Origin: Yuukianura sp. NJ FZ-2021
Lineage: Eukaryota
Assembly (NCBI GenBank): GCA_046563655.1
Contig: CM102288.1
Coordinates: 806,001 to 870,000 of the forward strand
DNA: 64,000 nt
Direction: 5' to 3'
The position numbers were made by a program, and so were the translations under genes. Shown here one piece after another: positions 1-64,000 of the stretch. Under the pieces are notes generated by a model, which did no database searches, had not been told where the DNA came from, and saw only the letters and a program-made list of their open reading frames with translations. Positions within the stretch are counted from its first letter, which is position 1, and every line of letters starts with the position of its first letter.

Positions 1-3000
1 TCTTACTTACCAGAATTATTTGACGAGGATTGAGCTGCTGCTCCGCCATTAAGTCCCTGCATCAGGGTGAAAACGTCAGTCTCACTGGCTGCAAGTGGAA
101 AGAAAAAGTTGAGATGAAACTATTGCTGAAAATGCTGTTTTTTTAAACTTTTGAAATCTTTTCAATCAATGACTTCCTCAAGTCGTATGACACACTTACC
201 AGTTTCCGCCAATATCGTCGTATTCCCAAGAACACAATTGTTCAAAGCATTTTGAGCCTGCACGTACATCAAGACACAGTTAAAACATCAACTTTTGCAA
301 ACTTCAATTGTTACATAATACACAAAAAAAGTACACTTTTGAAAGATAAAAATGGTTTTCATCTCTTACAGTTTGCGTCACTTGGGTCGAATACTTGACT
401 AGGGCAATTCCGTGGTTCAAATACAAATGGAATTTCGTCTAAAACAGCAAAACCGCATTAAAAACCATTAAAAACAAGTCCCACATTTTAAATTTCCTAA
501 GTAAATCTAAAAATCCAGTCTTACCAGAGGTCCATGTTGTTGACAGAGAGTCTTGAGAGTTGAGCCATCAATTTGCGGCGTCAAATTTCTAAGTAGGAGC
601 CAGTAATGGCCATTTCCAGGGTTAGAGCCCCACGAGGCAGAGCCTTGCTGCTGCTGCTGTGCATTATTACGATACGTATTGAAGGAAGGGTTTTGCTGCT
701 GCTGACTGCCAGAGAAGTTGCCAGCATTGGAAGTATTTCCTGAAGTACTTTTCTGTGGTAATCCCATGCCTGGTGGCGGACGGTTGGCCCCACCTTGACC
801 CACGGACGAGTACTCCCATGGATCTCTCTGTCTCACACCCCCCATATCATCTCCCCAAGACTTTGTCGAGTTTAGCTTGGCCATTGAGCTGCAAATTCAA
901 ACCCAAACACATCAATTCCCAATTCATGCAACTTTCCACTATCTCCTTACTTTGCCATGGTAGTTGAGCTTCCAGCAGGAGTGAAACTCCAAGTGTTGGA
1001 GCTGAGGCTGAGAGGAGTTGAGAGCGTATCGGCAGCCGAAGCGGTTGGTTGTGCCTGTTTATTGAAAATCTCTGAGGCATCCTTAATAGCGGCAAGACTT
1101 AGTGGTGAGCGAACCACCTAAAGTAAAGAATTCATTTCAAACCTTGTTTTCAAACAGAATAACTAAAAAGCGTACCGATCCAGGCGTGAGAGTGGGATCA
1201 TCCTCAACTGACTTGAGTATTGAGTTGCCCTTCCACGGTTTCCCTGGCTCAAACTCAGGAACTAAATCCCCAAAGGAACCAAAGTCATTGGCTCCAAGTT
1301 GTACCTTGTTGCCTGAATCATCACTTGTGTTTGTATTAGAAGAGTCTGTAGGCCAACCATCACCGCCAGTTCGTTGAACACCCGTAGACCAAGTACTGTT
1401 ACACATCAAAACAACCATTTTAAATCCAGCATCAACATTCCACAAATGTTTTCTAAAAATCCGAGCTTACTTATCGGACTGTCCAAGAATCAAGCTCGAA
1501 TTATTTTTAAGAAGACCTCCAGAAGCGTTATTTGTCTGTGGGCCTGGTGCACGGCTAAAGTCTGATCCTAAATATGAAAACACAAGATTAATTGAGTGTT
1601 TTTCAATTAATCAAACTAATTTTTTACTTACCGAGATCATCCTTCTCGAGTGAAGGCACTCTGGTCCACTGCGTCAGTCTTGATGTTTGTTGATGTGAGA
1701 CAGGGCCATCCTTGAGACCAAAATCTTGTCCAAAGTTGCTCTGGAGAGAGAGCATGGGATCCATCACATTGGAACTCGCGTTGTTCACGGACATGACAGG
1801 AGCGTTTTTGGTGAAAAAGTCGTTGTTCCCCTGCTGATTTCCAACCGAGGCTGCCAAACGGTGTTGCTGATGCTGCTGCTGCTGCTGTTCCTTGGCGTGC
1901 ATCGCTTGTTGAGCTGAGATTTGATTCTACAAAAACACACAAAATTAACACTTTTCACACATTAACTTTTACATTGTCCTTACATGAAGATTATTGATCA
2001 ATTGTTTTGTCTTTGTGATTTGGACATTGAGTTGAAGCCCTGCTGTGCAATTGGTCGACTTTGACATTTGGTGTTGGGCCTGAGACAACTGCTGGAAGAT
2101 CTTGATCTGTTGGAGAAGCTATGAAAACACACATAAAATTAATCAAAGTTAATCAAAACTAATTAATCACACTAATTAGTTAATTACTCACCTGATTTAA
2201 CAGGTACAAACTTTGTGGAGGCAATGGGTGTTGAAGGATTTGGGAATTCAGGTAGCCTGCCTGCACAGCCATTTGGATTTGTTGAACGAGCATCTTCAGT
2301 TGGGTCGATGTTGGCGAGTTATTTGGCTGTCCACGAACCTACCATATTCACAAAAGTCAAAATTAGTTCAAAAAACTTTTTTTTCGAAATTTTTTTTCAA
2401 GAATTTTCAAAATCTCAATCTTCTCACATTGTTCGAGTTGAACGGATACTGGAGAGCTGGAGCCTGCGGTTGTTGCTGTTGAGACAGCATTTTCTGTAGC
2501 ATCGGATTCATTCCTCCTCCTCCCAGATTTGGATTTCCCATCATATTGTTACTCAATGAATTTCCAGCACCAGGAAACCCACCAGAATTTCCAGGAAACC
2601 CACCACCGCTCCCACCACTTCCTCCACGCTGCTGCGGATTCATGAACGAATTGTTGCCACCAATGGGCCCACCATTGGGACCCATGTTGAGTCCACCCAT
2701 GTCAAAGTGGTCATCCGGTGGGCCACCACGGCGTGCCCCTTGCATCGGTGGTCCATTCCCACCGCCCATTCCCCAGGGGGTACCCAGAGCATCCATTCCC
2801 CCACCCCCGCGACCCCCACCTCCCATTCCCCCCATGTCCAAATTGTCAATAGCATCAGAGAGGTGCATTGCTGAAGCACGCAGAGCCAACTGGTCAATGT
2901 CTTCCTTCTGGAGCTAAAAACACACAATCAAAAACATTTTCATAAATGTTTCAAAATTTTTGAAAAATGTTCCCAAAAAAGTTATGTTTTTGAAAATAAG

Positions 3001-6000
3001 AGGTCCCAAACAGTGTGAAGATTTCCCGCGACAGATAATTCACAAATAGTCCAAAAACTGCATTTAAACAAAATACCTCGTTTCGAAATGCCGCCAAAAA
3101 AACGAAAACGTTGAAAATACGTAGCGTAAAACGTAAAACTTCCAAACTACTAAACAACATTAACGAAGAAATGTTTTTTTGCAGACACGTTTGAGAAGGT
3201 CATGCGCCAAGGACGGTTAAAGGAACAAGTAGGGTCTCAAAATTGAGAAATACACTCGTAAATTAGCAAAAAAGAACAAAGCAGCATGCAAAAAGCTCAA
3301 CAAAAATTAAAAATTGACAATAAAGCTCTAAAAAGCTCTTTTCACTAAAAATACTAAAAAGCATTTTAACTAAAGCAAACACAAAAATAAATAGAAAACC
3401 TTACCCTCAACCCAGAAATGTCTGACAAAAGCTGTAAAGCCGAAGGCTTTCCGCTTGTCCAGAACTCCTTATGGTGAAAATTCTTACTACCATTTAAGTA
3501 CCGCTAAAAAGGGGAAGAAGGAACGAAAAAAACATAAAATTTCAAATAAAATAAAACAATAAATCAAAAACCAAATTAAAAAAGTATAACAAAAAGTGGG
3601 CGAAAGCGGTAGTGCAGAATTTGGTGCATTAAATAACATGTATTCCAATGTGTTAAGGAGCAAACAAGGAACTGGAATGCTGGAAATGTGTCTTTGAAAA
3701 CAGGAATTCAACTCCGCAGTTGCTTAAATCCTTCAAAATTTCAAAAATCGCCAAAAATCAAAAATCTATAAATAAAAATCTTCCAGTCCACCATTATCCC
3801 AATACACAATTTGCACCCTGTAACTCTAACTTTTGAATTCGAATTACCGAATTTCTTGAATTACCGAATTTTTTGAACTACCGAATTTCTTGAATTACCG
3901 AATTTTTTGAATTACCGAATTTTTGGGTGGAGCTCCCCAGTTGGAAGTGTCCACAACTCCATCGTCACCCCAGCCGCCTTGGCCACTTTGGTTGGTTGGC
4001 GTCTTTGGTTTGCCCCAAGAATGCTGCTGCTGTTGTTGTTGCTGCTGCATTTGTCCATCATTGCCCCAAGAATTGAGCTTGTCATCGTTCCAGCCATGCT
4101 GATCAGCATTTCCATTGTACAAACCTTGCTGCATTGGAGGACCTTGATTTTGCCACCCATTTCTACAAAAAATGACACAAAAAACGCATCGATCTCCAAA
4201 ACCTCCACAACAAAAACGTCAAAACTCAACAACAAAAACTTCAAAATCTCCATTTTTTCTACCTGTTTCCATTGTTATTTCCTCCGCCGTGACCCCAAGG
4301 TGGATTCCCTCCGTCCATTTTATTTGGCAATCCACGATTGGCTGACATTCCACGCTGCTGCGGTGGCTGTTGTTGTGGTGGCTGCTGTTGTTGTTGCTGC
4401 TGTTGCTGTTGTCCAGGAAGTGTATTTCCCCAGAGGGAAGTTCCATCATCGTAATTCGGAATATTTGGAATGACTCTGCGTTGAGCAGGAGGCGAGATCT
4501 CGTCCCACGCTTTTTCCTTTGGCCCACCATGTGGTCCCACTCCCATATGATCCCCGGTGGGACCATTGGTCGTGCCCCACTGCTGCTGCGGGGGTTGTTG
4601 TTGCGGTGGTGGCGGTTTGTTCCACATTCCTTGATCCATTTGACTATTGTTCATTCCACCGCGGCCTCCATTTTGACTTCCACGGTCACTTCCAGTAGAG
4701 CCCCAATTGTTTGGTCCTCCAATTTGATCTCCACGTCCCACTCCATTGACAGTACTGCCATTCCCACCAACTCCGCTCCCAATACTGTTCCAATCTGAAG
4801 GATCCTTCTTCATGGGAGGAGCATTCCAGTGTGGATTAGTCGACTGTTCACGATTCGGTTGTGGTGGTTGGATTTGTTGTTGTGGTCCATTGCTGGCTCC
4901 ACCCATCCACTGACTACGGTTTCCTCCGTTATCATTCGGTTGCTGTGCAGTAGGAGCTGGGATATTGTTGGCTGTAGCCGGTGGAATTCCATTCCAAACA
5001 TTAGAGCTATCACTCTCATCTTCTTCTCCCCAAGTACCACCTAGAGTAAAGTGATTAAAATCAGGGTGTCGTTGGTTTAAACCAGTTGGTTTAAACCATG
5101 GTTTAAACCACGGTTTAAACCAACTGGTTTTTTTAAAAAAACCATTGGTTTAAACCAAATCAAGAATTTTATGCAAAATGATAAAAAAAATTGAAAATAG
5201 TTTGACAGGAGCTTTGTTTTTGTACTTTTCTGTCAACCTATTTTTAGTTTTGCTTGAAAAACTATAACCTCTTGCTGTTTCCAGTGTATTTTCAGAATTA
5301 GACCGCCTTAAACGCATTCAAAGTTCAATGCGTCATTTCATTTTAAGGGTAAAATCGTTCGCAGTTTTGAGTTAATTGAACAATGAGTGGCGGTAGGAAA
5401 CGTGACATCGTTTGGTTAAGCTTCCAGGAATTTGTTTCTTGTGACCGAAAGGGCAGTAGGGCAAAATGTAACGCCTGTAGACTAGAAATGGAAGGTCAAG
5501 TGGCAATTTTTAACTGCAAAGGTTCCGAAAATTGTAATGGATTCCACTAGAAAAACGCAGGCACTGCTTCCTATTCATTATTTGCCAATCTGTAATGTAA
5601 TTGAACTCACCGTTACTTATGCAGCAGTTGAAAACGAAAGGTTTTCAGGAATTTTAGCAGTCTTTACGTAGTACAGAGACAAACGGGAGTCCCGTTACGG
5701 GACCACTCCGAAAAATTTTGTTTTTGAAACACTGTTTTAAAACGACATATCTGCTTCGGATTGGTAGAACTTATATTGTTTTAGTTTAGTTTAAATTTCA
5801 ACTTGATTCGAAAGGGTACCTAATGAAAATATACCAGATATCCTTGGCACCCATTTTTAATTTATTTCTACACAATTATTCTTCTTCGCGCATGAATTCT
5901 CATGCTTTGGTTTAAACCAAAAAAACCAAAAAAACCTGGTTTAAACCAAAAAAACCGGTTTTTTTGGTTTTTTTGAAAAAAACCGAAAAAACCCGACACC

Positions 6001-7667
6001 CTGATTAAAATCGATCAAAAATCAAAGTAACCCGAATAATTTGGAGTCACTTTTTCAAACTTTTGGATAATTTGAAGTTAGTACCATGATTCGTAGTTGG
6101 AGTGTGTCCCCATGGAACTTTTTGAGTAATTGGTTGCGGGGGTGGAGCTCCACCGCGCAAATTGGCTTCCCAGAGATCAGTTCCATTGTTGACGGCCACT
6201 TTCCATGATGATCCAGATCCATTATTTGTTCCTGCTCCAGAAGCAACTGTGCCCATGCCAAGGTCCTTGTGATGCGGTTCCGGAGATCCAGGCACGTCCC
6301 AACCAGAGTCTTGATTCACATTTTGCTAAAACACACAAAACCAAATTTCAAAATCCACAATTTTCAAAAAATTCAAAAAAGTTTCATCAGAAAACTTCGT
6401 ATTTGGACTTACACCTCCCCATCCATCAGTACTGAAGAGAGCATCACGCATAGAGTTGAGAAGTTCGATTTGCTTGCTCGTGACGCTGGACGTAGTGGAC
6501 GTGAGTCCACCGATTTGTGATGCATTTGGCATAGCAGAGGACGAGCCGAGCGCCTGCGTGTTCGTTGAGGGTGGGACAGGGTTGCCCGGATGCGTTTGTT
6601 GAGAGTTGAGAGTGACGGAGGAGTTTGGAGTATTGCCACTAGATTGAAGAGATTTCCCAGCAGCTTGAGCCCATGAAGAAGTACCAGCATTCGTGATGAT
6701 CCCACCAGAGGCAGACCCACATCCTGCCCCACCGCCCATCTGACTCCCACCACTCGACCCACCGGCAACATTCGGATTTGTACTCACTGACCCAGAGTTC
6801 ATTGGACTATTCGGTGGAACCATTCCGCTACTCACATTTGGCTGGCTCAATTGCATTGGATTAGCGCTTGGTGGGACGTTGGTTGCATTTGTAGAAGGAT
6901 TGTTATTCATTTGAGATCCTACAATACCAAAAAACATTAGAAATTTCAATTTTTATGTTTGAACTTAACTAAATCTTGTTGGAGTAAGGCTCAATGAACG
7001 TCATTGTTGCCATTTTGCATCTACAACTGGTGGCTACCATGTTGCCACTTTTCACGGCAACGATTGATGCCAACGTTATACGGCTACGTTATACCAATTT
7101 TGCAACTTTAGGCTGTTTGGTCGGGCTGGAGCGCGACAAATGTTGCCACCGAGCTGTAGCCACACAAAATAGCCGGAGTGGCAACACTGTGGCTACAATG
7201 ACGCTCGTTAAACCCTTAATTATGAAGTTCATACCTGAAATAGTAGGTTGCCCATTGGTGATGTGACTAGTAACACGATTAGGGGACGGTGAGCCCCACT
7301 GATTTGAACCGCCGGGATAATTATTATTTGCTGACGAAGAGTTGGTTGTTCCACTGTTCCCAATGGCACCCGAACTACCACCACCCAAGGACGGGGGTGA
7401 GGAAGACGCTGCAGCTCCTCCTCCGGACAGACTGCCTGAAGCGTTGCTCAGAGAACCCACCGGACCCACGGCCGACGGTGGGCCTGAACCCGGCGGAGCT
7501 CCCCACCCCGTCACGGCGGCTCCACTAGCACTTGGCGGGGCTCCCCATCCAGACGTACCATTATTATTGAGCGTAGAGAGACCCCCACGAAGGCCCCCTG
7601 ACCCCGGCGGAAGTCCCCAACTTGAGTTCATGTCCTCCGTATGCAAACTCATCTCCTGAGTCTGCAT
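1..7667 (-). CDS. TNRC6: GW182/TNRC6 (gawky) miRISC scaffold protein, multi-exon, 3' end truncated by the window
   Basis: ATG at 7667 (MQTQEMS) has an in-frame upstream stop. Exons carry GW/WG repeats ([29 protein letters not shown]), a UBA-like segment ([23 protein letters not shown]), a Q-rich region, the PAM2 motif [14 protein letters not shown] and the RRM start [26 protein letters not shown]. Confidence 0.95.
3841..3925. repeat. Five tandem 17-bp copies (GAATTACCGAATTTYTT) overlapping a GW182 5' splice site
   Basis: Visible direct repeats; the minus strand reads TTCG|GTAATTC in each copy (one copy GTAGTTC). Confidence 0.9.
5062..6003. mobile_element. Non-autonomous hAT-type element (MITE), 942 bp, in a GW182 intron
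   Basis: Terminal inverted repeats CAGGGTGTCG...CGACACCCTG; perfect 8-bp TSD ATTAAAAT at 5054-5061 and 6004-6011; subterminal GGTTTAAACC palindromes at both ends; no ORF. Confidence 0.92.
6988..7215. mobile_element. Degenerate MITE, possibly PIF/Harbinger-type, in a GW182 intron
   Basis: Imperfect inverted ends GAACGTCATTGTTGCCA / TGGCTACAATGACGCTC (15/17 match), flanked by TAA/TTA, with repeated internal GTTGCCA/TGGCAAC motifs. Confidence 0.55.
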
Positions 7668-10600
7668 CGCGAAGGGCTCCCCTCTAGACCCTTACACCAA
7701 CAAAAACTTATGACTGCTCCACACTAGGCTTTGAAGGACCTGCAAATCACAAAAACAACTCAAAATTAGCAACATCAACTTAGAATTAGCAAGTTAGACT
7801 CAAAATTAGCAACCTAGACTCAAAATTAACAACTTTTTAAAACAAGTAGTACAACTATTTTGATCTTCAATCACCTTTTACAGACTTGTACTCTCAAAAA
7901 AACTTAAAATCTAAACTTCGGAAATGAAAATCACAGAAATTGAGCTTGTGACCACTCTTTTTTTTACTCCTTCAGCGCCAGCCGTCGCTCCCACACTTCT
8001 TGTGTACTTTCCAATCAGCGCAACTCTACTTCCCAATTTTTATTAAAAACTGAATAGCCTCAACCAGCCAAAAGACTAAAAAGCTAATGACAGAGTCTAA
8101 GCCAGGGATCTGCTCATCCCCGTGCTCCCAACGACGTAGTTGGACCAGAAACAATAGTTATGAATCCTATCTCCAATGTACTTACTACAAGTACTCAAAG
8201 TGTGAATCCCTATCAAATCTACATTTAAAACCAACCAGTATAGCCACCATGTATTCACTGGCACCAAAACACCATCCAACCGCCCATCACTCGCTTAAAT
8301 CCCACTGCAACTGTAACTACATAAGCAAAATCCACTTATACTCTTTCCAAACTACTTTTTGCCCAGTATACAAACAACAACACATTATGGTTCAAGTACT
8401 ACTGCACAAGTATACCCATTCTTACAGACATATGAACATTGAACTACCACTTCCAAGTAGTATATATCGTTCAAAGTGAATGCAAAAGGATTAGGGATCA
8501 GCAACAAGAATCATTGCAATGCTAAACCGCCATATAGCGTTGTATTCGTGTACTAAAATTCAGAGCCAATAAAATGCAAACGAACGCCTTTGGCTTCTGC
8601 TCCAATGTCGCTCGTCTCACGATATTTCAATAAAAAAAAAGTAAGAGCGCGGACTGTGGTAGAGTGTGAACAAACGAATTAAAAAATGTGGAATCAATCC
8701 TTCAAGTTATGACAAATTAAAACCTTAATGCTTAATCTCACCATTTTTTATGTAACAAGAACCACAAGAGGCCATTGAGTATTTCTTTCAAGTCACAATC
8801 TCTCAAATCACAAAATTAACTTTACGTTAGTACGGGCGGACTAACGATTTTAACTTTACGTTAGTAAATGACTTAAAACTATGACTACGTTAGTATGTAC
8901 GGACTTACAATCTTAAGTTTATTACGTTATTTATTATGAAAAAGCCTTAAATTTTACTGTTTCATCACATCATCTGATCCGTTCCAGACAAGCGCTGAAG
9001 TTTACGCTGAATCGCTGACTGCTGTGAAATCCTTGCCAATCATTCTCATTTCAAAAATACAACCCAACTTTTACTCACTGTACTTGTTTGTTTTTGCTCA
9101 ATTTTAATGCCTAGTCAAGTGGATTTTAAAACCAACACACAAAACTCCAACATAAACATAAATAAATTCAACTTCTGCAATCTTTCCATTTCAAAGTCAC
9201 ACCATACCACAAAGTTTTAAATTTCAAAACGCTCCAAAGGTCAGCGTCAGGTCATATCAGACTTCCAGTTTTTGGAAAGCGTCAATTACAATGTCTGCCT
9301 CTTTCAGCTCCTGGCACACGAAAAACTGTAATTAAGACTACTCTAAGTCTAGTCGTTTATACATGTGCAAGAAATTTGGACGCCAAAAATTCTGAAACAC
9401 ACTTCATATCCATGTATAATTGACTTGTTATGAACAAGAAAATGAGCATTCTCTGGTTAACACACTAAATTAGGCCACTTCAACTACAAAACTACTCTGG
9501 TAAAATGGAAAAACAAAAAACAGGTATGAATTACCTCGAAATGGAATCTTGTTTGTATTTAAAAGCAAAAAAAAAGTCCTTCATGCTACACTTTTACACC
9601 TCAATTTAGGATTGATCCACTCAAAAAAATGCAATCCAATTTTAGTCGTATTAGAGAGGGTTCGTTTTACTTTTGTAATGTTAACGTTTTGAAAGTTTTA
9701 TAAACTAAAAGCCCAATTTTCCTAATACTCTGTACGTAACTTCAAATCACTGTCATTTTCACATTTCACACCTTCCGAATTTACAACTTCACTTGAAGCT
9801 ACGTCTATTTCATAGTTGAGAAAAAAAACTTGCGTACATACCGTATTTCCTATTCAAAAACCTACGTCTCCCCGCCTACAATTCAAGAACAATGCCGTGC
9901 TTGTGTCTGTTCCACATTCAGTTCAAAATCCCATTTCCGTTCCAATTTTTTGCAAATTCAATTCTCATGAAAAAGTCAATTTACAGAAACAAGAATTAAA
10001 ATGTTTAATTCACAATCCCAGGTTATAAAAAAAATCCCACCGTTGCTAATGCAGTTACTCCCTTTTCCAAAAGTCCTTTTCTGACATTTTTAAACTAATT
10101 TTCAATATTAATAGAGAGATGTGCATTTTACACCGCTAAATACTTGTCAAAATCCAAACCAAAAATGTTTCCAAAAAGACACACAAAACGCCTTTTTTTA
10201 CACTTTGTAAAAAATATAGGGCTGTGGCATAAACCCCGTCTTTAGCTTTTGCGTTTGTGTCAAAAACTAATCAACTGACTACCCCTCTCATACCACATTC
10301 GTAGCAATATTTCATCTTCTCCTTTGTAGCAATACTTCAAACAAGTATCTCCCCAAGCAATATCCTTTAGTACTTTTTAGTAATAGTAGATTCCAATTCC
10401 ATTTCCCGTATTAAAAGTGACATTTGTGTGTGGGTGTTTTGGGTATTAGAAAAAGTAGAATGTCTTTCGAGAACAAAATAAATTCCTTATGACAAGACAC
10501 AAAGAATAGTGCCAAGCTCGAGTAACTTTCCTTGTGTGGTTGTGCCTTTAGGACTTTTAGTATTGGGAACTGCTGGGGGTAGAATTACCGCTGGTTAGGT

Positions 10601-13600
10601 ATAGGTTAACGATACTTGTCAAGATGAAGACAGAGCCTATTAAATCCATCTTTCTAACATAACTGTCATCACTGCTTTAACTTCAGCAGTTAAAATTAAG
10701 AGCAACAGAAGCGTAGCCTGGGTATGGCTTCACTTCAGTTGATTGTAAGTGGAAGAGCGGGTAGTAAAAATACCGTTCCTTTGAGCTGCAAGAAATCAAT
10801 AGTAGCAAGAGCTCCGTGTAAAGTCACTTTAAGTAGCACTGGCACGAAACCGTAGAGTTGAAGCAAGGTTACCTCCTTCCTTACATTTTCCATATTAATT
10901 TCATAACCAATGTTCTGACCTCAATTTTCTCAAAAAACTAAACTTCATTTTCTTCAAACTTTAGCAATTTTGTAAGTAAAGGCCCGGTCACACCTAAATG
11001 ACAATTCAGTTAAGGCTGGGTCGCACAACCTTTAATTTTCTCAGTTTTCCCCCCAAAAAAATTTCAGGAACAAACAACAGCAACAAACTAAATTACCACT
11101 TCCAAAAACTTAATTAAAAATCATCTTCCTTTACAAAAAAAACATGCCCTGAGGCATCATTAAAAATTACGCAATTTCCCCCAAAATCTAGTTTCCCATT
11201 TCCCTTTTAGCTTCAGTTTACGACGAAAAAAATCAAACATAACAAAAGAACGTTCTATCCTACATAAATAAACATCCTTTGAAATCAAAAATGCCAAAAT
11301 TAACAACCAAATCTTAACGTATAAGAATAAAAAATGGGAGAAAGTTGTACATGGGATCATCTAAATTTATAAATCACGTTGATAGTCGATCGATTAAAAA
11401 CGAAAAAATAACAACCAACATTAGCAGTGTACGTTCTGAAAGAATTTGTTTAAAGGTACATTTTTACATTATGTTAGTCACGTTGTTGCCATCACCTAAC
11501 CCAAACTAAAAAAAACCGGTTTGACGTAAATTATGTACGGACTGCTACACGGGGAAGCTTCTAGTGTCCCTATAAATCTTTTTAGTCCGTTCAAATTAAA
11601 ACTGAAACTTAAATTTTAAAAACTCAAATTGAATTCAATTATTTCCAGTTAAATTAGGGTTAATTAAACTAAAATGACTTCTTTCTAAAAAGCATTAACA
11701 GAAGACCAGGAAGGATTTTCTTTCAATTTATATTTCCAACCAGAAGCTTTCTTCCGCCGCTTCGAAAAGGCTTCTCTCGCTACTTTTTCTTGTACAAATG
11801 AAAATCCTGGCAACTCCTCCTGAATTGAGTACTCTGAAATACCCGGCTACGTTCTCCCCTATGTATCTCCACTACGCCTAGGCTATGGTTGAACTAAAAA
11901 TAAGGTAAGAGCGTAGCCAGGAGAAGCCATCCTTGCCCCCTACTATCCCCATGTCCTCTTCAAACTTTAGGAACCTAGCAACCAACTTTCAGCATCACAG
12001 CACCAGAATCACATCTTTCCCTGCCCTCAACTTCCCGGATTCAAACATCTCCACAATATCCTCGGAGAGTAAAAGCTGAAAACCTTTGCCCAACTTTCCA
12101 TACAGGCACTACTTCCAGCACAACCAACAGCAACAACTGAACCGAACGGGAATTATTGATCCCTCTTCTTCCTACTCCCCTGTCTCTTTTTCAAACTAAA
12201 CCATGCATAACAACCTCCATTTTCAAAATCAAATAATACTAGAACAAGGTCACTTTCAAAATACGAAACAAAACTAACCAAAAACTATCCATTTCCATGC
12301 AAAAACGGAAATTACAAGTTGTTTTCCTACAAAAAATTTTGATGGGTTCCAAAACTAATACTAATGAAAAATAGCTTTGGTGTGTGTGTCCGCTCGGTAA
12401 AAAAAAACGCGAGTTAAAATTAGAATTTCGGTCACACCAAGATTTAAAAAAAAATATTAAAAAGCACACACATAAAAAATTATTCCTGGACCAAGTGCAT
12501 TTACGATGTTTTTTTTTAAAGCAAGTTTCAATTTTTGAAAAACCCCGCTGGCTAAATTGGGCCTGACAATTGAGAACAACTGACATCATCAAGACAAGAC
12601 AAGGCTACAAATCGATTTAAAACTTGATAAATCGATTCATTGTTAACGAACATCACACTCACATTTTTACGTTTCGTTCACAGTAAGTGAGATTTCCATT
12701 GTTGTCTACAGTAATTTCAATTTGAAAGTCTCTAACAACCTTCCTAACATGTACAGATTGTGGATCGTGATCAAGCTCATGTCTCCCCACATTTACTTCC
12801 AAAAGTAAAACAAGGACCCACAGCATTCAACATACTAAAATGTGCCAATTCCAATTGGAACAGAAGGTTAACGGCCTCTTACTCCTAACTTTAACTTTAA
12901 TCAATTATTCTTATTCCAACATCCTTCCTTTACTAAAATATTATGAACAAAATACACTAACTTTACTTCAGTGCAACTTCTCTGCATCAAACATCCCCTA
13001 CTGCTACACAACAGCTACGGAAGAGTCCATTTGAATTCAAAATTCAACTCTCGCAACCTCTCTAATATGCAAGCACCTCCAATCCAACAATGTTAAAGTA
13101 CAACAATGTAAACAATAATTTACAAAATATTCAAAATTTTGAAATTCAAACTCACCGTAAGTTTCGTTTTTGGCAATGTCCAGGCTTTTCGATTAGAAAA
13201 ATGAGATTGGTTTTTTTCAAAAGTTCTCTTGAACAAACTTTGAGAAAAAGCGTAACAGCTTTTCTTCCAAAACTACTGCTCTTTTTATAAAGTTTTTTGG
13301 CTTGAGTTTTTAAAATTGTTAAAATTTATATTTCTTTTGTCAAAAAAATAAAAATAAAAACGAACACAAGTTTAATATCACTGATGTGTGGAGTGGTGGA
13401 GGAGAGGTACAACAAACGTAGTAGTACACAGGTACCGAAGAGGAGCAGCAATTTAAGTTATTGAAATCGAGATTATTACACTCGAAACACTTTTTAGAAC
13501 AGGAGTTTTTAGTACACAAAGTCTTTGGAATAAGTAAACCCTCGATCACCACCACACTTCTTTTTGAAAACAAAGTTGGTAAAATTTAAGTCTCTGATGT

Positions 13601-14574
13601 CACGGAAAGCACCTCTGAATTTGTGCAGATGAGGAATAGTAGTTAAGTGTTGATCCTACCGAGTAATTATTGTATAAATTTCAGTGTTTCCTTTCATGAT
13701 TTGGATGATGAAGAATTATGGATGGAATGAAACTGTCCATTGAGTATGAAGACAAGGCTCTTCTGTCGTCTACGACAACAACCGTCGTCGTCCATTTCCA
13801 AAACAACAAACTTTTTAAATCTTGTTTCCGTTTTTAGCGTTTTTAAATAATACGAAGAAGGGAGATCCGTCTCAGTTGACGACAACAACAACTTTGGCTC
13901 AGCACCGAGCTACGAGATCACTCCAAAAAGTCCGAGAAAAAAATGCCTACGGCACAGAAGCAGCTCAAATTCCCCCAGCTACCCACAAGAACAAAACTTT
14001 TTGTCCCTTCTGTTTCTTTTTCAACTTTTCGATGGAAGCTTTGCTTTTGGAGCCTCAAAAGCCCAACGAGAACCTTGGCAAAGTGTCTAGGGAATAAGTA
14101 TTCTATAGTACATAGACATCACTCCCTCCCCTTTCAAGAATACTTTTGGATTCGAATACATTTCAAGTTTTTAGCATCCCAGGGAATAGGTTGACTACGT
14201 TATACAAAAGTGGAGGAGGTACTAATTCCGAGCTAAAACCAAGCGTAGACTTATTACACTCTCAAAAGCGTCGTCTAAAACTAGGTACAAGGTCTTACGG
14301 CCCGACAAATTTTCGTAAATCCACTCCTCACCAACTCCGAAAGGCAAAAACAATAAATTTTAAAAATAAGAACGAAACTAAATTAACAAAATCCTTATGC
14401 AGCACTTTCAGCAACGGAAAACTACTAAATGGGATTATGCTGCAAAATAAATCCCTTTTAAATAACCAATTTCACAGTCAAATACAAATCAAAAATTAAT
14501 TTTCATTTTTAAAGCACCATGTAGCGGGACAGAGAACCTGCAGTACAGGGAAAGACAGTAAGATATGCCAAAGG

Positions 14575-14649
14575 GGTCTTGGTAGCTCAGTGGACAGAGC
14601 AAGCTCCCCGGAATGGAGATAGGCGTGGGTTCGATTCCCACCCAGACCA
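14575..14649 (+). other. tRNA-like sequence (pseudo-tRNA or tRNA-derived element) with Pol III A and B boxes
   Basis: A box TAGCTCAGTGG, B box GGTTCGATTCC, D stem GCTC/GAGC, T stem GTGGG/CCCAC, acceptor GGTCT(T)GG/CCAGACC+A, T5 run at 14654-14658. The anticodon arm is non-canonical (loop CCGGAAT, no U33) and the acceptor has a bulge. Confidence 0.75.
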
Positions 14650-16223
14650 TATATTTTTGGCATAGCATGGGCTATACTGTCTCAACCACATTGCACAGGA
14701 AGCGTGCTGGGGCATCGCCACAAACTCTTGTACAATTTAAAATTTCACTGTCATTAAAAAATGTTTCCTTAAAATATTAAAATAAATTCGAAATATCTGA
14801 ACACTAGAATATTTGAAACACAGGATATAATAAAAGTTACGTGCGATTCTTAAGTATTTTGAATTAAAAAAAATCTATTTTGCCCAAAGTCTCTAATACA
14901 TGGCTACAACAGCGCGTTTATGAAAATATTTACAAAATATTCACTCAAGCCCAGAGTAAATTTCGTCCAGAAATTGTGCGAATTCATATTTGGAATTGCA
15001 GAACGTAGTTTCGAAGCACAGTTGGCGGATGGGCATAAACCGGATTTTTATTCTGTCAAAGAGGGGAACTCTCTATAAAACTGTTGAGGGGGAAACGAAT
15101 GGCTGCTGAAAAGAAAAACTTGAGTCCTATTTCTACCCGCTGCTGTTGAAGTTGATGACGCCTGTAGACTCTAGCTCTGCTACAAACGATACGATATGTA
15201 CTGGCAGGCATCCGTTCTTGTAAGCTCGAAAGGAGCGCAGGATTGACAGGGCGAAGCCTCTTTCTGCACGGTCTGAGAGCAAAATACCGTAAACTCCCAC
15301 ATTCCTACCACTAAAAAGTCCTTCAAAACCTACAGCACCCAGTTCCTCACTCAACTAAAGTTGGAGATGAAATGATAACTAAGTTTAAAAAAAAATGAAA
15401 ACATGCCATACATAGACACAACCAGAATTTTCACTTTAAAATCGCCGTAATCCGTAAATTAAATCTCTAAAGTCAACGCATTAAATCTCTAAAGTCAACG
15501 CTTTAGCCGTTGATTTGCGTTTTTCACGAAGACCATTATGAGAACCTTTACGGTATTTGAGGAAGAAGCTCTTGGTCGTCATTCGTGGACTCTCCTCCGT
15601 AACTCCACTCCCAAAATCCCATTGTGCTTCTACTAAATTAGCACGACCTTTCCTTTCCCAAAAAGGTCATCTCTCTTCTCAGCTACAAGATCCACCATCT
15701 ACCTATTGCTACAGTCGTCATGCAATGAAAACACAAACCCTCTTCCTTCCTACCCTCCCTACTCTCTCGTAGAGCGTCACTTAAAGAAATACTTTAGTAA
15801 AGTGGCGCAGCAACAAACATAGAAACAGATACAAAAAATTGAGTTCAGCCGAAGCTTCCAAAAGTTCTAAAATGATGTCGGTTTATGTTCTCGCAGATGG
15901 AAATGGAATCACTTTTTATATTGAATCCGACTGATTTGATTTGAGACGATAAATTAAGATTCACGTTTTATGGATTCTGTCCAAAAATTGAAACTTGAAT
16001 GATTCAAGTTTCCAATCTTCCAAAAAATATCATCCTAGCACTAACTCACTATCAATATCAATGCTACGATATTCAATGACTTTAGAAACAGAAAGTTCCG
16101 TTAAACCTCCATTATCACTATCAGACTACCCATCGTTAGATTTAGATTTAACCTTTGATAACAAGACAATGCATGGCCGAAGTCAAAGAACTAAAATAAG
16201 ATGATTGGATATGAGAGCTCGCT

Positions 16224-16406
16224 CCGCGGAAAGCCTTCCTTATGGACAGGATTTAGAGCTTTTTCTTCAATGACCGTCGTAGTAGAGGGAGCAACTATTG
16301 CAGGGAAACTGCTCACATAGTTTAGTTACTCCCTCCACTTAACGAGGCTTCGGACTTAATCAACCGAGAAGTTCCAAGTACCGTCCATAAGGAAGACATT
16401 ACGCGG
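16224..16406 (-). other. Nested stem-loop in the probable GW182 5' leader
   Basis: Perfect 13-bp outer stem 16235-16247/16383-16395; inner stem 16285-16297/16323-16335; several plus-strand C-A mismatches become G-U pairs on the minus strand. Confidence 0.6.
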
Positions 16407-16435
16407 ACCGTCGTCATTCATTATCCAACCGTAAC

Positions 16436-16515
16436 CTGAAACTGAAAGCAAACAGCAATCTAATCTAACCTTAACTTAGCATTAGGTAGAATTTGTAAAG
16501 AACATGAAAACTTAC
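16436..16515 (-). other. Probable 80-nt intron in the non-coding 5' leader of GW182
   Basis: GTAAGT donor at 16515, CTAAT branch-like motif, TTTCAG acceptor at 16436; lies just downstream of the divergent promoter region shared with CWF19L1. Confidence 0.55.
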
Positions 16516-17880
16516 GTTTTTACATAATCAGTCGACGGAAGGATGTAGGAAGTACGTAATTGAGTGAACTCGAATGAAGGCCCTTAAAGTTGAAGATAAG
16601 TTGTCCGTAATGCTGCGTGATTATTGATTGATGAAGTTGATTCGGCTGACGATGAGTACTGGTTCGTGGTCTCCAACAGCTGATTTAACTTAATGACTGG
16701 ATGATGGAGTATAATGAAAGAACTTGATTTTAATACTTACGTAGTAAGGTAGGTACGACACGACGACGGCTAATTATTGATTTGTAAAATAAGTCTCACG
16801 TTGTTGGCTTAAACTCTAGTAGTAGTCAACAGATCACAGTTCAGAAATGGTTTTAGGTATAATTAATAATGCTTTCTTAATATCTTGAGATGGAATGAGA
16901 GTTTAATGGCAATTATGGCAGGGATCAGAATGATTTCTAGCTTGAGTCCAAACGGCAACTCACGTTCTTAACGTCTTTCGATCGTTTTTCGATACTCCAT
17001 GAAGACAACTGATGACTGACTCGATTACTGTTTGATCTTCACCAAATAACAATGCACTACTCTCACCCTCTTTTCGAGAAATCTCTTGCAATTTCATTTC
17101 ACATTCACTTTTGCTTGTCTTGTCTTATTTTTCTGCTAGTAGCACATTATATCCTTCGCTCTTTTTTTTAGCTTCAGTCCGCACCATACAGCACAATAAT
17201 GTCCCATGAGTTGCATTTTGTTTATTTCGAGAATTTACTTAAAAGGTATTTCTAAATTGTGAATTTCTACAATTAAAACCCAGAACAAAGTCAGTAAATG
17301 GCAAAATAAAGTATACAATCCCGCCTTATATTAGTGTAGTAAGAAAAACTTTTGTTATTTAAGTATAATAAAAGTATAATTAAATATATAACTCGTATTT
17401 TTTGAAAAGAGCAAACGTGTATGGGACATAAAAGAGCCACATGTCATACACCGCCCGAGGAAGACTGAATTATGGTTTTTAGTTTCAAAATTCGCGGGTT
17501 ATTTGAAGGCATGAAAATTCAAATAAAACCGTAAAAACCGAGGCGAGCGTTGGCGGGAATGCAAACATTTTTATCATTTCGCTCCAGCCACCAGCTGACT
17601 TTTATTGCATTGTTTTATTTCGTTGATTAATTGATTATTCTGTTCAATTAATTAGTAATTAGCTTGTTAATTTCAACTGAATTGTTTGATTCAGTTTATT
17701 ACCTAAGCTGTTTACAGTTACTCACGTACAGAAGGAACAAGGAACCCTTTAACTTACTACTAGCTGCTGTAAAACTGGGACAAGACACGGTAAGACGTAA
17801 GATAATCGAAACTCAATTTGAAACTATTGATTGAGTATATTTTGGAGTGATTTTAATGCTTGATTCATATTACAGAAGTC

Positions 17881-19617
17881 ATGAGCCAAAACATCAAGCT
17901 ACTTGTCGTGGGAGACGTCGGAGGAAAGTTTAAAGAATGCTGGACAAGGGTTGACACGGTGAATAAGAAGAATGGTCCATTCCAAATGCTGCTGTGTGTT
18001 GGCAATTTCTTTCCGGATGAGTATGATCCGGAACTAAAAGTACCACCAGCTCCTATCCCTACGTTTATTCTTGGGCCCAATAAATTGTCACAACTGGAGT
18101 ACTTTACAAATTCAACTGGAACTGAGATAGCGGAAAACGTTACTTACTTGGGTAACTTCTTGTCAAGAGTAACAGATTTTCATTTTAAAGTCGCAGGTTT
18201 TGATAATCTTTATTTTCATTTTCAGGTAAAAGCGGTGTTTATACTGAAGCGACGGGACTCAAAATTGCATATTTGAGTGGTACCGAAGCCCAAGAGTCCC
18301 AGAAATCAGAGACGGAATTTGATACAACCGACATTAAGAAATTGAAGATTCGGATTCAAAATGATAACGACTTCGCCGGCATTGACATTCTCCTAACTTC
18401 TCAATGGCCTTCTGAAGTCACTTCCGGTACCACAGCAGTTCCGGAAATTATCAAGTCCCTTTCTTCCTCTCCGCTGATCTCACAGTTAGCAGTGGTGTCC
18501 AAACCTCGCTATCACTTCTGCGCAACTCAAGGAGTTCATTTCGAGCGAGCACCTTATAGGAACCACCGTGTCCTGGCCGAATCTTCACAGCACACTACCC
18601 GGTTCATTTCTTTGGCCCAAGTAGGAAACCCAGACAAGAAGAAATGGCTTTATGCTTTCAGTATTGTTCCGATGAAACACATGGAACATTCAGAACTGGT
18701 CAAGTCTCCAGCTGATGTAACTGACTGTCCATATTCAACTAACATTCTACAACATCACCGTGGGCCGGCACAATCATCTGAGCAAGTCAAAAGTTCAAGT
18801 GGACAGCAATTCTTTTATGACATGGCAAGTAATCCGCAGATGAGTCAAGGTCAAAAACGAAAGCGTGACGACGGAAATCGTAAGGCACCGAAAAAACCGT
18901 TTCAACCGGCCGCTTGTTGGTTTTGTCTTGCCAGTCCAGAGGCTGAAAAGCATTTGGTAGTTAGCATTGGAGGTAAAAATACATTTTCAAAATTTTGATT
19001 TTCGAAAACTGAAAATATATATTTTAGCAACAACTTTTGTTTGTTTAGATTCTGTGTATTTGACCTTGGCTAAAGGCGGACTAGTGGACGACCACATTCT
19101 GATTCTTCCAATTGGACACTTCCAATCCACGCTCGAATGTCCAAAAGAAGTTGTCGATGAAATCCAAAAGTTCAAATCCGCTCTCACAACAATGTTCAAA
19201 GAACGTGGGAAAGCTGTGATCTTCTTTGAACGAAACTTCAAAAGTCCTCATCTTCAAATCCAAGTCCTCCCTGTGCCCTTAGAGCTCGTTCCATCTCTCA
19301 AGTCCACTTGCCTCGATTTTGCTGAATCCAGAGAAATTGAATTCCAGCAAATGCCTCCGTCTGCTCAACTTTTCCAAATGACCAAAGTTGGATTTCCGTA
19401 TTTCTTTCTTGAGTTACCAGATGACTCCAAATTGTTTGCACCAATTGGCAAGGGATTTGATTTGCAATTTGGACGGGAATTGGTTGCTAGTCAAGCCATT
19501 TTAAACATACCGGATAAAGTGGATTGGCGAAACTGCAAAGGAACGAAGGAAGAAGAGACGGAACTGACTGCCTCCTTCCGCAAAGCATTTGAACCATACG
19601 ATTTTACTTTACTTTAA
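17881..19617 (+). CDS. CWF19L1: CWF19-like protein 1 (metallophosphoesterase-like N-terminus, CwfJ C-terminus), 3 coding exons
   Basis: MSQNIKLLVVGDVGG...KKNGPFQMLLCVGNFF; IDILLTSQWP; KPRYHF; FERAPYRNH; CWFCLASPEAEKHLVVS; LAKGGLVDDHILILPIGH; FDLQFGRE; C-terminus FEPYDFTLL. Confidence 0.95.
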
Positions 19618-19822
19618 ACAAAAGTCATGAAACAATGACTGCAAAAGAAATCCAGAAATAAGTATTTGTTATGATATTTAACAAATTAGTTTTTTGTTTT
19701 AACTTAAGTTAATTACTCCAAATCAAAGTTTCATTTTTGGAAAAGATAAAAACAGCATTCTAAAGCAAAACGTTTTTAGTACGAAACTAAATCTTGTTTT
19801 CAAAGTTTTCGCATGATTTGCG

Positions 19823-22041
19823 TTATTTCCTCCATCTGGAAATGAATTTAAAAATTCCAAAGTTATACCCCAGGAAATACGGTAAGAGTGTACAACTTAC
19901 AGCTTTAGAACTTTGTCTTTCCCGCCGGAAACAACACGCTGACCATCCGGAGACCAATCGACGGCATAAACTTCATCTGCGTGACCCGGGAGGTCAACTT
20001 CCAGTTTTTTGGATTCTAATGACCACACTGCAGTAACAAGAAATAATGATTCGTCAAGATCATTTTAAAGCAGATTTAAAAAAAAAGCAACTGAAAAGAG
20101 CTTACGTTTTAGTGTGGAGTCTGCACTTCCACTTGCAATCAATCGAGAGTCGGCTGACCATGCGATTTGGTACACAGCTTGGACATGACCCCGAAAAGTT
20201 GCTATAAACCTAAGAGAATTTACAAAAATGAATTTTAGTTCTCCTTACTGATACACATCATTTAACAAACTTACTTTCCTGTTTTGCCGTCCCATAACTT
20301 AATTGATTTGTCAAATGACGCCGAGGCTACATATCGCGTGTCTGGAGAAAATTTGACATCGTTGATAAGTTGTTGATGTCCGGTCATTCTTACTAAAATT
20401 CAAATTATATTTGTCAATTGCAATTAATCCAACTTTAAAGTAAAGTACTAGCAAGTACTAACCCAGTGACTTTTTGTCTTTTTCTGGATACCAAAGCATC
20501 ATTGTAAAATCGTCAGATCCGGACACTAATCGCTCGTCTCCGCCATCTCGAACTGTTTCGTACCTTTGTAGAGCAATTGCTTGTAGAGTGGGACCTAAAT
20601 CGAATTTTTAGAATTCTAAAAACTAAGCAAGATTTTTTTTAAAGAAAAGTGTCCGAAACTTTTAAAGCTGCTCTTACCGTCCTTTTTAACTCCCGTCGTT
20701 TGTCTGAGTTCTGCTTCGGCTGGATCGAATGGTCCAGTTCGCATGACATAGTCAGTGCTAAGTGCCATTGTGTTTACCCAGTGACCATGACCTTCCAGAG
20801 TTCTGCACAGAATTCCCTGTGAAATCAAAAAAAAAGTCAGCTTCGGAGGTCAATTTTTGATAATAACGAACTCACATCCGCAGCTCGCCAAACTTTGATT
20901 GTTCTGTCTTGCGAACCAGAGTAGATAAGGCCAGTTCCACCCCAACGGAGACATGTGACACTCAAAGTGTGGCCTGTCAGGATTCTTAAAGTTTGTCCCA
21001 AAATGGAATCCCAGATTCGAATGTCACCGTCCTTGGAACTGCTGGCCAAATACCGATTCTCTGCATTTCTGAAACAAAAGCACAAGCGAGATCATGAAAG
21101 CAGGAGAACAATTATTTACGCTGTCAAATTAAAACTAACAAGTGCATAGGTTCCCATTGAATAGCTGTAATCCACTGTTTGTGTCCAGTCAACGTTCGTC
21201 CCATTTGCGCACCAGTAATTGGATCCCAGATACAAATAGATCCATTCTTATCCCCCGATGCCAACTTATTTCCAAGCGGAGACCAAGAAATCGCCAACAC
21301 CCAGTTTTTATGTCCTAAAAGAATACGAAAAATGTAAATTTTTATATAGAAAAAATGTCAAAAGGTTATTTGGACCTTTTGCAGTGAATTCTGGAGTTTC
21401 TGTGTTCAAATCCCAGAATCTAACAGTAGTGTCACCAGATCCACTTGCTAATGATGCTCCATCAGGACTGAAGGCAACTGAAATCACTGGTTCAGAATGT
21501 CCTGGTAATGAACTAGTACATCTAGTGACCGCTCTCACTCGAAACACCGCTTGTGGTTGAATGACAATCTACAAGGAACAAAACATGAAAGGTTACAAAC
21601 GAAAACATTCAACTAAAATCAACAATTGGTCTGGTTGTTACTTGGAAAGTCGATTCTCCATTGGCCCTGTCCTCTTCTGAAAGAACGTTTTGCAAATCGG
21701 TTCGAATTTCTTTCTCATTAACGAAGAAGGAGAGTGGAGTTTGTCCATCCTAGAGGAATAAAAATAACTTTAACAAATTCTCCCTGAAAGCCGAAACGCC
21801 GGTCGCAAAATAATAAATTGTAAGTAGACACTACTTATGCTAGTTTCAAAGTTATGAATGCAGACGTTAAAGTTTCGCTTACAAATTCACATATCGTGTT
21901 GCATAATCGTGTGATATCTGTGAGGGAGGTATTAATTGGCAAATCAATTGGTGCTCCACGCGTTTCTCCAGATTCTGTTACAAATTGACAAGAGACTCTT
22001 GCAGAATCAAAGTACATTCCATTGGAATTCTGAATATCCAT
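19823..22041 (-). CDS. NLE1: Notchless WD40 protein (ribosome assembly, Rsa4 homolog), multi-exon
   Basis: NLE domain followed by [79 protein letters not shown]; ends DKVLKLWRK-stop. Confidence 0.95.
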
Positions 22042-22802
22042 CGCATTCGCCCTCTGAAACAAAGAAACGTTACATTTCAAACTTTAAATTAATTATAAAT
22101 TAAGACATAAGAATATGATTACCTTATTCCGTATTTCAATCGTTTTTAAAATTGAAATTTAAGAACGCACTAATTTATTTATCTGATCTGTTTTTATTTG
22201 ACATTTATACAGTCTAGCACGGTTGCGTACAAATGCAACCAAGTCTCTGCTTTAAGCAAAAAAAACGTATATTTTGTAGCGGCCTAGTCGAAGAGTATGC
22301 GACCGTTACAGACTGTTAAGAAAATACCGCACGATTCTTAAATTTTGAATTTGAACTTTTGGCGGGCGCGCCTTTCAGTTTTGAAAGTTGTTTAGGAAGT
22401 TGAGGATCACGTGGTACTCATTGGAATTTTTCCTAATTCTGCATCTCCACATATGAATGACATATTTTCTGTCGATTTCCCGTTGTTTTCGTAATTGATT
22501 TTGGTTAATTTCGTTAATTAATTCATCTGTCAAGAGTCAAATCTAATTACTTAAGTTGTATTAAGCCCCAAGTTGTCTAATCGATATCGTAAATCGGTTG
22601 GTCATATTGTGTACCTACTAAAAGTGGGGAGCAAGAATTTTTGGGAGCAGAGACACGAAGATAAGGTATTCGAATTATCGAATTAGTAATTGTCGCTTTG
22701 CTTTGTGGATTAAAATTAAAATTAACAGAGTCATGTTTTTATGTTCTACTTACAGTGCGTTGAGATTTCCGAACGGTAAATAACACATAGAACACAGACG
22801 AG

Positions 22803-25107
22803 ATGACGGCTCATGACCAGATGAGGGCAGTAAGTAACGTTTAAAGATCGTTAATCGGAGAATTCATAAAGACCGTGTAAAGCTATTGAACTGTTGAAGA
22901 CATAAAATACTGTTATTCTACAGATGCTGGATCAGCTGATGGGAACAGCTAGAAATGGTTCGTGATTTCTATTCTAAACCACAATTTAGTATGCAGCTTT
23001 CATCATCTTCTACTCACATCAAATGTTTACATATTTTTTGATGCTTAGGTGTGGACGAGAAGCTGTCGATTAAATTTGATGATCCATCAGTATGTAAAGC
23101 CTTTCTTATGGCATGCTGTCCTCATGAAATTTTAGCCTCAACGGTGAGTTGATATCATAATTCATAAACCAATTTTAATTTCACATCCAAATTGATCGAT
23201 TTACAAAATATTGGAATTTCAACCGTTTGAATTTGACGTCCTTCCATGATCTTTGATTTTGTTTTTCTTTTGACAAGTTCTATTTTTCTAATGGTAATTC
23301 ATCCTCCCGAAGTTAAATTAACTTTTAACGTCCGAGAGTCCAACAAAGTTTAACGCTTTTGAATAAGCCTGAGAGAGCCAAACCTAAACCGATTAAAATC
23401 ATACCGAGGGAAACCTCGAGAACTTTTTAACTGACAAGGTTGCTGTTCTTCTAGGGAAAATGTAAAAGTTTGGAAGGGTGAATGAGGACTTGGGTTGTAA
23501 GTAATAAACCATTTTCCTAACCTTGACAATCAATTAATAATTAATTATGAATTACCTTAATTACTCAAAAGTCTTGTTCAAACTAAGGATATTATATTGA
23601 TGATGGTAGTTAGTGTTCAAAAGTGCCTTGTGCCTGCCGCGACCTTCATGCGACACTACGGCAATTCAGAGTCACCGATTCCGTGAGTTATTGACCTCTT
23701 CCTTTATTTTTTTTTAATTACTCGTCGTTCCTAGCAGTTTCTTATGATAATTGTCCAGCCCCAACGTGACCTCTGGTCCAGAAGAAACCTTCAGCGTCGC
23801 TGAATCGCTGAATCAGCGATGCATTTAGAAGATAACCTTAACTTGTTATACTCATCGGTTTTCAATGTAGCGTTCCCTGAACCTTGTATCATGTTGAAAG
23901 TCTAAACTTGGGTTTGATGTTAACTTTTGCAGCTTCCATAGCCCAGGGCAAGATACTCTTTTACTGTTACTTGAAACTAATTTGATTAATCGTTTGTTTT
24001 CAGAGAATGGATATGGGAGACTGTTCGAAGTTTCATAATTTGGCACTGAGAGCCGACTACGAAGCGGCAGCTAAAAACAAAGATTACTTTTACGACTTGG
24101 AGGTAAACACATCGACTTTCATTCAATTAAGTATTTTAGTAATTCCGATCAGCTGTTGATAATCAGTTTTGCATCTTCAGGCAATGGAGCAGCTGAAAGT
24201 GTTCGTGGCGGATGCTGACCGGAAGACCGAACAGGCTCGCAAACGACTTGCTGATACCCAAGAAGAAGTTTCGGGTGACGTTGCCGAGAAGGCTGAAAAA
24301 GTTCATGAATTGGCTGAAAAGATTGGACAAGCTCTGGCCAAAGCGGAACAACTTGGAGAAGAAGGCAAAGTGGAAGAGAGTATGCAAATCATGAGTGAAA
24401 TTGATGCACTTCGGAAAGAAAAGATAGCTGCCGAGGGAGAGTATCGTTCTTCAATTCCAGCAGCAGCTTACCAGCAACAGAAGCTGCGTGTTTGTGAAGT
24501 TTGTTGTGCTTACCTCGGAATCAACGACAATGATCGGAGACTTGCTGATCACTTTGGAGGAAAACTACATCTTGGATTTATCAAAATTCGTGACACTTTG
24601 AAAGAATTTGAGGTAACAGCTGATCCTCATTTCTTCATAGTTTGTGTTTCTCACTTGATTAATCTGATTTTTAGGCAAAGGCAGATGAAAGAAGACAAGA
24701 AAGACGAGAATACTATGCAAGACATCGTGAAATGGAAAGTGAGAGAGGAAGTAGAGATAGAAGGAGAGACAGAGGAGAACGTGACGATCGTGGAGGCAGA
24801 GACAGAAGTCGACGAGATCGTGACAGGAAAGATCGTGGTGAACGTAGCGAGAGAAGATCGAGATCTCGGGAAAGACGAAGAGATAATCGTGAAGACGGGA
24901 ATTCTCGGTCACAATCGGGACGTTCAAGGTCACGCTCACAGGAATACAACAGCAGATCATTTGATTCTCATTCCAGGTAAAACAGTTATCAAAATCATTG
25001 CATTCCTCGGAAATTCTAATCGATTTGTACAACTTTTCAATAGAAAATCCGATTCGAAATCTCCTTATAGTAACAGGAGTCGACGATATTCGGACGAAAG
25101 AGATTAA
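22803..25107 (+). CDS. LUC7L: LUC7-like U1 snRNP-associated splicing factor (LUC7L/LUC7L2 clade), 7 coding exons
   Basis: Spliced MTAHDQMRA|MLDQLMGTARNG; zinc finger 1 CKAFLMACCPHEILAST|RMDMGDCSKFH; zinc finger 2 QQQKLRVCEVCCAYLGINDNDRRLADHFGGKLHLG; RS/RD-rich tail. Confidence 0.95.
23455..23496 (+). other. Candidate 42-nt stop-containing (poison) cassette exon in LUC7-like intron 3
   Basis: CTGAC branch motif and TTCTTCTAG acceptor; GTT|GTAAGT donor; in-frame TGA at 23479-23481. Confidence 0.6.
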
Positions 25108-25734
25108 GAAAAAAACGTTTTTTCAAAAAGTGACTCCATGGAAGTTTCCACTATCTCAACACAAGAAATAAATCTTCGAATAACGTCCCGTCGTAATATA
25201 AACTGCACTCATTCAGTCTTCAGCTCCTAATTTCTTAATTCTATAACGTGAAATTACCTCGGCACTTTTAGTTAAATGCAAATCTAAAACAGTCTAAGTT
25301 AATTAGTAGTCGAATATAAAATCTTTAACTCTGTAAATATTCCACGAGTATTTCCTCATAAAATCTTTTATGCTTTAGTTCTAATTTATTTCCATAAAAA
25401 TAAACTAAGACAAAAAACACTCTCGTTCCAATTGTTCAACATTCTTGTTCTAAAAAGCGGAAGGGAAAGCGATTGGGCTTTACGTGTTGCGTTTCTTTTA
25501 CGCACTAAAATCGATTTTGTTTTGTCACCTGAACCAGGAAGCGCTAACTATTTTTTATACACAAGTAATAGGGTTAGGATGAAGCGATTAAGGCACTCAC
25601 CAATGTTTGTAATCCAATTAATCGATTAATCCATTGAAGCAATTCGGTAATCGGTAAATAACAGTTGCTGTTGAAATGACCATGTCTAGTAATTTACAGA
25701 AGATGACAGTTTTTAGTTAGCGATTTTTTCTATG

Positions 25735-28700
25735 TTATTTTTGGCGAATAGTTCGTCCTGAACTTGACGGACCAAGTGTAGGGAAGGACTCTGGTTCTGA
25801 CGCATGCGTTTGCATATGAAACGTTACGTCGCCTTTCTTGAGCACTTGGTGACAAATGTGACATGTCGACAGGAGTTCACCTTTCCCGCCACAGTTCCGA
25901 TGTGTCACCAACAGTTCCTGGAAGAACCAAAAAACTAAGCATAAGAAAATCAAAAACGTTTGAAAAACGTTTCGACGTTTTTTTCTCAATATTTAGTTTC
26001 CACAACTGGTGTATATCCGAAAAATGCAAACGTTTGAAAAACGTTTCGTTTTTACCTGTTGTTTTTGAATATCCGGTAACAGCACCACCAGCTCACTGAA
26101 GATTACTCGGAAATCTTGCATTCCAAACATGCTGGAGCACAGATCGTAGTACTCCTGCGCCGGAATTTCATTCTTGCGAAACAGTTTAGAAAGATGTAGG
26201 AAACTTTCATATGTAGCCTCATCTCCACATAAACTAGATCGAACTGCTTCCAGAAAACGCTCGTTCCTGGCTTTCACGTCACTTGGTTGCAAGTACATCC
26301 GGTACTCTCCCGTCTTCGGAATGCTGATTTCGTTAAGCTGCAATACAGTATCCAAAAAACTAACGTCCGTCGATGCTGTTGATGGAACTTGTACTGTCTC
26401 AAATCCTGGCGGTGGCTTGCTTGGTGGAGGTTCAGTCTTCACAATTGCAGTTGCACTTCCGCCAGAATTTCTTCGTGCTCCGGAAGATTCTGCTAGTCGA
26501 AACTCTTCATCAAGGTCATCATCGTTCCGCTTAAGCTGAAAACCAGGCGGCGGAGAAATTTTTCTTGGAGGTGGAGCCTGTGGGCCTTTTGGATTTGACT
26601 TTTTAGTTGGCGGAGCTTTACGTGGAGCGGATACTGGCGTTGGTAAGCTTGGAAAGTCTGATTCTGCTTGTGGAACTTTAGGTTTGGCAGGTTTTGATTG
26701 AATTGACGGAGTTGTTCCGCCGTTGAAAAGTGCTGCGGCAGCATGAGCCAGTAGTTTCTGATCTTTTTCTTTTTGGTTCCCTTTCTTCTTTGACTTTTTC
26801 CCGCTCTTTGGTTCTGTTTCGGCGTCTTCCTCATCATCTGACAGTAACAACAAAAGTTCGTTTGAAGCCATTTTTCCGCCGTTTGGTTTTGAACCCCGAC
26901 TGGACACATTCAAAGGAACAAAGTTGAAATCCTTATTGCCAGTAGTAGTGGTTTTTTGCTCGTCAAGGTTCGGACAAGGTGCCACTTTATGAGCCTTGGG
27001 CATTTGTCCATTCGGGGGTCCTTTGCCAGTAGTTTTCAATTTGCTTCCAGGTCCAGAGCCTTGCCAAACTCTTGCATTTATCGGAGGTGGTTTGCCGCCT
27101 CCACTGAGCGACGGGAAGTCAATTTCTCTTGGTTTCGGTTGCTGACCGGATGCAGCTCCAGCAATAGTTTGTCTGGGCCTGGCGTAACCTTGTGGTGTGA
27201 CTTGAGGCGTCGGAACGGGAGGTCCAGCGCCAAGTAGTAGCGGAAATTCTTCCTCCCTTCTCATTCCAGCTTTCCAGGTCGGAAGTGCATTGGTCCGGAC
27301 GTTCATGCCGGAAGATAAGGCCATTTTCTGAGCCAGCGATGCCCCGTTTCCGGTGCTACCAGATTGTGGGATAAGATTTGAGTTTGAGCCTGGCTCTCCT
27401 CCAAGCGTTGGGAAGTCCACGGTTGAATCCATTTTCGGCTGAGCAGTAGGCATCTGAACAACTTCACCAGTTAAGGCTCCCTCCTCTGTTCCACCAGTCG
27501 CTCCAGTTGCAGATTCTTCGCCTCCTCCTCGCTCATGATCGCTGCATGTCAAATATTGAAAGATTATCGATTCTAAAACGTTTCTAAATGTTATTTTAGT
27601 AACAATAATCCTACCGGCCTCCATGACGTCTATGGTCTCTGTCTCTGCCATGCTCATCGTCTCTCCCTCTTTGTCCAAAAGGTCGGCCAAATCTTCCGCG
27701 CTCATTCTCGGGTCTCTTCGGAAGAGAAAACTCAATTTCCAGTGTTCTCGCTTGTTTCGTACCATGTTTGCCCAGTAGTCGACTGTGAGCTGATGCCAAG
27801 TGTGCTGAAAATATTCGAAGCAACAAAAACAGCGATTAGCATTGCAGTTACTCTTTTCTAATTCCAAACTTGTAGAAATACGGAAACTCAGCAACAGCTA
27901 TAGGTTTGCTCACCTTTTAGATCAATTTCTGTTCGAAAGACGGAGGTGAACTTCTCTTCAGCACAAGCCTCCTCTTCACAAAGAAAGTGTTCCTTCCGGT
28001 AGTGAATTCGAAGATCATCATAGGTGTTGTAGTAGTGGTTATAACCTGTAACAAAAACAAAACGATTAAAGATTTGAAAACTACATACCTTAGTTGCTGT
28101 TTTGTGTTTTAGATTAGTATTTATGATTGGTATTACCATCAGCATCACAGAAATGACAATAATAATGGTCTTTCCTCAAATGTTTGAACAGCTCGTCATT
28201 ATCAAAAACTAAAAGAAAAAGAAATCTACAGAAAATGCAATACGAAGTAAGTGGACAATTTCATGTTAAGAATGACTCACATCGTCTATCACAAAATTTA
28301 CAGAGAGGATGTCCACGGTGAGAGGTATCATTCCTGTCTCCTTTCCGCTTGTGATAGGCTAAGTCTGATCTGTTATAAAACTTTCGCTCCTTCGTAAAGT
28401 GCTAGAAAAGAAAACAATATTAATGAATTCGTAGCCACTAAAGTTCGTATTTGTTGCATTTGGTTTCTGTACCTTGATATGTTCCACACACAAATCACAA
28501 GCGAAAAGTTGATGATTCCTCTGTATGTGTTCTCGGAGACCCTCAAATTCCGCAAACGTTGGCTGATCGCTGCATAGAAAGCACTTATGCTCCAGCAGCT
28601 TATCAAATGCCGCTTGAATAGCTTCATCTTCCAAGTAAATTGACCATTTCGGGATGAAGACGAACATGCGTATTTTGTCCTTGAGCTCCGCATAAGTTTT

Positions 28701-29066
28701 GATCCCATTTGTAAACAAAACCTGAAACAAAACAACAAAAGCGCTTGTAAATCTCATAAAATCGATGAATCACAATCAGTTCCAGTTATCCAATTAGCTT
28801 ACATGATCAAGTGTTTGGCGACAAATAGGACATTCATTTTGGCCCAGAAGAACGCGCATTCGGGATGAACACTCGTAACAAACAGGATGTTCGCAGGCTC
28901 CGACAGAATGGTACATCACATCTCGGTAACAGACAACACAAGCCTTATCGTTTGATGAGCTCGAATGTCGTTGCTGTCTCGGTGGTCTCGGCTTGTACGA
29001 AAATGAGTTTGGAGTAGACTTGTATTTTGAGTTGACGAACGTTGAAGCGGCACGACTTTCAGCCAT
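25735..29066 (-). CDS. ZNF598: E3 ubiquitin ligase ZNF598/Hel2 (ribosome quality control), multi-exon
   Basis: RING CVVCYRDVMYHSVGACEHPVCYECSSRMRVLLGQNECPICR; C2H2 fingers (HRGHPLCKFC, HYRKEHFLCEE); repeated DFPxL motifs; PPPGF; FSELVVLLPDIQKQQELL. Confidence 0.93.
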
Positions 29067-31228
29067 TGTTTTGGAGTAAATTTGTAATGAAACCCCTGAA
29101 CAGAAACTGTAGAAATAAATTAAATACGTCATACGTCATATTCGAAATGAATTGAATCAAATCATGCCAATGTCCAACAACATTTACCTTTAGTTGGTGA
29201 TGAGAAAAACGAGAATTAATTAGTAATTTTATAAACTTGTGTAGCTACTGTTGCTTCTGGTTCTGTGCTTTGATAAGTTGACAAATTACTAAAAAAACGA
29301 AAGAGCGTAGTGTAACAATAGCAGAAGCAGATTACTAAATGTACTAGTACTAACTAGATACAAACAAGAAACGACACTCGACCGGCTGACAGCAAACTGC
29401 AAACAACGACAGGAAAACGTAGTCTGCAAATATGCCACCACCTGTTGAGATTGCAAAAAAAAGTGTCTACGGTGAAAAAAAAAGTTTATCTATGCATTAT
29501 TATAAGTACTTACTGCATGTACAGCTTGTCAAAGTGAAACGTTGAGATTGCAAAGTGGTCTGCGATTGGCTAATATTTTTGAGTGCGAAGAATCCCAGTT
29601 TTTGAATTTCTTTTAGGATTTTGCAAATTCAAAATTTGAATTTGTAACAAAAATTTACGGAAAGTTTGATTTTGAATCTAGCCGCGCTTTTCTTTTACTG
29701 TTCTGTATCCCGTTATGCGAGTGAGCAAATACAAACAACTGGTTCGACCAATAAGTAAAACTGTTTTTTTCTTTTTAAAACTCAAATTTAAATATTTTTA
29801 AATTAAGTGCGATGAGGAAAAACAAAATAATATAACAATTAAATACAATTTTAGACTATCGTTTTCCTTTTCCTGCATATTGGAGTCGCAATATTTGCGA
29901 CATCAAAGTTTAGTGTAGTACTAGTATTCAATTTAATTCCTGCAAAAATCGCATTCAACATTCCACCTAAAAAGGTTTTATGACCGTTTAATGTTGAATC
30001 ACAATTGGAAAACTACGCCACAAGAGTCACGAATTTCAGTTTTTAATTGATTTTTGTTAGAACGTGATGTAAGGATTACAAGGATTTCCGTTTCCTTTCC
30101 CGGCTTTTCCTTCTACTTTCTCTTATCTGACATGACATTGAAGGATGATTGTGGAGACTTTCACCGGAAGTACCCGAAAATCACAACAATTTCAACTCAC
30201 CAATCAACCTCAACTTTCTCTAAAATTCATAACTTAAAAAATCATAGCGTAGGAGTAGATTAATCCAAAGTGTGCCTTCTACTACTAACAAAGTACGTAA
30301 CTCCTAAATATATTTAGCTAATAATTTTACATGAAGTATAAAGCAACTTTAGTTGTAGGTTGACTGCTTTTTCTGCTTTCTCCGAAGTGACAGCCCTCGG
30401 AATGTTCGATTTCTAATCGGACTTTCTCCGAAGTCTCCCATATCCTCCTATCCTTCGGTCTCCACCGTGGGAAATAAGGTCAAGGGTGTGTTACGTTAGT
30501 ATACTAAAGTGTGTCTTATGGCTCCAACGTATTAATAAAGAAAGCATCGAAATGTGACAGAAGACCAAATCCAACCAGAAGCACTTTCGTCCTTACGAAG
30601 CTCACCTCTGCACTTCAATCCAAAAAAAGAACTTGCTTGCTCTACTAAAGTGAATTAGAAATTACTAAGTCAAGGAAGAACCATTAAGAATTTGAGGCCA
30701 TTTTGGTTTAGTTTTCTGCGTGCAATGTCTTGAAGTTCCGAAGAAAGTTTGAAGGCGTAGTGAAAGTCGTTCCTGTCAGTTTTGAGACGAAGGATTCCCG
30801 TGTGGGTGACTAAACTTTGGAAATCATCTTGAAGTAAGCATAATACATTTCGAAATTAGTTAATTGATACTTGAATTAGTTAAATCTGATTAAGAAAAGA
30901 TAAGAATTGTTGTTAAACTCCGTTGAAATTTTGGGAAAACTAGAAATGGAATTTTTGCATAGCCAAGACGCCAGTTGCCTAAAGTTTCTTAAGTACTATT
31001 TATTTGGCGTAATGGCACAATTTTTGAACCTTGAGATTTATGAGCGCGAAAAATTAAAAGTTTAATTTATGCTAATCAGCAAAGAATTCAAAAACAAACA
31101 GCAACTAACGAGAGGAGAAAACAAACAGGAAGTTGGTGGTTAATTTAATCCTAATCGTCAAAACTTAATTAATCTTTGAAAATTTTGACACCACTTAACG
31201 TTTTCGTTTTATAGCTGCTTTGACCGTA

Positions 31229-32348
31229 ATGATGATGGACAGCGGAGGTGCATTCGGAGGAGCAAAGGCATCGTTTGGCGTACCCTTCGACCCCGTTGCC
31301 TTTGCCAAAAAACCCATCGTCATTCTACGTTCTCTTTGTTTGGTAAGATAAGGACTAGATAACATAATAGTTTAGTAAGTAAACATGTATTTTTGTATTT
31401 TGATAATGCATTTTTGTTTTTGTAGTTATTTGCGATCATTGTTTTCGGTTGTATATCATCGGAGGTGAGTGGATCAATGGATACAAACATGACATAATAA
31501 TTTGAATACCTTTGACATGATCATTTCATTGGTGTTTAAAAATGAATTTTGACATTATGTTTTGTAGGGCTGGAGATTTGACCCGAAGAAGAAACGTGAC
31601 ACTTGTTTGTTCAATGACAACGGGGGAGCCTGCGACTACGGAGTTGGAATTGGGGTCATCGCATTCCTAGCTGCCATTGCGTTCCTTGCTGGAGAGTATC
31701 TCTTCGAACAAATGTCATCAGTCAAGACAAGGAAGCACTACGTTTTGGCCGACTTGGGATTTTCTGGTAACTTGCATCAACTTACTGCATGAATTTGTAC
31801 ATCTTAACCATTGAATTTATGGTAGGACTCTGGGCGTTTCTGTACTTTGTCGGATTTTGCTTCTTGGCTAATTCGTGGAGCAACGCAGAGGAGCCACCAG
31901 CTGACGTTGGAGTAGGCAACATCAAGGCCTCCATCATTTTCTCCTTCTTTTCCATTTTCACCTGGGTAAGATAAGTTGACTGAAATTCATGAAAACAAAA
32001 CTAAATCGTACACCAAATTCTCATCTTGATTCTTTTTGTAGGGTGGCTGTGCATTCTTTGCATTTCAGCGATTCCGACAAGGAGCCGATTCCGCTTTCGC
32101 TCCAGTTTACGAAGGTGACAACAGGGCTAGTAAGATACTTCTCCATAACTCACTGACTGCTTAGTTTCAATTCCACTTCACCGCTCTTTCTGTATTATAT
32201 TCTAATTAATTATATCATATAATATTTTGCAGTGCCCGGAGCCTCCTATCCAAGTGGACCTGACATGGGGTCAAGTGGATATCAGTCACCACCATTCAGC
32301 GGAGCAGGAGGCAGAGGTCCAAATGATTACTCGGCTCCAAACTACTAA
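31229..32348 (+). CDS. SYNGR: Synaptogyrin (MARVEL domain), 6 coding exons with a long AT-rich 3' region
   Basis: MMMDSGGAFGGAKA...FDPVAFAKKPIVILR; LFAIIVFGCISSEGW; ACDYGVGIGVIAFLA; MSSVKTRKHYVLADLGFSGLWAFLYFVGFCFLANSW; tail YQSPPF...YSAPNY-stop. Confidence 0.93.
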
Positions 32349-34428
32349 AACACAACTGGATACAACTGGCGGAATCTGAGATACGACACCTTCGGACTTC
32401 CACTGTTTTCGTCACGTCAGTGTCAAATTTATCGAAAAATCTCCTTCAAAACAAACAACTAAAATCTGCTTTGAACGCAACGTCATCGATAGGATCTACT
32501 GCGCTAGTACAAGCATTTCAGTAAGTTTATTCTGCATTTCCCAATTTTTCCTTTTCTCCTCCTTTCCAAGCTTTGTCCAAAAAGTTATAAGAAATGTCAG
32601 TTGTTAGACAGTCGACAGTTCTAAACTTTTTGTATTTTCTCTGCTGGTGATGTGGACAATCTTTTAGGATCTCGGAAGAACTTTAGAACGAAAATTCAAG
32701 CCAAATTGATACGTGTTTAGTCAATCTCCAAAAAACATAAAGATCTAAACGTAACTAAGAAAAGGTGTAGCAAAAACCTTTTTCTTCCCGGTTGTTCGTA
32801 ATATCGTGTTCAAAACAAATTTTAAAGCGCTTCCCAAAGAAAAAAAGTTGAAGAAAGTAGCTTCGAATTCACTTAACTTCTTATCTTATGAGCTAAAATT
32901 TTAATTTCAGACGAAAAAATTCCAAAAATTCAAAAATCATAATCTTAAAACAAAACAAAAAATCTCCCACTGATATTTTAATTAATGACGTTCAAAAAAG
33001 TGGTTGTCGTAAAAAAGAAAACTTTTTAGCTAAATTAGACAAGCGGGCAGTTAGACACTGGGCAGTTGCTAAAAAATCAAATTCAAACTTAAAGTCGTGA
33101 TTTTATTTTTTAAACGCAAAATTCAATTATATTTATTACTGGAACAACGTGCAGGATTGTTTAGCTCATTTTCGTTTTTTTTTAGAGTTATTAGGTAGCT
33201 TTAGCTGTGAATTTATGCAATTTTACCAAATTAGGTAAAAAGTAAATGTCAAAACGTGTTATTTTGTTATTTAAAGTAATTGTGGAAAAAAAGTAATTAG
33301 AGCAGTGTGCATGAAGTAATTGTTTAGGTTAGTAACTTGTGATGTTGACCCTTCACCCTTACTAACTATGATTAACTAACTATGATTAATTCGTTAAGAA
33401 AAACTTGCCAACAGAGATCTCTCTTGTGGAACTTAATTTCTCTCTATTGGTCTCCAAAAATATTAAAATGTCTTCGTAACTAACAAAACAGTACTAAAAT
33501 TTACAATTAACTAAAATCAAAATGTTATTAATTAGACTAATTATCCTTACGAATCAGACTGTTTTATACTCCATTTGATACAAGTACGGGCTTTTTATTT
33601 TGTTCTTGATTGTCCATTTCATGGAGGGTGAAAAGTTGCAGTTTGTGTTACCCATACTTGAATCAAATCGAGTATAAACTAACTAAAAAATTACAAAAAT
33701 GTAAACTGTTGTGTCATTCCAAAAAAGTCAGTGTTCAATGATTTCGCTAAAGTACTTTAATTGACTAGTCAATCGGTTTAAGAAATTGGGTTTTAAATGT
33801 ACTTCCTTCTCCTTCCCTTACCTTTGTGGGTTTGTGTATGTGGTTTGTGATTAATTGTAAGTAAATGTGATTAATTTAAGACTAAAAATTAAGTAATTAA
33901 ATGCCAAAAACGGATGATGCGTCGAGGCAAAAGGGCAGGGACTCGCATCAGTGTGCAATTATAATTAGGTTTAAACTGGAATTAATTGGGATATTAAGAG
34001 TTCCTTGTGTTTGATATATTGGTGGTGGGTATGAGAAAATATTGCCCTCTGGTGTATGGAATTTAAATGTATTAGTTTTTAGTTCAATTAATTATATTTA
34101 ATTATATTATAGTTAAATATAAGAATCTGGGGGTACTCCCTCATCAAACACTTTTAGCGAAAAAATGTAGTGAAACGAGCTGCTGGAGCCCTCATAGTTG
34201 CCCAAAAACTTTAACTTAGAAAAAAAGAAACTAAGCTGACCTCTGACCTCACACTCGTACAATGTAATGAACGTAGTCTACTCTTAAAGTGTGGCAATAA
34301 ATTATCGAGGGATTACTTAGATTTGCAAAATAAAAAAAAATTCATGAAAAATGTCTGCGAAAACTCAAAATTTCTAACTATTTAAAGGAGTTGAACTTTT
34401 GTTTTATTTAAAGGGTTCATTAACTTTA

Positions 34429-35469
34429 CTATTCACTAACAATTGCTGACGCTTCAATTTCAATTAGCAGTTCCGGCTGAATTAATTTGGCATAAACTAA
34501 AGTACAGGCTGGTCGAATCTTGTTGAAAATTTCTCCATGTACTTTTGCTGCATCTTCCCAACTTGCAGTATCTTGTACGAACATGCGTGTTCTAACGACA
34601 TCTTCTAGTCCACATCCTGCTTGATTCAGTGCTTTTTCGATTTTTAGAAAGATAAATTTCGTTTGAGTTTCAATGTCTTCCCCCATAACTTTTCCAGTTT
34701 CGTCTACAGCGACTGTCCCAGATACTTCTACGATGTTGCCCAGTGTTGGCTTTTCCCCGGGGATTTGATGATTTCCCCGGGGAATTGGGGATAACCCCAT
34801 ATCCCCGGGGATTTGGGGATTATCGGGGCTCTGGCGATGTTTTGTACAGCGCATGCGCAGCGTCTGCGCAAACCCAGAATTCAGTGTAGCTCCACCCCGA
34901 ACATTCCCACACTCCATCCCGTTTTGTTCTTTGTTGTTATCCATCGTTATTAAACTTTTTAATTTGATTCCGGCGTTGACTATTTTATATTAAATATTAT
35001 TTATAATATATAACATAATTATTGTTATATTATTTATAGTATATTATAATACAATTATTATTACTTTATGACAACGTAGAATATAAATGGCTAAGCCTAA
35101 TGATATTTATAATGCCTGTAATATAATATGTACATATATTATTATATTAATGTAATATAATAAATATAATATATGTATAAATACTATATAATATAAAATA
35201 TTCAATGCCTGACGTTTAGAATCCCATTATTTCCCTATTATAATATTGAAAAACACAGAAAAACGTCAGCCATTTTGGATAAAAAAAACTAAATCCCCAC
35301 ACAGCCCCAAATCCCCACCTCCGAGGGTGGGGAAAACCCCAATAATCCCCATCCCCGTCCCCAGTGGGGTGGGGGAGCTGCCAACACTGATGTTGCCAAC
35401 ACGAACGGCTCGACTGTAACTGGCAATTTCCTCCCATTTTGTTTTTGAACAAACCAAAACACGCTCCAT
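34429..35469 (-). pseudogene. Rid/YjgF/UK114-family gene (non-Arg subfamily, bacterial-like) interrupted by a MITE
   Basis: Removing 657 bp (element plus one TSD) restores a 127-aa ORF: MERVLVCSKTKWEEIASYSRAVRVGNI|VEVSGTVAVDE...LEDVVRTRMFV...HGEIFNKIRPACTLV...LLIEIEASA. Confidence 0.85.
34741..35389. mobile_element. hAT-type MITE, 649 bp, inside the Rid coding sequence
   Basis: TIRs CAGTGTTGGC...GCCAACACTG; perfect 8-bp TSD ATGTTGCC at 34733-34740 and 35390-35397; subterminal TCCCC/GGGGA repeats; very AT-rich core. Confidence 0.93.
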
Positions 35470-36525
35470 TCCTTTCAAATTCCAATGTATAACTGATGAT
35501 ACTCTAATTTACACTGATACTTAACGTTTCTTCTTTACAGAAAAAAAGTTTAATTTTAACTTTTGACTTCTGTTGCATATGAAAAATTACAACTGAAGGT
35601 CACTGCTTTACTTTTTAATCACTAAAAGTTACGCAATTTACACTCACCACAAGAGGATAAGTGTTTGTGAAAAAAAAATTATTAATCACAAAAATATTGG
35701 CACGTTGGAGGATGTGGCGGCCCACAAGCAACTCTAAAATTTTATGAAAAAAAAATTGATTGTTTTAAATTTCAAATTTTCATTTACTTTTGCCTCATCG
35801 AAAAGCACTAAAATCAATTTTTACGATAACTATTATTTGGTATGGCTTGTACTTAATGTTGGCTAAATTGAAGCACTTAAAAAATATCTATTTTGAAACT
35901 AACTTGTTAAAACTGCCAACCTATTACAGTTGTTGCAATGTACAATCTATGTTAGCGACGCTACATAGTAGTTTATAATTCAACAGGTTTATAAACTAAT
36001 TAACTAACCTACCTCTTAACTAACTTGACATTTTGAGTTAGGCTACACAGATTACTCGTAGTAGCTAGAGTCTAGTTTTGATTAACTATTCATTACTTAA
36101 CAATTGATAATTAGTTTATAGTTCTATATGATTTTATTGTCATCATTTTCTAGACTTGATTTCATTATTGTCTGATATCACGCCGTAAGACTCGTAATTA
36201 TTGTCATTTTAATTTTTGTGTTTTTACTGCTGCCAGAATTCACAAAGTGGTTTTGATGGATTTTAGTGACGGTTGAGATGATATTGTTTTAGTGTTAAGT
36301 GAAAGTTAACCCATAGATAGGTTAATTTAACCTTTGAGTTAACCCATGGCTATAAAATTGTCCCGTGAAAGTCAACTTTCTCCCACCTTTTGTTTTCAAT
36401 GTCAAATATTAAAAAACGCGTTTTGCAAGTTTGTCTTTTTCTGGAAAAATGGCGCCAATATTTAAAGTTTAACGTTGCGCGACGCCCATGGTGAAATTTT
36501 TCGTATACAGCAAAGAGATTTGCTT

Positions 36526-37911
36526 TCACCATGGTTTACAGTTGGGCATGGAAATTCTTCCGTTGGGAAGTGTTGATGATGTAGTAGCACTGCTACCTTG
36601 ACCTTGACCTTTACTTTGACCTTGCCCTTGACCTGCCCTTACCCTGCGTGACCCACTGGCGACAGAGCATGAAGGGGAGCCCTTGAGCTCCTTCTGGATG
36701 AAGTAGGCTGAACTCTGTGAGTTGTTCATGATTTGACAGGGGACTTGTTTGTGGAACACTGTGATGTTGGAGGAAGTGTCTTCTGGGTAGTAGAAGTACT
36801 CGACCCTTGAAGGGTACACTGGTGGTACGTAGAACTGACTCTTCAGTTTCCTAATGTAAATCCCTATGGTGAGGAGGTAGACGAAAGTTAAGCCCAACCA
36901 AATCCCGATTTCTAGCATCATGTTGTCTGCTTCTGGATGGAGCGATTCAATAGTTTCTGCTAAGAAGCGAGTGAGGACGAACCGATATTGATACTGGGTC
37001 AATCCACCGTAAATTTGCAATAGGACGAAACAGGTTCCAGCCCATTGCAGAATTGGCACGGACTCCTATTGACAAAAGCCAAAAGTCAGAATGGACTTAC
37101 TTAAGAAAACAAAATACATAATCGGTAATAAATCCGGCCGGACAGACAGGCAGACAGAATTTAGTTAACTAGGTTTCCATACTTAACTAAAATGTGTTTT
37201 TGAGTTTTGTATTTTTTTCTAAAATTGAAATTTAAAAGTTATTAATTATTCATAATTTTTATAAATTAATATCAACGCAGCAAGAAACCGATTTTGTATT
37301 CACCACAGAAGAGTTTGAACTGTGAACATATCATCAGAAAATTAATTATTTTAAAAAATATTCCTGAACGGAGTGTTGGTTCAAATCCTGGTACGAAGCA
37401 AAATTCGGCATGAAAGGAGGAAAAGTGGATTAAATTTTAAATTGTAACGAATAGTCTATCAAAACTAACTAATTTAATTGTTGTAATTAATTTTAAGCAG
37501 AAGAATTAGTTGTAATTACCTTCTTGACACCTCTGTGCAGAACTACTCCGAGAGGCAGGAAAAGGAAAAAGTAAATGAAGTACTGAAGGCCCATCAACGG
37601 AGCAGAAGTCTAATAAAGTCAAATAAATATTTTAAATATGACTAATATATTTTTTTACATATAAAACTAACAGTTTCATTTCCATCGTCAACTTACATTT
37701 GGGTGATCAGACTTATGGATGATGTTGAGGAGAGTTATTAGAAAATACCAGAAAATCACTCCAATACACTTCAAAATTTCAATAAACACAAAATTATGAA
37801 CAATTTTTTTAAAAAGTGAAAATCTCTTCTTACGATGTGAACTGTGGATGCAAACTTGAGAGCTCCTTTGAACGTGACGCAGTGTTTAGGTTTGGACCAC
37901 CACCTTGGCAT
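36526..37911 (-). CDS. Small four-transmembrane protein (loosely LAPTM/DUF4728-like), 4 exons
   Basis: Phase-0 GT-AG joins give MPRWWSKPKHCVTFKGALKFASTVHI|CIGVIFWYFLITLLNIIHKSDHPN|TSAPLMGLQYFIYFFLFLPLGVVLHRGVKK|ESVPILQWAGTCFVLLQ...IGIWLGLTFVYLLTIGIYI. Family assignment is tentative. Confidence 0.7.
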
Positions 37912-38811
37912 GGTCCCACCTCAGTCACGGTCCCACCGAAACCCACCCTCCTCTGCATTCCCATCCACTGACGAGGACAACATGCCCCACCAGAGATGTT
38001 GGGCCACAGGTCAGAGGTCACCTCTCTCCAAGTCCATTTGACCTCCAAACTAAAAAGTTAGACAACGTTAGTTATGGAAGTGGGAGAAAGTGAGGTCGTG
38101 GGGTTACTTGAACAGAGAAAGAGACTGGGCCTGGAAGTATCTTATTTGAAAATCCAATTTCCAGGTTTTATCAGCAGGAAATCAGTTGGAAGGGGTCGCT
38201 TGCGCACTTTCTCCAGCCACAAACATCCACCTCCTTTTTTACTTTCTCTCTTGCTCAAAAATCCAAAGAAATTGGAAACTTTCTTCTTTCTTCAGCTCCA
38301 ATTCCTCCACTGCAGCATTAGCACCTAAACTATCCTACTTCTGGAACTGGAATTCACCTCGACTAGAAGAGGGAAAGCACTTTCACTTCCTGCACAAAGT
38401 CAAATGTCAACTTTGATACTCACACAATAACAACGAATTCCTTCTTTTCTTTAATAAAATTTTAGTACCATTCACATTCAATTGGGAGTCGGATTGGAAA
38501 CAATACCACCGTGCCACTTTCCTCATCGTAGTTGAAAATTTAATTAAAATCATATTTTATTTAAGTATGAATTACTAATTGAGAGGGTGAACGCCATTAG
38601 AGTTATTACAGTAAAACTGTTCGTAGAAATTGTGGAGTGAATAAGTGCTTGAATTGTAGGGTTTTATTGTTCGCAGATTTGGATACTGCGGTAGGCTACT
38701 GTCTCAAATTTTTGCGGGAAAATTTTTTAAACTTATAATTTTGTTTACATCGATGAATAAAAACAGATTTCGATTCTTTTGTCATCTTTCATCTTATGTT
38801 TTATCTAAAGT

Positions 38812-38819
38812 TATCGATA
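38812..38819. promoter_or_regulatory. DRE motif TATCGATA upstream of PRPF31
   Basis: Exact match to the arthropod housekeeping-promoter DRE palindrome, in a divergent intergenic region. Confidence 0.45.
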
Positions 38820-38991
38820 TCGTTAATTGTTTGCTAATTGCTCAGTGGAATTTTAATCGGTAATCAACTTTGAATCCTCTGTTTTCTATTTCTGTATGAT
38901 TATTTATAACGAAATGAATCCGGCCGTGTTACTGGCTCCAAACAGAAATTAATTTTGCTTTTTTTAACTTTACAGATCATAGGGGAACACA

Positions 38992-40992
38992 ATGTCGTTG
39001 GCTGAAGAACTGCTGGCTGACTTAGAAGAAGGAGACGATGATGAAGAAGCGCTTGAAGCTGAACTGGATGTGAAGGTCGGTATGGAAATGCATGCCAGTT
39101 CAGGGAATGGACATCAGGGAAACGGATCTAATGAAACTCCAATGGAAATAGACAAACCTATAGTAAAAAGTAAGGCCCTGACGATTGAAAATGGAATTGA
39201 TTGCTTATTTTTCTTTCATTCTGTGTTTGTATGACGTTATTTTCAGAAGCGGTGGAGCCTGTTGCACTGGAATGTGTCCGTCAGATATGTCATCTTTACG
39301 ACTCTGACCACCTCAAGGACATTTTAAGCCAGATTGAACAAAATAATCAAATTCCACGCAGAGCGGAGGATATTTCTGGACCAGTTGAAGCCGACCCAGA
39401 GTATCAGCTGATTGTAGAAGCCAATTCACTTGCTGTTGACATTGACAATGAAATCAATACTATTCACAAGTTTACAAAAGACAAGTACAACAAACGATTT
39501 CCGGAGTTAGAGTCGCTTGTCCCTGGTCCATTGGACTATCTCAAAACTTGCAAGGAATTGGGAAATGACTTGGAGAAGGCAAAAAACAATGTCAATCTTC
39601 CAACGTTTCTCACGCAAGCTACAATTATGGTTGTTTCCGTCACAGCGTCAACGACACACGGGTGAAATTACTATCATTTTTACTAGATTTGGGTTTATCA
39701 CCGAGTTTTGAACTTTCAAATCCTTTTTCAGGCAAATCTTATCCACGGATGAAATGAAGAATATTTTTGAAGCCTGTGACATGGCACTGGAGCTGAATGA
39801 AATCAAATTGAAGATCTACGCATACGTTGAGGCCAGAATGGCTTTCATTGCTCCAAATGTGTCTGCCATTGTAGGGTCTGCCACCGCTGCAAAATTGATG
39901 GGTAACGATTCTGAAACGTTACAATTTTATACTAAGAAAAAATCGAAATTCATTCGTTTTCTAGGTATTGCTGGAGGGTTGACCAGGTTATCCAAAATAC
40001 CGTCATGCAATGTCCAAGTTCTCGGAGCTCAAAAGAAAACGTTGGCAGGATTTTCTCAAACTGCAATTCTTCCACATACTGGTTTCATCTACTACTGTGA
40101 CCTCGTTCAAGACACTCCTCCGGTAAACTTGCTGTTTTAAAACTTCATGAGTCTACTTTTGTAGTTTGTTTTCAGTTTTCGTAACTTTCAAGAATTTGAA
40201 TCTTTTGTTCTTTCAACTTTCTTCGGTTTTAGGACTGGCGCTCCCGAGCAGCAAAGATGGCAGCAGCAAAATGTGTTCTGGCTGCTCGCGTGGACGCTTG
40301 TCATGAAAGTCAAGATGGATCTGCCGGCAGACGATTCCGGGAAGACATTGAGAAGAAGCTCGAAAAATTACAAGTTAGTCAACTTTCTAAAAAGTAAGAA
40401 CTTAATTTCAAAGTGTGACAATTGATCAATCTTGTATGTTCAGGAACCTCCTCCAGTCAAGTTTGCTAAACCACTTCCGAAACCAGTCGATCCGCCTAAG
40501 AAACGTCGTGGCGGGAAACGAGTTCGGAAGATGAAGGAACGATTTGCCGTTACCGAGTTACGGAAACATGCAAACCGAACGACTTTTGGAGACGTAAGGG
40601 TCTATTTCAACCAAAAAATTTTGTCTTTCAAAATCAAAATCAAAGTTTTTAATTTTCAGATTGCAGAAGATGCTTACCAAAGCGACCTTGGCTACAATAG
40701 AGGTCAGTTGGGAAAATCCGGCACCGGGAAAGTCCGTGCAGCTCCGGTTGATGAAAAAACGAAAGTCCGAATTTCCAAAACCCTTCAGAAGAGTCTTCAA
40801 AAGCAACAAGTCTACGGTGGTTCTACAACTATCAAAAAACAAGTTTCTGGAACTGCTTCCAGTGTTGCTTTTACGCCTCTCCAGGGATTGGAAATCGTAA
40901 ATCCACAAGCAGCCGAACAGAGAGTGAACGAGGCTAACGCAAAATACTTTTCCACAAGTGGAACATTCTTCAACGTTACCACGAAAAAGTAA
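38992..40992 (+). CDS. PRPF31: U4/U6 snRNP protein Prp31, multi-exon
   Basis: MSLAEELLADLEE; GPVEADPEYQLIVEAN; KYNKRFPELESLV; LTQATIMVVSVTASTT; KKRRGGKRVRKMKER; SGTASSVAFTPLQGLEIVNPQA. Confidence 0.97.
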
Positions 40993-41174
40993 ATCCAGCA
41001 GAAAATGTAAGTTAAATATTTTTCATGAATTTGAAAAATATGGAAAAGATGAGTTCGTTTTTTGAATTTTTATTTTGAGTTTGACCCAGGTCAGGTCAAA
41101 CTTTATCTTCAAGACTTAACAGTTTTGAGTAAATGTTCAACTTAAGTATATTTATAACACAAATATTTTGTTTT

Positions 41175-44100
41175 TCATTGTTTTCCGTATTTTGAAGAGA
41201 ATGGGCCTTCACTTGTCTGAACTCCGCCATCTTGTGATTGGTGAAGTCCAGCGTTGAAGGCCAGATAAGGCACGCTTTCACTTTGTATTGTTTGACTTGC
41301 GCTTTCACTCGGAGATTTCTTGACTGGTTTCGTTTCATTCCGATACTGAAGTGCAAATTTGAGCTCTTTCCAAATTTCTAACCAAATGGAACGCTAAAAA
41401 AAGAAAAATTTTCAACTTACTCAATATTTTCAAATTGGTAGAAAAAATTCCTAGGTGTTTCAAAATTTTACGTTTAGTTTTAAAAGCGAAAGTTAGATCG
41501 TAGCGTCATGCTGTCTATAAAAAGTTTGGATTCAATAAAAGTGAAACGTGAAAAGTGAAAGTGCAGAAAGCTTACCTCGAATGGTTTTGAACGTTAGTGT
41601 TGAATACACTTTTTTCAACCATTTTCAAAAACTGGTTAGTTGTTCTTTGTTCAAACACATTGTTTAGTATTGTTATTGGTTAGAAGACAATTCAATTTCC
41701 TCCAATCCCGTTTTTCGCCTAACCTGCGCGCCTTCTTTTCTAAGTTTTCGCGCTTTCCACATAAATTCAAAAATGCCCATGATGATTGCCATGATGCATC
41801 CTCCAAGTAGTACGACAAATACGCCTCCTACGTGACCCAAGGTCAACGGTTTTGCTCCGAAATCTGAAGACGCTTCAGCCTGATTTTCAAAATTTCAAAA
41901 AAAAAAAATCAGTTTTTAAAAAATTTACTTTTTTTTTGTAAATTTTAACTCTTACTTTACACTTTCCACCTCCACGATCCTTCCACCATCGTTTTTTGAG
42001 CATTTCCAATTCCCCTGTTTGAGCCATATCGAGCAACTGAATGTTAAAGGTATCGCGGAATTTCCAACCTGAAATTTCAAAAATTCGGGTTTTCACAAAA
42101 ACGTGCCAGAGATTTTGTGGAATTTGGATTTGAACTGTTTTTTGAAAAAAAAAAATGTCAAAAATCAGTTTTTATTGAAAGCGTGTGTTTCCTCTTACCT
42201 TTTCTAAATCCAATTCCAAATCCCTTTGAGTCCAATGGAACTCCAAGTTGAATTAAAGTGCAGTCACGCTCCACTTCATACTCAATTGAAGAAGATTCCA
42301 TGAAGAAAGCAAATTCACCTTTGGAATTTCGCACTTTCTCTACACCGTCTTTCGTGCTCTTTACATGTGGAGACGGAGACATCGCTGCCATGTTCTTCCC
42401 GATTTCAGCGTACAGTGGAAATTTTGAATACTGGAGATGCATTTTTGAAATTTAGGTAAATAGTCTTGAAATTTTTGAATATCGTGACCTTTGACCTTAC
42501 TTTGAAAAAATCGTTGGTGCTTCCTGACATAAGTGTTCCGTATTTGACTTTTGTTTGTTTGGGAAGATCTTTGATGTCCTTGATGCCTTCAACCATGCCT
42601 TCGCGGGTCAAAAATGCTGCCAAGTTGGCAGTATATGACGAAATCAAAATTAAAGTGAAAAACCACCAGATTCCGGCCACCATCCGAGTTGAGCCGGCCC
42701 TGGAAGTGCCACAACAAGGTCAAGTACAACAGGTTTTGAGGTAGGTGGGGTCATGCGAGGTCAAAGGCCACTGACAAAACGGTACTATGAAGCGGTACTG
42801 TGAAGCGGTACCGTGAAGCGGTACTGTTGAAGGATGCTTACTTAGGTAGGATGTCACATCCTTGTTGCATAAGCGTTCCCAGTGTGAACCACAAGCTGTT
42901 TGTGAGGTGCAGCGTAAGCTCCAGTTCAGCGGGAGGTTCAACGCAAGGATGAGGATTCAGCCATTCATAAGGAGTGATTCTGCCAAACACAAAAAGTTAC
43001 CGTATTTATTCAACATGCCACAAATTCAAAATTTTTATAGTGCATTTCTAAATTTTTTGAAATTTCTAAATTGTGAAACCTTAGAAAAAATACGGTAGAC
43101 TTAAATTATGTCGCCGTAGGAGTTGGAGCATAAAAAAAGTACGGTAGAGGAGCAGCCAAAACTACGCGGGGTCAAATCTCAAATTCAAAAAAAGTAACGG
43201 TGTATGACCAACAGGGTCAAAGGTCAAGGTTGAGAGGTCAAAGGTCAAAGTGGAAAGGTCAAAGGTAAAAGTTGAGAGGTCAAAGGTCAAGTTGCTACGT
43301 ACTTGGGCAGTATGTCGCTCCCTCCACCCACAAGTGACCCCATGACCAACCAATGGATATTTATTAAACTAAAGGGATTCTCTAGCACTTCCTCGTCATT
43401 ACTTCCACTGGAGGTCACTTGCCACTCCTTTGGCTCAATTCTACAAAATTTTCCAATATTTCAAAAACGAACTTTGAAAAAAAGTTTCGAAATTTTGACT
43501 ATATTTTACCTTGCCAAAATGAAAAGGACGAGTGTAACTCCGAGATAGGCAGTGGCCATGTAGATCCAAACTTCGTAGTGAAATGGATCCAAAAACGAAA
43601 ATAAATTCGGAGCACTTTTTTCTGGCTTCTTGTACAAAATACTGATTCCAATGTTCATAAACGGCAGGGAAAAGTCAATCTGAAAAAAAATTTGTATCCA
43701 TTTTGAAAAACTTTCACTTTTTGAAAAAAAGAAAAAAGTTTTCCAAAAACTTACAACGCTTGCCCTCTTTGAAGTGATACTAATGTCACCTATTGCTAAA
43801 TCAGCTTTCTTGAAAATAGGAAGAAAGAAAATCAAAATCAGATCTTTTGACTTCATAATTTTAATTTAAAACAAAATTAACCAAAACTAAGTTGAATTAA
43901 TTATGATTAAGTTAATTAGTAACACTTACTTCGTCCAGAATTTCTCCCACGAGTCCATTCCATCCATGTTTGTAGTTTGTATCGTTCGTCTCTGAGCCCA
44001 TGTTCCCATCTTCCACTTTCCGAAATTTGTATTTAAAACCTGTTCTATTTGATAACGCTCCAATTAAGTCCACTGCATAACCTATAGGATCCTCATCGTT

Positions 44101-47100
44101 GTCAGGGAACATGACGTATGGCTCGCTCTGAAATGACACCAAAAATTTCAAAATTTTGTAAATTTTGATTTTGGAAATTTTGATTTTGGAATTACATTTT
44201 TGGAAGTAACGATGAGTGTCATTCCCTGGAGTTCTTCAGTTCTGTGCCTCAACGTTTCGTTTTCTAATCGCAGCCATTCAAGATGCTTCGGTAGGGATGG
44301 ATTCCACTCTCCAATTTTCGTAATATTCTTTCCAAAAAAACGTAAAATCAAAATTCAGTTGTTTATTTCCAAATTTTGAACTTTCCGAAAATTTTTCGAA
44401 AAAGAAGAGAAAGTCCTACTGACCTTCTTCGATATTTCCATGACGTCCAACTTGAACTTTCTCCGCTTTCCATCCGGATCGATATGAATAGTTCCACTGA
44501 GGCCGTCGAATGTAACCTAAATTAGTTTTAATTATTTATATTATATATTTTAATTATTTTTATTATATTATTATAATTGAAACCTGTTTCAATGCAGTAA
44601 TGAAATCTTGTCCCTGTGACCAAGGATACACTGTGTGTGAATACGTATCACAGTTGAGTATTTCTGGCGCAAATGCTTGCGGCATTTCAATTGGTTGATG
44701 CAGCCCTAGCACAAATAGTTCCATTGCGTCATAAATCAAGGCCGTGTCTACCTGCAGGCGATGTTTTAGAACAATTAAAATTTTTCAATTTTTGAAAAAA
44801 TTTTCAAAATCTGATTTTTACCATAATGGTAGTGAACGTGTAATTCGGAAACGGTTTTTGATCATACTGAAAATTGAGAAACTTCGGGAGTACGAAGGGA
44901 TCTTCTCCGAAGAAATGCGGAGATCTGCGGGAAACTGCTGAGCGAAAGTGCCACGAATCCAAGATGCTTTGAAGTTTGAGATTGGTTGGATCAACCAATC
45001 GCAGAGCAGTGACATTGGCCAATGAAAATGCTTCATCTCTCGTGTCCAGAACATGGATGTCCAGAGATGTCAAAAAGTACTTGTGATTATGCGTCAACAT
45101 GTTCTCGGTTTTGGCGTCTTGAAAGATTCGAGGAAGCTTGGAAGACTGACAGTCCAGAATGACGCGGTCAATGTCATTGTAATTTGTTCTCAAATCTTTC
45201 ATCAATGGTCTAAAATGGAGTTTCAAAATTTTTCAAATTTCAGGAAAAAATTTTTTTGGAGAAAGTTGGAAAAAACTTTCACCTGAAATCGTCTGCTTCT
45301 TCTCCAACAGGTAGCTGCTTGACGACGTACTGCTTAATCACTTTCCCGGTTAATTCAAAAATTCCTTGCAATCGGACCAAACTTTCATTGTTTTCGTAAA
45401 TTATTATAACACTGGACCATCCCCAGTCTTGAATCACGTCAGCATAAGCCTGAAATTTCAAAAAAACGAAAAAAAAAATTGAAAAAACAGTTTTGTCAAA
45501 TTTTCTGTCTGGAGTTCTAAGAATAAAGTAATAAAAATGACAATCATGAAATTTTTGCCGGAATGCGAAATGACACACAAAGCTATAACTTTCTCCGTCT
45601 GCATTTTCACTCTCCTCCTCCCTCCCTCCTCCTCCTCCTCCTCCCTCCTCCTCCTCACTCCACATTTTGTGTGTCATATCATTTGCCTTTAATTCAGATC
45701 AAACCGAATGAGAAAAGTTTGGACGTAAAATCAAAGATAAAAGCCTGCAAACTTCTTTTTTTGGACGAACTTGTCCATGAGTAGAAAGTAGAAACGAAGA
45801 TGCTCCAGTTTCTGGTATGGAACTTTTCCAGTCCGTGATGCATCAAGATCATGTTCAGAACAGAACTAAAAAAAACATGTTTGAGACAGCAGCATATCCA
45901 TAAGAACACTTTATGCATTTGACTTTCCTTGGCCCTCGCTTTCTCCATTCCTCTCTTACTTAAGCCTACACTTTAACTTTTGTCGTCAAACAAATTTTGA
46001 ACTTATATTTTTTTCGTTCACAACTTTCGACAATTTTTGCATGCCATGTCTTCACCAATTCGTCACGCTTTTACAAAACTATGAAGATATGCGATTTTAA
46101 TCCGACTTTTGGCAAGCTTAGGCTAGGTTTAGGCTCAGGATTTTGCAAAGTGGCCATTTAGCTAAGACGTGACTTTGACCTCAAAAGCCTTCTCTCACGT
46201 GACTCTTTTCTAGAAAAATCTTCAGTGAAAGTTATGCAAAAGAAAATTGCATCAGTTCTGTCAAACACGGAAACAAAAAAAAAATATATTGAAGTAAGGA
46301 TTTAGTACACACTTGTGTCCATTGGTCAATTAATGTAATAAATTTAAATAAAACATATAAAAACCCAAAATGACCTTGACCTTTGCTATTTTCAAGACCA
46401 TAATAGTAGTGCGTAATTTTGATATGTCAATTGAGTTTTTTTTTTAATTTCAGAAAAATAATTATAGCCTAACTTTTTTGTTTTGAAAGAAAGTTACCAT
46501 GCTGAGTGTGGCCGGATGGGGGAACAAGTTGATTAGATATTGTCCTTGACTTCCTCTAAAGTCCCACTTGGTTTCAATGCGCGGAATATTGAACACTTCA
46601 GCAACGGACTGAACGTGACTCGCAGTGGTGGGGGTTTGTGGACCAATTAACCCCCCAATTCCTTCTTTCAGCAAAGCACACACTGGAAATCAACAGAACA
46701 ATACTCTTAATTAATAGGCTTAAACTGAATGTCTATTCCGTTTACACATACGCAATATACTCCTCAATTCAACCAAACATAGACACATCCGCTAATTCAG
46801 CTGAATACATGCAGTCAGAGATGCCTCAATTCAACCGAACAGCCACTTTACGCCCACACAAAGACAAAAACAGAAACAAGGAGAAAGTGGATGGGTCAAA
46901 TTGGCTTAATTTGGGAAATGGCGCAACAAATTCTAATTTACTTAACAAACAAACAACCTAACCAATTTTTAGTCTATTCAAATATTCAAAAAACTTTTCC
47001 CATTTTTTTTTCAAAAGTAGCTTTTTTGAAAGTTTTGTGTTTTAAAAAACTTTGGAATTTTTTCTCTTGTTTTGGAGAAAGTTTTTCATGCTGTGAATGT

Positions 47101-50100
47101 TTAAAGAGTAGTTTGAACATTTTTGGAGTACGCAATTTGGTTTTATTTTCAAACCGTAGGTAGTCCCAAGAGAGCTTGTCATTTGTTTTTATTACCAAAA
47201 CTTTTTTTTAGAAAAACAACTTTAAAAAACGGGCTCCTGTCATCAGATTTTTTTTAGAAAAACAAATTTCCCTTCTCTATTTTGGATAAAAACAGAAGTG
47301 AAAGCAAGAAGATTTTTAGAATCAAAAGAAAACAAGATTTTTTTTGCTACAAGTAGAACCTGTCACTTTCTCACTCAGCTATGATGTGTTACATGGTTTT
47401 CACATTTTCATTTTTCAAAAAAGTTAGTTTTTTAGAAAAACATTTTTGAAAAATTGTTTGAATAACGTGTGGTTGTTTCATAGGCTGAAGAAAGTGGAGA
47501 AATTGTGAAATGGATCGGATATGGAGAAAGAACTTTCACCGAGGGAGAAAGAGAGCAGCGGGGGTGGTTACTGTTGCCAAAATGTTTGTAACGTAACCTA
47601 TTTTTGGTGTAACTAGAAGGTTACAAATGGTTACACCATGTTTCATGTGTCATGTGGTTGCATTTTACAGTTCTTAGGAAACATTAGCATAACAATCATC
47701 ACAAATAGCTACATTTGTGACTTACTGACGTTGTAAACTTGTCGGTTAATAACCGAAACTTCCTTTTCTTTTTGCAACTCAGGAAAATTTAACCACAATT
47801 CAAAACACACTCAAAAGTTATTAAACTGCAAAGCTGTCGTCAGTTGAATCTTGACTTGTGGATAAAAAGTTCCATTTTTTGAAATTATGAAAGTTGCTAA
47901 ATTTATTCTTTTTTTTTCGACATTTTTGATCGTTTCAATTGCCTATTCAGGTAAACTACTCTAAAAAACACAAACACAATTTGATTAAATCACAAACACC
48001 AAAATTCAAATTCACAAAAAAGAAAAGAAAATGAAATTAAAAAATAAAATAATAAAAAATCTCCAAAAACTTTGGACTTACAAAATTTTGTTAATTTAAA
48101 AAACGCGAGTGGAGTGGAAAAAACTTTCATATAAATTTGTTAGTTATATGCTTTTTTATTTTTTCTTTAAGATGGATTCGAGTGTTTTCAATGCAATTCC
48201 TACAAAGACAAAGATTGTGACGCTGCTCAGCCGCCTGCACACTACCTCAAACCGTGTAATATTAGCGTGACCAAAGGAATTTGCTTCCAGAACACAACTG
48301 GCTTGGACATTGACACGACGTGTCAAGAGGTCAGATCTCAATGTCAACCGACTCCCTTTAGAAACTGTAACAATGTCACCAATGTCACCCAATGTCAACC
48401 GACTCCTTTTACGCCCTGTGACGATGTCACCCTGGCACAAGAAATTCCCGTTACAACTTTCATTTGTCGCAAGTCAGTTACTTCCGTCTACGGAACTTTT
48501 GTGTCTGAACGAGGAGACACCAAAGTAGAACGGCGTAAGTTTGTACAAACATGACTTTAAGACAGTTGTTTTAAAAAATTCATGTTTTCTGAAAATTCCA
48601 ACTTGAGAATTCCGAGTGTAAACAAACTTTCTCTTTTTAAAATTTTTGTCGCTTTTTATTTCAGGCCAAACGAAAGCTCGCGTAGCGCGTGACTGTGGTT
48701 ACATTTTTTCTAAGACGGAGGCCGCGGGATGTTTTAGACGCGGAAATGGCGGAAGCTCTCAAGTCAGTTGCCTCTGCCGAAAAAGCGGATGCAACCATGC
48801 TGAGCTACAAACTTCGCTTCAACGCTTCCTCCTCTTCATGCTTCTGCTAATCCTGGAATTCGTCTGGACTGTTCTAAGTTACAACTTCTAAGTTACAACT
48901 TGTAACAGTCATTTCTTGATGAAACTCAAACCAACCAGTTCTAACTTGTTACTAAAAACACTAAAACTTCTCAATCTCTGTCATCATTTTTACGAAATAA
49001 ATTCTCTCTGTCTTCATTGGATTTCTTTCCTCCAGGGAGAAAGTTGCTCTTTTACTTTCATAAAAAAAAAACTGAGTCGGAGAAAACGCATCTGAGACGC
49101 AAGAGAAAGAAGTCATTTACAACACACTTTACAAGTGAAAATTTACAAGTTGTTTGAGTAGTTCCGAAATAGCTTTTTAAAACAAGTGCTTTGAAGAAAG
49201 AGATGGAGGGAGTAACTATAGCGGGAAAAAAATGAAGGGAGTAACTATGAACATGACTAGGCTTGAGAATATGGAGGGAGTAACTATGAACATGACTTGG
49301 CTAGGGAATATGATGGAGGGAGTAACTACTTTTGAAACAGTTGGAGAGGGGGAGGAAGTAACTATTTTTGGCGGGAAAAGGAAGTGGAGAAAATTACTTT
49401 TGAAAATTAGAGGCAAGAGAAAGTTGTAGAAATATTTCGTGCTTGTAGCACTATTTTGAAGTACGTGTTTAAGAATTACAAGATAAGTTATGTTAGAATT
49501 AGTTTTAATTAATTCTCACTAACTTTTTGGTTTTTGGGGGAAGAAAGGAGAAAGTTATCTTTGTAAGATTTTTTCTGGTTAAAAATTTTTCTTTTGCGTT
49601 TCCTGTTACACAAATGATTACACAAATAAAATTGAATTGAGGGAGAAAGCTAAAAATTGATCTTAGTTTTGCTGTCGCCGCTTCTATAACAGCCTCTGCT
49701 ATGCTGCTTTCTTTTCTTTAATGTTCCACGAATTGTGAAAGTTTACAACTTCCTCTGTCAGCACATTGGTCAGCACCGGATATCAAACCTGTCTAGCCGC
49801 CTTCCTTCAACTTTCGCCCAACCGATTAACTTCGCTTCACTAAAAAAAACTTTCAAAGGAAAATTCTTACTTTTGAATTTACAAACTTCAAAACTCACGT
49901 TAAAGCCCGAACAATTTCAAAACTGTTCTAAAATGTAACAGCCGAGGGAAAGTGAAAGTTCTTTCACTTCGCACAGCTTTTGTTAATGAAGTGACAGCTT
50001 CTTCATAAACCATTTTTATGTTAATTTGTGTTTCAAATATATTAATTAACAATATAAATAATAAATAATAGTTGTAGTTTTGTACCTTGTTTGGAGGCGT

Positions 50101-53100
50101 TGTAGGAATCTCCTGTTTGAACTTTCTCCAGCACTGCACGGAGGCTGTACTTAGGAAAAGCGTTGGGATCAGAATTGACTCGATCTGCGGCGTGTACAAA
50201 AGCCGTTTCTTCGTACGCATCCCAAATATCAAACAGTCCACCTAATCCAACACAGCAAACATAAAACTAACTTTAATTAACTTCTTAACTCCGCTAATTA
50301 ACTTAACTCCACTAATTAAATTAACTCCACTAATTAAATTAACAGCTAAACCAGAGACTGGCTCAAAACAAAAACTCAAACCAAAAAGTTACTTTAAGTT
50401 AATTTTGATCACGTAAGTTTTGATTAGACTTTGTGTTTGGAAAATCAAGCACGATAAGGATCGTGGTTTTTCTTATACAGCTTTCACCCACGATTTGTAA
50501 TTAGCTTTTTTAGTTCAAAAAGAAAGTGGGATTTCAGCACTTGGACTTTCTAGTTTGTCTCATTTCGAAACGCATCGTTGGTTGAGTTAATTCAACTTGA
50601 CATTTGCCTTCGTTTCCAAGTTTTTGCTCAGAGTGTTACAGCATTTTCATAGTTTTGTTGTTGAGTGTTACGACATGAATACGGTATCACTGCCTCTTAA
50701 CCCTTAACATTAACAACCAATGTTATTTTCCACTCAACAGAACTTTCTCCTGTTTTCTAATTTTCACTTTTGCTCAAACTATTATATTTAGTATACTAAA
50801 CTTTTGGCTCCAAAACAGGCTCTGTTCTGAAAATTACCAACAACACAGAGATAGAATTGGGTTTTATGTAGTACATTCGGAATCCTTTGTAATGAACATC
50901 AGAGTGTAGGTTTTGACTAAATTTGGAATTTTCAGTTCCATTTCCATCATCGTGCATTCGGAATGCAAAGTGCCTTTAGTTTCTCCCAAATTGGGCAACT
51001 TTCTCTATCCTACTTTTCCTCGTTTTCTAGACTTCTAGACTTTTTAGACATTAGAGTAGTGGTGAAAGTAGAATTCCTAGTCTTTGTTCTTCTAACGGCG
51101 GTTCCATTGGGAAAGTAATGAAATGAATGACAAGAGATTAATCGAACGAGATCCTGTCTCCAAGGAAACACTTCAAGTCAAATGGAACAGAGTTCTATTG
51201 TTCTCTCGAGGCATCTTCCTTTCTCCACTTTCACTCTTTTTCTAACCAGGAAATGACAAATAACTCAAATAAAGAATACTCCAATTTGTCATTTCCTGCT
51301 CTAACTCACGCCATTTTGAGTTTAGCTAACGACGAATTAGAGTTACACTTTCAAAAAATCTCCAAACAACTTTTTTTTGGAAGTTGAAAGCAGTTAGAGA
51401 AAGCACTAGTACAGGAAAGAGACAATTTCGGAAAAGAGAAATGCTGAACTTCGTCATGTTGAAAACGGAAGGAAGAGGAAATATTTTGACGGAGATTTAC
51501 TTCGTTGGAGGCGACTACTTTCTACTTACTGAAAAAGACAATGATAGATTGCTAAAAAGACAAAAGATTCCGTAAACTGGGATAAACTCAAACAAAGACA
51601 CAAAAACTTAAGTTCATATCCTTCTGTTAACTTTAAGTAATCTTAGTTTATCCTAACTTCAACTGAGAGTACTAAAAAATTGTATTTTTTGGAGATAAAG
51701 CGAACTGGTAAACAGTATGAAAAAAAGAAGAGTTTTTAGACCAAAAGGAAATAATGTCAAATTAATCGAAATTAATTGCAAGGAAAGAATTAATTGACAA
51801 ATTTTATCTTCGTGTTTTCTTTTTGCAATTTGTTCTGAAAATTTTCTAAAAAAAAATTTAGATTCAGTTTTGGAAAATAATTTTTACCAATATAACAACT
51901 ACATCTTACCCTGATAAATTTTTTTTGGTTAAAATCTAAGCTTTTCAACGCTACGAATGTGTGTCAACAGAAGCAGTTACATGTACCACGTACTTGACTA
52001 TAACCTTGCTTTTTTTTTCCAAAACTGTGTCAGACTTTTCGAAAAAAGTGGAATTTCAATTGCTTTTTGTCTTTCACAAGCCAGAACCAAAGGTGATAAA
52101 ATCTTGCACCCCCTGGTTCGTTGACTCTAACTCTTTTAGTTTTTTAGACGTTTTTAGTCTCAAGATTATGCTTTCGGAAGTAGAGACTAAACCTAAGGAA
52201 ATAAAAAGTTAGCCTTTTTGTGTTGATTTTCCTCGGTAACTTTCTCTTTTTAGACTTCAGCTTTTTGTCCACAAGGTTTTTGTTCTTGGACGGATGCTTG
52301 ATCCCTTTAGTTTAATTGTTATCTCGTACAAAATGGTTTGGAGTCAAGGGAAAGCTTCTCCTCGCTTTTTGTCTCTTGGCATTAAGAACTGTTTCTACTT
52401 TTACTTTTTCGGAAACCGAAAGAGAACAATTTTTCCCTTTTTTCGGTTGACAATTTAAAAGAAAGTGGCAAAGATCCAAAAGGAGAAGGCAGGGACCAGA
52501 TAAAAATAAACTGCATGGCATGCCGCCTCTTTACTTCAAGTGTTTCCTTTATTCAGGAACAGACTTTTTGGCAAGGTACATTTGTGGATGGATGTTAAGG
52601 TTTATGCTTCATTTCCTGGGTTCACTACTCCTCAAGTACACAACTCAACCAATACCATAGCACTGCTTTCCATAGTCCATGTTCATCTGATAAACTAATA
52701 CAAATGGACAAGAGTTTGGCTAGGAACGGGATTCAGAAGGAAGGAAATGGGGAAAGCAGCATCATGCAACTAAATGAAATCACATTCCAAAAATTCCTTG
52801 TTTACAACCTCAATTTTAAAACGGATTTCAGCTAACCAAATCCGAACATGCCAAAAAAGTTTTATTGCTTTGTTCGAAGAAACATGCATGGGCAAGCCAA
52901 AGTTTCTCGACCCTCCTGTAAATTATTTATCTAAAAGTGATGTTGAGAACTTTTTTTTACATGTTACTAAAAATTCCAAAAGAAAAGAAAATCTATTCAT
53001 GACTTACAAGTGACACATTTTCGAAACTAAAATATTCTATTTATACATTTTTTAACACTATTTTATCCATTTCACGTCAAAATGTTTCCAAAACTGTGAG

Positions 53101-54907
53101 GTGAGCTTAAAAGTACATATATTACTGGAAAACTAATTAGTTTGAAAATCTAGTCTCTAGTTTACTAGAACTTTAAAGTATAAAATTAATTGGTTATGTT
53201 TTATTATTTTTTTTAAATTAATTGATATAAACATTATTTTCTTTTATTTTTATAATTATAGAGGGCACTGCAATGACTAAAAAGTTATTCACAAGAAGTG
53301 AAAAAGGGAAAGGGCAGGTTGCCCATACTTGCTCGTTCTAAGAAAAAGTGGTTGATACTTTGCATTTAGCCAAATAGGATACGCTTTACATATTTTCCGG
53401 TTAGAAAGTCATGTAAGAATAAAAATGTAGAAGAGCATTGGATACCTTTTTTAAACTAGAAAAAGTAAAAGTCATCATATTTCATTCTTTTATGGCTTTA
53501 TTTGAACAGGCGAGGGAGGGAAAGTTACTCGGCTCCTGTCACTTCCAGTCTCTCTCACAAACTTAAAAAATTCCAGTCACACAGTTTGTATTCCTATTTT
53601 GGATGCAACATAAATAACAACACATTGATTAACGCCTGTTCCGCAGTGTTTAGCTTTTCTAGCTTAAAAGTCAACTCAAAAGTGGAAATTCTGGAGAAAG
53701 CCAACTTTCACCGAACTTTTTCAGAAACACTTTTTCTAAATGCATTTCGCGGTAGAATGATTCTGTAACACGAACAGGCATTTTGTGAACACTTTTACAC
53801 AATTTGCCAAAAGTTCCACTTTCTCCAAAAAATTCCTTACACGAATTCCATAATTTTTATTGGTAAAAATATCGAAGGAAATGAATCTTTTATTTGGAAA
53901 TTAATTGACTAAAAATGTCAAAATGGAGAAATAATTTCTCGGATTTAGGATTTTGAAAGAAAGGAATGAGAGATTTAGTATGCTTAGAAGATGGCCATGT
54001 CCACTTACTATGAAGTTCCAAAGTTAAGTTATTGTGGACTCCAGGAATAAGCCATTTTTCATCCCTTCAAGTTCTCGTTTACTTAACATTTCCACTTACG
54101 GTTAATAAAATCCCGCAATCTAATATGTTAACGTCAGGATATTCAAGGAACTTGAACAGAAGGGAAAAAAATCACCGTTTTTCCAATCTTTCCTTTTACA
54201 CAGTTTTAGCCATAGTTACGGCCGTAACTGGACTTTTTACTAGCAATGTCATCCTCTACGGGCAATATATGGCGTTCGATAGTGGCCGAACAAAGTTGTG
54301 ACTTTCAAAAATTTCAATTTCAATTCACAAAAGTGAATCATTTTTATCTTGGCAAACAGAGTCCCATTCTTTGTGCCGAGTCGATTTTATTTTTTTTGCA
54401 AGTTTTTACAACTTCCAGAAAAGAGAAAAGAATCGGCAGACGAAAAAAAAAACGCGAGACTCCTCATGTAAAGAAAACTTCATTGTTAATATGATTTGAA
54501 ATTTTGACAGAATTTTTTCCATCTGACTTTCCACAAGCACAAGTTTTGAAATTTTGATTTTCAAAATTCGAATTTCCAAAAAATACTGGTAAAACTTTGA
54601 CGTCGAACTAAACGATGAGATTAGCGCTTTCAAATTTAGTTTGTTAAATTCTTCAGTTCAATTTATTCTTCATAATTGGACCGAATATGAAAACTAAAAG
54701 TTGTGAAAATTTCGAATTGTTTTTTTTCACATAGATCTTCGGAAAGTTTCAAGAATTTGAGCCAGTTGTTAGTTGGTTGTGCTTACCAATTTTGATTTGT
54801 GGCAACAACGATGCTCGATGGAGGAGACACACAAAAACAAAAATAAAGAAAGTAACGTTTCTGGAATCACTTTTTACCAACTTACGAGCACCGGCTACAC
54901 ACCACAT
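41175..54907 (-). CDS. Ionotropic glutamate receptor, kainate-like subunit, many exons
   Basis: Signal exon 54787-54907 (MWCVAG...LLPQIKIG); ATD exons (GLFDIWD at 50085-50241, [15 protein letters not shown]); S1 [29 protein letters not shown]3 [22 protein letters not shown]2 [25 protein letters not shown]4 [11 protein letters not shown]; last exon ends SKYGKQ-stop. Confidence 0.93.
42842..42979 (-). CDS. iGluR pore-loop exon B (138 nt; ITPYEW...[21 protein letters not shown])
   Basis: TTTGGCAG acceptor, AA|GTAAGC donor, phase 2/2, canonical Q/R-site sequence. Confidence 0.92.
43303..43440 (-). CDS. iGluR pore-loop exon A (138 nt; IEPKEW...[21 protein letters not shown])
   Basis: TTTTGTAG acceptor, AA|GTACGT donor, open frame, phase 2/2, homologous to exon B. 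Confidence 0.85.
47887..48891 (+). CDS. Ly6/uPAR three-finger (quiver/sleepless-like) protein, probably GPI-anchored, nested antisense in iGluR intron 2
   Basis: Signal exon [59 protein letters not shown] followed by a hydrophobic C-terminal tail; 3 exons with GT-AG junctions. Confidence 0.88.
49203..49365. repeat. Five spaced copies of the core GGAGGGAGTAACTA (partly a ~40-bp unit)
   Basis: Copies near 49204, 49233, 49272, 49314 and a degenerate copy near 49351. Confidence 0.8.
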
Positions 54908-56113
54908 TTTGTGCAAAACTTTGCAAAATGAGTCAAAATTGACAATTGGGTCGTAGAAAGTAGCAGTTTGAGTCCATTGTCCTAAGACAACAAAAGTTTG
55001 GACGGGGGAATTGGTTGTGGTAGGAGAATCACGGAGTAAGCTGAAACCAAAATTAGTTTCATTTCACCCGAGACTTGAAAGATGGGATCCTTATGGTTTT
55101 TTAGCTCCCTATTCACTCCTCTGCCAAAAATTACAGAAATAGATCTCTCCTTCTCCGTCTAAACACAAACTGTTGTTGTGAAAGTTTGAGACACAAAGAA
55201 ATCCACGGTGGTCGCACAGTTCCATCGTGGTTAGTCCAATTCTGCGCACTCGTCCTCCTTTTTTCATTCTTAAAACTTCATTACAAAAAACAGAACCAAT
55301 GCAATGCTTCCTAGTTAAAAGCTAACGCCGCTAAAAAAAATTTGGAAAACTGGGTTTAAAAAGTAGAAAAGTTTCTGAAGGTCGGTTTTTTCGTCCCCTT
55401 TGTTTAAACGACAATGAACAGAAAGCATTTAATTTGAATGTCTACTTTGCAAAGAGATGAAAACTTCGCCGACCAAACTCTAATTTCCAGAAAAAGTTTT
55501 CGAAAAAAAATACAAACTGAAATTTAAAATGCTTTTTATTACAATTTTAGAACTTTTTGTTTCATTTGAAAAGCTTTCACTCGTTTACTTTCACTTTTGA
55601 CGTGAAACTGAGTTGAGACAAAGTTTAAACAAAAAGGCGGGAATTTCTTTCTTTTAAACTTTTTTCTTTTTTTTGGTTTCATGTTAGTATTTTTGCCATT
55701 TCTGGAAGACCCATTCATTCATTCATCATTTTAATTAGAAATTCAAATTCAACTTAATTAAGATTAAATTTATCTCAGTGACTAAATTCAATTAATCGTC
55801 TGCTTCACCATCGCGTGTGATTCTGATTTGTGATAGATTGCTGGTAATTGACATAAGTAACTTACTAATATCGATTCCGTCCGTGCGTGACTGAGACTAC
55901 TGAGTTGGTCGGATTTTAATTTTGACTTTTAATTTGACAGTTCGTGTTTAACTTTTTTCTTACTTTTAGCTTTATCGACATCGTCGTTTGTCATTCAACG
56001 GTAGCTTTTGTAAAAGCAGACAGGAGCTAAGGCCTAGTCGTTTGAAGTCGTCGAACTAATGGGAATGTGCTAACCAATTTATTATCCAGTAAATTATAAA
56101 TCGAAGTTCAAGA

Positions 56114-59100
56114 ATGAAGGGAACCAATAATCCAGCAACGGCACCTTCGCCCTCGCCGTCGAAACCTCGAATCCAGGTCACAGTCACTCCGGAAGTCCAG
56201 CCTGAAGTGAAGTCAATGGGTCCACCACCACCACAAGTTCGAAGTGCACTTAAGAAGACTGATGGGGGGATCGGTAAACAAAAGCAAGCACTTCTTGGGA
56301 GCGACCTTGTTCCTCCGCCTATGTCCGAGTTTAAACGTAAATTTCAGTTTTACTTTTGCTTTGCTGTGTGCTATGTAAAAGTATTACTGCTTGGGCCGGG
56401 GTTGCACTCAAATCAAGCACTTACTTAACCGTATGGGTGCCACTGGTGTCACAATTTGTGACACACGTCGGAGTAGTGCCAAATTTTTGAAAGAAATTGT
56501 GACGTAGAAGGTGGGGGATTTTATATGTCACGGGAAATATTTTTGGCTGCACAAACGGACCCCAAACAACACCCTACACGCCTCCATATGCAGAGGCGGA
56601 TTTTTTAAAATAAAAGCGTCAAAATTTTGCCATACATTCCCCCGTGTCACAATTTGTGACACCCATGGTCAACACGCGTTGTCAGCTGTGTCACAATTTG
56701 TGACAACTTTTTCTATGAAGACTAGCCTATGGTACTTTTTGTGCCTCGACTAGTAGCACCGACCGTGACAAAACCGATGGTAGCCGTACGGTTAAGTTCG
56801 ATCTTTGTGTTTTACTTTTTCTATTCTTTATTTCAGTAAAAAGCAAATTGGATCCTGCAGATCGTGGTCGGTACGTTTGTTAACACTTGTTTTTAGCGTA
56901 AGATTCTTGAATAATTTGCTTTTGGAGTAACCTGGAACTTGTGTGTTGCAGGCCTATGGTTGATTGGATCCGTAAACAGTCAGCTCAAGACTCCGGAAAT
57001 TATGCCAAGACAAATGCTGGAACTACTTCAGGAGTGCGGGAAATCAGTGAACAAGAATTAAGTACCCATAATACTTCCAGAGATGCTTGGATGGCATTGA
57101 GAGGTTATTTCTGTTTTCAGTCTGTTATTAACTTACCATTCATCAGTATTTAATTGATAATTTTTGGAAGTGTAGGCCAGGTATTCGACGTAACTGATTA
57201 TGTCTCTTTCCATCCCGGAGGAGTGAGAGAAATTATGAAAGGAGTTGGTATGTTCGATCATTCGGATTAAATCCTAAAAACCGAAAAAAAACTAACGTTT
57301 TCATTACATTTTTCAAGGGAAGGATGGTACCACTTTATTCAACTCGGTATTTGAACATCATACTTAACACCGTTGTACATTTCCGTTCCGTTATGAAACG
57401 GCTGTTGATTGAATTTCAGATTCACAGATACGTGAACTTTGAATCCATTTTGAAAGGGAAGCAAGTCGGTATTTACGCTCCTAACAGACGTTCCAGTTTA
57501 TCCGGGAACGAAGGCGGTGATCTCGTCGTTACCAATTTACGCACTTCTCGCTCTGGATCAGGTGAAGGAAACTCTTTTTGGAGGAGAATGTCCATGTCGC
57601 TTGCACAAAAACTAAACCTTTCCCGCTTCTTGGGAAAATCTCGTAATGCTTACCCTAGTTCCTCGCTTTTGCTGTAAACTTCCTATATTTCCTCATTTTT
57701 AAAAAATTGTTTTATGAAAATACTTTTCAGCCCATGAATACGAAGAGGCATTAATTCCTGCCACGAAGTTTCGGGAAGATAAAAGTCATTGCTTTTTCAC
57801 AGTAAGCTAGACATATAGTACTTGAAAATTTGTTACAAAGCTAGTAATTTTTTTGACTTTTTGCAGGTCAACCTGCGGAATTTAAAGTATAATGAAAAAT
57901 ACTGGACAGCTTCGATTCTTCAGAAAGAACGGCTTCTTCTAAAGGTTGTTACGATACCACCCGAGATGTGGGTTGGCTACTACAAACTTCGTGAAGCCTT
58001 ACTAAATGACGCCATTAGCATAAACTTTGCCAATCGCTATAGAACGATGACTGTCAAAATAGAGAAACCAAAAGAACGTAAGGTTGCGTGTGCGTGGTAT
58101 AAGCCGGGATTTAGGGTAACAGAAAATATTTTTTTTTGTAGTGCCTTGGAAAAGTATTGGAGACGCGTTACCTGACAGTGATTTAATTCTGGATTCAAGG
58201 CATAGCATAGACGATAGGAACCCATGTACCTTGATTCTCAGGTTCGCCAAACAGAATTAGTAATCAAAACGTTAAAAATACATTTTCTAAGACTTTTTGA
58301 ATTTTCACAGGGAGGAATTAGCACAAGATATGTATTTACTAGGACTAGAAGTAAGTCCGTCTGCTCGAATCGGCGTTCCAGTTGGATTTGATGTCAAAGT
58401 TACAGCAGTGAAGGAAGGTCAGATAAAGAAATCCGAACTCAGAGTTTAGAAAAGATTGACATTTTTTAAACTTTTTGTAGCTACGTCTCGACGGTACACA
58501 CCAATCCCACTGATTTTTCATACCGAACAGTACAAACGTTCGCAGAATGAAGTCATTTACCTCGTTGTGAAAATCTACAAAGATGGCAAGATGACACAGA
58601 TTCTGAAAAACGTTCCAACCCAGGAACCTGGCCTGCTTGAAGTGGGTTACAGTTGTGGGAACTTCAATACTGATTGGCTGCATGGAGGCGATACTTACTT
58701 CCTGTTTGGTGCTGGAAGTGGAATTACTCCCTTCATTTCCATTCTCAAGTACTATTTGGATCATAACTCCGCTCTCGGTGTTAGTCATGTGGTGCTGGTT
58801 CACTGGGTCAAACAAGAAGCGGATCTCATCTGGGAGGAAGAGTTTGCTGAACTTGAGAAGAAGAAGAAATGGTTCAAGTTCCTTCCGTCTCTGACACAAG
58901 TGGCAGCTGATGACGAGTCCTGGCAAGGTCTTCGTGGAAGAATTTCAGATGATCTCTTAGCAGAAATTCTAAAGAAGCTTCCCTCTTCGGCAACTAAAAA
59001 CAAAAACAGAGTTCGATTCATGACGTGTGGACCCGAGGGATTCAACTGTGGTGTTTGCGAGTAAGCAATCTGTATAACATTATAATCAAACGGGATTTTG

Positions 59101-59188
59101 TATAACTTTTGATATTTTTTGTTTTGAAAATAGGACGATTGATCGAGCTGGATATCCGCTGAATAGCACATTTATTTTCCTGGGATGA
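56114..59188 (+). CDS. CYB5R4: Cytochrome b5 reductase 4-like (NCB5OR: b5, CS-like linker, FAD/NAD reductase), multi-exon
   Basis: MVDWIR; ELSTHNTSRDAWMALRG; VFDVTDYVSFHPGG; IHRYVNFESIL; RRYTPI; LVVKIYKDGKMT; GAGSGITPF; TCGPEGF; ends FIFLG-stop. Confidence 0.88.
56429..56791. mobile_element. piggyBac-type MITE, 363 bp, in a CYB5R4 intron
   Basis: TTAA on both sides (56425-56428, 56792-56795); ends CCGTATGG / CCGTACGG; three copies of the internal palindrome GTGTCACAATTTGTGACA. Confidence 0.85.
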
Positions 59189-59572
59189 GTCTACATCTTG
59201 GATAGAATCGGTTTGACATAAATCAGGAATTTATTGTAACTCATCTTCCTTCCTATCCAAATTAAACTTTACTTTTGATTAGTAGACGTTTAGCGGTGTA
59301 AATGAAGCGTAGTAACATAAACGATTTAGAAATCCTCTGTGATAACTTGGAAGTTCAATTCTGATTGCAGTAAACATATCGTATAAGGCAGTGGAATGGT
59401 CGAGTGTTAAACTTAATTAAGCGCTACCCAATTAATGAACAGTTTAGTAGGTAATTAATGAATTAGTAATCCCAATTACTAATCAGTACGGCCATGGCGT
59501 TAATTCGTTAATCAGACGTAAATGACGTTAGAATTCAAATGCGCTACGCAATGATACTCGTGTTCTCAAAGA

Positions 59573-59584
59573 TTTGGCGGGAAA
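59573..59584. promoter_or_regulatory. E2F-like motif TTTGGCGGGAAA upstream of THUMPD1
   Basis: Related motifs occur upstream of other genes at 17550, 22357, 38711 and 55636. Confidence 0.45.
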
Positions 59585-59867
59585 GGATTCAAACATTGGC
59601 ATGTAAATAAAGTCGTCCGCTTTTTTCGCACTTGATTTGCGTGTGAGTTGAGAGAGGGTTGTTTTTCCTTTTTGTGGCAAGTTAATTTAATTGAATTGAA
59701 TTGATTGAATTAGTAGTTTCGAGTTGATTACGATCAAGTAAAATATCGCAAATCGATCTGACAACTTCACTGTGGTAAACTATAAGGTGAGTTTGTCACT
59801 GACTTAAGTATCATTGAATGAATACGTAATGCGAACGTATTAAAAATTCCAGGTAGTTCTACTTTGA

Positions 59868-61551
59868 ATGGGAAGAGGAGCCGGTGGAGCTCAAAAGGAA
59901 GACAGATCTCAATTAGATAAGACAAGGGGAATCAGGAAAATGTATCATCATCAACAGCGACGAGGTCAAGGTCAAGGGAACTACCGAGGACGTGGACGTG
60001 GGTATGGAGGACGGGGCCGTGGCGGAAGAGGTGGTCGTGGTGGCTGGGGTAAAAGCTGGAACGACAATATGTTGTTCGAAAATATGTCGGGCTTCCTCTG
60101 TACTTGCAACATCAATGAAAAGGATTGTACCAGAGAAGCACTGAATCTGTTGAACGAATATCTACGAGATGAGGATATCCCAATCCCTCCAACGACTGAC
60201 GCTGTTCAACCGCCGTCCACGACTGATACTGATGAGGCTGCTGATGGTGGGGAAGCAGAAGCTGCTGCTGCAGTATGTGATGTGATGAAATTGTTTTAAC
60301 CAGTGACCTCGGTGTTTAGCCAGCGATAACTGCACTGTGTACTTGTATTCATTTTAGGAAAAGGATCACGATGAAGGTGAAATGGAAACTGACGTTTCGC
60401 ACAAAGACGGAGATGCAGACGGAGCACCACCAGCAGAAGTGAAAGTCAACGACGACGAGGATGACATTGAGGCTGCACTTAAAGCCGAAATTAAGGAATT
60501 GAAGAGTGATGCCGTCCGCCGTCGCTTCTTCAAAGTTGATACCGGTGTTTCGAATGTGATTTTTATCAAAGCCAAGGTATAATGAACTCAAAGGGTTTGT
60601 TTACACTTTCAATTTTTTAGTCGTTCAAATCGTTTTTCAATCGTTCTTGGTTCTAGATCAAAGATGCTTCGGTTTTGGCTAGTCGCATATTTGAAGATAT
60701 TATCGAAAAGCAGGAGCGGAAGTCACGATTTCTGCTGCGAATGCTTCCGGTTGAAATCACTTGCACTGTAAAAAGCAATCAAATGCATTCATATTTCGGT
60801 ATCTTTGTTTGTATTTTCATTATACCTGTGCTGTTAGGCCCATATGGACCAAATTGAAGGCATTTGTCGCATCATTTTCCCAAAGTACTTTGCCCAGAAC
60901 TTCACGTCATTCCAAATCGTGTACAAGTCTCGCTACAACAACAATCTGGACAGAATGGAAGTCATCCAGCTCCTGGCATCTCTCGTCACTCAAATCAATC
61001 CGCTCAATGTCGTTGACCTCACGAATCCGAAGTACTCCATCATCATAGAGGTTGTCAAGAACATCGTTTGCATTGCTGTTCTCAAAGACTTTGTCAAGTT
61101 CAAGCGGTACAATCTACACGAAATTGTTCCTGTTCCTGACGAAGTTGAGAAGTCCGGAGCCGGAACTGCAGCGTCAGCTGACGTGGACGCTGGAGCAAAA
61201 GTGGACGAAGCTGCTCTTGATGACAGTAAGCCAACACAAGCCAAGTCAGCAGAAGACGGTGACGGTGATACCAAGCCGAGCGATGTTGAAGTTATTGCAG
61301 ATCTGGATAAAAATGACGCAGCCGGAGACGCAGTGACAGCTGAAATGGAGACTGAGGCAAAAGTGGAAGACGTCGCCGCGACAGTCACCGCTGACAACGG
61401 TGAACCAGTTCCAGAAGATGCACCAAAAACCGTTGATACTCTGCCGATGGAAACCAATGACCTTGAACCTTCAGCCGAAGTTCAACAAGGCAGTGAGGTC
61501 ATCGCCAAAGGTGAAACCGAAGCTACTGCTGCTGGTAGGATAACAAATTGA
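59868..61551 (+). CDS. THUMPD1: THUMP domain-containing protein 1 (Tan1 homolog), 4 coding exons
   Basis: GFLCTCNINEKDCTREALNLLNEY; DIEAALKAEIKEL; RRFFKVDTGVSNVIFI; KSRFLLRMLPV; VDLTNPKYSIIIEVVKNIVCIAVLKDFVKFKRYNL; RGG-rich N-terminus and acidic tail. Confidence 0.93.
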
Positions 61552-61713
61552 GAATTTCACAAACAATTTTCGCTGTATTTATAATTTTTTTCTGAAACAG
61601 AGTAACGGAATTGGGCAAACATGGAAATATCTTCAACGCAGATGAAGTTTACTACTAAAGATTAACTTAACATCAATTTTTTACAAGTGTATTGCAGTTT
61701 CTGTTAAATTAAA

Positions 61714-62999
61714 TCAATTTACTATGAGTGACTGGGCTCTGGCTTGTCGTCGATTCTCTTCCTCCTGGACAAACTGTCTAAATCGACTGCAAAGGAGACA
61801 TTGGTAACTGTGCGTCGCTCCAGCTTTTTGTGAACCGTCACCACTCTCTCCAATGACTTCATCATAGTATGGACCGAATACTGGACCAGGAATTGTCTCC
61901 ACGACACACACGTTTTCACCAGGGGACTGAAATTTTGAAAATTTTGAACGTCAAGGTCAGAATTTTGAATTTTATACTTCGTTTTATGTTTTTACCGCTT
62001 CGGTCATTCTCTTCTGTCGTTTTAATTCCAAATCTTTTCGTTTTCTTTTTGCTAGCCACATGCGAACACATCGCTGAATGATCCGTGCAGCTTCGTCGGC
62101 TGACATCCGCAACCACTTTGGGTAAGGACGACGCGGACTGAAAAATTCAAAGTTCAAAGGTCAAGGTTACTTTTAAACTGTAAAATATAAATTAATGTAA
62201 TATAATTAATTAATGAAACTTAACTATTTGTTTAGCCATGGAGCTGCAAATGGAATTTGCATCAGAGGAATCATGTTGTCTTTGCGTTCTGGATGTTTTG
62301 GATTGTTTGCATAAAGGTACTCCACGATGTAATCCAGAGGGTTGAACAGTCCAAAGCGACACTGGAACACGCGCTTCTTCCGACCGTAGTTGATCATGGC
62401 CTGAATCGCTGCAAGTAGCACTGGAAAAATGTAGTAGTCCAAGTACACCCGGGTAATACCTGGAATACACATTAATTTATATATTATTTGAAAACACAAA
62501 TTAATATGTGAATTTTGTTTTACAGGAATCCATCGGTGGAGGCTCTTCATCTGGATCGAACGAAGGCAATGGAAACACTTTGTCTTTTCGGTAATTGTAC
62601 GGTGGAAGACCCAATTTGCTCAAAATGATGTCCAACTCCATGAACTCTCCTTCGATCTCTAAAACAAGGTCAACATTTTGAAAAACTTTTGGAAATTCAA
62701 ATGAAACTTTGGTTTGGAGATTTTTTTTCTTTTGATTTTAGAACCGTACCAGTGCAAACAGTTTCCCAGAAACTTTGTTTTCGTATTTGACTTGCAGCGA
62801 GTAATTGGTTGAGACGTGCCTGAATAGTTAGACTCGATTTGAACTCAGAAGTGAGAGGAACTGAGACGAAGCTGATTTTTTCCAGGACTTTCATTTCATC
62901 TTCTCCATCTTGGTCACTTTGAGCTGTGGGAGGCGGTGGGATCGGTGGATTCTTCTTCGTCTTCTTCTTACTCCGATCATTCTTCGAATCTGTTGACAT
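61714..62999 (-). CDS. IQCK: IQ domain-containing protein K-like, multi-exon
   Basis: YLDYYIFPVLL...FNPLDYIVEYLYANNPKH...IPFAAPWLNK, then YPRRPYPKWLRMSADEAARIIQRCVRMWLAKR (IQ motif), matching the IQCK layout as I recall it. Confidence 0.8.
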
Positions 63000-64000
63000 T
63001 TTGGCCAATTAACTTCTCAACGTAAGTTGACCTTTGAACTTTGATTCTCTTTTCAGTTTCTAGGCAAAACCGGCGTGACGGATGGAGCTCCGACAAGTGA
63101 TCTCGATCTTGAAGAATTTTTACAAGTTGAGGAGACCGGAAGATGTTTTTGACAACTAAAGTTACTAAAAACTTGTTTGTAGTAACATTCGATTCAAAAA
63201 TCACTGTTGCCATTGGTTTCCTGTTTTAACCAATGGAGAACACTGAATTTTGTATTTTTGAAATTCGATAATGAGTGCATTTTCATTGATTTTTGGTATT
63301 TTTTTAATTATTTAATTCCGTTTCGTAATATTTTTAATTTAACTAATTTCAAAATCATTCAAAAAGTTTTTCTTTTCAAGCTACCAACTTTCTCGCATGA
63401 AACGGCAGATAATTTAAAGGCGCCAAAGTGAAAGTGTGGGAAAGCGAACTTTCTCTTCAAAACAGAAAAATGCGCATCAAATCCTTTTAAAGTCACGTCA
63501 CACAAAGTTTACAACTGTAAATATGCATTTGAATCTTTTTTTGCCCTCGAGGGGTGTATATTTTCTTACAAAGTGTATTTATAGATGCTAATCTGGGTCC
63601 ACCAGATGCATCTTCCTTCAAAAAGTCTCTTGTGTAGGTATTGTGGGGTAGTTTTTCATGTAACTAAAAAGAAGCATAGCTTACAAGAATATTTATAAAG
63701 TGATCTTCTTTTATAAGCTTCAACCACTTGAACTTTTGAGTGTCAAGTGACAAATAGAAGCTCTTACCAAGAATTTAAAATTGCAACAGTTTTGCAAAGA
63801 CTCAAGTTTATGTTATTAGTCAGTGTGAAATCACTTTGTGGTTTATCATCAGTCTGAAACTACTAAGAAGTCTGACTATAAAGTTAGTGAGTCATGGATT
63901 AGAGTAATATAAAGTGTGGACAAACTTAATTGTAAAATTAATTGCTAATTGAAGTGTTAATTACTTTAACTTTTCTTTACAGTTAACCATGACCATGACC

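Follow-up and report, generated by a model that had tools for sequence, protein, structure and literature searches.

The kainate-type receptor gene and its two M2 exons

The window analysed here, a stretch of 64,000 nt from contig CM102288.1 of Yuukianura sp. NJ FZ-2021, carries on its minus strand a kainate-type ionotropic glutamate receptor (iGluR) gene that extends from the amino-terminal domain to M4 and a stop codon (Table 1). The extent of the gene was obtained by tblastn with the protein P0001 and 18 other arthropod receptors, and its start is only approximate. An ANF_receptor match at 44804-45232 (29.9 bits, cut-off 25.4) identifies the amino-terminal domain, and the open reading frame bearing M4 ends with a stop at 41673. 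Successive positions of the Pfam family Lig_chan are covered by the M1 exon and then by the M2 exons, and the M3 exon, which encodes the SYTANLAAF motif, scores 65.8 bits against the same family. The ligand-binding domain was recognized from the S1 and S2 exons, which can be aligned with arthropod receptors; the Lig_chan-Glu_bd match, on a 20-residue fragment, reached 21.4 bits and lies below the cut-off.

Compared with chains of solved structure, exon B matched GluK1-3 and GluK5 best (E-values from 4e-10 to 4e-08), and GluA chains followed at 5e-06 and weaker. All related proteins that bear a subtype name are kainate 1, 2 or 3 according to their source, and the remaining ones are called 'glutamate receptor 1' or 'hypothetical protein' or are nameless. 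By the exon B match and these source names, the receptor is nearer to kainate than to AMPA or NMDA subunits. The best whole-gene match was a Folsomia gene, with 46% identity (18 genes tested).

Table 1. Features of the receptor gene in the window
Feature	Position	Strand	Length (nt)	Remarks
Kainate-type iGluR gene, amino-terminal domain to M4 and stop	approx. 41673..50266	-		tblastn, ORF, ANF_receptor
Constitutive exon, S1 end and M1	43510..43679	-	170	Lig_chan-Glu_bd; Lig_chan positions 2-24
Intron 1	43441..43509	-	69	GT...AG; A-rich, weak polypyrimidine tract ahead of exon A
Exon A, alternative M2 pore-loop exon	43303..43440	-	138	open, phase 2/2, AG/GT
Intron 2	42980..43302	-	323	contains a 21-nt tandem repeat
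Exon B, canonical M2 pore-loop exon	42842..42979	-	138	open, phase 2/2, AG/GT
Intron 3	42700..42841	-	142	13-nt tandem repeat (42780-42832)
Constitutive exon, M3 and S2 start	42501..42699	-	199	Lig_chan
AGGTCAAAGGTCA on the transcript	42485..42497	-		intron downstream of the M3 exon, bases +4 to +16

The initial annotation had described two homologous, open exons of 138 nt in phase 2/2, flanked by AG and GT, between M1 and M3, and this description held down to the coordinates and peptides. On the minus strand, the M1 exon ends with ATT TTG GCA AG at 43510, followed by GT, and the final AG belongs to a split Arg codon. Exon A has the acceptor ttttgtAG, its first base A closes this codon (AG|A), and it ends with CCC AA before the donor GTACGT. 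In exon B the codons are split in the same way, between the acceptor tttggcAG and the donor GTAAGC. The first G of the M3 exon (42699) then closes a Lys codon (AA|G) after either exon. The two peptides can be aligned without gaps, with 16 of 45 residues identical (36%; BLASTP E-value of 5e-08 in a single comparison). Both map to Lig_chan positions 26-62/63, with 27.4 bits (E-value of 3.3e-06) for exon B and 15 bits (E-value of 0.022) for exon A; as expected for pieces of only 45 residues, both scores are below the 30.8-bit cut-off of the family. Both also map to the M2 segment of the solved GluK1-3 structures, exon B aligning to that of GluK1 and GluK2 with an E-value of about 4e-10. The exons are alike in length, phase, splice-site type and sequence and are separated by one 323-nt intron, in agreement with criteria for mutually exclusive, tandem-duplicated exons that follow PMC3228551. 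A tblastn search with a related protein detected these two copies of the M2 unit in the gene and no other.

Conservation of exon A in related sequences

In random sequence of intron composition, 45 codons would be open by chance in about 10% of cases, so that the open frame by itself is weak evidence; it is the conservation of exon A in a relative that lifts it above chance. This relative is a related species represented by a genomic metagenome contig (L001), in which the exon order is the same as in the window: M1 exon (1666-1835), A (1964-2101), B (2244-2381) and M3 exon (2535-2733). All exon lengths are equal in the two sequences, and AG/GT is retained at the four borders of the alternative exons. 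The introns differ in length (69 nt in the window and 128 nt in L001 for intron 1, 323 and 142 nt for intron 2, 142 and 153 nt for intron 3), and none of the three can be aligned. At the protein level, the identity between the window and L001 is 89% for the M1 exon, 69% for A, 89% for B and 91% for the M3 exon. An open A-type exon was also found in a third source (P0110), with 77% identity over 30 residues. A-type exons were found in these three sources only, the relatives coming to light in a full HMMER scan. Among the 15 candidates of a word-based protein search, exon A had no A-type relative, and with exon B such a search returned a single protein.

Exon A differs from its counterpart in L001 at 22 of 30 synonymous and 22 of 105 non-synonymous sites (Fisher p 2.1e-07), that is, pS is 0.73, with synonymous sites saturated, pN is 0.21 and pN/pS is 0.29. 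The corresponding pS and pN values are 0.61 and 0.07 for exon B, 0.65 and 0.06 for the M1 exon and 0.67 and 0.17 for the S2 exon. Since order, length and splice sites are kept in L001 and pN is well below pS, exon A is, on this comparative evidence, a real coding exon under purifying selection. Moreover, judged from their sequences, A and B are homologous copies of an M2 pore-loop exon that was duplicated long ago. Age and selection had both been proposed in the initial annotation, which named a broken or missing exon A in relatives as evidence that would speak against it; instead, the exon stands intact beside B in L001 and is open in P0110.

The same data bear on the idea that the duplication left exon A behind as an unused pseudo-exon and that B alone is spliced in. 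Its lower family score and weaker polypyrimidine tract would fit such a relic, as would a rate of non-synonymous change three times that of B. However, with synonymous sites saturated, pN of a relic should lie near pS, and indels, stop codons and a loss of splice sites would be expected, much as the flanking introns have diverged. Exon A has instead kept its length, its frame and its splice sites, with a pN close to that of the constitutive S2 exon. We therefore consider a relic very improbable.

Predicted alternative M2 units in Pancrustacea and control of exon choice

The initial annotation had named no described precedent for the exon pair. The pair is, however, no one-off and is widespread in pancrustacean gene models. 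Predicted isoforms of equal length that differ only in the M2 unit were found for 10 genes in nine species, namely seven insects, a springtail and a barnacle (Anabrus, Lycorma, Bemisia, Halyomorpha, Rhodnius, Aphidius, Ischnura, Folsomia and, with two genes, Amphibalanus). Examples are XP_021964383.2 and XP_021964384.2 of Folsomia candida and XP_043188365.1 and XP_043188366.1 of Amphibalanus amphitrite. By homology with these predicted isoforms of other arthropods, exons A and B of the present gene are most likely used in a mutually exclusive manner.

Models with two tandem units also exist and account for 19 of the 107 related proteins; in them the downstream unit always reads MQQG, and the Q/R site of the upstream unit is occupied by Q, A or R. 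Six of the nine species with alternative isoforms also have predicted models with both units, RefSeq isoforms among them, and in Vespa, Vespula, Apis and Bombus every model listed includes both. Even in those arthropods, therefore, exclusion is not proven, and all of these models are computed. Inclusion of A and B together in the main mRNA, as a constitutive pair, would give two tandem pore loops per subunit. Apart from the two-unit models, the preserved frame agrees with this reading, and a search for features forbidding splicing from A to B gave none. On the other hand, the tetrameric iGluR pore is built from one M2 per subunit, and all solved GluK and GluA chains were matched once. Ten genes have single-unit isoforms of equal length, no both-unit model was found among the listed members for Folsomia, Ischnura and Amphibalanus, and the transcript-derived copepod proteins (a Calanus and Neocalanus cluster) have one unit each. 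Furthermore, the joining of exons that are in frame is the default behaviour of ab initio gene callers. Taken together, double inclusion in the main mRNA appears quite unlikely.

In a tree of the units, based on 45 columns, the A type, whose branch has a length of 2.34 changes per site, falls within the clade that unites all 16 upstream units (support 99/92), and B groups with the downstream and single units (97/91 on the same 45 columns). With these 45 columns, a single clade of A and B, as expected for a lineage-specific duplication, was not rejected by the AU test (p 0.441). We consider orthology of exons A and B with the pancrustacean upstream and downstream units, respectively, to be likely from this sequence comparison. 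The placement of A and B in the tree agrees with their positions in the gene.

Concerning the control of exon choice, the reading frame is preserved when both exons are included and also when neither is, so that frame-dependent decay cannot enforce exclusion. Steric exclusion was rejected, as the introns between A and B (intron 2) are too long in both sequences, and U12-type introns were ruled out from the donor sites read. Intron 2 of the window contains 3.9 copies of its repeat at 43215-43294, built of TGACCTTTGACCT units, and intron 3 has a single TGGCCTTTGACC copy at 42759-42770. The element AGGTCAAAGGTCA, in the intron after the M3 exon, is a perfect complement of the intron 2 repeats and is also complementary, with one G-U pair, to the intron 3 copy. 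This element is not conserved in L001, where the intron 2 repeat is absent from the counterpart intron and no counterpart of the TGACCTTTGACCT pairing was found. Neither the window nor L001 gave a conserved intron pairing of the docking/selector type, the duplex energies being unremarkable or unshared. A Q/R editing duplex at exon B was looked for as well and is not supported, being neither conserved nor significant: a 17-nt pair of 76% complementarity in L001 (2349-2365 with 2425-2441) has no counterpart in the window, and the fold z-scores are -1.40 and -0.67.

The pore filter and its comparison with known systems

The filter swap proposed in the initial annotation was also recovered in the alignment, in which the Q/R site and the next residue are QQ in B and GG in A. 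The filter of exon B is MQQGCD, and at the aligned place exon A has VGG and its A-type relatives MTA and MGA. Exon A retains the Asp at +4 and the DILPK end, and an acidic, Ser/Thr-rich stretch replaces the NPHPC motif of the M1-M2 linker. The A-type exons lack the second glutamine, which every one of the 122 units parsed from 103 further receptors has retained. Across the three A-type sequences the filter residues vary and the M2 helix is invariant; this variation could reflect a relaxed constraint on the filter.

These features might be read as those of a non-conducting isoform, in which an alternatively included exon A would yield a pore-dead, dominant-negative or purely modulatory subunit that reduces or reshapes the currents of B-type or other kainate subunits, or one that signals without ion flux. 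The lack of both glutamines, including the second one kept in the other units, and the replacement of the NPHPC motif are in favour of this reading, and a variable filter beside an invariant helix looks as if packing outweighed permeation. However, a small residue at the Q/R position is nothing unusual as such, since single-unit receptors have them too (Gly in 4, Ala in 9 and Thr in 1 of 84), and the retained Asp and DILPK end also argue against a dead pore. We regard a non-conducting role as unlikely, though less so than either a relic or double inclusion.

We favour instead, with a probability of roughly 0.65, that A and B are functional alternative exons for the M1-M2 linker and M2 of a kainate-type subunit, most likely used one per mRNA. 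Exon B would provide the canonical MQQGCD filter, and exon A would be a fast-evolving variant in which the Q/R glutamine and the next one have given way to small residues, with the M2 helix and the Asp at +4 retained. The pair would then be the form that an old pancrustacean arrangement takes in this lineage, with an invariant downstream Q form and an upstream cassette whose filter can change. Because both exon versions are kept by selection, the animal can probably choose by splicing between a standard and a glutamine-free pore. In the A isoform the glutamine ring would be lost at the narrowest part of the pore, and this isoform, alone or more likely in heteromers, may differ in its Ca2+ permeability, in its conductance and in its block by polyamines or toxins.

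A broader proposal, to which we give somewhat less than even odds, is that an ancient pancrustacean pair of M2 exons does by splicing the job of vertebrate Q/R editing, and that the A-type cassette is an iGluR pore type not studied before and the arrangement undescribed in print. The downstream exon would then be a fixed Ca2+-permeable Q form. The upstream cassette would be evolvable, with a genomic Arg in Hymenoptera, an Ala in both Hemiptera and stick insects and, in the lineage of the window, G, T or A at the Q/R site and the next position (GGG, TAG and GAG).

Of the single determinants known for calcium entry, for conductance and for block by polyamines in non-NMDA receptors, the Q/R site is the best known, and RNA editing is the textbook route to Q/R switching within one gene. 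If the pore loop is indeed switched by exon choice, splicing factors could set in each cell whether kainate receptors are calcium-permeable or are impermeable or altered, which would be relevant to presynaptic autoreceptors of the KaiR1D type and to block by insecticides and toxins. The window offers an extreme natural variant, a filter without glutamine kept by selection, and thereby a ready-made test of the need for the glutamine ring. A search of the literature, FlyBase and RefSeq records lying outside it, turned up no account of arthropod kainate receptors with alternative M2 exons.

A close parallel is that of the pancrustacean isoform sets, which likewise have two homologous units of ∼46 codons between M1 and M3, one or the other per isoform. 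Their downstream units end with MQQGSDIAP and their upstream filter is variable. However, the second glutamine is still present in the pancrustacean upstream units (QQG, AQG or RQG), whereas exon A and its two relatives lack both glutamines as well as the NPHPC linker motif. Among other channels, filter alternatives arise through mutually exclusive exons in snail T-type calcium channels and reportedly also in NALCN. In invertebrate NALCN, alternative forms of one gene have different selectivity filters (PMC3557258); NALCN belongs, however, to a different superfamily, that of the four-domain channels. The flip/flop exons of vertebrate AMPA receptors are tandem-duplicated and used one at a time, which doubles the functional subunits (PMC13520880). 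The present gene resembles them in having tandem-duplicated homologous exons in an iGluR gene, their single use being presumed here, but what is swapped is the pore loop, which contains the Q/R site. This site, at the tip of M2, sets Ca2+ conductance and, together with the acidic residue at +4, polyamine block (PMC13520880; bioRxiv 10.1101/2025.10.06.680643). As in the A-to-I editing of the Q/R site in GluA2 and GluK1/2, the outcome may be two pore types from one gene. However, editing acts on a single codon and requires ADAR and a duplex of exon and intron, whereas here a whole cassette of 46 codons would be exchanged by splicing.

Paired pore-loop exons of the receptor gene

The kainate-type ionotropic glutamate receptor gene carries two exons of exactly 138 nt (A and B) in the stretch from the end of M1 to the start of M3, each with AG on its 5' side and GT on its 3' side. 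In both, the first base is the third of an Arg codon and the last two bases start a Lys codon (phase 2/2). The exon pair described in the initial annotation was borne out in every detail, from coordinates, length and phase to splice sites and peptides.

The two peptides are identical at 16 of 45 residues in an ungapped alignment (E 5e-08), and each gives a Pfam Lig_chan match over positions 26-62/63, with 27.4 bits for exon B and 15 bits for exon A. Exon B aligns over its full length with the M2 region of GluK1 and GluK2 in the solved structures (E about 4e-10), and residues 570-602 of GluK3 align with a profile of three A-type sequences (E 6.8e-06). The first Gln of MQQG falls on residue 38 of the exon peptide in the GluK structure alignments, a position that we take to be the Q/R site. 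The filter reads Q38-Q39-G40-C41-D42 in exon B and G38-G39-G40-S41-D42 in exon A, as in the LMQQG and LVGGG filters of the initial annotation. Across the three A-type sequences (window, P0108 and P0110, two proteins described below) the M2 helix is invariant, and the linker and three filter residues (VGG, MTA, MGA) differ. In the A type, the NPHPC of the M1-M2 linker is replaced by a Ser/Thr-rich acidic stretch, and this alteration may bring additional regulation.

Features of the window and of L001, a metagenome contig from a related species
Sequence	Feature	Position	Strand	Remarks
Window	Kainate-type ionotropic glutamate receptor gene	about 50266 to 41673	minus	
Window	Exon ending M1	43510-43679	minus	
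Window	Exon A	43303-43440	minus	138 nt
Window	Exon B	42842-42979	minus	138 nt
Window	Exon starting M3	42501-42699	minus	
Window	TGACCTTTGACC(T), four copies	43215-43294		within 21-nt tandem repeat just after exon A
Window	TGACCTTTGACC(T), one copy	42759-42770		after exon B
Window	TGACCTTTGACC(T), one inverted copy	42485-42497		bases +4 to +16 of intron after M3 exon
Window	13-nt tandem repeat, four copies	42780-42832		CGGTACTGTGAAG on + strand
Window	Prp31-type splicing factor gene	38983-40992	+	Nop 64.7 and 120.7 bits, Prp31_C 127.7 bits
Window	Cys-rich 127-aa open frame	48171-48554	+	opposite strand, inside 3.4-kb receptor-gene intron
Window	tRNA gene	14576-14649	+	only Rfam match in window at gathering score, 41 bits
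L001	M1 exon	1666-1835		89% aa identity to window
L001	Exon A	1964-2101		69% aa identity to window
L001	Exon B	2244-2381		89% aa identity to window
L001	M3 exon	2535-2733		91% aa identity to window
L001	S2 exon	2829-3050		73% aa identity to window

The motif TGACCTTTGACC, also a textbook DR1 nuclear-receptor site (AGGTCA-A-AGGTCA), occurs as TGACCTTTGACC(T) ten times in the window at one mismatch or fewer (0.26 expected), with six copies within 800 bp around the alternative exons; the inverted copy can pair with the others as RNA over 13-14 bp, perfectly or nearly so, and the motif is absent from L001. The CGGTACTGTGAAG repeat takes up one third of the intron that separates exon B from the M3 exon and has no counterpart in L001. 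On L001, the LMQQG codons of exon B (2349-2365) are 76% complementary, over 17 nt, to a partner that lies about 60 nt inside the downstream intron (2425-2441); this pair resembles an editing-site duplex, its fold z-score is not significant, and the partner has no counterpart in the window. The Prp31-type gene and the receptor gene are arranged tail to tail, and the Cys-rich frame has no Pfam match.

Conservation of exon A in a related species

A word-based protein search with exon A gave no match. A HMMER scan of 1.84 billion representatives gave seven matches at E up to 0.001, two of them clearly A-type and both from short contigs: P0108 (54 aa, 72% identical to exon A) and P0110 (105 aa, 77% identical over 30 residues). 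P0110 reads LMGAGSDVLPK and then KYV, the same read-through of the donor site as in the window. Scanning metagenome contigs with the three-sequence A-type alignment located the P0108 contig, L001 (3223 bp), which is genomic DNA of a related species with the orthologous stretch of the receptor gene.

All exons have identical lengths in L001 and the window. From the M1 to the M3 exon, the introns measure 128, 142 and 153 nt in L001 versus 69, 323 and 142 nt in the window, and their alignment is no better than a forced one. In every exon the synonymous sites are saturated (pS 0.61-0.78), and pN is 0.21 in exon A, 0.07 in exon B, 0.06 in the M1 exon, 0.08 in the M3 exon and 0.17 in the S2 exon. 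In exon A, 22 of 30 synonymous positions have changed, versus 22 of 105 non-synonymous ones (Fisher p 2.1e-07), in agreement with the selection proposed initially. An open frame alone is weak evidence, since a random sequence has about a 10% chance of staying open over 45 codons. Exon A keeps its length and splice sites, and its pN is far below pS at saturated divergence, as seen in translated exons and not in relics. Disruption or absence in relatives, which the initial annotation named as a refuting outcome, is not what L001 displays, and the result favours that annotation: the exon is present, open and of equal length, with AG and GT kept at both alternative exons.

Predicted alternative M2 units in other receptors and possible descent of the pair

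P0001, a Timema gene model and the one protein found with exon B, has two tandem pore-loop units. Of 160 candidates from a search with its 93-residue two-unit stretch, 107 are related receptors: 19 have two tandem units, 84 have one, and 4 could not be parsed. In the two-unit models, QQ is present in the downstream unit in 19/19, mostly within MQQGSDIAP, and the upstream residue is Q in nine, A in six (Hemiptera, Timema) and R in four (Hymenoptera). All 122 parsed units retain the second Gln, and the window's A type is unusual in this respect; the nearest exceptions encountered are LMAAG (a Timema douglasi fragment) and LMRQTT (Aphidius).

Equal-length predicted isoforms that carry either the upstream or the downstream unit alone, all computed models from annotation pipelines, were found for ten genes of nine species (Anabrus, Lycorma, Bemisia, Halyomorpha, Rhodnius, Aphidius, Ischnura, the springtail Folsomia and, with two genes, the barnacle Amphibalanus). 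Eight other isoform sets (Homarus, Palaemon, Uloborus, Argiope, Parasteatoda, Liolophura, Tribolium, Anthonomus) have no M2 difference. The tandem M2 exon pair is not unique to this genome and, in computed models, is widespread in annotation. Models with both units also exist in six of the nine species, and there are none among the listed members for Folsomia, Ischnura and Amphibalanus. Many RefSeq and ab initio models have both units in frame (P0151, P0163, P0165, P0174, P0194, P0203 and others); they would have two pore loops per subunit and may be annotation artefacts from in-frame duplicated exons.

In the Hymenoptera proteins P0012, P0013, P0187, P0190 and P0182 (Vespa, Bombus, Vespula, Apis) and P0199/P0104 (Aphidius), the Q/R position is a genomically encoded Arg in the upstream unit and a Gln in the downstream unit, and Aphidius has single-unit isoform models of both types; these predicted isoforms would amount to switching the Q/R residue through splicing. 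One cluster with alternative units includes a protein named by its source kainate-type subunit 1D, as does the orthologue group of these Hymenoptera receptors. In Drosophila subunit 1D the Q/R residue is Gln, and function is not restored by a Q-to-R transgene (bioRxiv 10.1101/2025.10.06.680643).

The best whole-gene match among 18 arthropod and mollusc receptors is a Folsomia gene (425/926, 46%), one of those with alternative M2 isoforms. In a poorly resolved tree of 65 pore-loop units (45 columns, one mis-sliced row excluded), the three A-type units form one group (100/100) inside the clade of all 16 upstream units (99/92), and the two B units group with 10 downstream units and 12 single ones (97/91), in agreement with exon order in the gene. 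This placement weakly suggests that the pair descends from an old pancrustacean pair: the A-type branch measures 2.34 changes per site, A-type identity is no higher to upstream units (15-17/45) than to downstream units (17-18/45), and, under the AU test, a topology that pairs A with B is not rejected (p 0.441).

Probable use of the two exons and comparison with known systems

An ionotropic glutamate receptor subunit has one M2, and M2 was matched once in every solved chain. Because exons A and B also have all the sequence properties of mutually exclusive exons, and the annotation of homologous genes includes either/or isoforms, alternative use one at a time, with exon B as the default form, is the most likely reading of the sequence (probability roughly 0.65-0.7); each mRNA would take one M2 exon, exon B by default. 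The reading frame is retained with both exons in or both out, the intron between them is long in both species, the donors are U2-type, and no conserved intron pairing was found in the window and L001. The polypyrimidine tract of exon A is weaker and A-rich in both and ends in a shared tttgtag; weak tracts are frequent at regulated exons.

Inclusion of exon A would remove the glutamine ring and keep the Asp at +4. Arg at the Q/R site nearly abolishes Ca2+ conductance (PMC13520880), and polyamine block is governed by the Q/R residue and the acidic residue at +4 (bioRxiv 10.1101/2025.10.06.680643). Given these established effects, the A isoform should differ in divalent permeability, conductance and block; it may instead be a poorly conducting modulatory subunit.

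Mutually exclusive tandem exons are a known kind, including cases that alter a channel's selectivity filter. The literature searched contained no description of alternative M2 exons in arthropod kainate receptors; gene databases lay outside its scope, and an earlier description is possible. The finding is of real interest to glutamate-receptor biophysics; in annotation the phenomenon is already common, and its use and function in this gene are predicted. AMPA receptor flip/flop is the ionotropic glutamate receptor example of mutually exclusive tandem exons (PMC13520880), and NALCN, reported to have alternative forms of one gene with different selectivity filters (PMC3557258), is among the filter-altering cases. 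The window pair is new relative to the literature found in that the exchanged piece is an ionotropic glutamate receptor pore loop with the Q/R site; relative to database models, the novelty is a cassette without either glutamine, maintained under selection.
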